DNA from: Chlorokybus atmophyticus
Lineage: Eukaryota; Plantae; Mesostigma and Chlorokybus algae
Direction of reading: 5' to 3'
Assembly (NCBI GenBank): GCA_009103225.1
Contig: RHPI01001965.1
Location: 511,114-575,113, forward strand
DNA: 64,000 nucleotides
A model generated the notes under the pieces. That model made no database searches and was not told where the DNA came from. It worked only from the letters and a program-made list of their open reading frames with translations. Position 1 is the stretch's first letter. Each line of letters opens with the position of its first letter. The position numbers and the translations under genes are program-made. This document shows positions 1 through 64,000 of the stretch, one piece after another.

Positions 1-9
1 CTCTTTGGA

Positions 10-2575
10 ATGGCCACCATGGCTTCGGTCACGGCTGCTGCATTCGCGGCTGCCGTCGCCACGCTCCTCCTCATGCATGCGATCGCTGTGAACGCTGCGG
101 ATCCATATGACAGGTACGAGCTCAACTGCATGCGCATCTGTGTGCATGCACACCATACATTATGCGTGCGTGTAACACTGTCGTTAACTACCTCGTATAA
201 CGCAGCTGCCAGAAGGCCATCACCACCCCTCTGACCTGCAAAGTCCAAGCCTCAGCCTCCGATGCAGACCTATGCAACGGTACCCACCCACACATACATA
301 CCGAAACTGCATCACCCACCCCCACCCCACCCACCTCCCCCCTCCCCTCTCAGGTGTCATCTCCTGGCTCTGTCCCCCTCCCTCCAAGCTCCCCGTCCCC
401 AACGCCTGCCCCTCCCCTCTCCCGGACTGCTCCCAGCTCTCCCCCGAGTCCGCTCCCGCCCTACGGACCGCCGCCGCGTCGCTCATGGAGAGATGGTACC
501 AGATGAACCTGGCGGAGCAGGGATCCGCAGCGTGCGCGTTCGGGAAACTCCGGTACGTGGACTATGTGAACTTCCCGTGGGAGAAGGGTATGCATTGCAG
601 GCCCAAGGGTGATACGCCCGCCGATACCCTGTGCGGGATCCTTGGCTACGTCTGCTACAACACCGCCGTGTGCTGCACCTCAGCGCAGGTACACACACCT
701 GCATCCAACGTACCGGCAACACAAACAGGTCACACTCCTCTCACCCATTCTCGCACTGCGACATTAAACAGAAAGACTGCCAGTCCCCCGACCTCATCCA
801 CAACGTCGCCAACGTCATGAACGCCTTCTTCGACCTCGCAGGCCCCGGACAAGGTAGAATCTACCTTGTGTGTCTGTGTGCGTGTGTGTGCACGCGCACA
901 GACACGCACATACCCACACAGCAACATCACCATCATGTTCCTCATCCAGGCTTCTCCGCCTGTTACTTCGACGGTCACGGCGAGGTCTACACCTCCTCCT
1001 CCTGTCCCCCTCCCCCTCCTCCCTCCCCTCCAACTCCGCTCCCGAGCCCACCGTGCCTGTCGACCCCCGCGGAACGCATCGCCGCCGTGCAAGAAGGCAC
1101 GACTCCAGTACGCGGGGTTAATGCCGGCAGCTGGCTGGTGCTCGAGCGACCGATGGCTCCAATGCTGTGGGAGGTGCGTGCGTGCGCGCGTGTGTGTGTG
1201 TGTGTGTTCACATACGCGCGCTTATGCCTGGGGTTACGCCTGCAACCTGTCTGTGCGTGCGTGCTTGTGTGCATGCCTGTGCGTGTGTGTGTGTAACAAC
1301 AAGATACTGTCTCTCTACAGGGCATTCCTAATCCCGGGCCGGAGCTCAACGCCAACGAGTACCTCCTCATGACCTCCACATCAATCTCACGCGACACAGC
1401 CATAGCCCGAGTAAACGTACGTGGACTTGGAACACTCGTTTGCTTTCTCTCTCTCACACACACTCCCCCCCTCCAGGCCCACCGTCAATCCTGGATCACC
1501 GAGTCCGACTTCGCCTCCATGTCCTCCCACGGCTTCAACCTCGTGCGTCTCCCCGTGCCGTACTGGCTGTGTCTCGACGACCCCGCCATGATCAAGGACG
1601 CGGATGTGAGGGACTTTGTCGTCGGACACGCCGGAGCGTATGCGCCGGGAGTACTGAAATTCATCGATGACGCCATGGACTGGGCCGCCACGTATGGCCT
1701 CGCAGTCCTACCTGTAAGAATGATGATGGTGTTGTTGCTGTTGTTGTTGTTGGTAGTGGTGGTGTGTGTGTGTGTGTGCGCGCTTGCTTACAGGCATGTG
1801 CAGGATCTTCACGCGGCGCCGCTCGGCCAGAATCCGTTTGACAACAGTTCTCCTGAAACAGTTACCGCAGTAAGCGACCCATAATGTGTGTGTGTGAGCG
1901 CACACATGATGATGTGTGCCAATCATCCAAGCAGCTCACAATTAGACATGACACATACCCTCCTCACCTTCACAGGATGGCACTGCCTACATCCCCCTCT
2001 TCGGCCAAGATCCCCGCACGGTGTCCGCGGCCCTCGACATCATCGAGTTCCTCGCCGCTCGCTACGCAAACCACCCTGCCCTCTTCGGCATTGAGGTAAT
2101 GTGTGTGTGTTTGTGCATCCAACGTGGTATGATTGTCCCCACCCACAACTCATACAGGTTCTGAATGAGCCCTCGAGCGTGGACTGGGGTGTACTGAAGT
2201 CCTACTACCAGGACGCGTACACGCGGGTGCGGGCCCACAGCTCCTCGGCGTGGGTGGTGTACATGCCGGGCGACTTTGCGACGTACTCGTGGCTCACCAC
2301 CCTCAACGAGGCCGCGGGATACAACCGCACAATACTCGACGTGCATCAGTATCAGGCAAGGACTGGACGCACAGACGTATGTGCACACGCACGCACACAC
2401 ACACGCTTAACCATTCACAGGCACACGTACATGCTTGCGTGTGCGCACACATACCCACACGCAAGGCAAGCATAAGCATGCGCAGGCACTCACACAGACA
2501 GATACACGCACACAAGCAGCAGAAGCAAACCGACAGACGAGCACACACTCACTCACTTACACTCTCACTCTCTCG

Positions 2576-2610
<35 letters not shown>

Positions 2611-3180
2611 TCTCCCCCGGCAGGCGTTCGACTTCCCCCAGATGCACTTCCCCCTCTGGTCCCCCTCCTCCCATCTCCAGTGGGCCCGCGTGGCCGTCCC
2701 CGCCCAGATGCGCGACCTCGCCTCCGTGCCCAACGCCGTGCCCGTCATGATTGGCGAGTGGTCTCTGGGAGGACCGCTGGCACCGAACCCAAAGAGTGAT
2801 GAGGGGAGTAAGGTGTATCTGGGGGAGTTTGCGAGGGCGCAGATGGAGGCGTTTGGGGAAGTGAAAGGGTGGTGCTTCTGGAACTGGAAGTATGACGCGG
2901 CGGATGCGGCGCCGCTGCAATGGTGCGTGCGTGCGCGCGCACGCGTGCGTGCGTGTGTGTATGGTTATGTGCGTATGCATGCTTAGGCATGGTTCATGTG
3001 CATCTGTTGGTATACACGCGAGCGCACTCGCACGCACACACGCACAGTTGAAAGATGCACATGTCCTCTCACAGGTACCCCTTTGAGCGTGCGTCCGGTC
3101 AGGAGGTGGCGTGGTCCTTGAAGGACTTGATTGCCCTGGGGATTGTTGCGGACATCAAAGACGGCGGAAAGTGCGCTTGA
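10..3180 (+). CDS. Secreted glycoside hydrolase family 5 (exo-beta-1,3-glucanase-like) with two N-terminal X8/CBM43-like domains and a Pro-rich linker
   Basis: In-frame exons: 10-113, 206-279, 354-688, 772-853, 950-1172, 1321-1410, 1477-1713, 1804-1869, 1976-2095, 2158-2355, 2624-2922, 3075-3180. Signal-peptide-like N-terminus (MATMASVTAAAFAAAVATLLLMHAIAVNA). GH5 motifs: VRGVNAGSWLVLE, GFNLVRLPVPYW, DLHAAP, IEVLNEP (acid/base Glu), LDVHQYQ, IGEWSL (nucleophile Glu), GWCFWNWK. Confidence 0.9.
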
Positions 3181-4905
3181 GAGAGAGATTGTGTGAGCTT
3201 GATTGTTGCGGACAGAGAAGAGAGAGATGCGTGCTGTTGGCAAGGAAGGAGGGAGGGGGGAAGGGGGGAAGGAGGGGATGGTGGTAGTAGTAGCTTGGGG
3301 TTGTTGATCTCGTCGCACTGTTGCCGCCGGATGATGTTGCTGTTGTTTCGGTTTTGAAATAGAAGGAAGGGAATCTTTGGAAAAAGCGATGTTGATGGTG
3401 TATGCGAGTGTCGTGCTCCGGCTGCGTGCATGTGTGCATTGCCAGCACAACTTGGAACAAATGACGTGCAACCAAAAAAACTTCTTTGCGTACGTGCACA
3501 TGGGCATCTACGTGTGCGCGCATGCGTGTGTGCAAGCGCATGTGTGTGTGTGCGTGCGTGCGTGCGTGCCCATACATTCTGCTAATCTCAAAACAGGTAG
3601 GTGAACAGCTATTGTGCTGGGAGGTTAATGGTGAGTTCAAAAAGCAATGTGATTGTTCACGAGCATGCGTACGTGTGCACTTGCAACCTCAAGCTCTTGG
3701 CCCGAGTGTTGGTGTGATAGCGTGATTGCTTTACGACATTCAACACGCTGCTTGTCGAGCAAGCCTGGCTGCCAACCATGAGGATTTTGAGTCAGTTACA
3801 CATGCCACAGAGTTGAGACAAGGCACACAGGAGAAATGAGACAAATAGCGCTCAATAACTGAGCACAAAGCAACTGGTTCAGACACATGTGTATGTTGTG
3901 CGCACGCGTACGGAGGAGGTTCCCGCCTGGTATTATTGCCCACAAGGGATGACGCAGGGTTAGCACACGCAATTGAACACAACAAGACGATACACAAAGC
4001 TTGAGTGTATTGGGAGACATCACACGCATGCAGCTACGACTACCGTTACCTGTTGACACTGAGATACAGTGCCAACACCTGCAAGCTAGTGCAGATTTGC
4101 TGCATGGCGGTGTGTCTAGGGATAGCTGTGGAATTGATATGTCGTATATCCATACTAGCAGCTAGATTTGGCTCTTGAGACTGAACGCATTTGTACAGAC
4201 ATCTCCTGTATGCAAAGAGGAAAGTATTGGCAGTGTCTTGTCTACATGTGCGAGCACTGATGCCTGCTGGTACGTGTGCTCAATGCCTGCATCTGACTTA
4301 GCAGACAAGGGGAAGTCAGTTCAGTAAACTCAAAGTGCACAATCAGTCCGTGCAGTTAGCAGTCCAGTGCAGACTGTGACAGCGCGTTACTATTCTGCTT
4401 GTAATGTTTGGGGTTGGGTGTTTGGCCACTGACAACATTCGTCTCGTAGTAACCCACGCCTATGTGGCACTGACACACATGTTGTCCCAAACTGTCTTGT
4501 CAAAGGTGGGGGTGAGTTTCCCACAGCCGCCTCGGACTCTATATGCCAGGTTGCAATGTCAGGTCTCGCAACAGTGACTCAACAACAACAACAACAACAA
4601 CGACGACAGCTTGGGCCTGTGAACGCTCACCAACAACTGGAGTTTGACCCCAAGTCAGGGGAGAAGTCTGTCCAACGCAGTGTGGGGGATAAACACACCT
4701 TATCGGTATGTACGACACGCACCCTCGCCCCTCGGATCCAAGGGTGGATGCTGCGGGAGATAACTGCACTACTCAAGTATAAGTGCAAGGGACAACAGTG
4801 CAGATGCATGTGTGACAACTTGTGCTGAGACAACTTAGGAGGGAGCTAGACAAGGAGCCTGTGCGCGTGCGTGTGTGTGTAGGGTGTGCACGCGCGCGTG
4901 TCGCG

Positions 4906-7137
4906 ATGGCGGGTGGTGGCGTGGTGGCCAGCCATGGCCTTGCGAAGCACTACAACGGGCGCGTGACGGCCTACGTGGTGTGGTCCTGCATTGTCGCGGC
5001 CAGCGGGGGACTGCTGTTTGGCTACGACATCGGCGTCACGGGAGGTGTCACATGTGAGTACATGAGCCTGTGCACGTGCACGTGTACTTTGTCTCACTGC
5101 TCAATTGATGGGTCAACTCACTCGCGGCTGTACTCGCAGCAATGCCGGAGTTCCAGCATGTAGGTAGAGTGAGACTTGCTGTAAAGAACCCTCCTGCTGG
5201 CCAAAACACAGCTTACAAGGGGACTCTATGTGTGCGCGTGCACGTGCGTGCGTGTGTATCTCTCTCTCTGTCTCCATCTCTCTCTCCACCCCACGCAGAA
5301 GTTCTTCCCTGAGGTCTACTCCCACCGCTCCGACCCCGCCCGTTCCGCATACTGCCAGTACGACAGCCAAACCCTGCAGCTCTTCACGTCGTCGCTGTTC
5401 CTGGCGGGCGCCGTCGCGTCGTTTCCGGGGTCCTGGATCACACGGTGGTTCGGGAGGACGAGGTCGATGCTGGCAGCGGGACTGTTCTTCCTGGTGGGGG
5501 CCATACTGGACGCAGCGGCACAGGTGAGGAGGGGGGGAGGGGTGTCTGTGGTTGTGGGTGGGGATGTGTGGGTAGGGAAGTGTGGGAGTTGGGCACTGAT
5601 GCATTGATGCACTGATACACGTGCACACACACGTGCACGCACATAACCATATACACACGCATATGTGCATGTGTGTATGCATTCGCATGCTTGCCTCACA
5701 CACATGCGCATTGTTCGCGTGTGTGTGCGCTTTCCACATACACACAATTGTATGCGAGTGCCTGTGTGCACACTGACGTTAACAATGCCCTCTTGTCGTA
5801 CAGAACCTGGGCATGTTGGTTGTCGGCCGTTTATCTCTCGGCGTCGGCGTCGGCATGGCCAACCAGTCCGTCCCCCTCTACCTCTCCGAGATCGCTCCCG
5901 CCCACCTCCGCGGCGCCTTCAACATCCTCTTCCAGATCGCCACCACCGTCGGCATCCTCGTGGCCCAGCTCGTCAACTACGGGACAAAGAACGCCGCGCA
6001 CGGCTGGAGGATCAGTGTTGGGTTGGCGGGGGTACCTGCTATCATGTTGGCGATAGGTGGGATAGTGTGCCCGGAGACGCCGCATAATCTGGTGGACTTG
6101 GGAAGAGTGGAGGAGGCGAGAAGTGTACTCGCGAAAGTGAGAGGGACGAGTGAAGTGGAAGAGGAGCTGAGGGATATCGTGGCGGTGTCGGAGAAGGCGA
6201 GGGCGGTCACGCATCCGTGGAGGAACCTACTCAAGAGCGAGTACAGGTAGGTGCACCTTTCACAACACTACCACGCATGCACAATGTGAGCACACAGGAA
6301 TGCATGAGCACGCGCACACATGCATTACGCACACGCACACACGCACAAACGCGTATGCGCGCTCGTGTACGCGCACAGATGCATGCGTGATACGCGTGCA
6401 AGCACTTTTGACAATGTTCTTGAGTCTCTCTCACCACTGCCATGCATGCGCATCACCCCCCCTCACCCTTCGCCATCAACACCCTCTCACCCACCCCCTC
6501 ACCCACCCACCCACCCTCCCCCCTGCAGGCCCCAGCTCCTCAACTCCATCGCCATCCCCCTCTTCCAGCAGCTCACCGGCATCAACGCCGTCATGTTCTA
6601 CGCTCCGGTCCTCTTCAGCTCCCTCGGTTTCGGCACCTCCTCCTCTCTGTTACAAGCCGTGATCATCGGCGCGGTCAACGTGGTGGCCACCTTCGTCTCC
6701 GTGGTCACCGTGGACCGGCTCGGACGCAAGGTGTTGTTCCTGGAGGGAGGGGTGCAGATGGCGACGGCGCTGGTGGCGGCGGGGATTGTGTTGGGAGTCG
6801 AGTTTGGAGGGAAGGGGAGCGATACGTTGAGCACGGGGGTGGCGGCACTGGTGCTGGTGATTATATGCGTGTTCGTGAGCGCGTTCGCGTGGAGCTGGGG
6901 ACCTCTCGGTTGGCTGGTAAGGGGTGTGAGTCTCTCTCTGTGTCTCTCCCCCTCCCTCCCTTCTACACTCTTTCCTGCTCTCTGTGCGTGCGTGCGTGCT
7001 GTTTGTGCATCATACTGTGTGTGGGTGTGGGTGTGGGTGTGGGTGAGGGTGGGTGTCGCTCTCTTTCACACATGCGCGCAAGCTTGCACGCACGCAGACA
7101 CACAGCCAGCCGTATGCTCGCATACGAGCACACACAC

Positions 7138-7193
<56 letters not shown>

Positions 7194-7500
7194 CCNTTCC
7201 GAGATCCAGCCCCTCGAGACCCGTTCCGCCGGCCAGGCCGTGACCGTCTCCACCAACTTCCTCCTCACCTTCGTGATCGGGCAGGCCTTCTTATCGATGC
7301 TCTGCGCGATGCGTTTCGGGACGTTCCTGTTCTTCGCGGGGTGGGTCGTCGTCATGACGGCCTACACCGCGATCCTGCTGCCGGAGACCAAGGGAGTGGC
7401 GCTGGAGGAGATGAAGGAGAGGTGGTATGAACATAAGGTGTGGGGGAGGTTCAAGCCGGAGATGACGGGGGGACAGGGAGAGAAGATGGGGGTGGCGTGA
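4906..7500 (+). CDS. STP: MFS hexose/H+ symporter (STP/HUP family sugar transport protein)
   Basis: Exons 4906-5053, 5140-5159, 5299-5523, 5804-6246, 6529-6916, 7192-7500 join in frame. Motifs: [97 protein letters not shown]. One N base at 7196 falls in the VP(S)EI codon. Confidence 0.95.
7129..7190 (+). repeat. (CA)n microsatellite running directly into the 3' splice site of the last STP intron
   Basis: About 22 uninterrupted CA units at 7147-7190, then AG at 7190-7191; interrupted CA units from 7129. Confidence 0.95.
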
Positions 7501-7699
7501 TGAGAGTTGTTTGGCTGCTCTGATACACAAGTGCATGCATTCCCTGTCGCGTAGATGGTGGCCATACGCTAGTGGTGATTGTTGGCTGGGCCGCTTTGGG
7601 ATGGTCATCGGAATGGACAGGGTGCACTTTGCAACACATGCGGCGTGCCACACACAACTGGGAGTGACTTGTGTGCGTTGGCTGGGCCAAGTGCTGGCG

Positions 7700-8540
7700 T
7701 GTGTGTGTGTGTGTGTGTGTGTGCGTGTGCACGCGCGCATTGAATGTGGCACATCTGCAGTGCATGCGCGTGTGGTCTGTCACTTCGTGTCTGTGATAAA
7801 TGCACTGTGTAGATGAGCCAGGGCGTGTGTTGTAGTGCTCCTGCTTACAATCTCCGGTGCAAGCCTATAGGCATGCAGCAGTTTGTGTACGCCAGTGCCA
7901 TAAGCAAGTACTGCCATTGCGCCCTGCTTACCGGCACTACATGACAGCACTGTGTACATGTAGCATGTATGTGTGTGTGCACACACTCGTATGCGCATGT
8001 GTACATGAATGCAGTGCTTGATCAGACTGTCCAACACGATGTACGTGTATGTATGTGCGCATGCCCATCCAATGTGCATGTGTCATGGAGCATGCACGCG
8101 AGCGTGTGCACAAGAATGTGTGTGCGCATATGCGCATGTGTTTGTGTCCCCGAGTGCGCAGGTGCAGGTCCGGGCGCGTGCACGTATGTGCGTATGTGTG
8201 CGTGTGCGCGTTTGTGTGTGTTTGTGTGCGCCAGAATATGCGTGCATGCATGCATGCGTGTATGTGTGCCATACTGTGCGTGTGTGTGCGTGCGTATGTG
8301 CGCATCGAGGTGTAGCTATACGGAGTACATGTGTAGGTATACATGTGTACATGTGTAGCTATATGGAGTGCATCGCAATTTGGATCGATATAGTTGACTA
8401 TAATGATCACGTTGATTGTTGGGTTTACAACGCACATGTACCTTATGTCACATACTGTGCATTGTATGTTCTACAATCGTTCACACATATGAAGTGGACA
8501 CGTGCATTCAAAGAGATCACTTGACACGCGCGTTCGCACA
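7700..8540. repeat. Long alternating purine-pyrimidine (TG/CG/CA/TA) low-complexity tract
   Basis: Hundreds of bases of gtgtgcgcatgt-type RY alternation without a fixed unit; it generates spurious C/V/H/T/R/M-rich ORFs. Confidence 0.8.
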
Positions 8541-9831
8541 CATGCATTTTATGTGATAATCTGGTAATTTGTGATATATATAAAAGATCATGTCATGCAC
8601 GCGACATTGCGGTGAACCAAGCAATATTCTTGTGCATTGCTGCAATTGTAAAACACGTGCAAGACTTGTTATGGCTACTCAATAATTCAACTATTTTTGT
8701 GTAATAAATTGCAAATTTGTAATGATTTTTTATCAACTACAATATCGGGTGACGGCCTTGCTTCCAATATTATCATAATCAAATGCAATCATGCTTTACT
8801 CGCAAGCTGGTTTCGCACCTGGTGATTAGATGATACCATTTTTATCGTAGTGCTATGATTCATTTGTGCTTCCGATAAACACATCTTGTCAAGTGGCACC
8901 ATATAGTGCCTTAATAAGCATTGATACTGATGTTTGTTACTTAACATGCGAAAATGTTTATGCCTACCGTATATTCAGTGAATTTTAGAAAACGATGGAT
9001 ACTCCATGGCATTACGGTCCTATGCACGAGCTATTATATCTAATGACGTCCTCAGATATTACGTAATCAACGCATGAATACGGTCCAACGAGGCAATATG
9101 AAGTTTTAGCCAAATGTGGTGAACATTTGTGTAATGGTTGTTTGATTGAAGGCTTCTAGGTAACCGGTAGTACCATGGTTGGAGTCCACATGACTGAGTC
9201 ATGCCTCCCCAATTGGGAGGCCCCATTGGCCCATGCTGCTCCTGCTTGGTTCATGTACACTGGGCACAACGTTCGCGTCCTCTCAGGCGAGCAGCGGGCG
9301 CGATATTCTTTTGCCCCTTTCCCCGTTTTGCTAGCCAGAGGGCGTGTCTGACGTGGACCAATGTCAACGCGTTCTGGTGGTGTCACGCTGGAAATACCGC
9401 AGGATCATAGAATGGAGACCGATCGGACGGTCAGAAACGGCCTGCACGTCAGCCACAAGCAACACAACGCCAACCCAGAAAAGCAGAAGAAAAAATCCAA
9501 AGAAAAGAAGGAAATTGCGCTCTCATCTATCCATCAGCTTCACGCGAGCAGCGACGTGCACGAAGCGGCAGAGCGGCGGCGGCGGCGGTAGCCTGGCTGT
9601 CAGCCTTGTCGGGGATCACTGATGCTCGTTGTGTATGTGGGAAACACTGTTTAACAGCTGCTTTCGCTGCCTTGGAGAAGATTACATTTGCCACGACCAG
9701 CAGGAAATGGGGTGGTTGAGCAGCTTCCTGGCTGCCAGGGGTCTGATCCCAGCGTCTGGTGGTTTGTGTAGGCAGAGAAGTTGAGTGTGTGTCACTTGTA
9801 GCAGTTAAATTTCTCTTCGCCGTCGCTAGCG

Positions 9832-12800
9832 ATGCTGTGTATGCGTCCAATCACCTCCAGTGCGGCAGTGGTAGGTGCCGGCCCATCCACTAGCTACCAA
9901 TCCTGTGGCCCCTGCGCTGCCTATCGCAAGGTTGGGGAGCTGCTTCTCTATGTCAGCTGTGCGCTACTGCGTTGATCACTGGTGCATAGCGAACAAGGAA
10001 CGATTGCACCCTCATGGTTCAGTTGGCCAAGCACTGAGTTTGCATTGCATGCGACAGTGCTAGTACTGCAGCACAACGTTCCATGTCACACCTGAAGCAC
10101 TCCACTCCTGTCTGTGTTTTTGCTTCACAAAACTATGTGTGTGATTATGTACACCTATCCACACACGTAGTTGCAGACACTGCAATTTGCAGGCATACAT
10201 GAATGATGGCACTTGAAGTGATGTCCAGTGCGTTGCAGCTATACATCGCTCGAACATTGTCAGTCATGAGGCTGTGCTGGCAGCCGCTAGGCAGGCCATG
10301 TGCACAGTTGTAATTATTTACTAGTAGTGTACACAGCAGTCGAGCCAACCAGGATACGCACAGTGCATGCTCCAAGTCGTGCTCAATCTCGCCAACTTAT
10401 GCCTTGCAAACCTGTGTTGTGCAGCAGGCTGGTCGTTGTCAACGGGGCCATCGTTCCCCTTCAGTAGCTTTGTCGCTAGTGCACAGTTGTAGATATGCAC
10501 CCTTGAGACGATTACACGAGAGCGCTGTCACAAGGGGCAGCTGGCTTGGCAGCACAGCCTCTTTGAGCTTGGACAGTAGGTGGCAGCTTCCTGATAGTGG
10601 TAGTTGCTTTGCCAAGCATAGGCGAAAGCAAATTGCTACATCCACGCAAGCGGTACTGCAAGAAATTGCAACTGTGACTGAGGTTAGTGGTTGTTGCCAA
10701 TGCATGCATGCTTGAGCTCGTAATATACTTGTAGCATTATTCCCCTACACATACAGGTGATAGATAATTTGGGTTACGACACATTGACCTTTTTAGCAGC
10801 GACCGTGTTGGTCGTTCCCGTCTTCAAGGCGCTAAATGTTAGCCCAGTGCTGGGCTTCTTGCTGTCTGGGTTCGCATTGAACCAGCTCGGTGTATTCCGC
10901 AATGTCAAAGATATCGAGGAGCTCTCAGAGCTGGGCATCTTGTTTTTGGTAAGAGTTATTTGATGAGTTGTGCTCAGTAAGTGCGTGGATTGACTTGCTT
11001 GCACATAGATGCAAGTAATTTGGTGACTCTCAATGCCAGTACTACTTGGTTGCAGCGCTTATCACTCCTGTACCAGTCCTCTAATATCCTGTTTTGCTGC
11101 TTAGTTGTTTGAGATGGGTCTGGAGTTGTCTCTCGAGCGACTCAAAGCCCTTGCTAAGTATGCGTTTGGACTAGGTGTCCTTCAGGTTTGCAGAGTTGCT
11201 GGTTGTCTGCTTCCAATGCCTTGTTGGATACAATGTAACAATGGCACTGACGTTACATATTGTCGCAGATTTTGGCGTGCACGCTCATCTTTACATTGTT
11301 TGAGTCACCCCCCAATGCTGCCATCGGCACTCAGATATTGCAGCTTCTTTTTCACGCAACACCAGATTTGGTCAACATCCGTACTATTGATGAAGCAGTT
11401 GTCATTGGCGCTGCTCTGTCTCTCTCATCTTCAGCATTTGTTCTGCAACTGCTGTCTGAAAGAGGAGAGCTGGCCACGCGTGTAGGTTCAGCAACCTTGG
11501 GCATACTGCTAATGCAGGTACGCAAGTGCCACACAACAGTGAATTACCCAGGCTTCAGTTGTGTTAATGTCAGCGTTGAGGTTTTAAGACTTGCATATGC
11601 AACCATCCAAGCATGCAGTTAGGTGCGTCTCGTTGCCCTTTGTTTGTCTTCTGTTGCGCGGGGTGGGGGGGTTGGGGCATGTCTTCATGCGTGCGTGAGT
11701 GCTAGTGCACGGAAATGTATGTGTGCGCTTACGATTGCACAGTTTTTGTACTACAGCAATTAGGTCGCTGTGCTAAATTTTGATGGCAACCGTGGTGTTT
11801 CTTTACCTCGCACAACTGATTGTTCACCGTTGCAGGACATTGCAGTTGTACCTTTACTTGTGATACTGCCTCTCATTGAGGCTGGACCTTCTGGGGCATC
11901 AGCTGGTGGTGGACTCATGTTTTATAAACTTGCAACCACAGCACTGAGGGCACTCGGGGGCCTGGGTGCACTCTTGTTAGCAGGCCGCTTTGGGCTTCGC
12001 AGGCTGTTTGAGGTAAGCACCAGCAAGTCACAACATACTTAGAGTTTCTTGACCAATGAAGCACGTCTATACTTAGGCTCGCTCTGATGACAAATTCTGA
12101 GCGCAATGCAGGTGGTTGCAAACTCAAGGAGTTCAGAGACTTTCGTGGCCCTGGTGCTCCTGACCGTCGTGGGGACTTCCATATTGACTAAACAACTAGG
12201 TTTCAGTGATACACTGGGTGCCTTCCTAGCGGGTGCAATTCTTGCGGAGACCAACTTCCGTACACAAATTGAGGCTGACATTCGGCCCTTCCGCGGCCTG
12301 CTGCTTGGATTGTTCTTCGTCACTGTGGGGACCTCCATTGATGCGCAGGTTTGTTTGTGCAGTGGTTGGCTCTGGGTCTGCTTGCCAATGCCATGTTGAT
12401 TTGCACATGCCTGTCAATTACGATTAAACCCCAGCTGTCGATCACGAATTGCACAACATCCTTAATGGTAGCTTTGTGCCAGCGCTTACCTTACTGCTTG
12501 TGCAGCTATTCATCAAAGAATGGCCGAATATATTTGCCTTGCTTGCTGGCCTACTTGCAATAAAGACAGCGACCATTAGTGCCCTGGGCCCTGTGTTTGG
12601 CCTTTCGCGGGCAGAAAGTGTTCGCACGGGCCTGCTGCTCTCTCAAGGAGGCGAATTTGCATTTGTTGTATTTTCTCTGGCCAATAGGTAAGCAGGCAAT
12701 CAGAACACGCTACAGGTACTAGTTATGAAAGTTTTGAAAAGTACCTTTAGACATATGATGCATGTTGCAGGTTAGATGTCTTGCCAGAGGAGCTGAACCG

Positions 12801-14770
12801 ACTGCTCATCATTGTGGTCGTCCTTTCAATGGCGTTGACGCCAACCTTGAGTGATGTTGGTCGCTGGTTGGCCCGCCGCATAGAGGATTGGGAGGCGACC
12901 CTGCCACCACAACCTGGTATGCCCGCACCCTCCTCAGACTGGACCAATCCCATGCAGCACTGCGTTCAAGAACCGATCGTCATCTGCGGTTTTGGCCGCC
13001 TTGGGCAGGTTTGTTGCAATATTCTTGCTCCTACAGTGGCTGTGTGACGCTCTCTGTATTTTTTGCCAATCCTTTCTGTTATGTGGTTGTTACCTGATTC
13101 ACACTGAGAGAAGCGCACGCAACCTTGCTATCAAGCTGTACAAGTGAATGATTTTGAGCTGAATGGGCACAGGTGTTGGCCAACTTTCTGTCCTCGCCAT
13201 TGGTTGCAAAGGGAGGAGATGCTAGCGCATTGCCGTACGTTGCATTTGATTTGCAAACCAGGCGGGTTCAGGTGAGTATTCTGTGCTTGACTGGCGTCCA
13301 AGACCGCGCAGTCCGCACTGTACTTTAAGTCAAGCCGGTTTTGGGGTGCTAGCTCACACTGGTTCACAATGTGGGTTCTGATGCAGGCTGCCCGAAGACT
13401 TGGTTTCCCAGTGTACTATGGTGATGGCTCCCGCGCAGATGTGTTGCGCACGGTAGGCATCAAACGCCCAAAGGCCATCATGGTAATCTACACAAGCAGG
13501 AGACGGGCTGTAGACGCCGTTGAAAACCTGCGTGCTTCTTTTCCTTCTGTTCCCATCTATGCAAGAGCCGGCGACCTGAGTCATCTGCTTGAGCTGCGGG
13601 ACGCTGGGGCCACTGAGGTGGTGCTTGAGACTGTTGAGGTGAGGTATACGTGCATTGTATACCCTGGGCATCAGCAATGCGTTATATTCGCCTGCGTCTC
13701 TGTGGCATGCATTGTTGCGTAGGTTGCACCTTCAAGCTTATGCGAAGGCCGCATGGTAGAAGTGCTGGAGCAGTAGTCAGCCTGTTCTGAGCATGACGAT
13801 GTGTGTTATGTTGCAGACCAGCTTGCAGATGGGGACACTTTTGCTGGAAAACGAAGGCATACTGTCATATGATGTGGCCTTTTTGCGTGAGGCTTTGCGT
13901 CAATCAATGGAGATACGAGCCAGACAGCATGCAGAGACGGAAACGGAGCGGACATCTGCAGATGACATGCAGATGTATGCTTCCAATCAGGTGCGTCTTC
14001 AACTTTTGCTGTGGTGCTGTATTACTTACTAGTAAGTTCTTGTGTATGGCTAGTTTTTTTCCCACCTATTCAAAGGTCATTGCTGCGTGTGGTACTGGTT
14101 GGATGTGGCCCACGTGTCCTTGGATGAGGGGTACAGCTGTTTCTGATAGCGTTCTGAGTTAGTGGTGGAAAGAAGTAACATGAATTTTGTGTGATTGTGC
14201 TTTGGCAGATCACCGCAATCGCAGACAAATTGGCAGTAAGCCCCCGGCCAAGCGACACTGTTGCACTGGCAAGCATGCTTGTCAGTCGGGCGAGCAGGGC
14301 TAACAGACCAATATCAGCAGCCGATCTAAAGCAGCTGCCCAACGCAATGGGCACGGCGCTTGTAGCAAGCGCAGCCATGAATGGTGCTGAGCAGCAAGCC
14401 AGCCAGAAAGACGACACCAGCAAGCACTTACCAGAGGTATGTGGTTCTTTGCCATGCGTCACATCCATGTTGTGTCTATGAGTGCCATGAGCCACACCTA
14501 CAAGGGCCTCGTGTGCATGTTTGTGTAAGACACCCTATTAGCTGCCAAGATAATTAACATTGCTTACAGCAGCAGGACAATGGCGCCCACCAGACAAACC
14601 AGCAGCCACGAGAGTCAAGCACACCTCCAAAAGTGGATCATGGTTACCGGTATGACTCTTCCGAAGATGAGCGAGGTGTCAACTTTTGCAACCTCAATGA
14701 AGGGGAGCAAGACGACTGGCTTGTTGAGGGGGAAGAGATTGATGAGAATATGGTCGCTGGGAGAGGGTGA
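9832..14770 (+). CDS. KEA3: Thylakoid K+/H+ antiporter (CPA2 family with KTN/TrkA-N domain)
   Basis: Exons encode VIDNLGYDTLTFLAATV, LFEMGLELSLERLKALAKYAFG, SLSSSAFVLQLL, DIAVVPLLVILP, GFSDTLGAFLAGAILAETNFRTQIEADIRPFRGLLLGLFF, SQGGEFAFVVFSLA, PIVICGFGRLGQ and GFPVYYGDGSR. The Ser/Arg-rich transit-peptide exon 10428-10683 splices to 10757. The start at 9832 is inferred (donor aag|gttggg, phase 0); stop TGA at 14768-14770. Confidence 0.92.
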
Positions 14771-15992
14771 AACGGGATGAGTTCAATTGGAGGTAGAAAA
14801 GGTCGATTGACGTATACTCTTGGCAACGTAGTGCGTATATATAAGTCGCACAACACCTCTGAGCTCCTTGCGGCTACTATGAGAATAAGCCAGGACGATG
14901 GCGCTTGTGGTAAAGCTCGCCCCATCATGATATTATATGCCAGGGTATAAGCGGCGACTTTACACAGCAACAATTACCAGCGCTAACTGATAGACAGACT
15001 GTGAAATGACAAAATCACAGGTTCAAACAAGGTGTATGCACGGGAAGAATTGGAGCAAGGTATGGTAGTGCAGGTCTGCCTGCGTGTGATGGTCTTCATG
15101 TGAGTACACGCCTAACCTCTTGACCTTAGCCTGTTGTTGATCGCCATCATGGCCGGCTTAAGTATGATGATAAGCATCATACATATATGCGTATACGCTT
15201 GCTTGTGATTGATTTAATAGTGGGTATCATCATGGTGAATACATCCAACATGCAAGACGCGCAAGAATCTTCGCATCATCTCATGTTTGCATTTAATGAC
15301 CACATGCCATTAACTTGTACTCGTCGCCACAGATGGGCCATTATGCTCTCAATTGGTTGATTATCATATACACATCCACATGTATGTATGTACACATAGC
15401 TTCATCCGCATGCATACTCACGCTCTGTATCAGTGAACATCTTAAAAAGAATGATGTATGTGCTCACTGTGTCACATCATGATGAAGGTCACATGTACTA
15501 CATGTGTATAGCATATGCATAGAGTTACGAAGTAGACATGCAACTGTTTCATATTGCTCGATATACATCCGCATATCCTGCCCGCAATGTCAACACTTCA
15601 ATTTTGTTATCCCATTAAACTTTTGCAGAGTCTTTGCTGTTGAAACCCCGCGCGATGGTGAAACGGATTAAACTTTGCTATTGGTGCTCATAACTTAACA
15701 AATCATCATGTTGACCGATATCAGATACGATGATATCATACGCGAGGATACTAGTCGCATATCATATGTATCATCCATATAATGCAAGGTTTTGAGTTTG
15801 CTGTGGTAAATGCATAAGATGTTATCAACATCTTATTCAGTATATTGAATCAGATGTTGAAATGCATATGGTATTACCGCTTTGTGGCATTATATTGCTA
15901 ATATTTAAAATTCACTCGGCACATTTCTTGCCACACTCCTCTGGCTTGCATCACTTTCACGATTTTAAGTAATGCATGGCATGTAATAAACT

Positions 15993-16115
15993 TGTAACAG
16001 CTTGCCGACTATCACGCTGACGACCCTTCAATCCTCTACCCCAACACCCACCGCCAATGACAAGCCTCCAAAAGCACCCTCAGATAGCGTGGCGCTGCAG
16101 GTAGCAGAAAACTAA
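15993..16115. mobile_element. Degenerate solo LTR fragment related to the LTR at 42318-42428
   Basis: Both copies begin TGTAACAGC and share ccttcaat.ct.taccccaacaccca, gcc.atgacaagcct and gcgtggc...agcaga.aact. No PBS lies beside this copy. Confidence 0.6.
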
Positions 16116-17664
16116 TCGACTCTCATATGTGAACGGAGCTTTTTATATCACAAGTATATTTCAATACTGTATCTCGATGTCGAACTCACAACAAAATGTC
16201 ATCCCTACAAATAGGATTGCCGTTAGAGATCTCACGTGAGCCAAGCGGAGCTCAAATAATAAATGATAAGGTCCTCAACGATCATCTTTGTGTGATATCG
16301 ATATACGGTGCCTAGCGATGAGGTACAAAACTTGACATCTGACTATAATGATTGCATATATGAAATAGGACAATAGGCTTAATATGTGGTTCTACACGCA
16401 TTGAGACTTACCAAGGCTATACAAAATGTAACACCAAAATAAGCAATGAACCGTAAAACGCAAGTACTACCGTATTAATGTACTTACTTCATAAGAATTG
16501 TGTTCTTTTTGTATTATTTTAAAATGCAAGATACCCCTATCATTATTGCTCCCATTACCAAAATGGGAGTATGTATAATATGCAGCTTAGCAATGCAGCT
16601 TATAAATGGGGCCTTCGCCAAATTCATGGTTTAACTTTATTCCATTATAATAACACGATGTGATGCAATGTGCTTTGATGCCCCCTCCCCCGCGCTCCCC
16701 CCCGCTCCCGTAAGGGGCCCCCTCTCTCTCGCTCCCCGCCAAAGTATGCTTGTTACACTATCAAGTCTTTTTTAACAGTTGAGGAGCTAAGTCATGACTA
16801 CCTCACATGCCCGATGTGTCTTCATGAAACTGCACCTTGTAGGCCCTTACATTGTGGTGTTTCCAATGGTTGAAACAATTCATGATCGGATCAAGTGTTT
16901 ACAATTGGTTTAACAAGAAATTGTCACCTATAGCGTTTAGTCTTTCCATGGCCATTCAAAAGCCCATCACTTAAGAGGCTTGCTGCTAGACTCGCTAACA
17001 TCATCCATTATTGAACATATTGCTATGTGACTACGGCAGCTTCGTTATACACATGCATGCATCATCGTACGCAATTCATCAATTGTTCAACACCTTCTAT
17101 ACACATGTGCACTGTACACATTATTTATCTTGATACGCGCAAGATGCTGTATGACAACTTTGGTGTATGTGTAACACGTTTAATTTAAAACTCGGCTTAC
17201 GTAGCTTCACAAATCCATGTACACGTGTTTTCTGCCTTTGCACTCTATGGCAAGTCAACCTCTGTGTGTGAGCATTAAATCGATTCATACTTGCACATAT
17301 CGACCACCACTGATTAACTGCATTGATGTGGCAAACACCACTCAAGTGGAGTTGTCGCAGTATCTCGCATTATATCGTGCAAAAGTGGCAAACTTGATTG
17401 CTGCTGTAGCCCATGTAATGCACATCATTACTCAACACCGATGGAATGAGGGTGGTTATTTGCAATGGCTGAACTCGCACTGCATAAATGCAGCTCGTAT
17501 CTAGCTTACTATTGAACAGGGAACTACAATGGGTCCCTTTGCACGACCAATCCATCATCACGTTGCACAATGCAACAACTTTCACGTAATGGTATTAATT
17601 CAAATATCATGAGAGTAAAAGGTGTGCATCTACAGCCTTTCCTGGTCTGATAAGTTGTGTAGTT

Positions 17665-19574
17665 TTAAACCTTTGAGCTACCGGTAGTGTTCAGTTTAGC
17701 TTCCGATCTACGATGCACAATCTCCGCAGCGAGCTTCTGACCCAACTTGGTTGTAAATCGACCTAACAACCGTGGCAAGTGTCAGCTGTCATGCACTCTG
17801 CAGCTTGATACAAGAACAAGGCTGCAACGCATGATATAGCACAGCTACCTGATGTGGAGGTGAAGAACTCTGAGAGGTCTCGTCCTTGCGCTGCAGCAAG
17901 CATGCCGAGTTCAGTGGTGCCTCACTGCCTTTCAGCTATGTACTGCGGGGCGACTGAGTATGCAGCTGCATGCAGTACGCACCTTGCTCGTACTCCGCGG
18001 CTTGTAGTATCATCTCCAACTACAGTTGCACGCTTTATGTCAGCATACTGAAGCAGCATGAGGGTAGACAAGTTGACAGATGTACCTTATCGAAATCCTT
18101 AACTAATTGTGCTTCCGGTGTGATTCCCTCCTCGTACTCTTTCCACAGTTCCTCAACAAATGGACCTGTAGAGCAGCGCTTCATCTCTTCATCATGAACA
18201 CGCAATGGGCAGAATGCATGCAAACAGCAAATGAAGCTAACAGCACTAGTAGCATACTGACTTGGACGGTTGCTGTTCAAAGGCTAGCAATTCAATAACT
18301 GCTTCAGCACTCATAATGCATAGTACCAACCCACTTGCAAGGCTTACAGCACAAGGCGGAGCGAAAGACAGTTCAGGCGTCACAATATTTTGTTCATACC
18401 AACCTGCAAACCCGGGGCCTAGCATCTTGTTTATTTCTTGCATTGCCTGTGCTTCCAACCGGCTTTTGTCCTCTTTCTCAACTCCGTCATGTGGTGTTAT
18501 GTCACCAACAATTGCTGCCAACATGCGTGATAAGCTAAGAGTCATGTTGGAGACCGCAGGATACTACCACCAAATGAATGAAATGCTTGCAGACGTACTA
18601 GTGACGCGAGTGACACTCAGCATATGTACACATCCGTCTGACGCGACTGATTGCATGTAGCTCTGATGAGCAGACAGACAACTGCCCATTTAAAACTGCC
18701 CAGTCCAGCAAGCCTACCCTCTGCAAGATCGTGAACCAAGGCGAGCTGTATGCACCTCTCTCTGTTCACGTCAGCGTCAGGAGAAAGGACGAGGCCCATC
18801 ATCGCCATACGGTACATATGATCGGCGATGGACTCTGGCAGCGCTATGTCGCAGCGACCCCAGCCTGCCCTCTTGGTTGTCTGATTGAGCAGTTGATCGT
18901 TGATCATTTAGCACGCCACCACATGTTATATAAAAGGACCGTGCAAAGGCCTGAATGAGTGGTTTAGAGCGCATGGCACAACATGCCATCAAGGCAATAC
19001 CATGCATGGCCGTTGTTAACAATGGCCATGTGAGGACATTCTGTGCAAACGAGGAACACAAGCAACACGGTCTGCTCGGCACTGCACGCGGTTTCGTAGT
19101 TGCTTGTGCTTAGAAAGTTCAACAGCCAGTAAGTAATCTGAGATGCTTAGCACAGGCTAAGCAATGCACAAAACAGTAATGAGGACAACAACAAGGTCTT
19201 CTCCTGGCTATCAATATTGACTGGCTCACCCAGCGCTATTGAATACAAACAGTCTGTATGACATGGCTTGACTTCTGCTAGCAAGTTGTACAGCAATTGC
19301 TTGAAATCAAAACAACTGAACTTGCCTTCAGCCTGCCGCAAAGCGCAAGGAATTCCACCATGTGAGCGGCGTCTGGCGTTCCGCCACTCCCGGCCCCATC
19401 CATGCCAGCCGCTGATCCGGACTGAGCAGCAGCACAGCAGGACTTCAAAGCTCCCTTCCTTCTTTGCCGTCCAAGAATACTGGGTATCTTACACTTGAAA
19501 TCCACAAACGGTCGCGCTAACCCTGCTGCTGCTGCCGGTGACTCCCCTGCCGCCGCCGGCAACAGCGCCAGCAT
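17665..19574 (-). CDS. HDDC2: HD-domain 5'-deoxynucleotidase (HDDC2/YGK1-like)
   Basis: Exons encode MVEFLALCGRLK, TTKRAGW, ESIADHMYRM, RCIQLALVHDLAE, AIVGDITPHDGV, ELWKEYEEGITPEAQLVKDFDK, LEMILQAAEYEQ, DLSEFFTST and GRFTTKLGQKLAAEIVHRR. First in-frame ATG at 19574; a second ATG at 19403. Confidence 0.92.
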
Positions 19575-19813
19575 CAAGCCTGCCAGCAAGCTACCGCTTG
19601 CTAGTGCCACCGCGTTTGCACGTGGGTTGCATACTGCTGCCCGGCTGTGATTTCTTGTTGGATGCCACAGCGCGCATCCACGCTGTAGGTGCGAGCAGTC
19701 AAGTTGGCGTCGCCGGCGTCGGTGGCGGCAGCGGGGCTGCCAGCGATTGCGGCAGAGGCGATGCTGCTGGGACCCTGTTGACAACAAGGTGCTGCTGTAG
19801 ATTGCAGCCCGTC

Positions 19814-22800
19814 ATGGCGTTAGACACGGACGTCAGCGCCCGCTATGCGCTGCTTGAGCTCATCGGCAAAGGTTCTTTCGGCAACGTTTTCCGCGGGTAC
19901 GTTGCTGCTTGTTGCCACTGCTGTTTTGCATTGCAAATTGGTGCTCAAATAGAGCTTATGATAGCTTGGTCTCCTTGGCTTGCCAAAGCTGCGAGTCAGC
20001 TGCTGGGTGTTTGTCGATTATTGCGGTTGACGTACACATACACAAGTTGTGTTTGACTATTGCATGTGTGGCATGCAGTCAACAACATGTAATGCCACAG
20101 TGCGCGATGTGACATGGTGGCCAGCAAGCTTAGTCAAGCACAGTATAGCAGCAAATAATGCGGTCTCGTCGATAAACTGTGGATGATGGCGCGTTGGAAT
20201 GCGCACATATGTGGATGACAGTTAGTCTGAGGACGCATTCACAACCGCGTCAAGATTGACATGATTATGTGTACGTCCTGCTGTATGCAAACCAATGGAG
20301 CTTGTGTGATGTTGTCAACCGTATCTGCTGCCTGCTTGTGTTAGAACCCACCCATCACATGAGATCTATTGTAAAGTGTTTAAGCATGCATGCTTATACG
20401 CGACGTGTGCCTATCTTTTTAGGATTGAACGTGCAACGAAGAGAGAAGTGGCGGTCAAGATTATCGATCTTGAAGAAGCCGAGGATGAGGTTGAGGACAT
20501 ACAGAAGGTGGGTTGAGTTTGCCAACCACTTTGCTGCTAACATACGCAATATGAATGTCAGGCAATGCAGCCGAGCTCACAGTAAGTAGTTTTGCAGGAG
20601 ATCGCTGTGCTATCACATTGCCATTCACCATATGTCACTGAGTATGTCGGCTCATTCTTGCAAAAGACAAAGCTGTGGATTGTTATGGAGTATATGGCTG
20701 GTGGCTCCATAGCTGACTTGGTGCGTGATACATGCAAGCTACTTGTGCTCGCTATCTGCCCTGAAACTGACGTCGATTTTGGCTTCCAGCTTGAAGGCGG
20801 TGCTGTGTTGGACGAGGCCTCCATTGCAATGGTCATGCAGGATATTCTTTATGCATTGGAGTACTTGCACAGTGAAGGCAAGATACACCGCGACATTAAG
20901 GCTGCCAATCTTCTTTTGTCTGATTACGGCATCATCAAGGTGTTGCATTGACTGGATATACGGTTGTAATGGATTTAAAGGTCAAGTGGAGTCTCCTGCA
21001 GGCTGAATGCTGTTTGAGAAAGGAACTTAATGTTGGTTGTGTGTAAAGGTCTGCGACTTCGGGGTGACCGGGCAACTGACACAGACGATATCCAAGCGCA
21101 AGACTTTTGTCGGCAGTCCCTTCTGGATGGCTCCTGAGGTTATTCAGCACTCTGAAGGCTACAATGAAAAGGCGGACATATGGTCGTTGGGCATCACTGC
21201 TATTGAAATGGCGAAGGGGGAACCTCCCTTGGCTGACTTGCATCCTATGCGTGTGTTATTCATTATTCCAAAAAACAGCCCACCGCAGCTGGAAGGTCCA
21301 TTCTCAAAGCTTTTCAAGGATTTCGTCAACCAGTGCTTGAGAAAGGCACCTGATGAGCGACCAACCGCCAAGGAGTTGTTGAACCACCGCTTCTTGAAAA
21401 CCGCAAAACGAAGCACACTGCAGGAACGTGTACAAGAACGCCTAGCTGCCAAAAGGAGCTCAACGTCCACAAGCATGGCAGCAGGCACTGGCACCGTGAG
21501 AAGTAACACGCTACGACGCGGGATTGCCATTGACTCCACCGTGGTCTCACCCCGTTCCAACTCCCGCCCAACGTGGGACTTCGGGTCCTTAAAGCGAAGC
21601 AGTGCGTCTCCAGACTTGGTCTCTCCTCCGCTTGCAACACATCACAGGTATTGCATATTGTGCTGCATGGTTTCTGCCATGTCTTCTGCAGGTGTGCGTA
21701 GTATTATGGTATCAACCGCAAAACCACCATACTCAACCCTCTCCATGTACCAACCACCTCTGCTGTACTGTTAACTGATTGGCATCTGTGATTTAGGACT
21801 GGCAGTACTACAACCGAGTTGCAGCCGCCTGCTCAAGCACAAGTGCCGCGTGATGGAACAGTAAGGAGTACGTCAAGACAGGCAGCTTTTGACCTAAATA
21901 AAGACGAGCCTACCTATGATGTTGTCAGACCTTACAGCCCTGCCATGGGAAGCACTGTGCGTGCTACGCGCTCACCACTGTTGACGTGCAGCAATGTGGA
22001 AGGTATGGGATGTGATGATAATCAAACCAAGGCTGGCACACCTTGCTTGCAAGGCCTACGTGAATGTCTTGCTGGTAACATTGCTGTTACAGAGCCACAA
22101 GACAATGCTGCAGAAGGGGGTGAATCAGATGATGCTGATGCCGGCCAGACTGTCCGGGTGCGCGTTCCACCGGCCGCGTACAAGTCTGCAGCTACGGCGT
22201 TTGCCTACGAAACCATAAAGTCCACCATTGTACATCGCAGATTGGCCAGCGGTGAAAGCATAAGCCTTGGCAACGCAGGTTCCAGCTCGGACTACAGCGC
22301 TGCTGTTGCATCTATGGGCGGTCCAAAGGTAAGTAGTTGTGCATTCTGCATTAGTCGTTGCGCCACTCCATCACATTACCGCATGCACAGGTTGCAAAGG
22401 TCACAACCGCATGGTCTGGTGATGGCCACTCGCGTGAGGCATTACCAGATGCCCCAACAGAAGCATGGAAGAGTCCGACGGAAGAAGACGATGATGATGT
22501 CGACGGCTGGAGCACTGTCGTTCAACGTGGGCAGAGGGCTGGCCAGGTGATAGTCATACAGGTCTCATACGCAAAGTCATGTCAGGTTGCGCAATTATTG
22601 CAAAACCCTACCAGCTGCAGGCACTTTAGTAAAGCTTCTATATGGCGCATTCAATTTATGTGCTTGCGTGTTGCATTACTGGCAATGCCAGCAGAAATGA
22701 CTCAAAGTCTGCCCGGTTGTCTGTCGCCACAGATGTGTTGATTGGGCATGTTGTTACAGCCATAACATGCATACACTTGCAGCGGCGACAAAGCGGCGGG

Positions 22801-24028
22801 AGTGTTGTTGAGGCCGTCAGCAGCATGCGTTCTCGTGCCTCGAGTTTCACTGGCTCTGCTAGTCTGCTGCTGCTGTTGTCTCCGGCTCTTGCTGAGGTCA
22901 GAGACAATTCGTAACGGATCACACTCTGTTGCAGCTGCATGCAATCATTCGGTTTGTCTGTATTTTGGCAACTGCTCATACGGCATACTGCACTGTGCGC
23001 AACACTGGTTCAAAACACACACACCCGCCTTTTGTTTTGATGCAGTGTTTTGTACTCTGCTATCTGAAGCACCCAAGGCCATAGTAGCGAGTCTGTGATT
23101 GGCATTGGACCAAACACATCGTGTTGCATCTATCTCATGTCATTTCATGGGAAAATTTTCAGTTGATGAAACCAAGTCAATCCAATAAAGTACAATCATG
23201 TCATATACAGGAGCCACAAGTAGAGCTTTACATGCATGTTATGCACAGCGTGCGCACGCGGTCGACATTGAGTGAACAATCCATGAACGCCCTGCTGCAG
23301 TTGGTTTAAATGACAGTGCACATGCCTATTAGGTCGCCAAGTCCAGTGCAAACGACAGCCGAGGACCTGCTCTGGCATCTTCAGCAGCAAACACGCTGGC
23401 AGAACTGGATCGCGTTGTGCCTGGAGCATGCGATATGGTCGTGGAAAGCGTGCTGCAGCGGCTTTCAAGGTTTGGTCGTTATGCTGTTGGAGAGAGCGTT
23501 ATATTGTCGGAGAGAGCGTTATATTGTTCCAGTAACTGTTAGGGCTTGACATTGCCATGTGGGTTGCTATGACTTAACCCAACAGCGCGTGCAGTGAAGA
23601 AGACCCTGCCCTCCATGACCTCAGAATGCACGCGCGCAATGCATTGCACCCTTCCAGTGCGATCAATTCGATCAAGCATGCAAGCCCGCCCAGCCCACCG
23701 ACGCTTCCAGTGTCTCCCGACATGTGGCCCTCAGACAAGCACTCCCTGCCGTCACCAGTAGCCTCGCCAAGCCCAACAATCCGTCCGGCGGCAGATACTT
23801 CTGCCACACGTGCTCGCCGCAGAGCACATTCTGCACAAGACGCTACACCTGGACCAGTGGCCTCCTACTTGCTGTCAAGGTGAGCACCTTCATGATCAAC
23901 CGAACTGGTGTATAACTTGAGTGGCAACTAAATTGTCGAATTATCAAAGCACTTTCTGCCGCTTAAACATCTGGTTACCAAAGGATTAACTCATTGACAG
24001 GTGGCAAATGCAAGTAGCAAACGCTTGA
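19814..24028 (+). CDS. STE20/GCK-III-type MAP4K Ser/Thr kinase (plant MAP4K-alpha-like)
   Basis: Kinase motifs [89 protein letters not shown] long low-complexity C-tail ends YLLSR|WQMQVANA* (last exon 24001-24028). Internal tail exons are approximate. Confidence 0.93.
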
Positions 24029-24768
24029 TCGTCATTCGACGATCCTTGATATTGGTACATACCAGCGCTGTAATGGACAGCAAGCTGCACGCGCACGCCG
24101 ATGCTTGGAAAGGAATGCCATCACAGGTGTGTTATTTTGAAACAAGTACCGCTGTTCATCGCAGGGCAGGGCTTGTCACATGCAAGGTGTGCTTGCAGGT
24201 ACCGCTGTGCGTAGACGCGTGTCCGCTCAGTGCGCAGTCAATACTAGCCTCTTGAGAACACTTGTTACCTGGCACACACCATTGCGGTGTTGGTGTACAC
24301 ATGCGAGGTGCTATTGTATGCACGCTAGGATTGGTATGTGGCAGAAGTCGAACAAGCATGACTATTTGTGTTAATCATTCTGAGCAAGCCGACACTACAC
24401 GGCTCGCCACTTCAGGCTAGGCTAGGCTTGCGACTAAGTGTAGTCTTGGCTGTTAAGTTGTTGTTCACTCATCACGTTGCCCTATCACTTTACGGAACTG
24501 ACAAGCCCATCAGGTAAATGCACTTGCGTGTGTACTGGCTCATTCTGCAAGTGTGTGTGACTTCATCTGTGCCCCAATCTCAAAGATCGAGCGCCTGCCC
24601 GAGACTGCATCAGACTGCTACATGACTGCCAGGAACCTAGTCAAGCGCGCGAGCTGCAGACAGAAGCAGGGGTTGCAGTGGGCCAGGAGCGGCCAGCCTG
24701 CGCAGCGCCGCATGACATGACGACACAGTCTTGAGATCTTTCGTTCTTTTGTTCTACTGCCTATGATG

Positions 24769-24861
24769 TCAGGAGCAACTGCCAGGTGACCAGCCACCCA
24801 TGCGTGCCAGTTGCCCAAACGGGTAACGGATGGCGGCAGCTGCCGCGCCCGTGATATTATG
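24769..24861 (-). pseudogene. Possible decayed tyrosine-recombinase (DIRS/Crypton-like) C-terminal motif
   Basis: Reads HNITGAAAAAIRYPFGQLARMGGWSPGSCS*, resembling the YR HSLR.GAA.AA...I..MGGWS..S motif. No intact upstream domain was found. Confidence 0.3.
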
Positions 24862-27123
24862 TATAAAGCATTAGAATGCAAATAGGAGTGAGAATGCACA
24901 CACGCATGCACACAGGCATGTGGTTACATATGTGCGGCGTGTTGTGCGGTGTGAACATTGGTGGTGCTATGTGCATGAGTGCGCTTGCTTGTGCATTTGT
25001 GTTGTGCTGCTGGTGTGCGCAGTGTACAAGATATCAAGCAAAGCCACGAGGCATATATGCAATAGACTGCTCCAATCATGCGTCTCACACTATGCCACAT
25101 ATGCAAGCGCACATGGCAGTTTAAAGCAGTCGCAAACCCACCCACCCAGAGCTTATTCACCAGAGGGCTTAGCTAGGGGCCTAATGCAACTAGTAAGTGC
25201 TGGAGAAGATGACAGCGAGGACGACCTATAGCTAGCAAGCGCGGGTGGCTGTACCTGCAGGCAGGGCGTGCATGCAAGATGCCTCACAGATGTTCAACAT
25301 GCTTTTCATGCAACCCTACATGGCACGCTGGGGGCGAAATTTTATTCATGCGTCTTGCCCATCATTGCGCGCGCTGCATGCCCCGTTCCATGGCGATCAT
25401 GGACAAGTGAGGAGCAGCGGTGGCAATGCCAGGCTGGACACTGGTGACTACGGATGCAGCTCCACCCTTGCATGCCTCGCCCCGCCCTCGCCCTGCTGCC
25501 TTGCTACCTGCTTACTGCTGCTGCTGTTGTTGTGCACCTGCGAGGACTGCAACGTCTAACGCCTGTCGCTGCGCCACCACAGGTGGTGATTCTTTGCGCG
25601 CCTTTGCCCTGCCCTGCCCTGCCTGCTCACCCGCCCTCATCTTCACCCCTTGCACGCACTTAGTTAGTGCACATAGCTAGTGCCTGTATGCCCTCTATGT
25701 TAATCTGAGTGCTTGCTTGCTGTTGTGCATGTGTTTGAGCGTGTGAATGTTGTGTGTTTGTGTGTGCCTTGCATGTTACTTGGATAGCTCATGCCCTGTC
25801 CCCATTCGCATGTTGCATTGGCACATGGGAGCCAACACTTCATGTCAATGATAACAGAGGGTTAGTTAGCATAGGAATCGGCCCCTAGCTAGTTGTTGTG
25901 TTGATGTTGGCTGTGATTATTGGAGCCGTGCTGATTGCCTTGGTTAGGTTGGTGCTATGCTTTGTTTATCTCTCCATGCTATACCCTATGCAGATGCAGC
26001 TCTCGTAGGGTAGTGCCCGTGCATAGGGTCATAGGGTAGTGCCCGTGCATCGGATATGAGTCATATTGCACACACGTGAACTACAACAGTCAAGCGAACA
26101 TGCAAGGGAACACACTTGCATTACAACCGGGGCCATCATACTACTCTATGCTGAGTGACCTATATGCAACGCAATGCCGTTGGTGAAGCAGGCAGTAGCA
26201 GCAGCAACAAACACCAACCAACCAACCTGAGTGCACGAGTACATGTGGTGTAGTGTATGAACTTATGTATTAGGCATGGTGGCAGGCGTTGGCAGCCAAG
26301 CGCACATACTTGCATACCAAAACCAAAAAGCGGTCAAACACATGCGGCACGCTAGCCGAACACACACATCCATACAATCACGCACACGTGCAGTGCACCA
26401 ACACTCACAGCGCGGATGCACACGGTATGTGAAGTGCTGTGTGGCACACGCATCACCATGCAATGTGTACATGTAAAAGAGACCCTACTACTCAACTACA
26501 TGACGTACACTTACCAAACGCAAACGTACGCGACCGCCGGGCTGCACTACCTGTTTCTACCACTGTACCTACCACCGGTGTGTGAGCAAGCGCTGAGTGC
26601 TGCGACCAAATCCATATACAAAATCCATGTACACAAGCAGAACAGACCGACCTATACGCACAGCATGCATACATCAGTACATGTTGGTGGTTGCACAAAA
26701 ACAACAATCGCCTGTGTGGAGCAGCACAGCGTTTTGCTGCTTAGCACGCATGCGGGAGTGGACGGACCATCAATTGTAATACTGCTGCCTTCCCACGTTT
26801 AGAAGCTTGTACTTTGCAAAACAGCCCAAGGTGGAGCACAATAGCAGCTTCAACAAAAGAATCACCGTACGAGCATGCGCAATGGTGGTGGGTCCCGTGA
26901 TACTGCCAGTCACATATCTAAACTTCAATCACAACTTGAGTGCATACTCTATCAGCCCCAGCTGCCACTCCTGTGTTGAACACTGGCTGCCTCAGTGCCA
27001 ATCTGGACCAGGTGTTTGACAACACAACAACAGTCAGGTACAGAAGGGTTGGGCGTACACAGGCGGCCTTGTGGCTGGTTGCTAATGCAAGCGGTTCAGT
27101 TCATACTGTACAAGTGGCAGGTG

Positions 27124-28078
27124 TCAATCATGCGCAAGCACAGGTCTCACAAGCGGCCGTAGCTGCGCGAGGTACACGATCACCCATCTGCAGACACGGA
27201 AAGAGTTACGAAGATCGCGGCAAGTGCACCAGTAAACTTGAGAAACAAAGAGACAGCCTTACATCATCCAACAGCATACGCCAGAAGTAAGCACCAGCAC
27301 GTACGGGAGGCTGCAAGCGCAGCAACTGTGTTAGTTGCAAAGCAGATCACACATTTGTGTGCTGTTGTTCAGGTTTCTCCACAATGCTTACACACTATAC
27401 CATATCTGGGGCAACGCTGTCATAGCTGCGGTAGCGGCTTGCAAGTGCTTTGAAGCCTAAGCTTATTTTGCAACAACAAACCACAAAACTGATGCAGTAA
27501 GACCATGCGGAAGCAGCTAATCTGACCCAACATTGGCATGGTGGAGCGTGTAAAAGTGACACAACCAAGTTGTTGTCAGCTAACTTTGTCGTGCGGATGT
27601 CACCTCTGAGGCTTTGGAAAGTAAGGGGCAAACTCGTTGTTTTGGTGGTAACGCACTCGCAAATCGACCAAAAGTGTCATTGTGGCACACATACTCGCAG
27701 GCTTCTGTCTGTTTCGACTTTCGACACAAAGCCGCATAGCTTGTTAAGCATTTGTTAATGAACTCATATCTAGTAAGCTATTTAGTAAGATCAATCGTCA
27801 ACAGCAGAGAGCTACGAGACAAGAAGTTAATGGAACATACTCTGCTACGACAGGGACAAGCAGAACAGTAACAAGTAAGCAATCTCATTTGCGTACAGGA
27901 AAGATTATGCACAACAAAAAGGCCCAGAGAGTAGCTGAGGTGAGTGAGTGAATGAGTCAGTGAGCATGAAGGTTGCTTACGCATCACGTTGAGGCGCCTT
28001 GGATCCAAGAGCTCTAACAACCAGCAGTCCGACCAGAGTCGCAACAATGAAAAACAGCGTCCCAAGGAAGACGCCCAT
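27124..28078 (-). CDS. VHA-e: V-type ATPase V0 subunit e (69 aa)
   Basis: Exons 28078-27981, 27310-27263 and 27187-27124 (98+48+64=210 nt), all GT-AG, give MGVFLGTLFFIVATLVGLLVVRALGSKAPQRDALPYVLVLTSGVCCWMIWVIVYLAQLRPLVRPVLAHD*. This contains the CCWMxWxxxYxAQxxPL signature. Confidence 0.93.
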
Positions 28079-28140
28079 CGCGGCAGTACCGCCGCCGCCG
28101 GCGCCAACGCCAACTCCGCGGCCAACACAACCTGGCCAGA

Positions 28141-28149
28141 TTAGGGTTT
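28141..28149 (-). promoter_or_regulatory. Telo-box (AAACCCTAA) in the VHA-e / NOG1 divergent intergenic region
   Basis: Exact match, 63 nt upstream of the VHA-e ATG, inside a GC-rich (GGC)n-containing island. Confidence 0.6.
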
Positions 28150-28504
28150 CAATTTACGTAATCATAAACGCGTAACGCCAAACACGCCGGTGACGGTTCG
28201 CGCGTTAGTGCACGTTTGCAGTCAGTTCGGTAACGTTAGCTTGCGGCGGCGGCGGCGGCAGCGGCAGCGGCGGCGGCCTGGTGGCGGCGGGGTGGGTGTC
28301 GTCGGCGGGGTTGTCGTTGCTGTCGGTGCCGTGTGAGTGTTGTCCTCGAGCATGAGCTGTGGAGCATCGGACGTCACCTGAGCTGGTGGCGTGGGCTCGG
28401 CAGGGCGCAGGCGGCAGCGTAGGTGTAGACGAAGGCGGCGGGCTGCTGTAGGATTGGGGTTACTCAGGCCTTGTTGAGGTTGTACACAGGCAGCTGTGGG
28501 AAGG

Positions 28505-31338
28505 ATGGTGCTCTATAATTTCAAGAAGATTACAGTAGTACCTTCGGCGAAGGACTTGGTGGATATTGTGCTTTCTAAGACGCAAAGAACAACACCCACA
28601 GTCATACACAAGTCCTATGCCATCACACGAATCCGCGCCTTCTACATGCGCAAGGTCAGTATTATGCCAGCCCAAATTAAGCCAGAATGAACGCTGCGGG
28701 TGGTGTAGACGTTTCCACACGCCTTCGTTCTTGGCACAAGTTGCTGCTTCGAGATTGTTTTGGGAATTTCTTGCACTCTAAAGACATTACCCAGCAATTA
28801 AGCAACCAGCTTGACTGTTGTTATCACTGTGCCAAGCTAGCTGGGTTTTGTGGAAAACGGGGTTTAGGCATGAAGTTGCCGAGTAGTCCACAAGAGCGTT
28901 CCAGCGGGTTGTGTACGTGGACTTGCCGACGACGGTATTCAGTTTGAGCAAATTGCCTGCTGGACTCTGCATAGCGCCATGCACACCTGAAAATTCAGTC
29001 TCGCTCCTTTACAGAAAGTGCTGTGCTACCGTACACTGGTAGTCGTTGTTAGGTGCATAGTGCCTTTCACGCACCTGCTATGCGCTTGCAAGCATGTCAC
29101 TTAGCAGGCATGCTTGTGGCAGTGCATGCCAGGCGTCATGACATCCCGCTTAAACTTGTACAGGCAGTACATGGCTCAGGCAGTATTCTGTCTGTTCGAT
29201 GACAAGGTCCAGCATTCTGTTGTGTTCATACGGTTGCAGTAGTTGCCAAGCGGTTGCCATCTCAGGAAGCAGATACTAGCATTACAGCACTTTACGTACC
29301 ACAATGCTGGTGCTGATGTTCGCTGTGTTTCACCGTTGCAGGTGAAGTTTACGTCATCGACATATCATGACAGGATCACCACAATCCTTGAGGACTTCCC
29401 GCGTGTGGATGATATACATCCATTCTATGCCGACCTGCTGAATGTCCTGTATGATAAAGACCACTACAAATTGGCGCTGGGTCAGCTGCATGCGGCGCGC
29501 AACCTCATTGACAAGATGGCAAAGGATTACGTGCGCTTGCTTAAGTTTGGAGACTCGCTGTACCGCTGCAAGCAGCTCAAGCGCGCAGCTATGGGCCGCA
29601 TGTGCACACTGATGAAGAAGTTGACTGCGAGCCTGGCGTACCTTGAGCAGGTAGCTACGTATCGCTTGCTTGTCATGCATGTTGTAGCTTCAGTTGCTGG
29701 CCTGTTGAGTTGTGTCTCGTCTGCTACAAGCATTGTGTCCCTTGACCTCTTACGTTGCTGCAGGTTCGCCAACACATGTCCAGGTTGCCGTCCATCGACC
29801 CCAACACAAGGACCATCCTGATCTGCGGGTACCCGAACGTAGGCAAGAGCAGCTTCATGAACAAAGTGACTCGCGCGGATGTTGATGTACAGCCCTACGC
29901 GTTCACCACAAAGTCGCTATTTGTGGGACACACGGACTACAAATACCTGCGGTGGCAAGTTATTGACACTCCCGGCATACTCGACCATCCCCTGGAGCAA
30001 AGGAACACAATTGAGATGCAGAGCATAACCGCCCTGGCTCACTTGCGCGCAACTGTCCTCTACTTTGTGGACATTTCAGAGCGCTGCGGGTACACTCTGG
30101 CTCAACAGGCGGCACTCTTCCACAGCATCAAGCCTCTGTTTGCCAACAAGCCGCTCATGATTGTGTGCAACAAGGTGGACGCGCGGCCCCTGGAGAGCCT
30201 CACGGAAGATGAGCGCAACCTTCTTGAGGACATGCGCAAGGAGGCTGCGGGTGGTGAGGCCCTCATGGCTGATGGAGGCGAGCAGGATGATGCGCTTCTC
30301 ACCATGAGCACGCTCACCGAGGTCGGTATCAGTCAGGTGAAGGCCGCGGCCTGTGAGAAGCTGCTCGCTTTGCGTGTTGAGATGAAGATGAGAGGCAAGA
30401 AGGTGCACGATGTGCTCAATAGAATACATGTTGCAACGCCCGTGGCTCGCGATGCATCGGCCAGGCCCCCTGTCATTCCATCCGCTGTGTTGGCCGCACG
30501 CGAACAGGGCAAGGCGGTCGGACAATCGTCCATGCCCAGGACGCTCGAGAAGGATCTGGAAAATGATCAGGGCGGTGCGGGTGTTTATGTTGCCAACTGG
30601 CGCAAGAACTACATCCTCGAGGATGATAGCTGGAAGGAGGATATTATGCCGGAGGTCATCGACGGCCACAACATTGCCGACTTCATCGATGCGGACATCT
30701 TGCAGCGGCTGGAGGAGCTGGAGCGAGAAGAGGAGAGGCTTGAGGAGGAAGCCGAGTTTGAGGAGAACATGAGTGAGGGCGAGGAGCTCACTGCAGAGGA
30801 GGCGGCCACGTTGAGTGCCATTAGGAAAAAAAAGAAGAAGATGCTGCAGGAGCATCGCAGGAAGAAGGCGGTCGCCAGCAACAACTCCGTCGTGCCTCGT
30901 AAATACGATCACGCCCGCAACTCCACCACGGACAACATGCGGGCGCATCTGGCGGATCTCGGCATGGACCCCACCAAGGCGGTGGAGCGCGCGCGGAGCA
31001 GAAGCAAGTCGCAAGTGCGTGTTGGACGCAAGCGCGGCCGTGAAGAGGCTGGCATGGACATTGATGAAGCCGGGGCAGAGGGAGAAGGCCAGGTCATGAA
31101 CAGGGCTGCGCGGAGGAGGGCGCTGTCAAAGTCTCGCGGCAGGCAGATCATATCTGTGCCTGGAGATGGGTTCAAGGATATCGTGCAGAAAACCAAGGCC
31201 CAGAAGCTGGCAGACATGGCCCAGCGGGTGCGGAACAAGGATGCACGCAAGGGTGAAGGTGATCGGCACATTCCGGATCTTAAACCCAAGCATTTACTGG
31301 TTGGCAAGCGGAAGAAGGGCACGGCCAATCATAGATAG
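28505..31338 (+). CDS. NOG1: Nucleolar GTP-binding protein 1 (OBG family)
   Basis: Three exons (28505-28654, 29342-29650, 29764-31338) encode [86 protein letters not shown] and the C-terminus [23 protein letters not shown]. Confidence 0.97.
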
Positions 31339-31810
31339 TTGCTCGTGTAGATATGGTAGAGGACTGCTGGTTGTGTGCGTTGCTTGTGTGTGTTTGCTGA
31401 GGACTAGGGGTTATATATGTGGTGTGACTTGCTTAAATACTGGTGTATGTATGCCAGTGTGCACTGCAGTTATTGGAGGGGTGGTCGCAATTGGTTGATC
31501 GCTTGGGCTCAAATTCCTTCTGTCCAGACATTGGCAGCGCGTTGGCAAAGTTTTGCAAAACCTCACACAAAGAGTCCGATTTATTTGGTTGTTGTGACCA
31601 ACAAACGCTAAGCACTGTTGCCTTACAACACTGCTTAATGCTCGCCACTTGCAGCAAAGACCCACTGAACAAAAGATTGAGTGCTGATAAGACCGCACGC
31701 ATGTGCATCACTGGCCAATGTCCACAAACGCATGGATTGCATGCAGTGAGAGCTGTGTTGTGACAGCTGCTCACGTTGACACGCATGCATACAACCGACA
31801 CGGGCAGCAG

Positions 31811-33276
31811 TCACGTAGTTCCTCCTGAGTTCACAAGTGCTTCTGATACTGCAGCAGTGAGAAAGCTTAAACCGCGATGTTGGGGAGTTTTGGAGTCATC
31901 TGCGGCGGGTGGGTAGTTGAGGTCTGGCAGCAATGCACCACGTTGCTGATCCTCAGAAGGGTGGTCCTCCATGGCGCCTTCTTCTGCAATCTCACCCTCT
32001 TCTACCTCTTCATCTCGCAACACCCGAGAAGAAGCTTGTGCTTGCTCCGCAGGCAGCAGTCGTTGCGCAACTGGTCTGACTGGCTGTGCCTGAAGCCCTG
32101 CTACTGCTGGCTGTGCTAAGAATTGCGCAGGATGCATGTGCATGGACTGCTGCATCCTGATGAAGGCCTCATCATCCAAGGAGGTCGCTGGAGACATCGT
32201 CGGCGGGGTGGGTGCAAATGGTGTGCCCGTGTCGGAAGCAGGTGTGCCCGGTAAGCTCTCTTCTCTGCCAAGACGGCGCTTCTTGGCCTGCTCGGCCTTC
32301 TGCTTTTCCACGGCTTCAGCTGCTGCTTCAGCTGCCTTCCGCGCTTTCTGCAAGGAGATGGCTGCGTCCACGTCGAGCGGCTTCATTCGCGACGGCCGAT
32401 TCGTGCCCCCTCGCCCTGCGTATGACTCCGAGCGATGAGTCCGTGACAACAAGCTCGATCTGGAGTTGAAGCTTGGGGATTCAAAGCCTGAGGAGCCGCC
32501 CTGCTGCCGCTGCGCGAAGGTTGGGGACTTAAAAACAGGGCCGGAAGTCGTGCGGCCGAATAGAGGGGTTTTGCGCTCGTCTGCTGAAGCCGACGACGCG
32601 GCTTCTGAAGACCTCGCACGCTCCCTCAGCTGGAAATGCTCGCTGATATTACACGCGGGTGCCGGACCCACCAGGTTGTTGCTGAGAAAGGGGTCCTCTA
32701 GCGGATGGAATTGTAGCCCGCTACCCTCTTGCAATCGCTCCCTGAACTCCTCAATCGTGTCCCTGACCACTGAGAACTCCCTCATAACAGCGTCCATGTC
32801 CAGCACCTGCGCGAGCCAACATGTGCCATCATAGATGCACCTCTTGACTGGAACAAGCAATGTGCTTGGCTTACCCCGGAGAACTTGCCAATGGCAGCGC
32901 CTATGGTGCGCACCCAGTCATCATCGTCCGCTAGAGCAGCATCCGCCAGGCGCTGAAGTTCCTCCTTCGTCTCCAGCATAACACCCTAGCATGCAGGGCC
33001 TAGTTCAGCACGCTACACCGTACGTGTCACAATCAACCCTCGTAGCCGACACAGTATACTTCGATGAGGTACCTTACGTAGAGAGAGGGCAGCCAGCAGC
33101 AGGTTCCGCCTGACGGCAGGGTCGAGGCGAGAGAACCGCTCGAGCAGCGCGACCAACGCCTCGCGCGTAAGCACAGGTGCGAATGCTGCGCCACTCCATG
33201 GCTCTGCAAGTGCCGCAGACGCCCACTTCTCAACATCCACCAAGGATGTTGGCAGCGGAGGTACCCTTGACCCCAT
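31811..33276 (-). CDS. NELFA: Negative elongation factor A homolog (436 aa model)
   Basis: Exons 33276-33073, 32985-32875 and 32806-31811 join in phase 0. The N-terminus W..AAFAPVLT...ERFSRLDPAVRRNLLLAALSL...ETKEELQRLADAALADDDDWVRTI...LDMD...VRDTIEEFRERL parallels the recalled human NELF-A (WAPPSIASLLT...CFHGLSSAVKLKLLLGTLHL...ASLDSDPWVLMV). PLEDPFLSNN...EHFQLRERARS matches PLECQYLNKN...KHFQLKRKPKS, and MKPLDV matches VKLLDI. Confidence 0.82.
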
Positions 33277-34120
33277 GGCTGCTACCTATGACACTCGCAC
33301 GCTGCTAGTTGCATGCACCCTGCACAGCATTGCACGCGCTCTCAGCATTGTTGACATGCGCTCGACACATAAGCGCTCACTGCGTGCAGCGTAAGGGACC
33401 AGCTTCACACACACACACACACACACGGAAAAAATCAAAAGGAAAACATGCAAAAAACGCGTCCACAACAAGTTGCTGCTAACTTATGGGGCTCTCGGAA
33501 AATGGAGTAACCTTGACATGACATTTCTTAGGAGGTGAAATACCCACACATGCTAACAGGTGTTGCAGCCTATCGTGACGTTCAATGCAAACTGCGTAAA
33601 GAATATTTCAAGTTTGTGACAGCTGCACAGCCAGAACACACAACCGCAAGGCCACTGAGCCTCTGCTCTTTACGTTGATCTTGCGGCCCTCAAAGCTGCA
33701 GCTAAACACAAACAGACATTTGGCATAGCCAACCAAGAGCATGGAGATTGCCCTGCCGCGGCACGCACGACGGCAATGCTCGCCTTGTGCAATCAAGTCA
33801 AATAGAAATTGTAACACCGACCCGTTGATCTCCCAGGCCAAGCGTCTGCAACGAGCAAGCTACGTGCGTTGTGCAACTGTGGTAAAAGGGGAGCCAAGCA
33901 CAACATGCTTACCACTTCAGAGTCCGGAAGCCGTCCTCGCTTTGCTCCGCACAGTTAATTGAGAATGGCGACTGCAGGAACGGCCACTTGCTGGAATGAT
34001 ATTGCCTTGTGCCTCAATTGAGACAACACAAACCTCCCACCCAGTGCCTCCGCACTCCACAGCGCCTTTCTGCACAACGCCGCCTCCGTCGCCGCCCCCG
34101 TGTCCGGCTCACAGCTAAGA

Positions 34121-34129
34121 TTAGGGTTT
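34121..34129 (-). promoter_or_regulatory. Telo-box (AAACCCTAA), possibly near the NELF-A transcription start
   Basis: Exact match in a GC-rich stretch about 850 nt upstream of the NELF-A ATG, same strand. Confidence 0.45.
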
Positions 34130-34904
34130 GCTGAATCCGGCGCACCGCATACTCCATGCATTGCTCCAAGCCGATGCGGTAAGCCCGCCGACTCAGCATC
34201 ATACCTGCGAGATCTCTGACATTTGCGCCCCAAAAGATTGTGAAATGTTCGTACGGGCGCGTACGGCAGCTTGCGTCACATGACTGTGATCAGTGGAGCT
34301 TGCAGCTTACGCTTGTGGCAAAAACTGAGCACAACCGAACTGACATCCCTCCTGGCCCGTTGCGCCAATCAGCTGCGCGCCTGGACCTCAGTATGCCGCT
34401 GCCTGTGGTTGATTCCGAGAGAGAGAGAGAGAGAGGATAGACATCAGAGACGCAAGTGATATCAGTCTTGGCCAAGGAAAACCCGTCGCGGTTATGGCTA
34501 AAGTCATATTTGTAGTTAGGCCTATTGGGTCAAACCACATGCAGCGAACGTACACGGGACATGCAGTATCATGGTATGAACAAGGTATTGATATCCATAT
34601 GGCGAAAAGTACACTGGCTTGCCGCCACGTGTCCGCCGCGGTCCGCCGACCAGGCCGCAAGCAGGCAGCGCCTGAAGCGGCGGAGCGCGGAGCAGGTCGC
34701 CGGCGCGGTGCTGCGCCTGTGACCTTGGTGTTGATGGCCGTGGCGGTGACCTTGAGGTTGCTGGTGTCATAGTCGCCTGTGTGTGAGCTGCTAGTGTTCA
34801 CTTGTGGTCTAGTGATACCAATACGGGCGGCAGTTCTACCAGGCCAGGCTAGCGGGCGGTGGGAGAACAGGCGGTGTAGTTGGGATCTGAGGATAGTGGT
34901 GAGC

Positions 34905-36702
34905 ATGGCGACGACCATGGCCTCGACGTCAACGTCCTCCGCTGCGGTCTCCATGACCGAGGCGTCCATGTACGGTCAGAGCAGCCGGGCAGGCCACAGA
35001 AGGCAGCGGACCAGGCCACCATGCGGCAGGAAGCTTGTGGACAGGTGTACAGAGCAGAGTCGCAGCTCGGTCCGTGTGGTTACGGCGAAGGCCACGGACC
35101 AGGCCGGCTGGCAACAGCAGGAGGGAGCACCCGCCCTCCCGCTGGACACCCCCTCCACCGCCGACCATGCCCGCAGCAACAACGGCGCTTTGGAGGCCCT
35201 CATAGCCGCTCCCCCAACTGCACCCAGAGGCGATAAGCCGCCTCCCATACTGCCTCACTCGGTACAGCCTTTGTGGTGTGCATCATGCTATGGCGCTAGA
35301 GCATACACACAGAGTTACAGAGTGTCCACACCAGCTTACTGCTGGTCGCAATCACTCGTAGCATGGTCGGAGTGTGCCAGACTAGGTAGGCTGTAAACTT
35401 TGTTGATTCGGCTCCGTTGACTACATGAGTCTGTGCCAATGTCATGTCTCAAAGTCGCTGCTCGCTCCATTGCAGGTAGAAGACTACATGCTAGAGGCGT
35501 GTGAAGCTGCTCTGCGGCTGGGTTCATTTCGAAAGTTGGTGAGCTTTCACGTGACAAAAGCAAATGCCAGCCCTGTACTGCCATCCTTGAATGTGCAGTT
35601 GCGTGTAGTGCATAGCATGTACATGTGCTCAAAGCTGATTGCTGCGTGCAACAGGTGCGAGTGGATGTTCCTTTTCCAGTTGTTACAGGCGCGTCTCCCT
35701 CTGCAGTGAAGCGAGCGGTGCGCAATCTGGCAGACCTGTTTGTGGCGGCACTTCGCGCTCGGTATACAGACCCCACCCACTTCTATGTGTCGATGCCGGA
35801 GACTGGCTCACGAGCAGATGGAGCACTGTTTAGTTGGCAAAGGTAGGACTGGGATGCTGCTAGCAAGCAATGCTCCATCTGTTGTTGCAGCATTTCATCA
35901 GAAGCATGGAGTCGTGTGGCCATCTGTGGTCAACAATGTTGCCAGTCGCAACTAGTATTTGACAGTCACCACTTGCGCAAATTGCAGAGAAATTGAGGAG
36001 GTGCGAAGCATGCGGCCGCGTGTGGTGGTGGTCGTGTGCCCGTTGGCTGACGAGGCTACCTTTGTCCAAAATTTGGCAAAGGCAGCAGGGCCCAGCACGC
36101 CATTCATTGTGTTCAATCCACTGTGGTCGCAGTCTGAGTTCGGCGCTGGTAAGGAGCAGGAGAGTCAGTTCGCTGCTCAGTTTGAGAAGGAAGCTGCCGT
36201 GGCGTACTGGATGGAAGAAGTGCTTGTGCCTCGCACTCGCTGGTGCTGCATGCTTGGAACTGGCGTTCAGGCTGCTGTGGTGAAAGGTGAACACTCAATA
36301 TCGCTTAACATGTCCAGCTAGCTTTAACCATCCTCTTTGTGAACACAATGCAACATTCCGCTTTGCAACTGCCAGTAACTTTTATTTATTGTACAGGCCT
36401 CTTCCATGATACATGCTCTACCATTGGTTGTATCTAACTTGATTTTGTGGTTCGCAGCTTATGGCACTGCTGGATGGAATGTGTTCATGTTGGGTGCGCA
36501 TGGATGTGAGGGGTACTCGTGGGTCCGTCGCGCCTCCAAACGCCCTACAGTCGAGCAATTGCAGGAGATGGCCAATGCATGCTTGCCTCCGCCCAGGGCT
36601 TCCCTCGCACAGCTGGGTCAGTCCATCTTGAAACCAAGCGCTCCATCGTGCCCGTTGGGCTGGAGGTATGACGAAGCGACCAACAGCTGTGTACCAATGT
36701 GA
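34905..36702 (+). CDS. Probable chloroplast DUF1995-family protein
   Basis: Ser/Thr/Arg-rich transit-peptide-like start (MATTMASTSTSSAAVS...RSSVRVVTAKA). Later exons encode YMLEACEAALR, VRVDVPFP, VVVVCPLADE, PFIVFNPLW, and AYGTAGWNVF...YSWVRRASKRPTVEQL, which resembles the DUF1995 C-terminal Y.G.W.V...RP motif. One internal exon boundary (about 35840-35990) is unresolved. Confidence 0.65.
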
Positions 36703-37836
36703 TGGGGGACCATCTCATACAGCATCAAATCTTTCTTAGTGATACTGAAGGCTTCCTGCACACATGCTGATGATTGAGGCTCCTCGCGGCACGCCTAACC
36801 CGTTCATATATGCCTATGAAGTACATAGTAGCACAGCTGGGTTCACAAGCACAGCTGCGATGTGGCTTTGGAGAGCCGCATTCACTCGGGATGACACGTG
36901 GGCGATGACTATATTATGCGGTGGTTACGTCGGAGGTTAAAATATCAGCTCAGGAGCCTGATAAGTTTGTATAGTTACAGCCGCATCTTGGCTGCCTACA
37001 GAGATATGCCTGTTAGGAATTAGCTGGTAGATACGGTGTTGTGCAGAGCTATCTGCACAGCAATCGTGAGTAGTTAGCTGCAGTTGCTGCAGCTGAGGGC
37101 CCGCTCTAGTCCTGTTGCCAATAGATTGGGCATTTTGGATTATGTATTGAACAAACTCCCGCATACACCTTATGAAGTGGACTGCAAGCCTATACTGTGT
37201 TGGCCTGCGTGGTGTCTGAGTTGGCTTTGATCATTGCACGCGCCTTGTTGGTACTGACTCAGTTACTTAAATGGTCTGGGCTTGAATGCTGTCATTGTTT
37301 GGCGCTGACAGCATTAGTACGCTGTAGAAATGTGACATTGTCGCGATGCTGGCCGTGCAGTAGTGCAGCAACAAGCACACTGTCAATTTAATTACCATGA
37401 ACAGTGCAGACTTACAATCCTTGGGAGGAGCATACGCAGGGTAAAATGTTTTGGTGCTTTCGTATGCGTGTCACTATTCTGCCGGATTCTCCCTTAATGA
37501 GGGCATACATCATCTAGTGTTGCTGTCGACTGCACTACAACATCTCTCCATTGGTGCCAGCGATTTCCGTATCAATCGTGAATGCAATCTGTGCTGGCAA
37601 GTAAGACATGTTCACAACACATTGTATGACCTTGTAGAGCTGCAGTGGTGGTGACGCTCAGCTGTCCAACCAAACAGCACTGAGGGTTAGCCAGAGCCAG
37701 CACAAGGAACTGATAGAGCGAAGCTGATGTAGTTGCTTTGTACAGGAGCAGCATGGTTGACAGTTTGTTGTTAATATACATATGTAACATGGTGCGGCCT
37801 CTATCCATGCTTCAGCCGCAGCGACTAGTGCGGTTG

Positions 37837-39574
37837 TCAATAGAAGTCCAGCATGACAAACGGAGCTGCTGGCTTATGCTGCCAAACCTGCGTGCAACCC
37901 AACATTTACACAAGTCAGTCCACATGCTACCACACGACTGCATGTACAATCAAGTTTAAACGGTCACACACAAGGACTTACTTTGATGCCAGCCATCTTC
38001 AGCAGCCGCTTTGAGGCAGCATAGATGGGGTCCGGTCCAGCGCCGCCTTCATCTCCGTTTACGTTAGACTTGTCCTCAAAATAGATGATCTCGGCAATGC
38101 CCGCTTGAATCACGAGCTTCGCACACTCGTTGCAAGGGAACATTGTCACATATAACCTCTGGCCGGCAACTGTCGCCTGGTTCTTGTTCAGTATTGCATT
38201 CACCTGTCACAAAAGAGGTTTGAGCCAATGACAACACAGTGTCATGGGAGCGAAGTGCAATCCTTACGTGTACCTCTGCGTGGCACACGTAGGGATACTT
38301 GGTGTTCAGGATATCGCCGTCGTGAGATACTTTAGCCCAAGGCAGCGCGTCATCGGAGCATCCACGAGGAAAGCCATTGTATCCGATGCCAAGTATGATG
38401 TTTTGATTGTTAACGATGCAAGCTCCAACCTGCACAGTCATATGTGTACTGAAGCAAGAAAACGCGGACACATGTCCACGCACACGCACACGCGCAGACG
38501 CAAGCATGCATGCACGCAACGCTCCACCTGTTTGTTGGGGTCTTTACTTCTGCGTGCGCTCAGAAAGGCGATGGCCATGAAGTAGTCGTGCCATGAGAGG
38601 TAGTCTGCGCGCTTGCTTGGATTGTACGGGTCCGGCTTCACGCGGTCGGGAGTGCACTCCGCCCCTCGCCTTCCACTGCCAGCTGGACTGACTTCCACAC
38701 TCTCCATGCCACCATCACTCCCATCCTCATCACAGTTCCCGTTAGATACCTCATCCAGCGCTGTGCGAGTGTCTTTGCAGTAGTCTTCTTGCTCTCCTTC
38801 AGGCACGCTCATCCCGCACAATCGCCGGATGGTTGAGGCGGCGCTGCGGCACGAGCACTTGGACTCCTCCTCGCACACCCCACATGCCGGTGTCAACCTG
38901 TCTGACGCCTTGGACTTGGGTGTCACATCTGCGCCATTGGACATGTGAGAATGAAAGCAACAAGATATGTATTGCAGCATCAAACATTGCTAATGCAGCA
39001 TCTCTCGTGCAAGTTTGACTGCACGAGACCTACACGTAATGCGCGTGCTGTGGCTGCATGGTTGCAATGTTGTATGTTGCTCTTTACAGGTTTAACCTGT
39101 GTGCGTGTTATACGTGCTGCATGCAATGGTTTTGCAACGAAAGCTGCTGCTGATTGGTTATATGTTGACACTCAAGTACACAACCACAACATATCCCCGT
39201 TCAACACAATGTATGACGCCCACGAGCAGCACACACTACACGGAATACGCAAATTGCTTCACAACTCTTAACAGCTGTAAGGCGGTCACACTACTTACTC
39301 CCACCTGTCAAGTCTATGTGCTCGCAGGCCGCGCTCGCGCGCGGTTTGAGGGTTGTAAGTGTCGGCGTGGGGGAAGCTGTAGGGGTTGTGGTTGTTGTGG
39401 TGATTGTTGGCGGCGTCGGCAGGGTTTTGGTTGGCGCGGCCGCCGCCTGCTGCTGGCTCCGTCGCACGGCGGCGACGGTCGCAAAGGCGGCCACGGCAGC
39501 CACTCCCGCAGCTACGCCAGCGGCTACAGCAGCCACAGCGGCCAGTGATGGCGCAGCCCCGCCGCCCACATCCA

Positions 39575-39605
<31 letters not shown>

Positions 39606-39611
39606 CGCCAT
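37837..39611 (-). CDS. DCTD: dCMP deaminase with N-terminal hydrophobic segment
   Basis: [25 protein letters not shown]|VGACIV...[10 protein letters not shown]...YPYVCHAE|VNAILN...[20 protein letters not shown], with Zn-binding HAE and PCxxC motifs. First exon from ATG 39611; last exon [16 protein letters not shown] (stop 37837-37839). Confidence 0.95.
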
Positions 39612-40961
39612 GGTGAAGAAATGCAATGAACGTTGCGGGGTGGCGGGCGTTTTGAACTGTTTGAAAACTAGAAACCTAAAGGTTGGAATTCGATTGTTAC
39701 ACCTCTCGAGGCCTGCTGCTGGGGGTATTGCAAAGTGAACACACAACTCCATGCAGTCTTGATACAGGTGTAAGAAGTGGAGGTGGGTATTCCAAGGGCC
39801 GTGATCAGCTCAAATGCATTAATTTTCACATGAAGACCAAAAGCCAGTTTACGGACATGTAAGATCCAAGAAGCGGAGCAAAAGTGTAGCGTGGGGCTCA
39901 AAATGGCGAGGTGAACAGCTAGATGACCGGATGCAAACAACAATTTCGATTTTCAATAACACTAGTAGTATGCTAATTTAACCACCACGCGTATTTTTCA
40001 TCGTTTCCCCAATGAGAATTGCTTGAGAAAAAATGCATGCTGCAAGGGAAGTTATCCGTCCACTGCCAGCTTACTCGTCATGTGTTGGTATTAATTAGCA
40101 ATGCATATCGAAGCGTACGTCCGTGCTTTATGCGTAATATTATATGATGAAAAATCGACTGCCTTTGAGTTAAAGGCAATTGATGTGACACACTTCTAAG
40201 AGCAAATTCAAAATTATTGTAATTTGCAGTTATAATTGCAAATTGCGATTGCATCATTACATATCGAATTGTAAGTCACATATATTACAATAATGAACTT
40301 ATAATGTGTTTTTAGTGACAATCGCTGCTGTAAAAAACTTGATGTTCGTAAAAAAAGATGCAATGTTTTAATATAATGTGTTACAGGTGAGATTGCATCA
40401 CTTGCTTTTGCATAGCATCTGCATTGCGTTTGTTAGGTGCTTGAATACACACTCAGCTCAGCACATCAAGCCAATAATCATTGATTTTGATTATTAGTGA
40501 TTATTAATGGTTGTATGTACATATTCATAACCTGTACCTGTAGTTGTACAACCCAAATGAGTACTCTGTAAATTGGTATTATATAGAAGTTTATCAACAC
40601 GTTAATATTGTTGGTCTGCAGAGGCCCAAAGCGCACGAATACAGCACCAATGTTGAGATTGTTTGCTACTGCTGTAATAAAAATTAAACATCAGCAAGAG
40701 TGCGAGCATGACATGCATACAAGTACATAAGCAAAACTGAGCGACTGACCAATTAACCCTCTGTCAAGAACTCACACAATGCAAGCAACATGGCATGTCA
40801 ATGTGATAGGGGAGCAAGTTGGTATTGAGCAAGTAAAGGCAGTACCAAGCAAAGCAAGTATGATAGCTAGCTGGGCCCCTCAACAGGTTTGGTACGGGAG
40901 CAGCAAGAGCAGCGCCTCACTTACACAGAAGCGTACATGTAGTACCATCAAATGACAGGGC

Positions 40962-42432
40962 CTACGCAATTGAGGTTGTAACAGCACGTTGAAGACGCTC
41001 GATCATGTTCAGAACACGTTTGCCTTCACCCATCTGCCCCTCCCAATCTCGCCCCATAAAGGTGGTGAGCTTTGAAACTTTTTCTGCCAAAAGGAAGAGA
41101 AAGTTCACGAGTGAGACAATTGCCTCACGAGGGTCCTGATCATAGGTGCCAAAGGAATGCTCCATCAAGTCCTGCTGTGTCATGCGAATAGAAAACTCAG
41201 GAAATATAGAAGGTGATCTATCATCCACTGAAGCTTCCGCAGCTTTGGCAGCTTGAGACTCATCAGGTGCATCATCCAGATTTGGAATATCTTCCATGGG
41301 AATTCCCCCTCACGGGAAGGTTGCTCTTTTTCCGAGCTCTCCCCTTTTTAGGTGGGCACCGAGTTTTCTTCCATTTGTCTGCAAAACAGGCAGAATGGGA
41401 TGGTGAGAACCTCACCAATGGACCAGGTTGAACGAGAGGATCAAAATGACCCCAAGTTGTAAAAGTCCCAAACAGAGTTCAAACCAGTCCCAAAATAGGA
41501 AAGGTTGGATCTGGAGTGTCACCAAACAGAACAAGTCTGAGTGGGACCAGAATGTCCTAACCCTGTGTTGTCCTCAACCAAGTCCCAATCTCCAGGCCGA
41601 AGCCAGAGGGGGAGGGTTTCAGACTAACAAGGTTTGGGAACAGAATTCCCTAGAACCTCCCCACAACTGTTCTAACCAAGTCCCGATCTCCAGGCCGAAG
41701 CCAGAAGGGGAGGGCTTGGGAACAGTTTGGTTTGGAACTTACGGATCCGGGTCAAGCGACCCGGCAAAGCTGCTGGCAGGTCACAGGTACGTCACAGGCA
41801 TGCAACAGGCAAGCCACAGGCATGCAACAGGCAAGCCGTACGGTGACTAATCGTGACATGCACTGGCAAGCACAATGACAAGCAATGACAAGCAATCACC
41901 GCATGCAATGACAAGCAATCACTGCAAGCAATGATAGTGCACTAAGTGTGACAAACAGTGATGGCACATTAGCAAGCCGCAATCACCGCATGCAATGACA
42001 GGCAATCACTGCAAGCAATGATAGTGCACTGGCAAGTCACTGTGTGTAAAACTACACACGTGCACCTGGCAAGCGCCTGGTAAGCAGCTGACAAGCAGGC
42101 AAGCAGGCAAGTCACCGACGTGTGTGATGGTACCTCACACGTGGAGAGGCCGCCTCTTTGATAGGTGGCTTCAACGTGGAGGTAGCGCAGGAAAGCGAAC
42201 TTGAAGCTTGGGCTGCGTGGACGAATAGGAGGCCGCCGCCGACGCCTTCTGATTGGCCAAAAGCAGGTCGCCGCCCCCTATAAGTACCCACGTCACCCCC
42301 CAGCTCCTGGATACCAATGTAACAGCACCACCGTCGCCGGTGATGCCCCTTCAATTCTGTACCCCAACACCCACACCGCCTATGACAAGCCTTTCAACGG
42401 CGTGGCCGCCACTGAGCAGAGAACTGAAAAAA
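40962..42432 (-). mobile_element. 5' remnant of an LTR retrotransposon (truncated LTR, PBS, repeat-rich leader, gag-position ORF)
   Basis: On the minus strand an LTR ends ...GCTGTTACA at 42318 and is followed by TGGTATCCAGGAGC (PBS-like, 42316-42303). The leader has internal tandem duplications (about 98-bp period at 41577-41720; 87-bp period at 41892-42030). The intronless ORF 41297-40962 (MEDIPNLDDAP...) is gag-like by position only. Confidence 0.6.
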
Positions 42433-42960
42433 TGTCACAGCCCACTCGACCACAAAAGACTTGATGCTTTTATGGTCGATTTATGGTAATTTGATGTACC
42501 TTCCCGTTACATTCCCCCCCATTTAAGAACGCTGACGTCCTCGGCAGCTGGCGCTCATCAGCTGGGGAATCTTCCCAGGGGTCTGATTTAGGGTCGGTTA
42601 CCGGCCCCACCACCCAAGGACCGGCCAGTTTAGGCCCATACCGGTCAACGCGCGCATAGCGCTGCCGGCCCCACAGGTCGCGTCGCCGCGATAGGCAGGT
42701 CGCGCCTTGCCGCGCCGACTGAACTGGTCAGTTCGGCGCGACTGCCATTATGCAAGTCGCGACCCATTAATGATGGCACTTATAAAGTGACCATTTACGA
42801 TGTTATTGGATCGAGAAACAACGACCGCGAAATTCGTGTGCAAGGCAGGAATCGAATTCGGGTCTCAAGCTCCGATACCAATGTCACAGCCCACTCGACC
42901 ACAAAAGACTTGGTGCTTTTATGGTCGATTTGTGGTAATGTAATGTACCTTCCTGTTACA
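42433..42960 (-). mobile_element. TRIM (terminal-repeat retrotransposon in miniature), 528 bp
   Basis: Two 79-bp direct repeats (42433-42511, 42882-42960) are bounded by TG...CA and differ at 5 positions. The minus strand has an iMet-type PBS, TGGTATCGGAGC, right after the 5' LTR and a polypurine tract, GGGGGGGAA, right before the 3' LTR. The 370-bp interior is non-coding; no target-site duplication is seen. Confidence 0.9.
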
Positions 42961-43018
42961 GAGGTTGTGTGCAGCCATGCCATGCAAGCTTTCAACCACG
43001 TGCTTCACCTAAATGCAA

Positions 43019-43378
43019 GTGCCCACACGCATGCTTGACTTGCATGTTGTAAACAACACAGCGATGAAACCTCACTCACTGATTATCGGTGTCTTTTAAC
43101 ACTGTTGTGCGTGCAAGTACAAGGCTAGTTGTTGTAATTAAAAATCATAGACATATACAGTGTCAACCACTCTACCTTGCGCGTTCCCGAGCCAGGCGTG
43201 CCCACACGCATGCTTGACTTGCATGTTGTAAACAATACAGCGATGAAACCTCACTCACTGATTGTCGGTATCTTTTAACACTGTTGTGCGTGCAAGTACA
43301 AGGCGAGTTGTTGTAATTGAAAAGCATGGACATCTACAGTGTCAACCACTCTACCTTGCGCATTTCCGAGCCAGGGTG
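43019..43378. repeat. Tandem duplication, 179-bp period, 2 copies
   Basis: gtgcccacacgcatgcttgacttgcatgttgtaaacaa... starts at 43019 and again at 43198; the copies differ by scattered substitutions. Confidence 0.92.
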
Positions 43379-43799
43379 CATACTCTACCGCACGATCCAA
43401 TGACGAAAGCTCCAACGAAGCTACATATATCCATTCCAACAACAACATTTCGGTGACTCTTTTCTTCTCAGCATCCTGCAATAAAACAAACACTCTCAGC
43501 ACATTACGTTCACGTTTTGCATAGGTTGGTTTGAATGCAAGTATGAGTATTGTAGTTCCCAATACGAAGGCACTTACTTGCCACATGGCTCAAGTGTCAT
43601 TCTTGCACCATTTTGCCAAAGCATTAAGTGAGCGCTTGTCACTGCATGCATGTTCTTGTCGCGCGCCAACCAACTCCACACCTCCGCAAGTGCTTAACGA
43701 GCACGATTTTTCTTTTCCAACTGCAGTGCGTTAGGTCACGATGCACTGTCCACAAGATCTCGAATAAAATAAGCTTGTTTCTATACAGCGCAAACATGT

Positions 43800-44060
43800 T
43801 GGACATGTGCATGCTCAGACAGTCATATGCTCACCACATTTGTTTGCAATGCACGCATGCACATGCAGATATCCCCGCGCACACACATGCTTGCTTGCAC
43901 GTGCACACGCGCATGCTCGCGTGCGCGCACACACATATGTGCGCACACGCACACTCTGCATGCACATATACCAACACGCAATAACTCTGACGCACGCACA
44001 CACACACGCATGCACGCATGCATGCGGGTGTGCGTGTCCACTCACTCATTCACTCAGCGT
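43800..44060. repeat. Alternating purine-pyrimidine (CA/CG/TG) low-complexity tract
   Basis: gcacacacatgcttgcttgcacgtgcacacgcgcatg-type sequence, yielding H/T/A/R/C/M-rich spurious ORFs. Confidence 0.8.
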
Positions 44061-44287
44061 GCATAATCTACTCTCCTTTTAAGTTCACACTTGGTCCTTA
44101 ATAAACAAATACTTATATGGCAAAGATGTTTACCTCCATATAAGTATACATTTAATATATACAAGTATTTAAATGTATATAACATACTTACAATCAGAAT
44201 AAGTGCATAATAAATAATAGAAGTATACCGCATCTTTCTTTGTAAGCATAGGGGTACTTATAGTGAACCACACGGTGTCACGCAGCA

Positions 44288-44478
44288 GTGTAATGCTGCG
44301 GCGTCGCGCAACAGCATTACACAATGACTTTGTGACAATGCTGCGCAACGTGACCCTCCTTGTAGATATACTCTCTGCTAAACTTGCAGGTTTTTCATGA
44401 AAATAGTCTAGGTTTACATGCATATAAGTATTCCTTACAACCAACAGTATTTGAGAGGAAACCATCGGTTCCCTCTCA
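44288..44478. other. Two stem-loops in AT-rich intergenic DNA
   Basis: GTGTAATGCTG(44288-44298)...CAGCATTACAC(44312-44322) is a perfect 11-bp stem. TGAGAGGAAACC-ATC-GGTTCCCTCTCA (44452-44478) is a 12-bp stem with one mismatch. Confidence 0.6.
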
Positions 44479-45018
44479 GTATATGTTTACAAAGCATTTA
44501 TGATTACAACACGATACTTATAGCCCGAGTAGACTGTAGCTGCAGACATGCAAACGCGGCTGTGCTGAATATACACTAGGTGGACAAATGTATACACACA
44601 AGCACATAAACACACACGCATGCTGAAGGCACAAACATGGACACGTGAGTGCTTGTTGTTGTGCATATGCATATTTATTACGTACTTGCGCACACGCCGG
44701 CATAGTAGCACACCCCTGTTGTACACCACTTATCGGCCATTCCATGTATCAAGAAAGTTGCGCTGGCCAACAGCGTTGTCGCTCATACAAAAAATATTTG
44801 CTTGCCCTCATTTTGCCGTGAGCTTTGGAATAGGCAAATTTTCCTTGGAAACTCTTGTACTTACTCACGCCAAGTATCTACACAATGCACACGCAACTCC
44901 ACTGTTCATTCGACAACTTACCTATGTGGAATGCCATGCCACATACCTATCACTGTTGTGGCATCTCAGCTAAATAGATACAGGTCTTGCTCACGATTGG
45001 TTGCAATTTTTTGCTGCT

Positions 45019-46041
45019 TTAAAGCAGCACATGGCAACGGGTCATGTTGTGCACTTGGCGCGGGCATGCTCTACACTGCATCTCACACACAAAGTTGTTG
45101 TGCATGTGTGGACCGCATCAACGTGTCAATCAAGAAACCTGATGTTGATGCTTCCATTCTTCCGAAGCGATGACCGCTTGCTTGTAAGCTTGCATGCACC
45201 GTGGTGTAAACTCAAAGGCTATGATGGGTTGTGTGTCAAGTGCAATTTGCTGAACATACCTGAACTTTTGCCACGGTATGTACAGTAAGGTGTCGGCACC
45301 GCTCCACTGCATTGTCCACAAAAGCGTATCTTGTCTATCATCTATCCAATCGGAGTAAACATATATAGGTCTTTGGAGACCAATGTGCATGCATGTCAAT
45401 TGGTATATAGCATAAGAAGTCGATACTCGCGCTTACTTCTGTCGTCATGAAGCGACGCAAGGTAGTGACAATCTCTGTCTGACTTTCCTCAAGCTGCTTT
45501 ATCATGCGCTCCATTTCTGTCACTTGACGCTCAGCAATAGACGTAGGCACCATGTTGGCCTCATGTATCCTCCCTCCATCTTCCACTTTTGTAAAATATG
45601 TTGCGTGCCCACTGTTATCAGATGTGCAATGACCGCGACACACAGCACATTGATTACGCCAACATGTGAGTCACTTACCTGTTCGTTGCCGCTTTTGCTG
45701 ATTTGGCGGCATCGCACGCTGTTCAGGGAAGCCTTGTGGCCGTGTCGTACAGAGCAATTGCTTGTGTACAATATATATAGGATGCAGAGATTGTGGCATG
45801 TATCACAATGTGAGGCATGCATTGCACACCACACACAACAGCACACAACACTGACATTCACCACCGGGTGCTCTTCCTACTTACTATCTACCTAACTTCA
45901 CTACTAGCCCAAACCCCGTTAGACAAGCATGCATGCACGCGCATCACCTGCACCACGGCCGTTTGTTAGCGGCTCCATCATCCAGCAGGCAGCAGCAGCA
46001 GCGTCAGCTGACTCAACGGACTCCCCCTCCTCCGCCCACAT
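45019..46041 (-). CDS. Hypothetical orphan protein with a short coiled-coil
   Basis: Exons 46041-45948, 45732-45679 and 45585-45437 join in frame via GT-AG sites: MWAEEGESVESADAAAAACWMMEPLTNGRGAGFPEQRAMPPNQQKRQRTVEDGG...ERQVTEMERMIKQLEESQTEIVTTLRRFMTTE. The 3' exons are tentative. A telo-box lies 50 nt upstream. Confidence 0.4.
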
Positions 46042-46091
46042 CACCGCCGCCACCCACTACAGCGTCGTCCCTGCTCAACGCGACTGCGTCG

Positions 46092-46100
46092 TTAGGGTTT
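46092..46100 (-). promoter_or_regulatory. Telo-box (AAACCCTAA)
   Basis: Exact match 50 nt upstream of the putative ATG at 46041. Confidence 0.5.
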
Positions 46101-47149
46101 GCGCCCATCGGCGCGCAGCATGCATATGCACAGCACGCCGCACTCCCTGTCGCAGTGCCGTTGCTGTGTGCGCCTACTTCGTGTGCTAAGCATTGCACAT
46201 GGATGTCAGTCTATGCCTGCATGCATTGCTTTATACGTGCGTTGTGTCTGTGCATGAGTGTGCGCGTCTCTGTGTGCTGGTATGTCTACTTAATATGTGT
46301 GTGTCTCTCTGTCTGTTTGAGTTGAACGTGCGTGTGTGTATGCGATTTTTGTATTTTACGTTTGACTTGTGCGTGCGTTTGTGTATGCCATTCTGTGTGT
46401 TTCAGTGTGTCCGTGTGTGGGTGGGTGCATGTGTGAGTGCGCAGTGCTGCCGCTGAATGTCTCTGGCTGCTAGCATGCGCCCTCAACCACAGCTACCCGA
46501 CGCCATCACCCTAGCTCATCCGCAAGCAGGCGGCGCACGCCAGCTGCTGCTGGCCGTCGCCCACTCTGACCAGTAACAACAACCAGCAGCTTATAGGAAT
46601 ATATGAAAAACAACTTGTGTGTGTAGTGTATGTCATGAACCCGAGCCCGACCTTGCCAACATTCACATTGTCAGGTTCGTCATACGGGTTGTGAACAAAT
46701 GACACACTACTCAGTTGTTGGAAGGTTCAATTCAAGAGACATCAACAAGCTGGGATGAAAATGTTTTGAATGAAGTCTCTGCTCAATGCCATTCGCATAC
46801 GTGGTGATGACAGTTTTATGTCAGTCAATTGCTGCAGATATGCCGTACCAGTTATGTAGAAAAGTGGAGACCATGTCGCACAGGAGTCTTCTGACTGCTC
46901 AACTATTTGCGTGTGAATTATCATTCATATCAAAGAGCACTCCTTGACATCACAATACAATGCATTGCGCCAAACAAAGGTCAGAGCCTTCACCTAGATT
47001 ATCTAAACATAATGTGGCAAAGTTAAGATAACCCACACGGGTGAGGTTGTCATCATTGCGCAATGGTGCAGACTTTAACAATGGAGGCAAACCACATGTA
47101 ATGCACGCATGCATTCCAAGCAAGCCGAAATCAACCCGCGCTACCGCAA

Positions 47150-49438
47150 TCAACCCATTCTTTCAATGTACAACATGGTGTTAGTGACAACCCCCGCTTC
47201 CACCAACGTGAGGTCCTTATCAACCGCCTGTAGCCTGCGCATGTGTGTGAGTATAAACACTCTGCACACAATCTCGTGCATCCACAACAAAACGTCCACA
47301 TCCGTGCACATACCTTCGTTTGCCACCGACACACGGCACCACAAGTGCAAACTCCTCCTCGCCTACCTGCTCCATCGACTCCACCTAAAATAGATACAAC
47401 GTAAGCGTGCCATACAATAACAACAACAATAACAACAACAATGACCAACTCTTACCCACTCAAACAGGGTGCTCACGCTGGTATCATAAAGCCACACCCG
47501 CTTCGCAGTCGAGCCATCCAACAACCGAACTGCCAACGCGACAGCTTTCGGGTCTGTGCGCGCGGGCTCGGGAGGCAGCAATGCACGTTTGCTCCCCTTT
47601 GCAGCCTGGTTTGTAAGCACATCCCTTAGCACGTGTCGTATGACCCACTCATAGTGATCAACCGATTATGTTGTTGTCGTAAATGTTGACAAAGTCACAC
47701 AACTGCTTACGCCCTTGCCTTGATAGCTTGCTCGCGCTCGGCTGCAGCCTCTAAATCACGCTGCCGCCTGGATTCCTCCTCGTGCAAACGCTCCTGCAAG
47801 CAAGCAAGCAAGCAGGCAACAACCGTAAGGAAATCACGCATGCTGACACCAGGTCAATGTCCCGGCCACAAGAACACCCTCCTTGACATTTACTGCAAGG
47901 TGTCCATGCCATGCACATTGCACCAACGGCACAAGTAACTCAGCAAACACGCCATGATCAGTCACCTGTTCTAGGCGACGGGCCTCTTCGCGCTCACGGT
48001 CTGCCTGCAATGACGCCTGGTATGCTTCGTCCTGCAAGACACGCGCGTACGTGTGTGCACTGGTTCAAGTGCATGATGCTCATCCATGCATCCCCCCGGG
48101 GGGAATCAAAGCGCCCGCACGCTGTATCCGTATGTAAGTGTGCCAGTGTGTGCATGCTTGCGTATGCGTGGACCACCGTCGCGCAACAATGCAGAGGTGA
48201 ACTATGCCTGTGATGTGCGCATGTAAGCACATGCTGCGTGCTGCTCACTCCAAAGCTAGGTGGTGTACCTGCTCTTTGCGCAGCAGGCTGTCGTACTCCC
48301 TTTGCGCCACTGCTGCATGCGCCGCCTCTGTCTGGTCAACAAATCAAACAGCACACATGCAGTCACCGAGTGCTGTCAAACCTGTTATGACAACTGAATC
48401 GTTTGTGTATGAAACACAGAGAGATTCTCTCACCAACTCCTGGCGCACGCTGTCGTCCAGGTGCTGCGCCCTTTGCCACTGCGCCGCGCGGGCTTCAGCT
48501 ACCGCCACTGCCTCCCTGCGCTCCCTCTCAGCCCTCTGAAAGCAAGACACGCATTGCATTCGCAACGTCCTCACCCACTATGTCACTATGCCAAGGCATA
48601 AATGGCAGTAACCACAACAGCTTCAATACACAACTCAACCTGGCGTAAAGCCAGAGCGGTGCGGTCTCTTAGCCGCCGCTGCTGCTCCTCACGCGCCAAC
48701 CCTGTGTACGCACTGTTTTCACACACACACACACACATGCATGCATGCTCGCACGCACGCACGCACGCACCCACCCACGTACTGACACATCCATGCACGT
48801 GTAAACTTCCAACTGTTTCATGCCACACTGGACAACACAGGCAAGAACACACTCCAATGCACACTAGCATACCAACACTGTCTTCCTGCGGCGTTTGTCT
48901 TCGCTGCAGCGTCGCGGCTGAGTCGCTGTCGGCAACATCAGCGGCGCCTTCTGCTGCGCACGCACCCAAGAGAGAAAAGCGGTGTTGACTTGACATGGTG
49001 GTTGACATAGTTCAGATTTCCAGAGCATGTGTGTATGATGAAATTCATGTGCGATGGCGCTGAGCCTTGCGCTAGTTACTGGTTGGTATCCAGCACTTTT
49101 GCGTGACTTGGAATTTGGTCAACGGACAACCAAGGTGTGGACCATGTATTGTTATCATGGGTGAAATGAGGTCAGGTCCCACTGCAGCCAAGGACGAGGC
49201 ATAGCAAAAGCGACAGCACAGCGACAAGACCTTTCTTGGCATGAAGGGGGCTGGCGTATGAGATTTCTTTCCCTTTGTCCTCGTGCTGGTGCTGGTGCTG
49301 GTGCTGGCTGCTATCCATCCCCCTCCCGACGACGAGCCTGCGCGTGCCGCTGCTTCCCCGCTTCCATATGGTGGCGGTGGCGGCGATGACGACCAGCACC
49401 AGCATCAGCACCACCGCCGCCGCCGCCGCCCATGGCAT
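47150..49438 (-). CDS. UBX-domain protein (p97/CDC48 adaptor) with N-terminal hydrophobic segments and a coiled-coil
   Basis: The N-terminus has MPWAAAAAVVLMLVLVVIAATATIWKR and GLVAVLSLLLCLVLG. Charged helical exons follow (AREEQQRRLRDR, AERERREAV, QDEAYQASLQADRERE). The UBX-like end reads ALLPPEPARTDPKAVALAVRLLDGSTAKRVW...TLFEWV and KDLTLVEAGVVTNTMLYIE. Internal exon joins are not fully resolved. Confidence 0.8.
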
Positions 49439-49943
49439 GGTCGGTGCCACACTCGTCAGCACGCTTGCTGCAACAGACCAACCTACAACCGAGTGTTGGG
49501 ATGTCCCAGCTCCGCGTGTGGGTAAAGCATGTTACTGAGTTGCCCAGTCATCGCAGCAACACAGCGGCAGCAGCAGCAGCAGCAGCAGTCGTCTGCTGCT
49601 GCTACTACTTCCTTGTCACCTTCTGGGCTTGATTTGTGCATGATGAACCCATCTCTGCGTATAATCGTGGAGATAAGGGCAAGAGGGACGAGCGCCTGTG
49701 TCCGTGCCATCTCGGAGCTTGCAAGTCAAGTGTGTTTTTTGCTGTTTGCATGGGACATTGCGATGCAGAAGTGCTGGTGCTGCTGCAACTACAACAGCAA
49801 TGATACGGGCGTGCACGCAAATATAGGCTCAGAGACCCGCACGTGTTTCTTGAGAGCACGAGCATGTGTGTACCCACTATGACCTCCAGGCTATCAAATG
49901 TGAGTACAGCATGCACATAACAGTGGAGAAGTGCTGCTCGGAG

Positions 49944-50015
49944 AAGATGCTTATGCTTCGAGTAGGGCAGCACATGCATGCACATATGCTGCCCTATTCG
50001 AAGCATAAGCATCTT
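49944..50015. other. Near-perfect 72-nt inverted repeat (33-bp arms, 6-nt loop)
   Basis: Left arm AAGATGCTTATGCTTCGAGTAGGGCAGCACATG (49944-49976); right arm CATATGCTGCCCTATTCGAAGCATAAGCATCTT (49983-50015); 31 of 33 positions Watson-Crick. Confidence 0.9.
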
Positions 50016-50317
50016 AGGCAACCAGATATGTATGAGTATTGCCCTAACCAACCGGCACACCATGCACTTTGCACGCAGACCTCTCAGACAAGGCTGATTT
50101 GCTGAGCAATACCGGTCGGGGTCAGCAGTTGATGCTGGTAATGAATGCTTTGCGATCGGCAAGGCACGAACACATCTTGCTTTGAAAGAATGTACAAAGG
50201 GTGCAGCCCAACAGAGCTCCCGTCCAAGCGCCGCAAATTTTCACCATCATTGAAGCGCCGAACCAACCGGTTACGACCCTGTAACGCTAAACCCTGCTCG
50301 TGACAAAATGACGCTGC

Positions 50318-53100
50318 TCATGGCATTGGCAAAGGGTCAAACATCTTTCCAGCGAGCTCAAACTCGTCCGCCTCTGTCCCGCCCCACCTCCCGTGCCGAT
50401 CTTTGCTCAACTGCGGGGAAGGAAAGGGAAAGAGACACACAGGCAGCGGGTCACGAGAGAGCGGCAGCACTGAGCAATGTGTCCATGCGAGTGGGTTGAT
50501 GTCACGGATCTTGAACCTTGCGTAACAACATGATGTCTATGGTATTCGCATGCTGCATGGCGATTGTGTGCGCGTCAACCCGCTGAGTTTTGTTGCTGTT
50601 GCAGTTTGGGTGAGGTGGTAACAAACAAACGTACGAGCTGTCTTGACATAATAGTACTACCTACGATACAACCTGCGACTCTGGTTTTATTTACATACAC
50701 ACGCACACACACACACCAATTCCAAACTCCCCAACCAGCAAACCAACTCCAGCAAGTGTTGTCTTAGACCACACACAAACACACACGTCACACATCATCG
50801 AGTGTCAACGCGCTGGGCACGGACGCTGAGCATACCTTGCTGAGGTAGTTGCGGTCCGTTGCGATCTGCTCGTCCGCGGCTTGCAGCTTTGAGGCGATGT
50901 GCATAACCCTTTGCAAAAGTCGTAACATCACAGTTAAACATCATGCTAGATCCAGTCCTCCAATTTCTTGGTGTTGACACGCAAAGCACACATGGTGTCA
51001 ACCAAGTGCTCACCGTTCGATGTCATGCTCGAGACGCTTTGTTGTCTCCCACGTGTTATATTGCTGCGAGTCCTCATTGAAACTGACCATGCCGTCTTTT
51101 TGATTGATTGTTGCAAAGATGTCTCCATCTTCAATCTAACACAATGACGCACAACAGTATGCAAGCATACCACACTGCTGTCCACTTGAACAACACAACA
51201 TAAGCACACATGTATGCGATTGAACAATCTGAACCCAAAGATGTCGCATTGCACAAGAAAAGCATTCTATCCACAAAATGTGTACAAAAGAAACACACAC
51301 CATGTAGCGAATCCTCCTCTCTGCGTCGGCATCGCTCTCCAGCCTTACGCTCCTGGCGATGTCGCGGAGGCTGAGCGTGAGGTACGTCTGCGTGAGGCGC
51401 TGGATGTTGCGCGAGTGCAGGCTATCTATGCACTGCTTGGCCAGCCCCAGGTTGCCGTCCGCGTCAAACACCTTGTGATGGTGACAAAACACATGCACAA
51501 CTTAGAACAAACACACATTTGGTCCCTTTTCAATTTCACAGCCAACAACATGTACCCTTGCATGCTTGTCGATGACTCGCTTAAGGTCATCAACGTTGCG
51601 CGCAGCGTATGAAGTGGACAACTCCAAGTACTCTTGGCAGCCGGTCTTCGCATTGCGTTGAACCACCGCAGATGTGTACTTTGGGAACGAGCTTGGCACC
51701 TGCGGGACAGTATGCACATAACAACACGACACACAATCAACAAGCGCACAACAACCAGCGGCAAGCACACCCAACCTGCCACGCACCTGGCCGTGCGTGA
51801 TGAGGGAGAGGATGATGTACTTCTTGTAGGCGGCAACGGCGATGGCGCTGAGGGACAGAGCGGGCGCGGTGAAGGCGTGATGGAACAACTCGAGGGCGCG
51901 GTGGTACCGCTTCACGCCCGTGTAGACCATCCCACCGTAGTAGCAGTACAACAAGTAGTCCCGCACGCCCACCGCCGTCGCACGCGGCTCCACGTCGTAT
52001 ATGGCCTGGTCCAGCACCGGCAGCGCGGCCCCGTAGCACTTCGCTAAGATACTCACCTATTCAAGCATTATTGGTTTGTTGTCACATGCGCGTTGGTCAC
52101 AAGCAGTCTTGTGACAAATGTGTCCTACCTTGCAAAGTTCTGCGTGCATGGGGGTTAGGTGCTCTGGTGTCGGCCGCAGATGCTCTATGGCGATCTGCCA
52201 CACAATATTGGTATGTCTAGTACAAAGGTGCAATGGGTAGAAGGAAGACAGGCAAGTGTGTACCCGCAGTGGCAGTATGGCTCTTTTGGGTTGGTGCATG
52301 GCTACGCACACGTCCGTAAAAGCTTTACACAAGCTTGCATCTGCCACGCACCATGACTGGTTTGCTTTTAATGATCAAACATGCAGTGGGCTTGGTGAAA
52401 GTGCATGGGAAGCACCTACATTTGTCCGGGATGAGGCGTATCTGCGCGGGGTCTGCTTCCGTCAACAGAATGGTCGCTTGCGACAACCACAAGTCTCTTT
52501 TGGTAGGGAAACCGGGCGCGCAGGCGAGCACATCACTGCAAAAAAGCACATGCAGGCATAAACAACATTGCTCCATGTGTGCCGCGCTGCAGTACATGCC
52601 ATTCCACATAAAGCCATTGGATATATGTGGGTGGCAGCAAGGCTAATTCAGCAGAATTGATATTGTCTCTGTCAAAACAGCGCACATGGTTTTCCAGCAA
52701 CGTCGTAGGCAGACAAGTTACGTTTGAGCACATACAGTGTCTAAATATGAAACCCTTATGCTGTGTTGCTGAACTTGATATGCGATCAATTCCTCAACAG
52801 CGCAGCGCAACAACGGAGCTAGCTGCCAGTGCGGCTTGTGTGCTGCATTTGCCTGAGTGATGTGTAAGTATAACAAGCCCACAACAGCAGCATGCGGCCT
52901 CACAGCAGGTAGACGGCGGCGAGGGAGTGGGAGGCAGGATGGAGGGCAGAGACGTGCGAGTGCAGGTCAGGGAGGGCGCGGGCGAGCACGCCGGCCTCCT
53001 CTGCGAAACGCAGGTTCTGCAGCACCGCCTCCGGAGGCGCGCCCCCCATCACCAAGCTCATCACCGCGTGCAGCGACGGCGGCGCCGCCTCCGCGGCCAT
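50318..53100 (-). CDS. CSN3: COP9 signalosome subunit 3 (PCI domain)
   Basis: Exons encode LHPASHSLAAVYLL, ADPAQIRLIPDK, PEHLTPMHAELCK, DYLLYCYYGGMVYTGVKRYHRALELF, APALSLSAIAVAAYKKYIILSLI, DGNLGLAKQC...RNIQRLTQTYLTLSLRDIA and IEDGDIFATINQKDGMVSF. Last exon 50410-50318. Confidence 0.95.
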
Positions 53101-54125
53101 GATCGCCCACGCTCACGACGACGCCGACGACGATGGCGCTGCAGCTGACGCCCGCCCGGATGCACTAGCGGCTAAGTCCCTGGCTTCCGAACGCAAGGAA
53201 ATGCAACTCGAGTTCCTTTACATGCCAGAAACTTGCCAAGTGCGAGCGAGCGACCGGCGCAGTGACATTGCATAAAGCAAATAGATGCACAGTAGATGCA
53301 AAGTGTGGCAAATGCAAGCACACGGAGCAAGCAGTCGCATTAACACGATTAGGGGGGGCCCAGACCAGCGCTAGACAGCATAGGCTAGTCTGTACCACAA
53401 ACAACAGGCAGGGCAAGGCAGGGTTGATGGCAAGCACAGCGAGCAGGCAGAGCGGGAACAACCTGCACAGCAGAGGCGTGGATGTCAGGCTTATCCGCAG
53501 CAGCACCCAAGACCTGGACGACCACGACTGACTGGGCTCCAGCATGGATAATTGTTGCACAGCCCAGTAATTTTGTTTGCGTGTGCACCAATCTCACTGG
53601 CAAGTGACCCAATTGGATGGAAACAAGTTGAGCTTCTGGCAGCAACGTTGCATCAACACGCAGGCACTGGCTTCTTGTGTTCACTCGTGTTGTGAAATTG
53701 CCGGGCATAGCCCAAGACTGTGACATGGCTTGCGATGACAATGACAGTACATCTGTAGGCCACTTTGAACTTGGACAGATGGTCAGAGAGGCATCTTGGT
53801 TGCACTGCATGCACCACCCTAACAGGCGGTGACATGACCAACTGCTACACAAACACATCCACATTCAGTCCATGTTATGCATCTTCACACATCCCGCACA
53901 GTGTGACTGCCATTGCAACAGGTGTCATACAGCCATGAGCAGCGACACAGCCTTGCAGCATGAAAGTTTTCATCTGCAGACACACGCAGGCCATGTGTAT
54001 TTGTCACCAATACACACTCCACACTCCACCATCTACTTAACCCTAGTCTCACCCAACAACTTATACTCGGTATTTACCACAACAAGTAATAGCAACATGG
54101 AGCCATCAACACCCGCAACTGCGAG

Positions 54126-56812
54126 CTAACCAGTGCACTCATCACCGTGCCAAAGTCCAAGATTGACAAAAGTTTGCTGCTTTTCTGGCCCATGAGTGTA
54201 GCCCAGGTGCAACGCAACAAAACCGGCCAACTCGGGGAGTGGTCCCAAGCACCTGCAGCTCTTCCACCGGCTTGGCACGGGTGTCCGGTTGGGGGGCAAC
54301 GTCATCTGCAATCTGAGATAGTCGTTCACGTACAAGTTGTCATCCAGCAAGTTGTACACCAGTAGCTCCTCCGGCTTCAACACGTACACGCGGTTTCGAA
54401 TGGGTGGCCAAATCTGCCGCCGCTCCAACACCTGGTTCCACAATTCTTGCTCCCACCACATTGTATTCAACTCCTGCACACAGGACTTTGATCAGCACGC
54501 CTGATTAAACACTAACAACTGTTGTAAGAGACCACACATGCGAGTGCCCTTTTGCCATGAGATAACCAGCAGCATTACCTCCATGTGGTACAGCATAAGA
54601 TCCAAGATCCGAAGGGAGCGCGGGTTGCTCATCACAAACATCAACCCCGTCGATTGGCACGGCACATCTGCGTGATGATATGGGTTACAGTAGGTGTGGA
54701 CATATTTCGGGAGCGGTGGTCGGTTAGGAATCTTGTAATCGGACAGCGCCGCATAGTCAGCAGTTCTATTCCAATGCTGGAATGGGTTCTGCAGGAACGC
54801 GACATCCAGATCGGAGAAAATGGCATTGTACCCGCGCTCGATCATAAGCTTCAGGAAATACCACTTGGTATCTACCGCAACAACACGAGTGGCAACCTCA
54901 CAGCGCTTGACCATCCACTGTGTGTCGTCAATGAAGCATCTGATGCCATGCCTCCACGCCAGGCGGCAGGACTCCGGCGTGACTCCAATTAATAGCACGT
55001 TCTCTACACCAACATTGCGAAGGTGCCATAAAAACGTCTTGACCCACTGGAGGTAGCTGCGATACACAGCAGACAATACTTTAAACTTCGCCTGATGCAT
55101 CAGTATGCGTACACAATGCATTGCATCTGCTGTCGATGCCGTTTGAGACCAGCAAAAGCTACCACACGATGGCACACTGCCTGTATATCAGGGACATGCA
55201 CACTAGCTGACTAGCGTGCAAAGGCAACAATAAAAACAGCACATATGGACATATGCACAAAGGCATACCTTTCACTGGAGAACAACCCAGTCGTGAAGAT
55301 GATGTCCCGCTGAGGCGTGGCCAGCCTTGACAGTACGTAATCCAGGTTGTCCTCCCGTATCCGAAACCCGAGCTCATTGCACCAGTCTGCACCTCCGGGT
55401 GAACTGGCCAGGGCATCCTCGTCGCAGAGCGGTATAGACGGACCAACGGGTGCTGGCTCCTCAGCGTCACCAAGTGTACAGGTCCCTGGCGCTGAAGTCC
55501 GGGGAACGTATGTCGGAATTGTGATATTGGGAGTCAGAGGCTCTCGCAGAGTGGGCCTCACTTCGCTGGAGACAACCATCTGTGGCTGAGAGACTTGGAA
55601 GACTGTTCTGGGGTCTACAGCAAGTTCGGGAGATAGCGACACCCAGGCTGTGAGATTTATTGCAGACACCAGGCCTGTTGTGTTTCTGGCAAGTTGCAGC
55701 ACAGAGGGAGACGCCTTGCTGGCACACAGAAGCAGATTGGTCAGCAGATGTGTACAACAGTCGAGGGACAAACATACATGCAGTGCGCGACACAACAAGG
55801 GGAAGCTACTTGGGTCAGGGGCGCAAACAACATAGACAACCGCACTGCATGTCAGCAACCATCACCACCAGCCTTCCAACTTGATGACGAAGGCAGGAAG
55901 TATGCATATCTTGTGGGATGAGACCTAACACGCATGCATTGCACAGCGTGTTCCTCAAATATGATGACCAGTTGAAAATGTAATTGCTAATGCTTGCAAT
56001 TGACCAAAAGCTAGTAGTAGGAGGACCAAAGCTTCTTAGAGTCTCATGCACATCGGCAAAGTGCTTGTGCGGCGGTCATGGCCATGCAAGAACCGTTGCC
56101 CCATGCGAGCACCGTTGCCCCATGCGAGCACCGTTGCCCCATGCGAGGGCGGTCGGTGTATGCTGCTTTATGTGCGACCTTTACAGACCAGCCATTGCTT
56201 GACAAGTTTGAATCAGTGTCCAGGACCATATAATCAACGTTGTGAGTATATGGACGTACAGAAAACCCATTGCTGAAGACAGTCGACCCAGCGATAGCTT
56301 GTGGTTGTCACAAATTCAATGCAGAACAGATGTGCACACGCTGTTGATTGACAGCTGCTCGTTCGACCATTTGCACAGCGGAACAGAGCTGACCTTTGAA
56401 ACAGTTTACCAACTGAACTGACTTGCAACCAAGTGGGACTGAAACAACAACGCTAACAGCAGTGAATGCCCGCCAGCACGGTTGAAACCGGCCTACGCCC
56501 ACAATGCGTGGACTACGATGTGGCCAAAGGCTATGCATGGCATGCAGCATAACTGTAACCGGCGTACTGGTTACATGGTGAACTGACTGCTGACGAGCTC
56601 AATGACTATTCCCGCAGCAGGCAGCCACCGAAAGCCCTTCACGCTAGTGTTGCTAGCACATACCTTGTGTCTGTATGGTCGAGCAGCTGCAGTGAGAACA
56701 GCGCCATGATAAGGACGGCCGCCGTGAGAGCAATGACAGCGATGCGGAAGACCGTTCCCAGCATGGACGTCTTGCGCTGGGGACTCGCAGGGACGCCATT
56801 ACGGCGCAACAT
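54126..56812 (-). CDS. Golgi type-II membrane nucleotide-diphospho-sugar transferase (GT77/Nucleotid_trans-like)
   Basis: First exon 56812-56664 gives MLRRNGVPASPQRKTSMLGTVFRIAVIALTAAVLIMALFSLQLL (short basic tail plus TM). A Pro/Thr-rich stem precedes the catalytic region KTFLWHLRNVGVENVLLIG, KWYFLKLMIERGYNAIFSDLDVAFLQNPF (DxD), STGLMFV, WEQELWN, ALHLGYTHGPEK. Stem exon joins are approximate. Confidence 0.85.
56092..56147. repeat. 19-bp minisatellite x3 (ACCGTTGCCCCATGCGAGC), intronic
   Basis: Units at 56092, 56111 and 56130, with no spacers. Confidence 0.9.
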
Positions 56813-59800
56813 GTTAGCGGCGCAGACGCTGTGCTCCTGCTGCTGGTCCTCCGCCTCCTACTCGTCCTGTAGCTTCAATTACTCCGCCTGTCCCTGCTGC
56901 TTAGCCTATTCTTCTTCACGCCTTCCCCTCTCAGCAGCATGAAATAGTGTTGATCCAGCAGGGTAAGCACACTCAGCAGTGTCAAATCAGCTGACATGAA
57001 GTCCAGCGACACACGCGTCAGCTCCTCCGACGCTCACAGCAATGCCCTTTCTCCAATGCGCGAACTGAGATAATGGCAACCATATGTGTGGACACCAGTC
57101 GTTCCAGCCAGCGGCAAGAGCACAATCCTCTTCTCAGCACAAGCAGTCACCTCGGTCGCCAGTCACATCAACGACACAGGCTATGTCCCGTTCACAGTCA
57201 AGCTGTCACTGCTTATAGCACTTTGATCACAGTCATCTCCTGCCTGTAAGGCGTGATGTTGTCACCAAATGCACCACGACCACACCGCCGCTATGCTCCC
57301 TGCCGACAGCGACGACGAAGCTGACGGTGACATGGGCACCAGCGCTAGCAATGATTCCGCCGATGCTCGACATGGTCACGACCGAGTTTCGATATCGATG
57401 GTGCACTCATGATACCAAGCAAACGGTGCGTGCGGGTTGTACAGTGTACAGTGTACAGTGTACAACCCAAAAAGTGTAGCGCGCTCCCAATGGCACCCAT
57501 ATATGGCACTACACGCTGGCAGGGCAAATGGTGTCGCTGGAGTGAAATACAGCTAACGTTTATGCTACCACAATAAATGTAACGCACGTCTAGCATAATG
57601 CTTCGAGTAGAAAACCGGAGTTGCGATGTGGTCTCATCCCGCTGTACATGCACTGCATGTTCTTCTATACATTGTTATTAATTGCAAAGCTACGTCATAA
57701 TGTGCGAGTGCTCAAGCAATGGTACAAGCTTAGCATTCTATCATAATGTATAGAGTTAACATAGTTGCTTTGAAACATGCATCTACATTGCTCTACGTAA
57801 ACACACAGCAATTTGCTTTAATGCTATTATCGCAAGCCAGCATGATAATTAATAATTATGGTTTGTAGCAGCCACGCCCAAGTATACACAAGCTACATGC
57901 GTGTCAATACTAAGATCGAACACCCCACCTCCCATAGCATAGCATTCAAAAACTCGGTCACCATGAGTTTAATAACATAAGACATTATTGCTAACAATTT
58001 TGAGTACGTTATTGTCAAGACGTCTGACACACATGCATATAATAGAATAAAAGGGTCATATGAACAATCGCTTTGCTTTTAAAAGCAAAGCACACAGATT
58101 GCAACTCGACTTGTGTGTTGCCTTGTCCATGCCAATATTATATTTGCGCATGATGCAATGCTTGTGAATACATTATGAGATATAGCTCATTATCACGAAT
58201 AATTTTATGATTATCGTCATACAACATGTATAGTGCCATGGATTGTAACATGATAAATAGGCCTGAATGTTATTATTGATTATAATTAAACTTAATATGA
58301 TCCTTGTGAGGTAAGTAATGTATCGCACCATGAATGATACTCGTTACTCAGGTGGTGATGAATAACAATATGCCTATAACGATTAACGCCAATACAATCT
58401 ATGCGTAAAATCATACGGAACATCATGGTCCCTAGGAAGGCGTTTCACTTGTTAGCTCATGCCGTATGAGCTTATTGTCAGTCTGATGATCAGAACGATG
58501 TAGTCAGCAGACGTTATGTTTCCTGCGGTATCACCTGCGTATACGTTACAGTAGTGTTGGTATGAAGGCATTGTTGGCGCGCTGTGTGATAGTGCACACG
58601 TCAAGCCCGCCCTGTGCGTGATTGCTGATGATGAGGCAGATTGCCACCGTACGCATCTTTCAAGTACCTCAATGCTTGGCATTTGTAAGCGACCCGCAGC
58701 CGCGATTTTGCCGCATTTGGAACGGCTGCAGGGACAACAGCGCTGGCTGTCTGGGAGGACATTTCGTCCTCAACAGGCTCAGAAACCGGAAACCGACAAA
58801 GTTCAGCTGTAAACATGACTCATTGGCGACAAACGTGCCTGTTGCCGTACTGTTGTGCCTTGCCAGCGCGTTGCCACCGGGGAGGTCAATCGTCCCGCAT
58901 GGATGCATGCACCCATAATCAGCATTTTTACCACATTGGGCAAGAAGCGTGACCTTGGAACGACTCCTCAGCTCCCCACATGTGCCACTTAGGCCTACAG
59001 CTGCGTAAAACTCTGTTTTCAAGTAACCCCGAGCTGATAAACCTCACGTACGCTGATAAGCTGATACTACACAACAACGCGTGGTGGTAAGGCCTACCGG
59101 TATAGATATGTGATTGTCATGTGGAATATGGTTAATAAAACTGCACAACTTACATTTGTTTGTGGATGTGTAATGGTAATTTGCTACATTTGGGTTGTCA
59201 CAACACGGTACACGGTAGTGCTTGGTGATGATCATCGATTCACAAGCCGCTGACGGCGATAACAATTAAGGCGATGTGAGACGGTAAAGTGTATACTATA
59301 GTATATGTAGTGCAACATACATTTTGCATTATTAAAATCTAGCATACATGTTAATGACCCAATATATAAGATAGTTAAGACACATACTCATGCTTGGGCG
59401 AGCACCCTTAGCTATTTTGTGTAGTGATTGAAGACTTTACATGATTCACAAGAGTTGGGTACACACGCAACATATTGCATATAATCACGCACACGTTCAC
59501 TGTACTGATGCACATATATCAAATGGCGCGCCAGTACACACTTTATCGTACAAGTGACTTACAATGCTTGCAGGTTACGCCCGCTAACTTATTAACTCAT
59601 ACATTTGCTTTAGGTGCTCGTATGTTTGCCCACGCGGCATGCACCTTATCATGCATACATGATGAGTGGCATGTTACAAATTGCATAAGCATTCATGCAA
59701 ATTTTTCAGCCAATGTATACTATATGCATACATAGTGCTAGTGCGATATTGAAGTCAAGTTATGTTATAAGCTTTTACTCGAGTTCAGCTCAAATGAGAC

Positions 59801-60699
59801 TATGCTTATCGCCATTGAACTGACAATAATAATATGATGACATTAAATCACAAAGTCCCATCGTCGTGATCATGAAGTGCCATGTAGTGCCCGATAACAT
59901 ACATGTACTCTGTTAATCATGATATCGTGATCAACAAGCACCATGCTAGGTTTGTATGCCATTATAGTAAGACATCATGTGATAATTCAATAACAAAGCA
60001 ATTATTTATGCTTATTTATATATCACGTACTAGCTTTGTGGAAAGCTATATGGCATATGTGCTTACAAACCCCGTTTGCACCAACGTTTTATATAGAAGC
60101 TGACTTTGCGCTGCAGTTGTTATATTATATTAAATATATTATACGAAGGATTAGAGTAATAAACATGCTGTTTACTTCAACGGATTATAAAATCCTATAT
60201 CGTGTGCAAATTGAATGACATGAACGGCTTTAGCCTTATAATTATACACTTGATGTGTATAGCATGAGGCTCATACTATGAGCTTGTGCAGCGCGTGGTG
60301 TGCGTATCATTTGCTAACTACGCGCTGAATGACCATCATTAAGCGCATGGTGCACATGATACATACGGCACGATATAACCTTACATTATATGTTTAAGAA
60401 GTCTTTGGTATTAGCCTTAGCAATAAGTGGGCCACTGGATTTGCAACGGCTATAGTATTGAGGTGTGTGCGTTGATCATGCATATGCACGATTGAGTATT
60501 GCTAGTTGTGGATGCGGTTATAGCATATCTCATACATCATAAAACCATATAAATTTAGTACAATGATAACATACAGTATGGTGATGTATTTGTATACTTT
60601 CGTAATGTGTTATAGAAATTTGTATAAAAACCTTGTATTTTTATGAAGAATAAAAAACTCACATAATTATGTAAACGAGGCGTTTTAGGGATATGATGA

Positions 60700-61252
60700 T
60701 TGCAAAAGTTACATGGATATGTTCAACGTGTTACAGCAGAAGCTCAACACAGCTTCTTCAACTCATGTGTTCTCATTTACCTTGTCATCTTACAGCCTTT
60801 GCCACCTCTCGTGTGGGTCCCGTGTTCTAATTCAACGAGCCAGACATGTTACGTAATTGTCCAAATTCGATAGCTATGTCCTTATCCGACTTGCTGTTGT
60901 TAAGGACCTTTAGGCATGGCCACACTCTTTTGCATCCGAGAACTTCTTGTACAAAATGCATCTCTCCTGTTATTAATTGCCTCCCTCTTTGCTTTGCGCT
61001 GTCGTCCATGTCGTAAGGAAAAATGAGCGGAAAGGGTTGCCAACCCAAAAAGCCATATCGTTCGTCCACTTTATCTCCATCCATAAAAGTCAACTCATTT
61101 ATAACGTTTATAAATCTATGCAGCCATTCGAGCGTTGCGCAAGTGACTAATCCTGAGATGTGACGTACCCGCCACTCAGGAAAGAGTGACTCCATGCGTT
61201 AGTTGATCAGCTCTAAGGGGCTAAAATCCATTTTCACATCGGGCCAAAACAT
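60700..61252 (-). pseudogene. Decayed intronless ORF of unknown (TE or viral) origin
   Basis: One frame reads MFWPDVKMDFSPLELIN*RMESLFPEW...GFLGWQPFPLIFPYDM...GSLN*NTGPTREVAKAVR*QGK*EHMS*RSCVELLL*. All stops are TAA/TAG/TGA, each one C>T change from a Gln or Arg codon. It is embedded in AT-rich DNA. Confidence 0.5.
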
Positions 61253-64000
61253 GAAAGATCGCTTTCGGGCTGGTAAGCACTCATGCTATTATCGGCAAAC
61301 ATAGCACGGAACATCATGCGCTAAGCATGTGTAGTATAGTTCATATATGGTTCGCTTGTAGCGGACTATATAGCAAAAGTTGCACGAGCATGGTCAGCGC
61401 TAATCTGTATGACACAGGTGCTCATGACCTAGCTATGAGCACCTGTGTTGTACACTATTATGGGTTGATTAACATACGATTATATGGGATCGTTGTGGGG
61501 CGAACATGTAATCATATGTTGGAATGAATCTGCGGTTGCTATTTGTAGCCGTTGTTAATAATGTATATATAGTACTTGTCGTATACTCATGTATATAAAT
61601 TGTTTTGATGATGACATACAAATTCTCATGTGTTTTTTTATCAATAAACGGCCACAACATTATATCATATCATGATTAACTTTATGGCTTTTAAATGAGC
61701 GCCATGAATTTGCCACAATCAGTCCTACAGGTACTAAAGTTGATATCGCATCAATTGAAATGTATGTGTCTTGTACCACCAACAGATGCCTATATGTCGT
61801 TGTGTAAATACGTGCCAAGTTCATGTGAACCGTATTGACTAAAAAACATGCTAAAATCAACATGGTTGACGTGGGTAATTTGCATCAAGATGCGTTTCAC
61901 GAAACTGGAACTTTAGGCTAAATCGTGCAGCAAAATTGTACAAATGCATAAGCCATAATATATTATATTATTAGCTGCGACACGTCAAGCAAAGCAGGTT
62001 GCATTCTGCAATCGCAAAAATCTTCAAAGTTGTAATGTGCATAGTAAGACGTTAACGTCACTGTGACAGCAAGTAGCAAGCTGAAGACTTACGCAGCACT
62101 TCAACTTTTTTTAAATAACGTTGTATGTTAACATTATGCGATGTGCGTGTAACGATACCACTCACTTACTTGCTGGTCGGCTTGGCACAGGTTAGCTCAA
62201 ACATTAAGGACTTGTAGATGGAATTCCCACCAATGTCGACGATAATCAATGATGCCGCACCTCGTAGGGGCAATTGCAGCTCAGCATCAAGAGAGGAGAG
62301 GATGAAAGCCAACCTCTCCACACAGCTCCAACCCCCAAGCGCACACTTGCTCAACACACCCACGACACCACAACACCACACCCTACAAGGGATGAGGGGG
62401 GAGGCCCCTTCAATAGCCAACAACCAAGCACCCCATGCACAAGTGGCCCTCTTGCAAGGTGAACACACTAATGTCTTCATCAATACTGATCCAATCCCTA
62501 CTCAAGGATGCAACTTAGCATTTATACCACATGTTGCTCTCCTGCCCTAGCACACACGATGTCCAAGGCCACCCAGGCCTTGGCACCATGCGTTGACCTT
62601 GTTACAACACTAGAACTAACAAACTCCACCTCGGGAGTATCGGACACCCCGAATTCTCACAGGAATAACAATCCTACCTTGGAAGCAATACACAGGCTTC
62701 CGTAGCACATATGTACTTGCGGATTGCCCACAGGCACCACTTGCCTTGCGATTGTCACACATGTTGCAAATCGCACTACCGCAATACATGTCCTGTGGTT
62801 TGCCAACTTGGCTTTTTAGCTTTAAACCGTCACTTCTTGTGGCAACTCATAATGCAATAACAAGGGCTCACATGCAATAGGCATTAACCATCTCTGTGCT
62901 AGCCCTCATTAATGCCTCGTACAATTTATCATCATTCAAGGCCCTCATACGCACAAGAGCAGACCTACAAGAGAGCATACCCCATAAGCACTACACTTGC
63001 TTATAGAAAGGAGTCCCCACTGAGTCTCATCTCTCTAGCAGAAGTATGCAAAAAGAAATGACTTTTGCCAGCCCTACAGGCGTGTCAATGCGCGTTAAAT
63101 TTATTTATTGCTTGCTTTTATTGATAATGTGTCGCATGAATGCGCGCAATTCTCGTTATGTACCGAATAACACCATGTCATTACTGGTATCCATGCAATT
63201 ATCACTAACAATTATCATCATAACCGTGATAGGTTTGAGCTCATATATTGATCGTCAATTCACAATGACAATCAATATCAATTCTATATTGAGTGCAATT
63301 GCTTCACACCCGGTGTACATACGGACAAGTAGCAAGCTTGTGTGTGGGCACGCAGCAGCATATACAACATATAGCATAAGTTGCGTGCTGTGCTTTGCAA
63401 GTTGTTGCTTCCTCGTTGCTGCTTGCTGGCTTAAGTACCCGATTATCTCGTGTCTTGACCTGATTGGTTGTTTGTGACTCTACCTTGGCCCCAACATAGT
63501 TTCAAGCTTGATTGTTTGCTACCTGCACTTGTTCCGCTAGGTACTTGTTACATGTAGTTTGCAACATGCAACTCTTGTATGCTCTGTTCATCATGCTACT
63601 TTGCAATACACCTCCATATTGAAAGCTAGTCTGATATCGACCGAAGACCTCACCAAATTGTCCAAACACCCTCACAACACATCAACATCGCATTGTAGCT
63701 GAGCTACATGCTGGCTTGTCATGCAACCGAATGCGCCATGTGCATGCTATGTGGAGTGCAGCGCCAGCACGTTCTCCACAATAGTCCCAACCAGTGCCTT
63801 CATTGCAACCTGCGAGAAAGCAATAAGCTGCAAGCCCTTGTCACCTTGGCTTGTGTCTAATGTGCAGATTGCAGATTACTAAAGCAATCCTTCTCACCAT
63901 GTCATGCGACTTGAGGCCAATACAAACAAGCAGCGGCTTCGTATACCCCTGTTGACTGCCAACCAAACGGGTATATAGAGCTTGCAATCCTTTCAACACA

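Follow-up and report, generated by a model that had tools for sequence, protein, structure and literature searches.

NELF is commonly presented as a pausing factor of metazoans. What is to be made, then, of a gene of the streptophyte alga Chlorokybus atmophyticus whose product resembles human NELF-A? The gene lies within a stretch of 64,000 nucleotides (assembly GCA_009103225.1, contig RHPI01001965.1, positions 511,114 to 575,113 of the forward strand), referred to here as the window, whose own numbering is used throughout. An earlier note, drawn up from the letters of the window, had modelled a spliced protein of 436 amino acids, had recognised in it three ordered blocks of human NELF-A and had proposed that an ancestral NELF pausing system was later lost in plants. 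The questions addressed here are whether this gene is real and expressed, whether its product is a NELF-A homologue, and what such a protein would do in an alga.

Gene structure and transcripts

The coding sequence is found on the minus strand and consists of three exons (33276..33073 + 32985..32875 + 32806..31811) that add up to 1,311 nt, are in frame and contain a single, terminal stop; the ATG is preceded upstream by an in-frame stop, and both coding introns (87 and 68 nt) begin with GT and end with AG. The 436-aa translation is identical to an annotated Chlorokybus protein, jgi/Chlat1/7683/Chrsp64S07139 (P0001 among the sequences collected here). Transcript contigs of public runs from two independent studies (X1, 2013, and X2, 2021), compared over 2,101 nt at the locus, omit precisely 68 and 87 nt where the exons join and display no differing letters, so that the spliced model of the earlier note, extending from 33276 to 31811, is borne out by both the RNA and the identical annotated protein.

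The transcripts add a further element at the 5' end. The contigs X2 and X3 leave the genome at 33320, and a 30-nt consensus of their loose letters maps uniquely to 33914-33943; the loose end of the X2 contig amounts to 111 nt. Because the contigs jump from 33320 to 33914 and GTAAGC stands 3' of the upstream exon on the gene strand, the gene can be credited with an additional exon in the 5' UTR, set apart by an intron of ~590 nt (Table 1), within which a (GT)n microsatellite is located (33398-33436). At the opposite end, the 3' UTR present in the transcript contigs reaches at least 31721.

Table 1. Features of the Chlorokybus NELF-A gene and of its product, in window coordinates
Feature	Position	Strand	Remarks
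5'-UTR exon	33914..34024	minus	absent from the earlier model; donor side at 33914, upstream end approximate
5'-UTR intron, gtaagc...tgtgcag	33321..33913	minus	~590 nt; boundaries ambiguous by 1-2 nt; from transcript contigs
Start-codon exon	33073..33320	minus	CDS 33276..33073, residues 1-68; W27 at 33198..33196
N-terminal helical domain of NELF-A	32723..33243	minus	residues 12-133, across both introns; Pfam PF23553, AlphaFold, Foldseek
Intron 1, GT..AG	32986..33072	minus	87 nt; skipped in X1 and X2 contigs
Coding exon 2	32875..32985	minus	residues 69-105; D-D-D-W92-V motif, W92 at 32916..32914
Intron 2, GT..AG	32807..32874	minus	68 nt; skipped in X1 and X2 contigs
Coding exon 3	31811..32806	minus	residues 106-436 and stop codon 31813..31811
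Extended region with P140-L-E-D-P-F-L and H162-F-Q-L	32612..32722	minus	residues 134-170; aligned to human 138-173
Conserved tentacle element, K247-P-L-D-V251 then charged helix 251-285	32267..32383	minus	from the family alignment
Acidic motif EEGEIAEEGAME	31967..32002	minus	residues 374-385; specific to the green lineage
Short C-terminal helix LSFLTAAVSEAL	31832..31864	minus	residues 420-430; common to Chlorokybus and Mesostigma

The genomic context of the gene is ordinary. The neighbouring gene, read on the plus strand, encodes the nucleolar GTPase NOG1 (Pfam domains NOG1, NOGCT and MMR_HSR1; large 3' exon at 29755-31338), the two genes being arranged tail to tail with their stop codons ~470 nt apart.

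The N-terminal domain and its fold

[quoted passage not shown] When PDB sequences were searched with phmmer, the significant matches were all human NELF-A (5l3x_A, E 2.6e-9; 8uha_U, 4.2e-8; 6gml_U, 8.1e-7) and, apart from these chains, nothing significant was found, the remaining matches having E>0.6. With human NELF-A a single significant HMMER alignment is obtained, between residues 22-173 of the query and 19-173 of the human protein, and both the first and the second of the three blocks recognised in the earlier note lie inside it.

The predicted fold leads to the same family. An AlphaFold model of residues 1-180, computed with 45 homologues as input, reached a pLDDT of 85.2 and a pTM of 0.72, with pLDDT values of about 90-98 over the N-terminal helical domain. 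The top five Foldseek matches of this model in the PDB are NELF-A chains (6GML, 9J0N, 8UHD, 5L3X and 8UHA; TM 0.66-0.71, probability 1.00) and no further significant fold was returned, the sixth match having an E of 0.26; a feature search of the ESM Atlas likewise returned clusters of NELF-A_N, among them one in which chlorophytes prevail. The best matches are NELF-A, and not an unrelated family, in the PDB sequences and among the folds alike. Pfam scores for the SMN YG-box (15-17 bits, Pro-rich tail), TilS and HEAT_2 were below the respective cut-offs, and these families were dismissed.

The identification of the product as a NELF-A homologue is supported by sequence, by profile, by predicted fold and by the conservation of the residues that contact NELF-C, described below. 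That the resemblance might have arisen by chance, or that an artefact might underlie the gene model, is a proposition whose probability is next to nil: nothing was found in its support, the weak and sub-threshold Pfam score of exon 1 taken alone (13 bits) being the only thing that could be cited, and it is opposed by the score of the full protein above the Pfam gathering threshold, by the concordance of PDB sequence, fold and phylogeny searches, and by the confirmation of splicing by RNA.

Conservation of the NELF-C interface

In the human complex, W24 and W89 of NELF-A are invariant tryptophans that insert into pockets of NELF-C, and the a7-a8 segment of NELF-A (138-154) is buried in the partner (PMC4940160). 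In the HMMER alignment to the human protein W24, W89 and P138 correspond to W27, W92 and P140 of Chlorokybus, and human helices a6-a9, wrapped around NELF-C, find their equivalent in residues 134-170 of the algal protein. This segment (133-170) has a lower confidence in the full-length AlphaFold model, as expected for a portion of the molecule that wraps a partner.

These positions are highly conserved in the family alignments. Among 45 homologues W27 is invariant and W92, V93 and P140 are conserved at 90% or more; across 28 full-length sequences no change is seen at P140 or F163, H162 hardly varies, and W27 again belongs to the invariant or almost invariant columns. Judged from these alignments, the strongest constraint in the protein falls on the part that in human binds NELF-C.

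Human NELF-A (WHSC2; PDB 5L3X chain A and 6GML chain U) possesses the same colinear N-domain and extended region, the identity between the two proteins being 28% in the structural alignment, and resembles the Chlorokybus protein in W24, in W89, in the P138-L-E..Y-L segment, in the H-F-Q-L motif and in a disordered tentacle containing K-x-L-D-[IV] (human 255-259). The differences concern the length (436 aa in Chlorokybus vs 528 in human), the Pfam score, which is only 40 bits in Chlorokybus, the long charged helix that follows the K-x-L-D-[IV] motif in the algal protein, and the C-terminal portion (see below).

The tentacle and its K-x-L-D-[IV] motif

The Pol II-binding, HDAg-like region of human NELF-A comprises residues 89-248; significant alignment with the Chlorokybus protein reaches 89-173, and beyond that point short motifs only are found. 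Many of the alignments with the relatives detected by phmmer (see below) extend to query residue 280-340. When 40 long homologues were aligned with E-INS-i, two further colinear motifs emerged, [DS]-[LM]-F near residue 212 and [KR]-x-[LIM]-[LI]-D-[IVL] at 247-251, the latter followed by a charged stretch. Human numbering is provided by P0109, a vertebrate NELF-A (E 3.9e-212 to 6gml_U), through which the motif near residue 212 corresponds to human P-F-R-S-P 222-226 and K247-V251 to human K255-L-L-D-I259.

When profiles of the green and of the animal mid-regions, aligned separately, were compared by hhalign, K-x-L-D-[IV] was the best local match; it spans 21 columns, is weak (P 0.001, probability 21%) and agrees with the family alignment, its weight being modest. 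A different pairing, in which HMMER set the stretch containing K-P-L-D-V against the human segment around KTLDAEV, scored -0.0 bits, is not significant and was rejected, as both the alignment of the family and the anchoring by the vertebrate sequence favour KLLDI 255-259. The third block of the earlier note, K.LD[IV], has to be described differently from the other two: as a pairwise match with the human protein it is not significant, while as a motif that recurs across the family and coincides with human K255-I259 it stands. The alignments suggest that the K-x-L-D-[IV] motif is a family-wide, pan-eukaryotic element.

In human NELF-A, K255-D258 are among the tentacle residues that were crosslinked to RNA (Gorbovytska et al. 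2022, PMC9068813). As to the structural setting of the motif in Chlorokybus, the full-length AlphaFold model, in which the N-domain is predicted with confidence, has disorder at 171-245, then a helix that is again confident over 251-285 (pLDDT 83-91), and a mostly disordered tail containing short helices at 318-324 and 420-430.

Relatives and phylogenetic distribution

With a limit of E<=1e-3, an exhaustive phmmer search yielded 178 relatives, headed by a protein of Mesostigma viride (E 2.5e-29). Further named matches belong to chlorophytes (Tetraselmis, Cymbomonas, Coccomyxa, Stichococcus, Myrmecia, Dunaliella, Chlamydomonas eustigma, Trebouxia and Raphidocelis) and, beyond the green algae, to one glaucophyte and to animals. 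Klebsormidium, Chara, the Zygnematophyceae and land plants do not occur among the named matches, which constitutes partial evidence, many matches being nameless. Mollusc NELF-A predominates among the matches listed in the last profile search, a result with no bearing on the absence from plants, and word-indexed protein searches with exon 3 or with residues 1-180 returned as sole match the Chlorokybus protein itself and are uninformative on relatives.

The green sequences come out as one clade (100/100) in the maximum-likelihood tree built from the N-domain, and within this clade Chlorokybus groups with Mesostigma and one metagenomic fragment (97/84). Because the green clade is fully supported and Chlorokybus stands beside Mesostigma in it, the gene was vertically inherited. 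The metagenomic fragment, P0007, is a sequence of 167 aa encoded by an ENA metagenome contig of 753 nt and may derive from another early-diverging green alga.

The family has been described before. Homologues of NELF-A and NELF-C in Chlorella and a NELF-A in Dictyostelium were reported by Vos et al. 2016 (PMC4940160), who inferred an ancient origin followed by loss. In the comparative study of Chivu et al. (bioRxiv 2023/24, 10.1101/2023.02.19.529146) NELF-B and NELF-C/D were found to be widespread and lost in land plants, apparent NELF-A homologues were detected in some unicellular eukaryotes, NELF-E was metazoan-only, and pausing indices were higher in species with core NELF. The exact 436-aa sequence is present in a supplementary file of that study (FinalNELFAlike_renamed.fasta), is listed for its Fig. 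S6 alignment, and in its tree is the sister of Mesostigma P003548 (82.8/99). NELF-A-domain genes have also been noted in Chlamydomonas (2026 PeerJ paper). In the literature searched, 'NELF' together with 'Chlorokybus' was not found in a main text. Both the protein and the evolutionary conclusion are already published, and the present result is a confirmation, not a discovery; the proposal of an ancestral NELF lost in plants, made in the earlier note, agrees with Vos et al. and with Chivu et al. and is not new. What is added here is modest: the gene structure is verified by RNA and includes an intron in the 5' UTR, the retention of the NELF-C interface is documented residue by residue, a tentacle motif is shared with human K255-I259, and the green copies, which have an acidic motif of their own, uniformly lack the C-terminal domain.

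The published data sets also bear on the fate of NELF in later streptophytes. Klebsormidium, Chara, Coleochaete, Spirogloea and Netrium are absent from all NELF-A, NELF-B and NELF-C/D files of Chivu et al., and so are Physcomitrella, Marchantia and Arabidopsis; all eight are named in the Spt4 files of the same study, and most of them in its Spt5, Paf1 and cyclin T files. This distribution can be cited in favour of the Chlorokybus gene being a decaying, non-functional relic on its way to the loss seen in the later-diverging streptophytes. Such a relic is very improbable, as the open reading frame is intact and has canonical splice sites, two studies have runs with transcripts of the gene, the residues central to the interface have been kept, and the terminal branch of Chlorokybus in the N-domain tree is shorter than that of Mesostigma (0.35 vs 1.10).

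The C-terminal portion and the green-lineage architecture

The C-terminal domain is a trait of animal and of some other eukaryotic NELF-A and does not define the Pfam family. In the human protein it occupies approximately residues 440-528, and no second significant stretch of similarity to human NELF-A was detected in the Chlorokybus protein by phmmer. The absence of this domain, suspected in the earlier note, is confirmed and extends to every green-lineage copy compared, the pattern ILGFMAG...FEMNYxTGxW being missing from the C-terminal 140 residues of all of them. The domain, with its ILGFMAG...FEMNYxTGxW...KK signature, is carried by the animal sequences and, in addition, by P0015, P0039 (assembly GCA_000277445.1), P0072, P0088 and P0107, which are placed outside the animal NELF-A group of the N-domain tree or were not included in the tree. 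These five proteins have the N-domain (Pfam score of 48-68 bits in P0039 and P0015), H-F-K-L, and [LI]-D-[ILV] at the equivalent place, and carry the animal-type C-terminal domain, which the green-lineage proteins lack.

The green proteins display features of their own in this portion of the molecule. Of the 200 collected sequences, 10 contain the pattern E[ESDQ]GE[IVL], and all 10 are of the green lineage; the longer acidic motif E-[ES]-G-E-[IVL]-x-E-E is found, besides Chlorokybus, in P0002, P0004, P0005, P0006 and P0009; the terminal helix GLS.[LV]T.A.SEAL is common to Chlorokybus and Mesostigma. Both the acidic EEGEI motif and the short C-terminal helix of Chlorokybus are absent from the animal proteins. 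Mesostigma viride Mv06154 (P0002) and the chlorophyte proteins (Cymbomonas KAK3288821, Coccomyxa, Tetraselmis, Dunaliella and Chlamydomonas eustigma) have the same architecture as the Chlorokybus protein, namely the N-domain, K-Q/P-L-D-V, E-E-G-E-[IVL] and no animal-type C-terminal domain; their identity to Chlorokybus is 34-40%, and lengths and low-complexity linkers vary. The comparison points to a reduced green-lineage architecture, in which the defining NELF-C-binding N-terminal module would have been kept and the C-terminal domain lost clade-wide.

Could a protein of this architecture be a NELF-A-like molecule that has the N-terminal domain alone in common with NELF-A and acts outside promoter-proximal pausing? 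The absence of the C-terminal domain, with a green-specific acidic motif present in its stead, speaks in this direction, as does the fact that Chivu et al. filed the protein under 'NELFA-like' and that it is missing from their strict NELF-A candidate file; it has no line in their NELF-A-like InterProScan file, and the HDAg-like domain was predicted by InterProScan solely in animals and in Capsaspora. Furthermore, the final NELF-B list of the same study contains no Chlorokybus entry. Yet it is at the residues contacting NELF-C that conservation across the family is highest, animals have the K-x-L-D-[IV] tentacle motif as well, and a NELF-C/D candidate co-occurs in the Chlorokybus genome, the long Chlat1 8042 / Chrsp73S07517 of the final candidate list of Chivu et al. 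As for the C-terminal domain, it is present also in matches outside the animal group of the tree and, should these be non-animal, the full architecture would be old and the green form would result from secondary loss. On balance a role outside pausing is considered unlikely.

Proposed function and implications

The preferred reading is that the protein is a genuine NELF-A, most likely serving as subunit A in a simple form of NELF by which Pol II is restrained early in elongation. This assignment is based on the conserved interface residues, on the co-occurrence of a candidate gene for the partner, and on comparative pausing data. The N-terminal part would heterodimerise with the algal NELF-C/D to give a NELF-AC lobe docked on RNA polymerase II, to which the tentacle motif may contribute contacts with Pol II or with RNA; with NELF-B added, and NELF-E missing because it is metazoan-only, the result would be a simpler NELF with a slowing effect on early elongation. 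Taking gene and proposed function together, it is quite probable that this locus, intact and transcribed, represents the only NELF-A orthologue of Chlorokybus.

A bolder proposal, possible but somewhat doubtful, is that Chlorokybus and Mesostigma are the only streptophytes with a working NELF devoid of NELF-E (A, C/D and perhaps B), and that NELF-A is an ancestral full subunit instead of the late addition on the animal stem that present models assume. The latter part is suggested because the K-x-L-D-[IV] motif and, elsewhere, the C-terminal domain span the distance from algae to animals. If this were true, the loss of NELF-dependent pausing would be dated to the branch between the Chlorokybus/Mesostigma clade and the Klebsormidiophyceae with the later streptophytes. 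With NELF-A present in the deepest branch of the streptophytes and absent from later ones, the time of its loss in the plant lineage is bracketed, a point that already follows from published data, and the alga would offer a plant-side model for NELF-dependent pausing.
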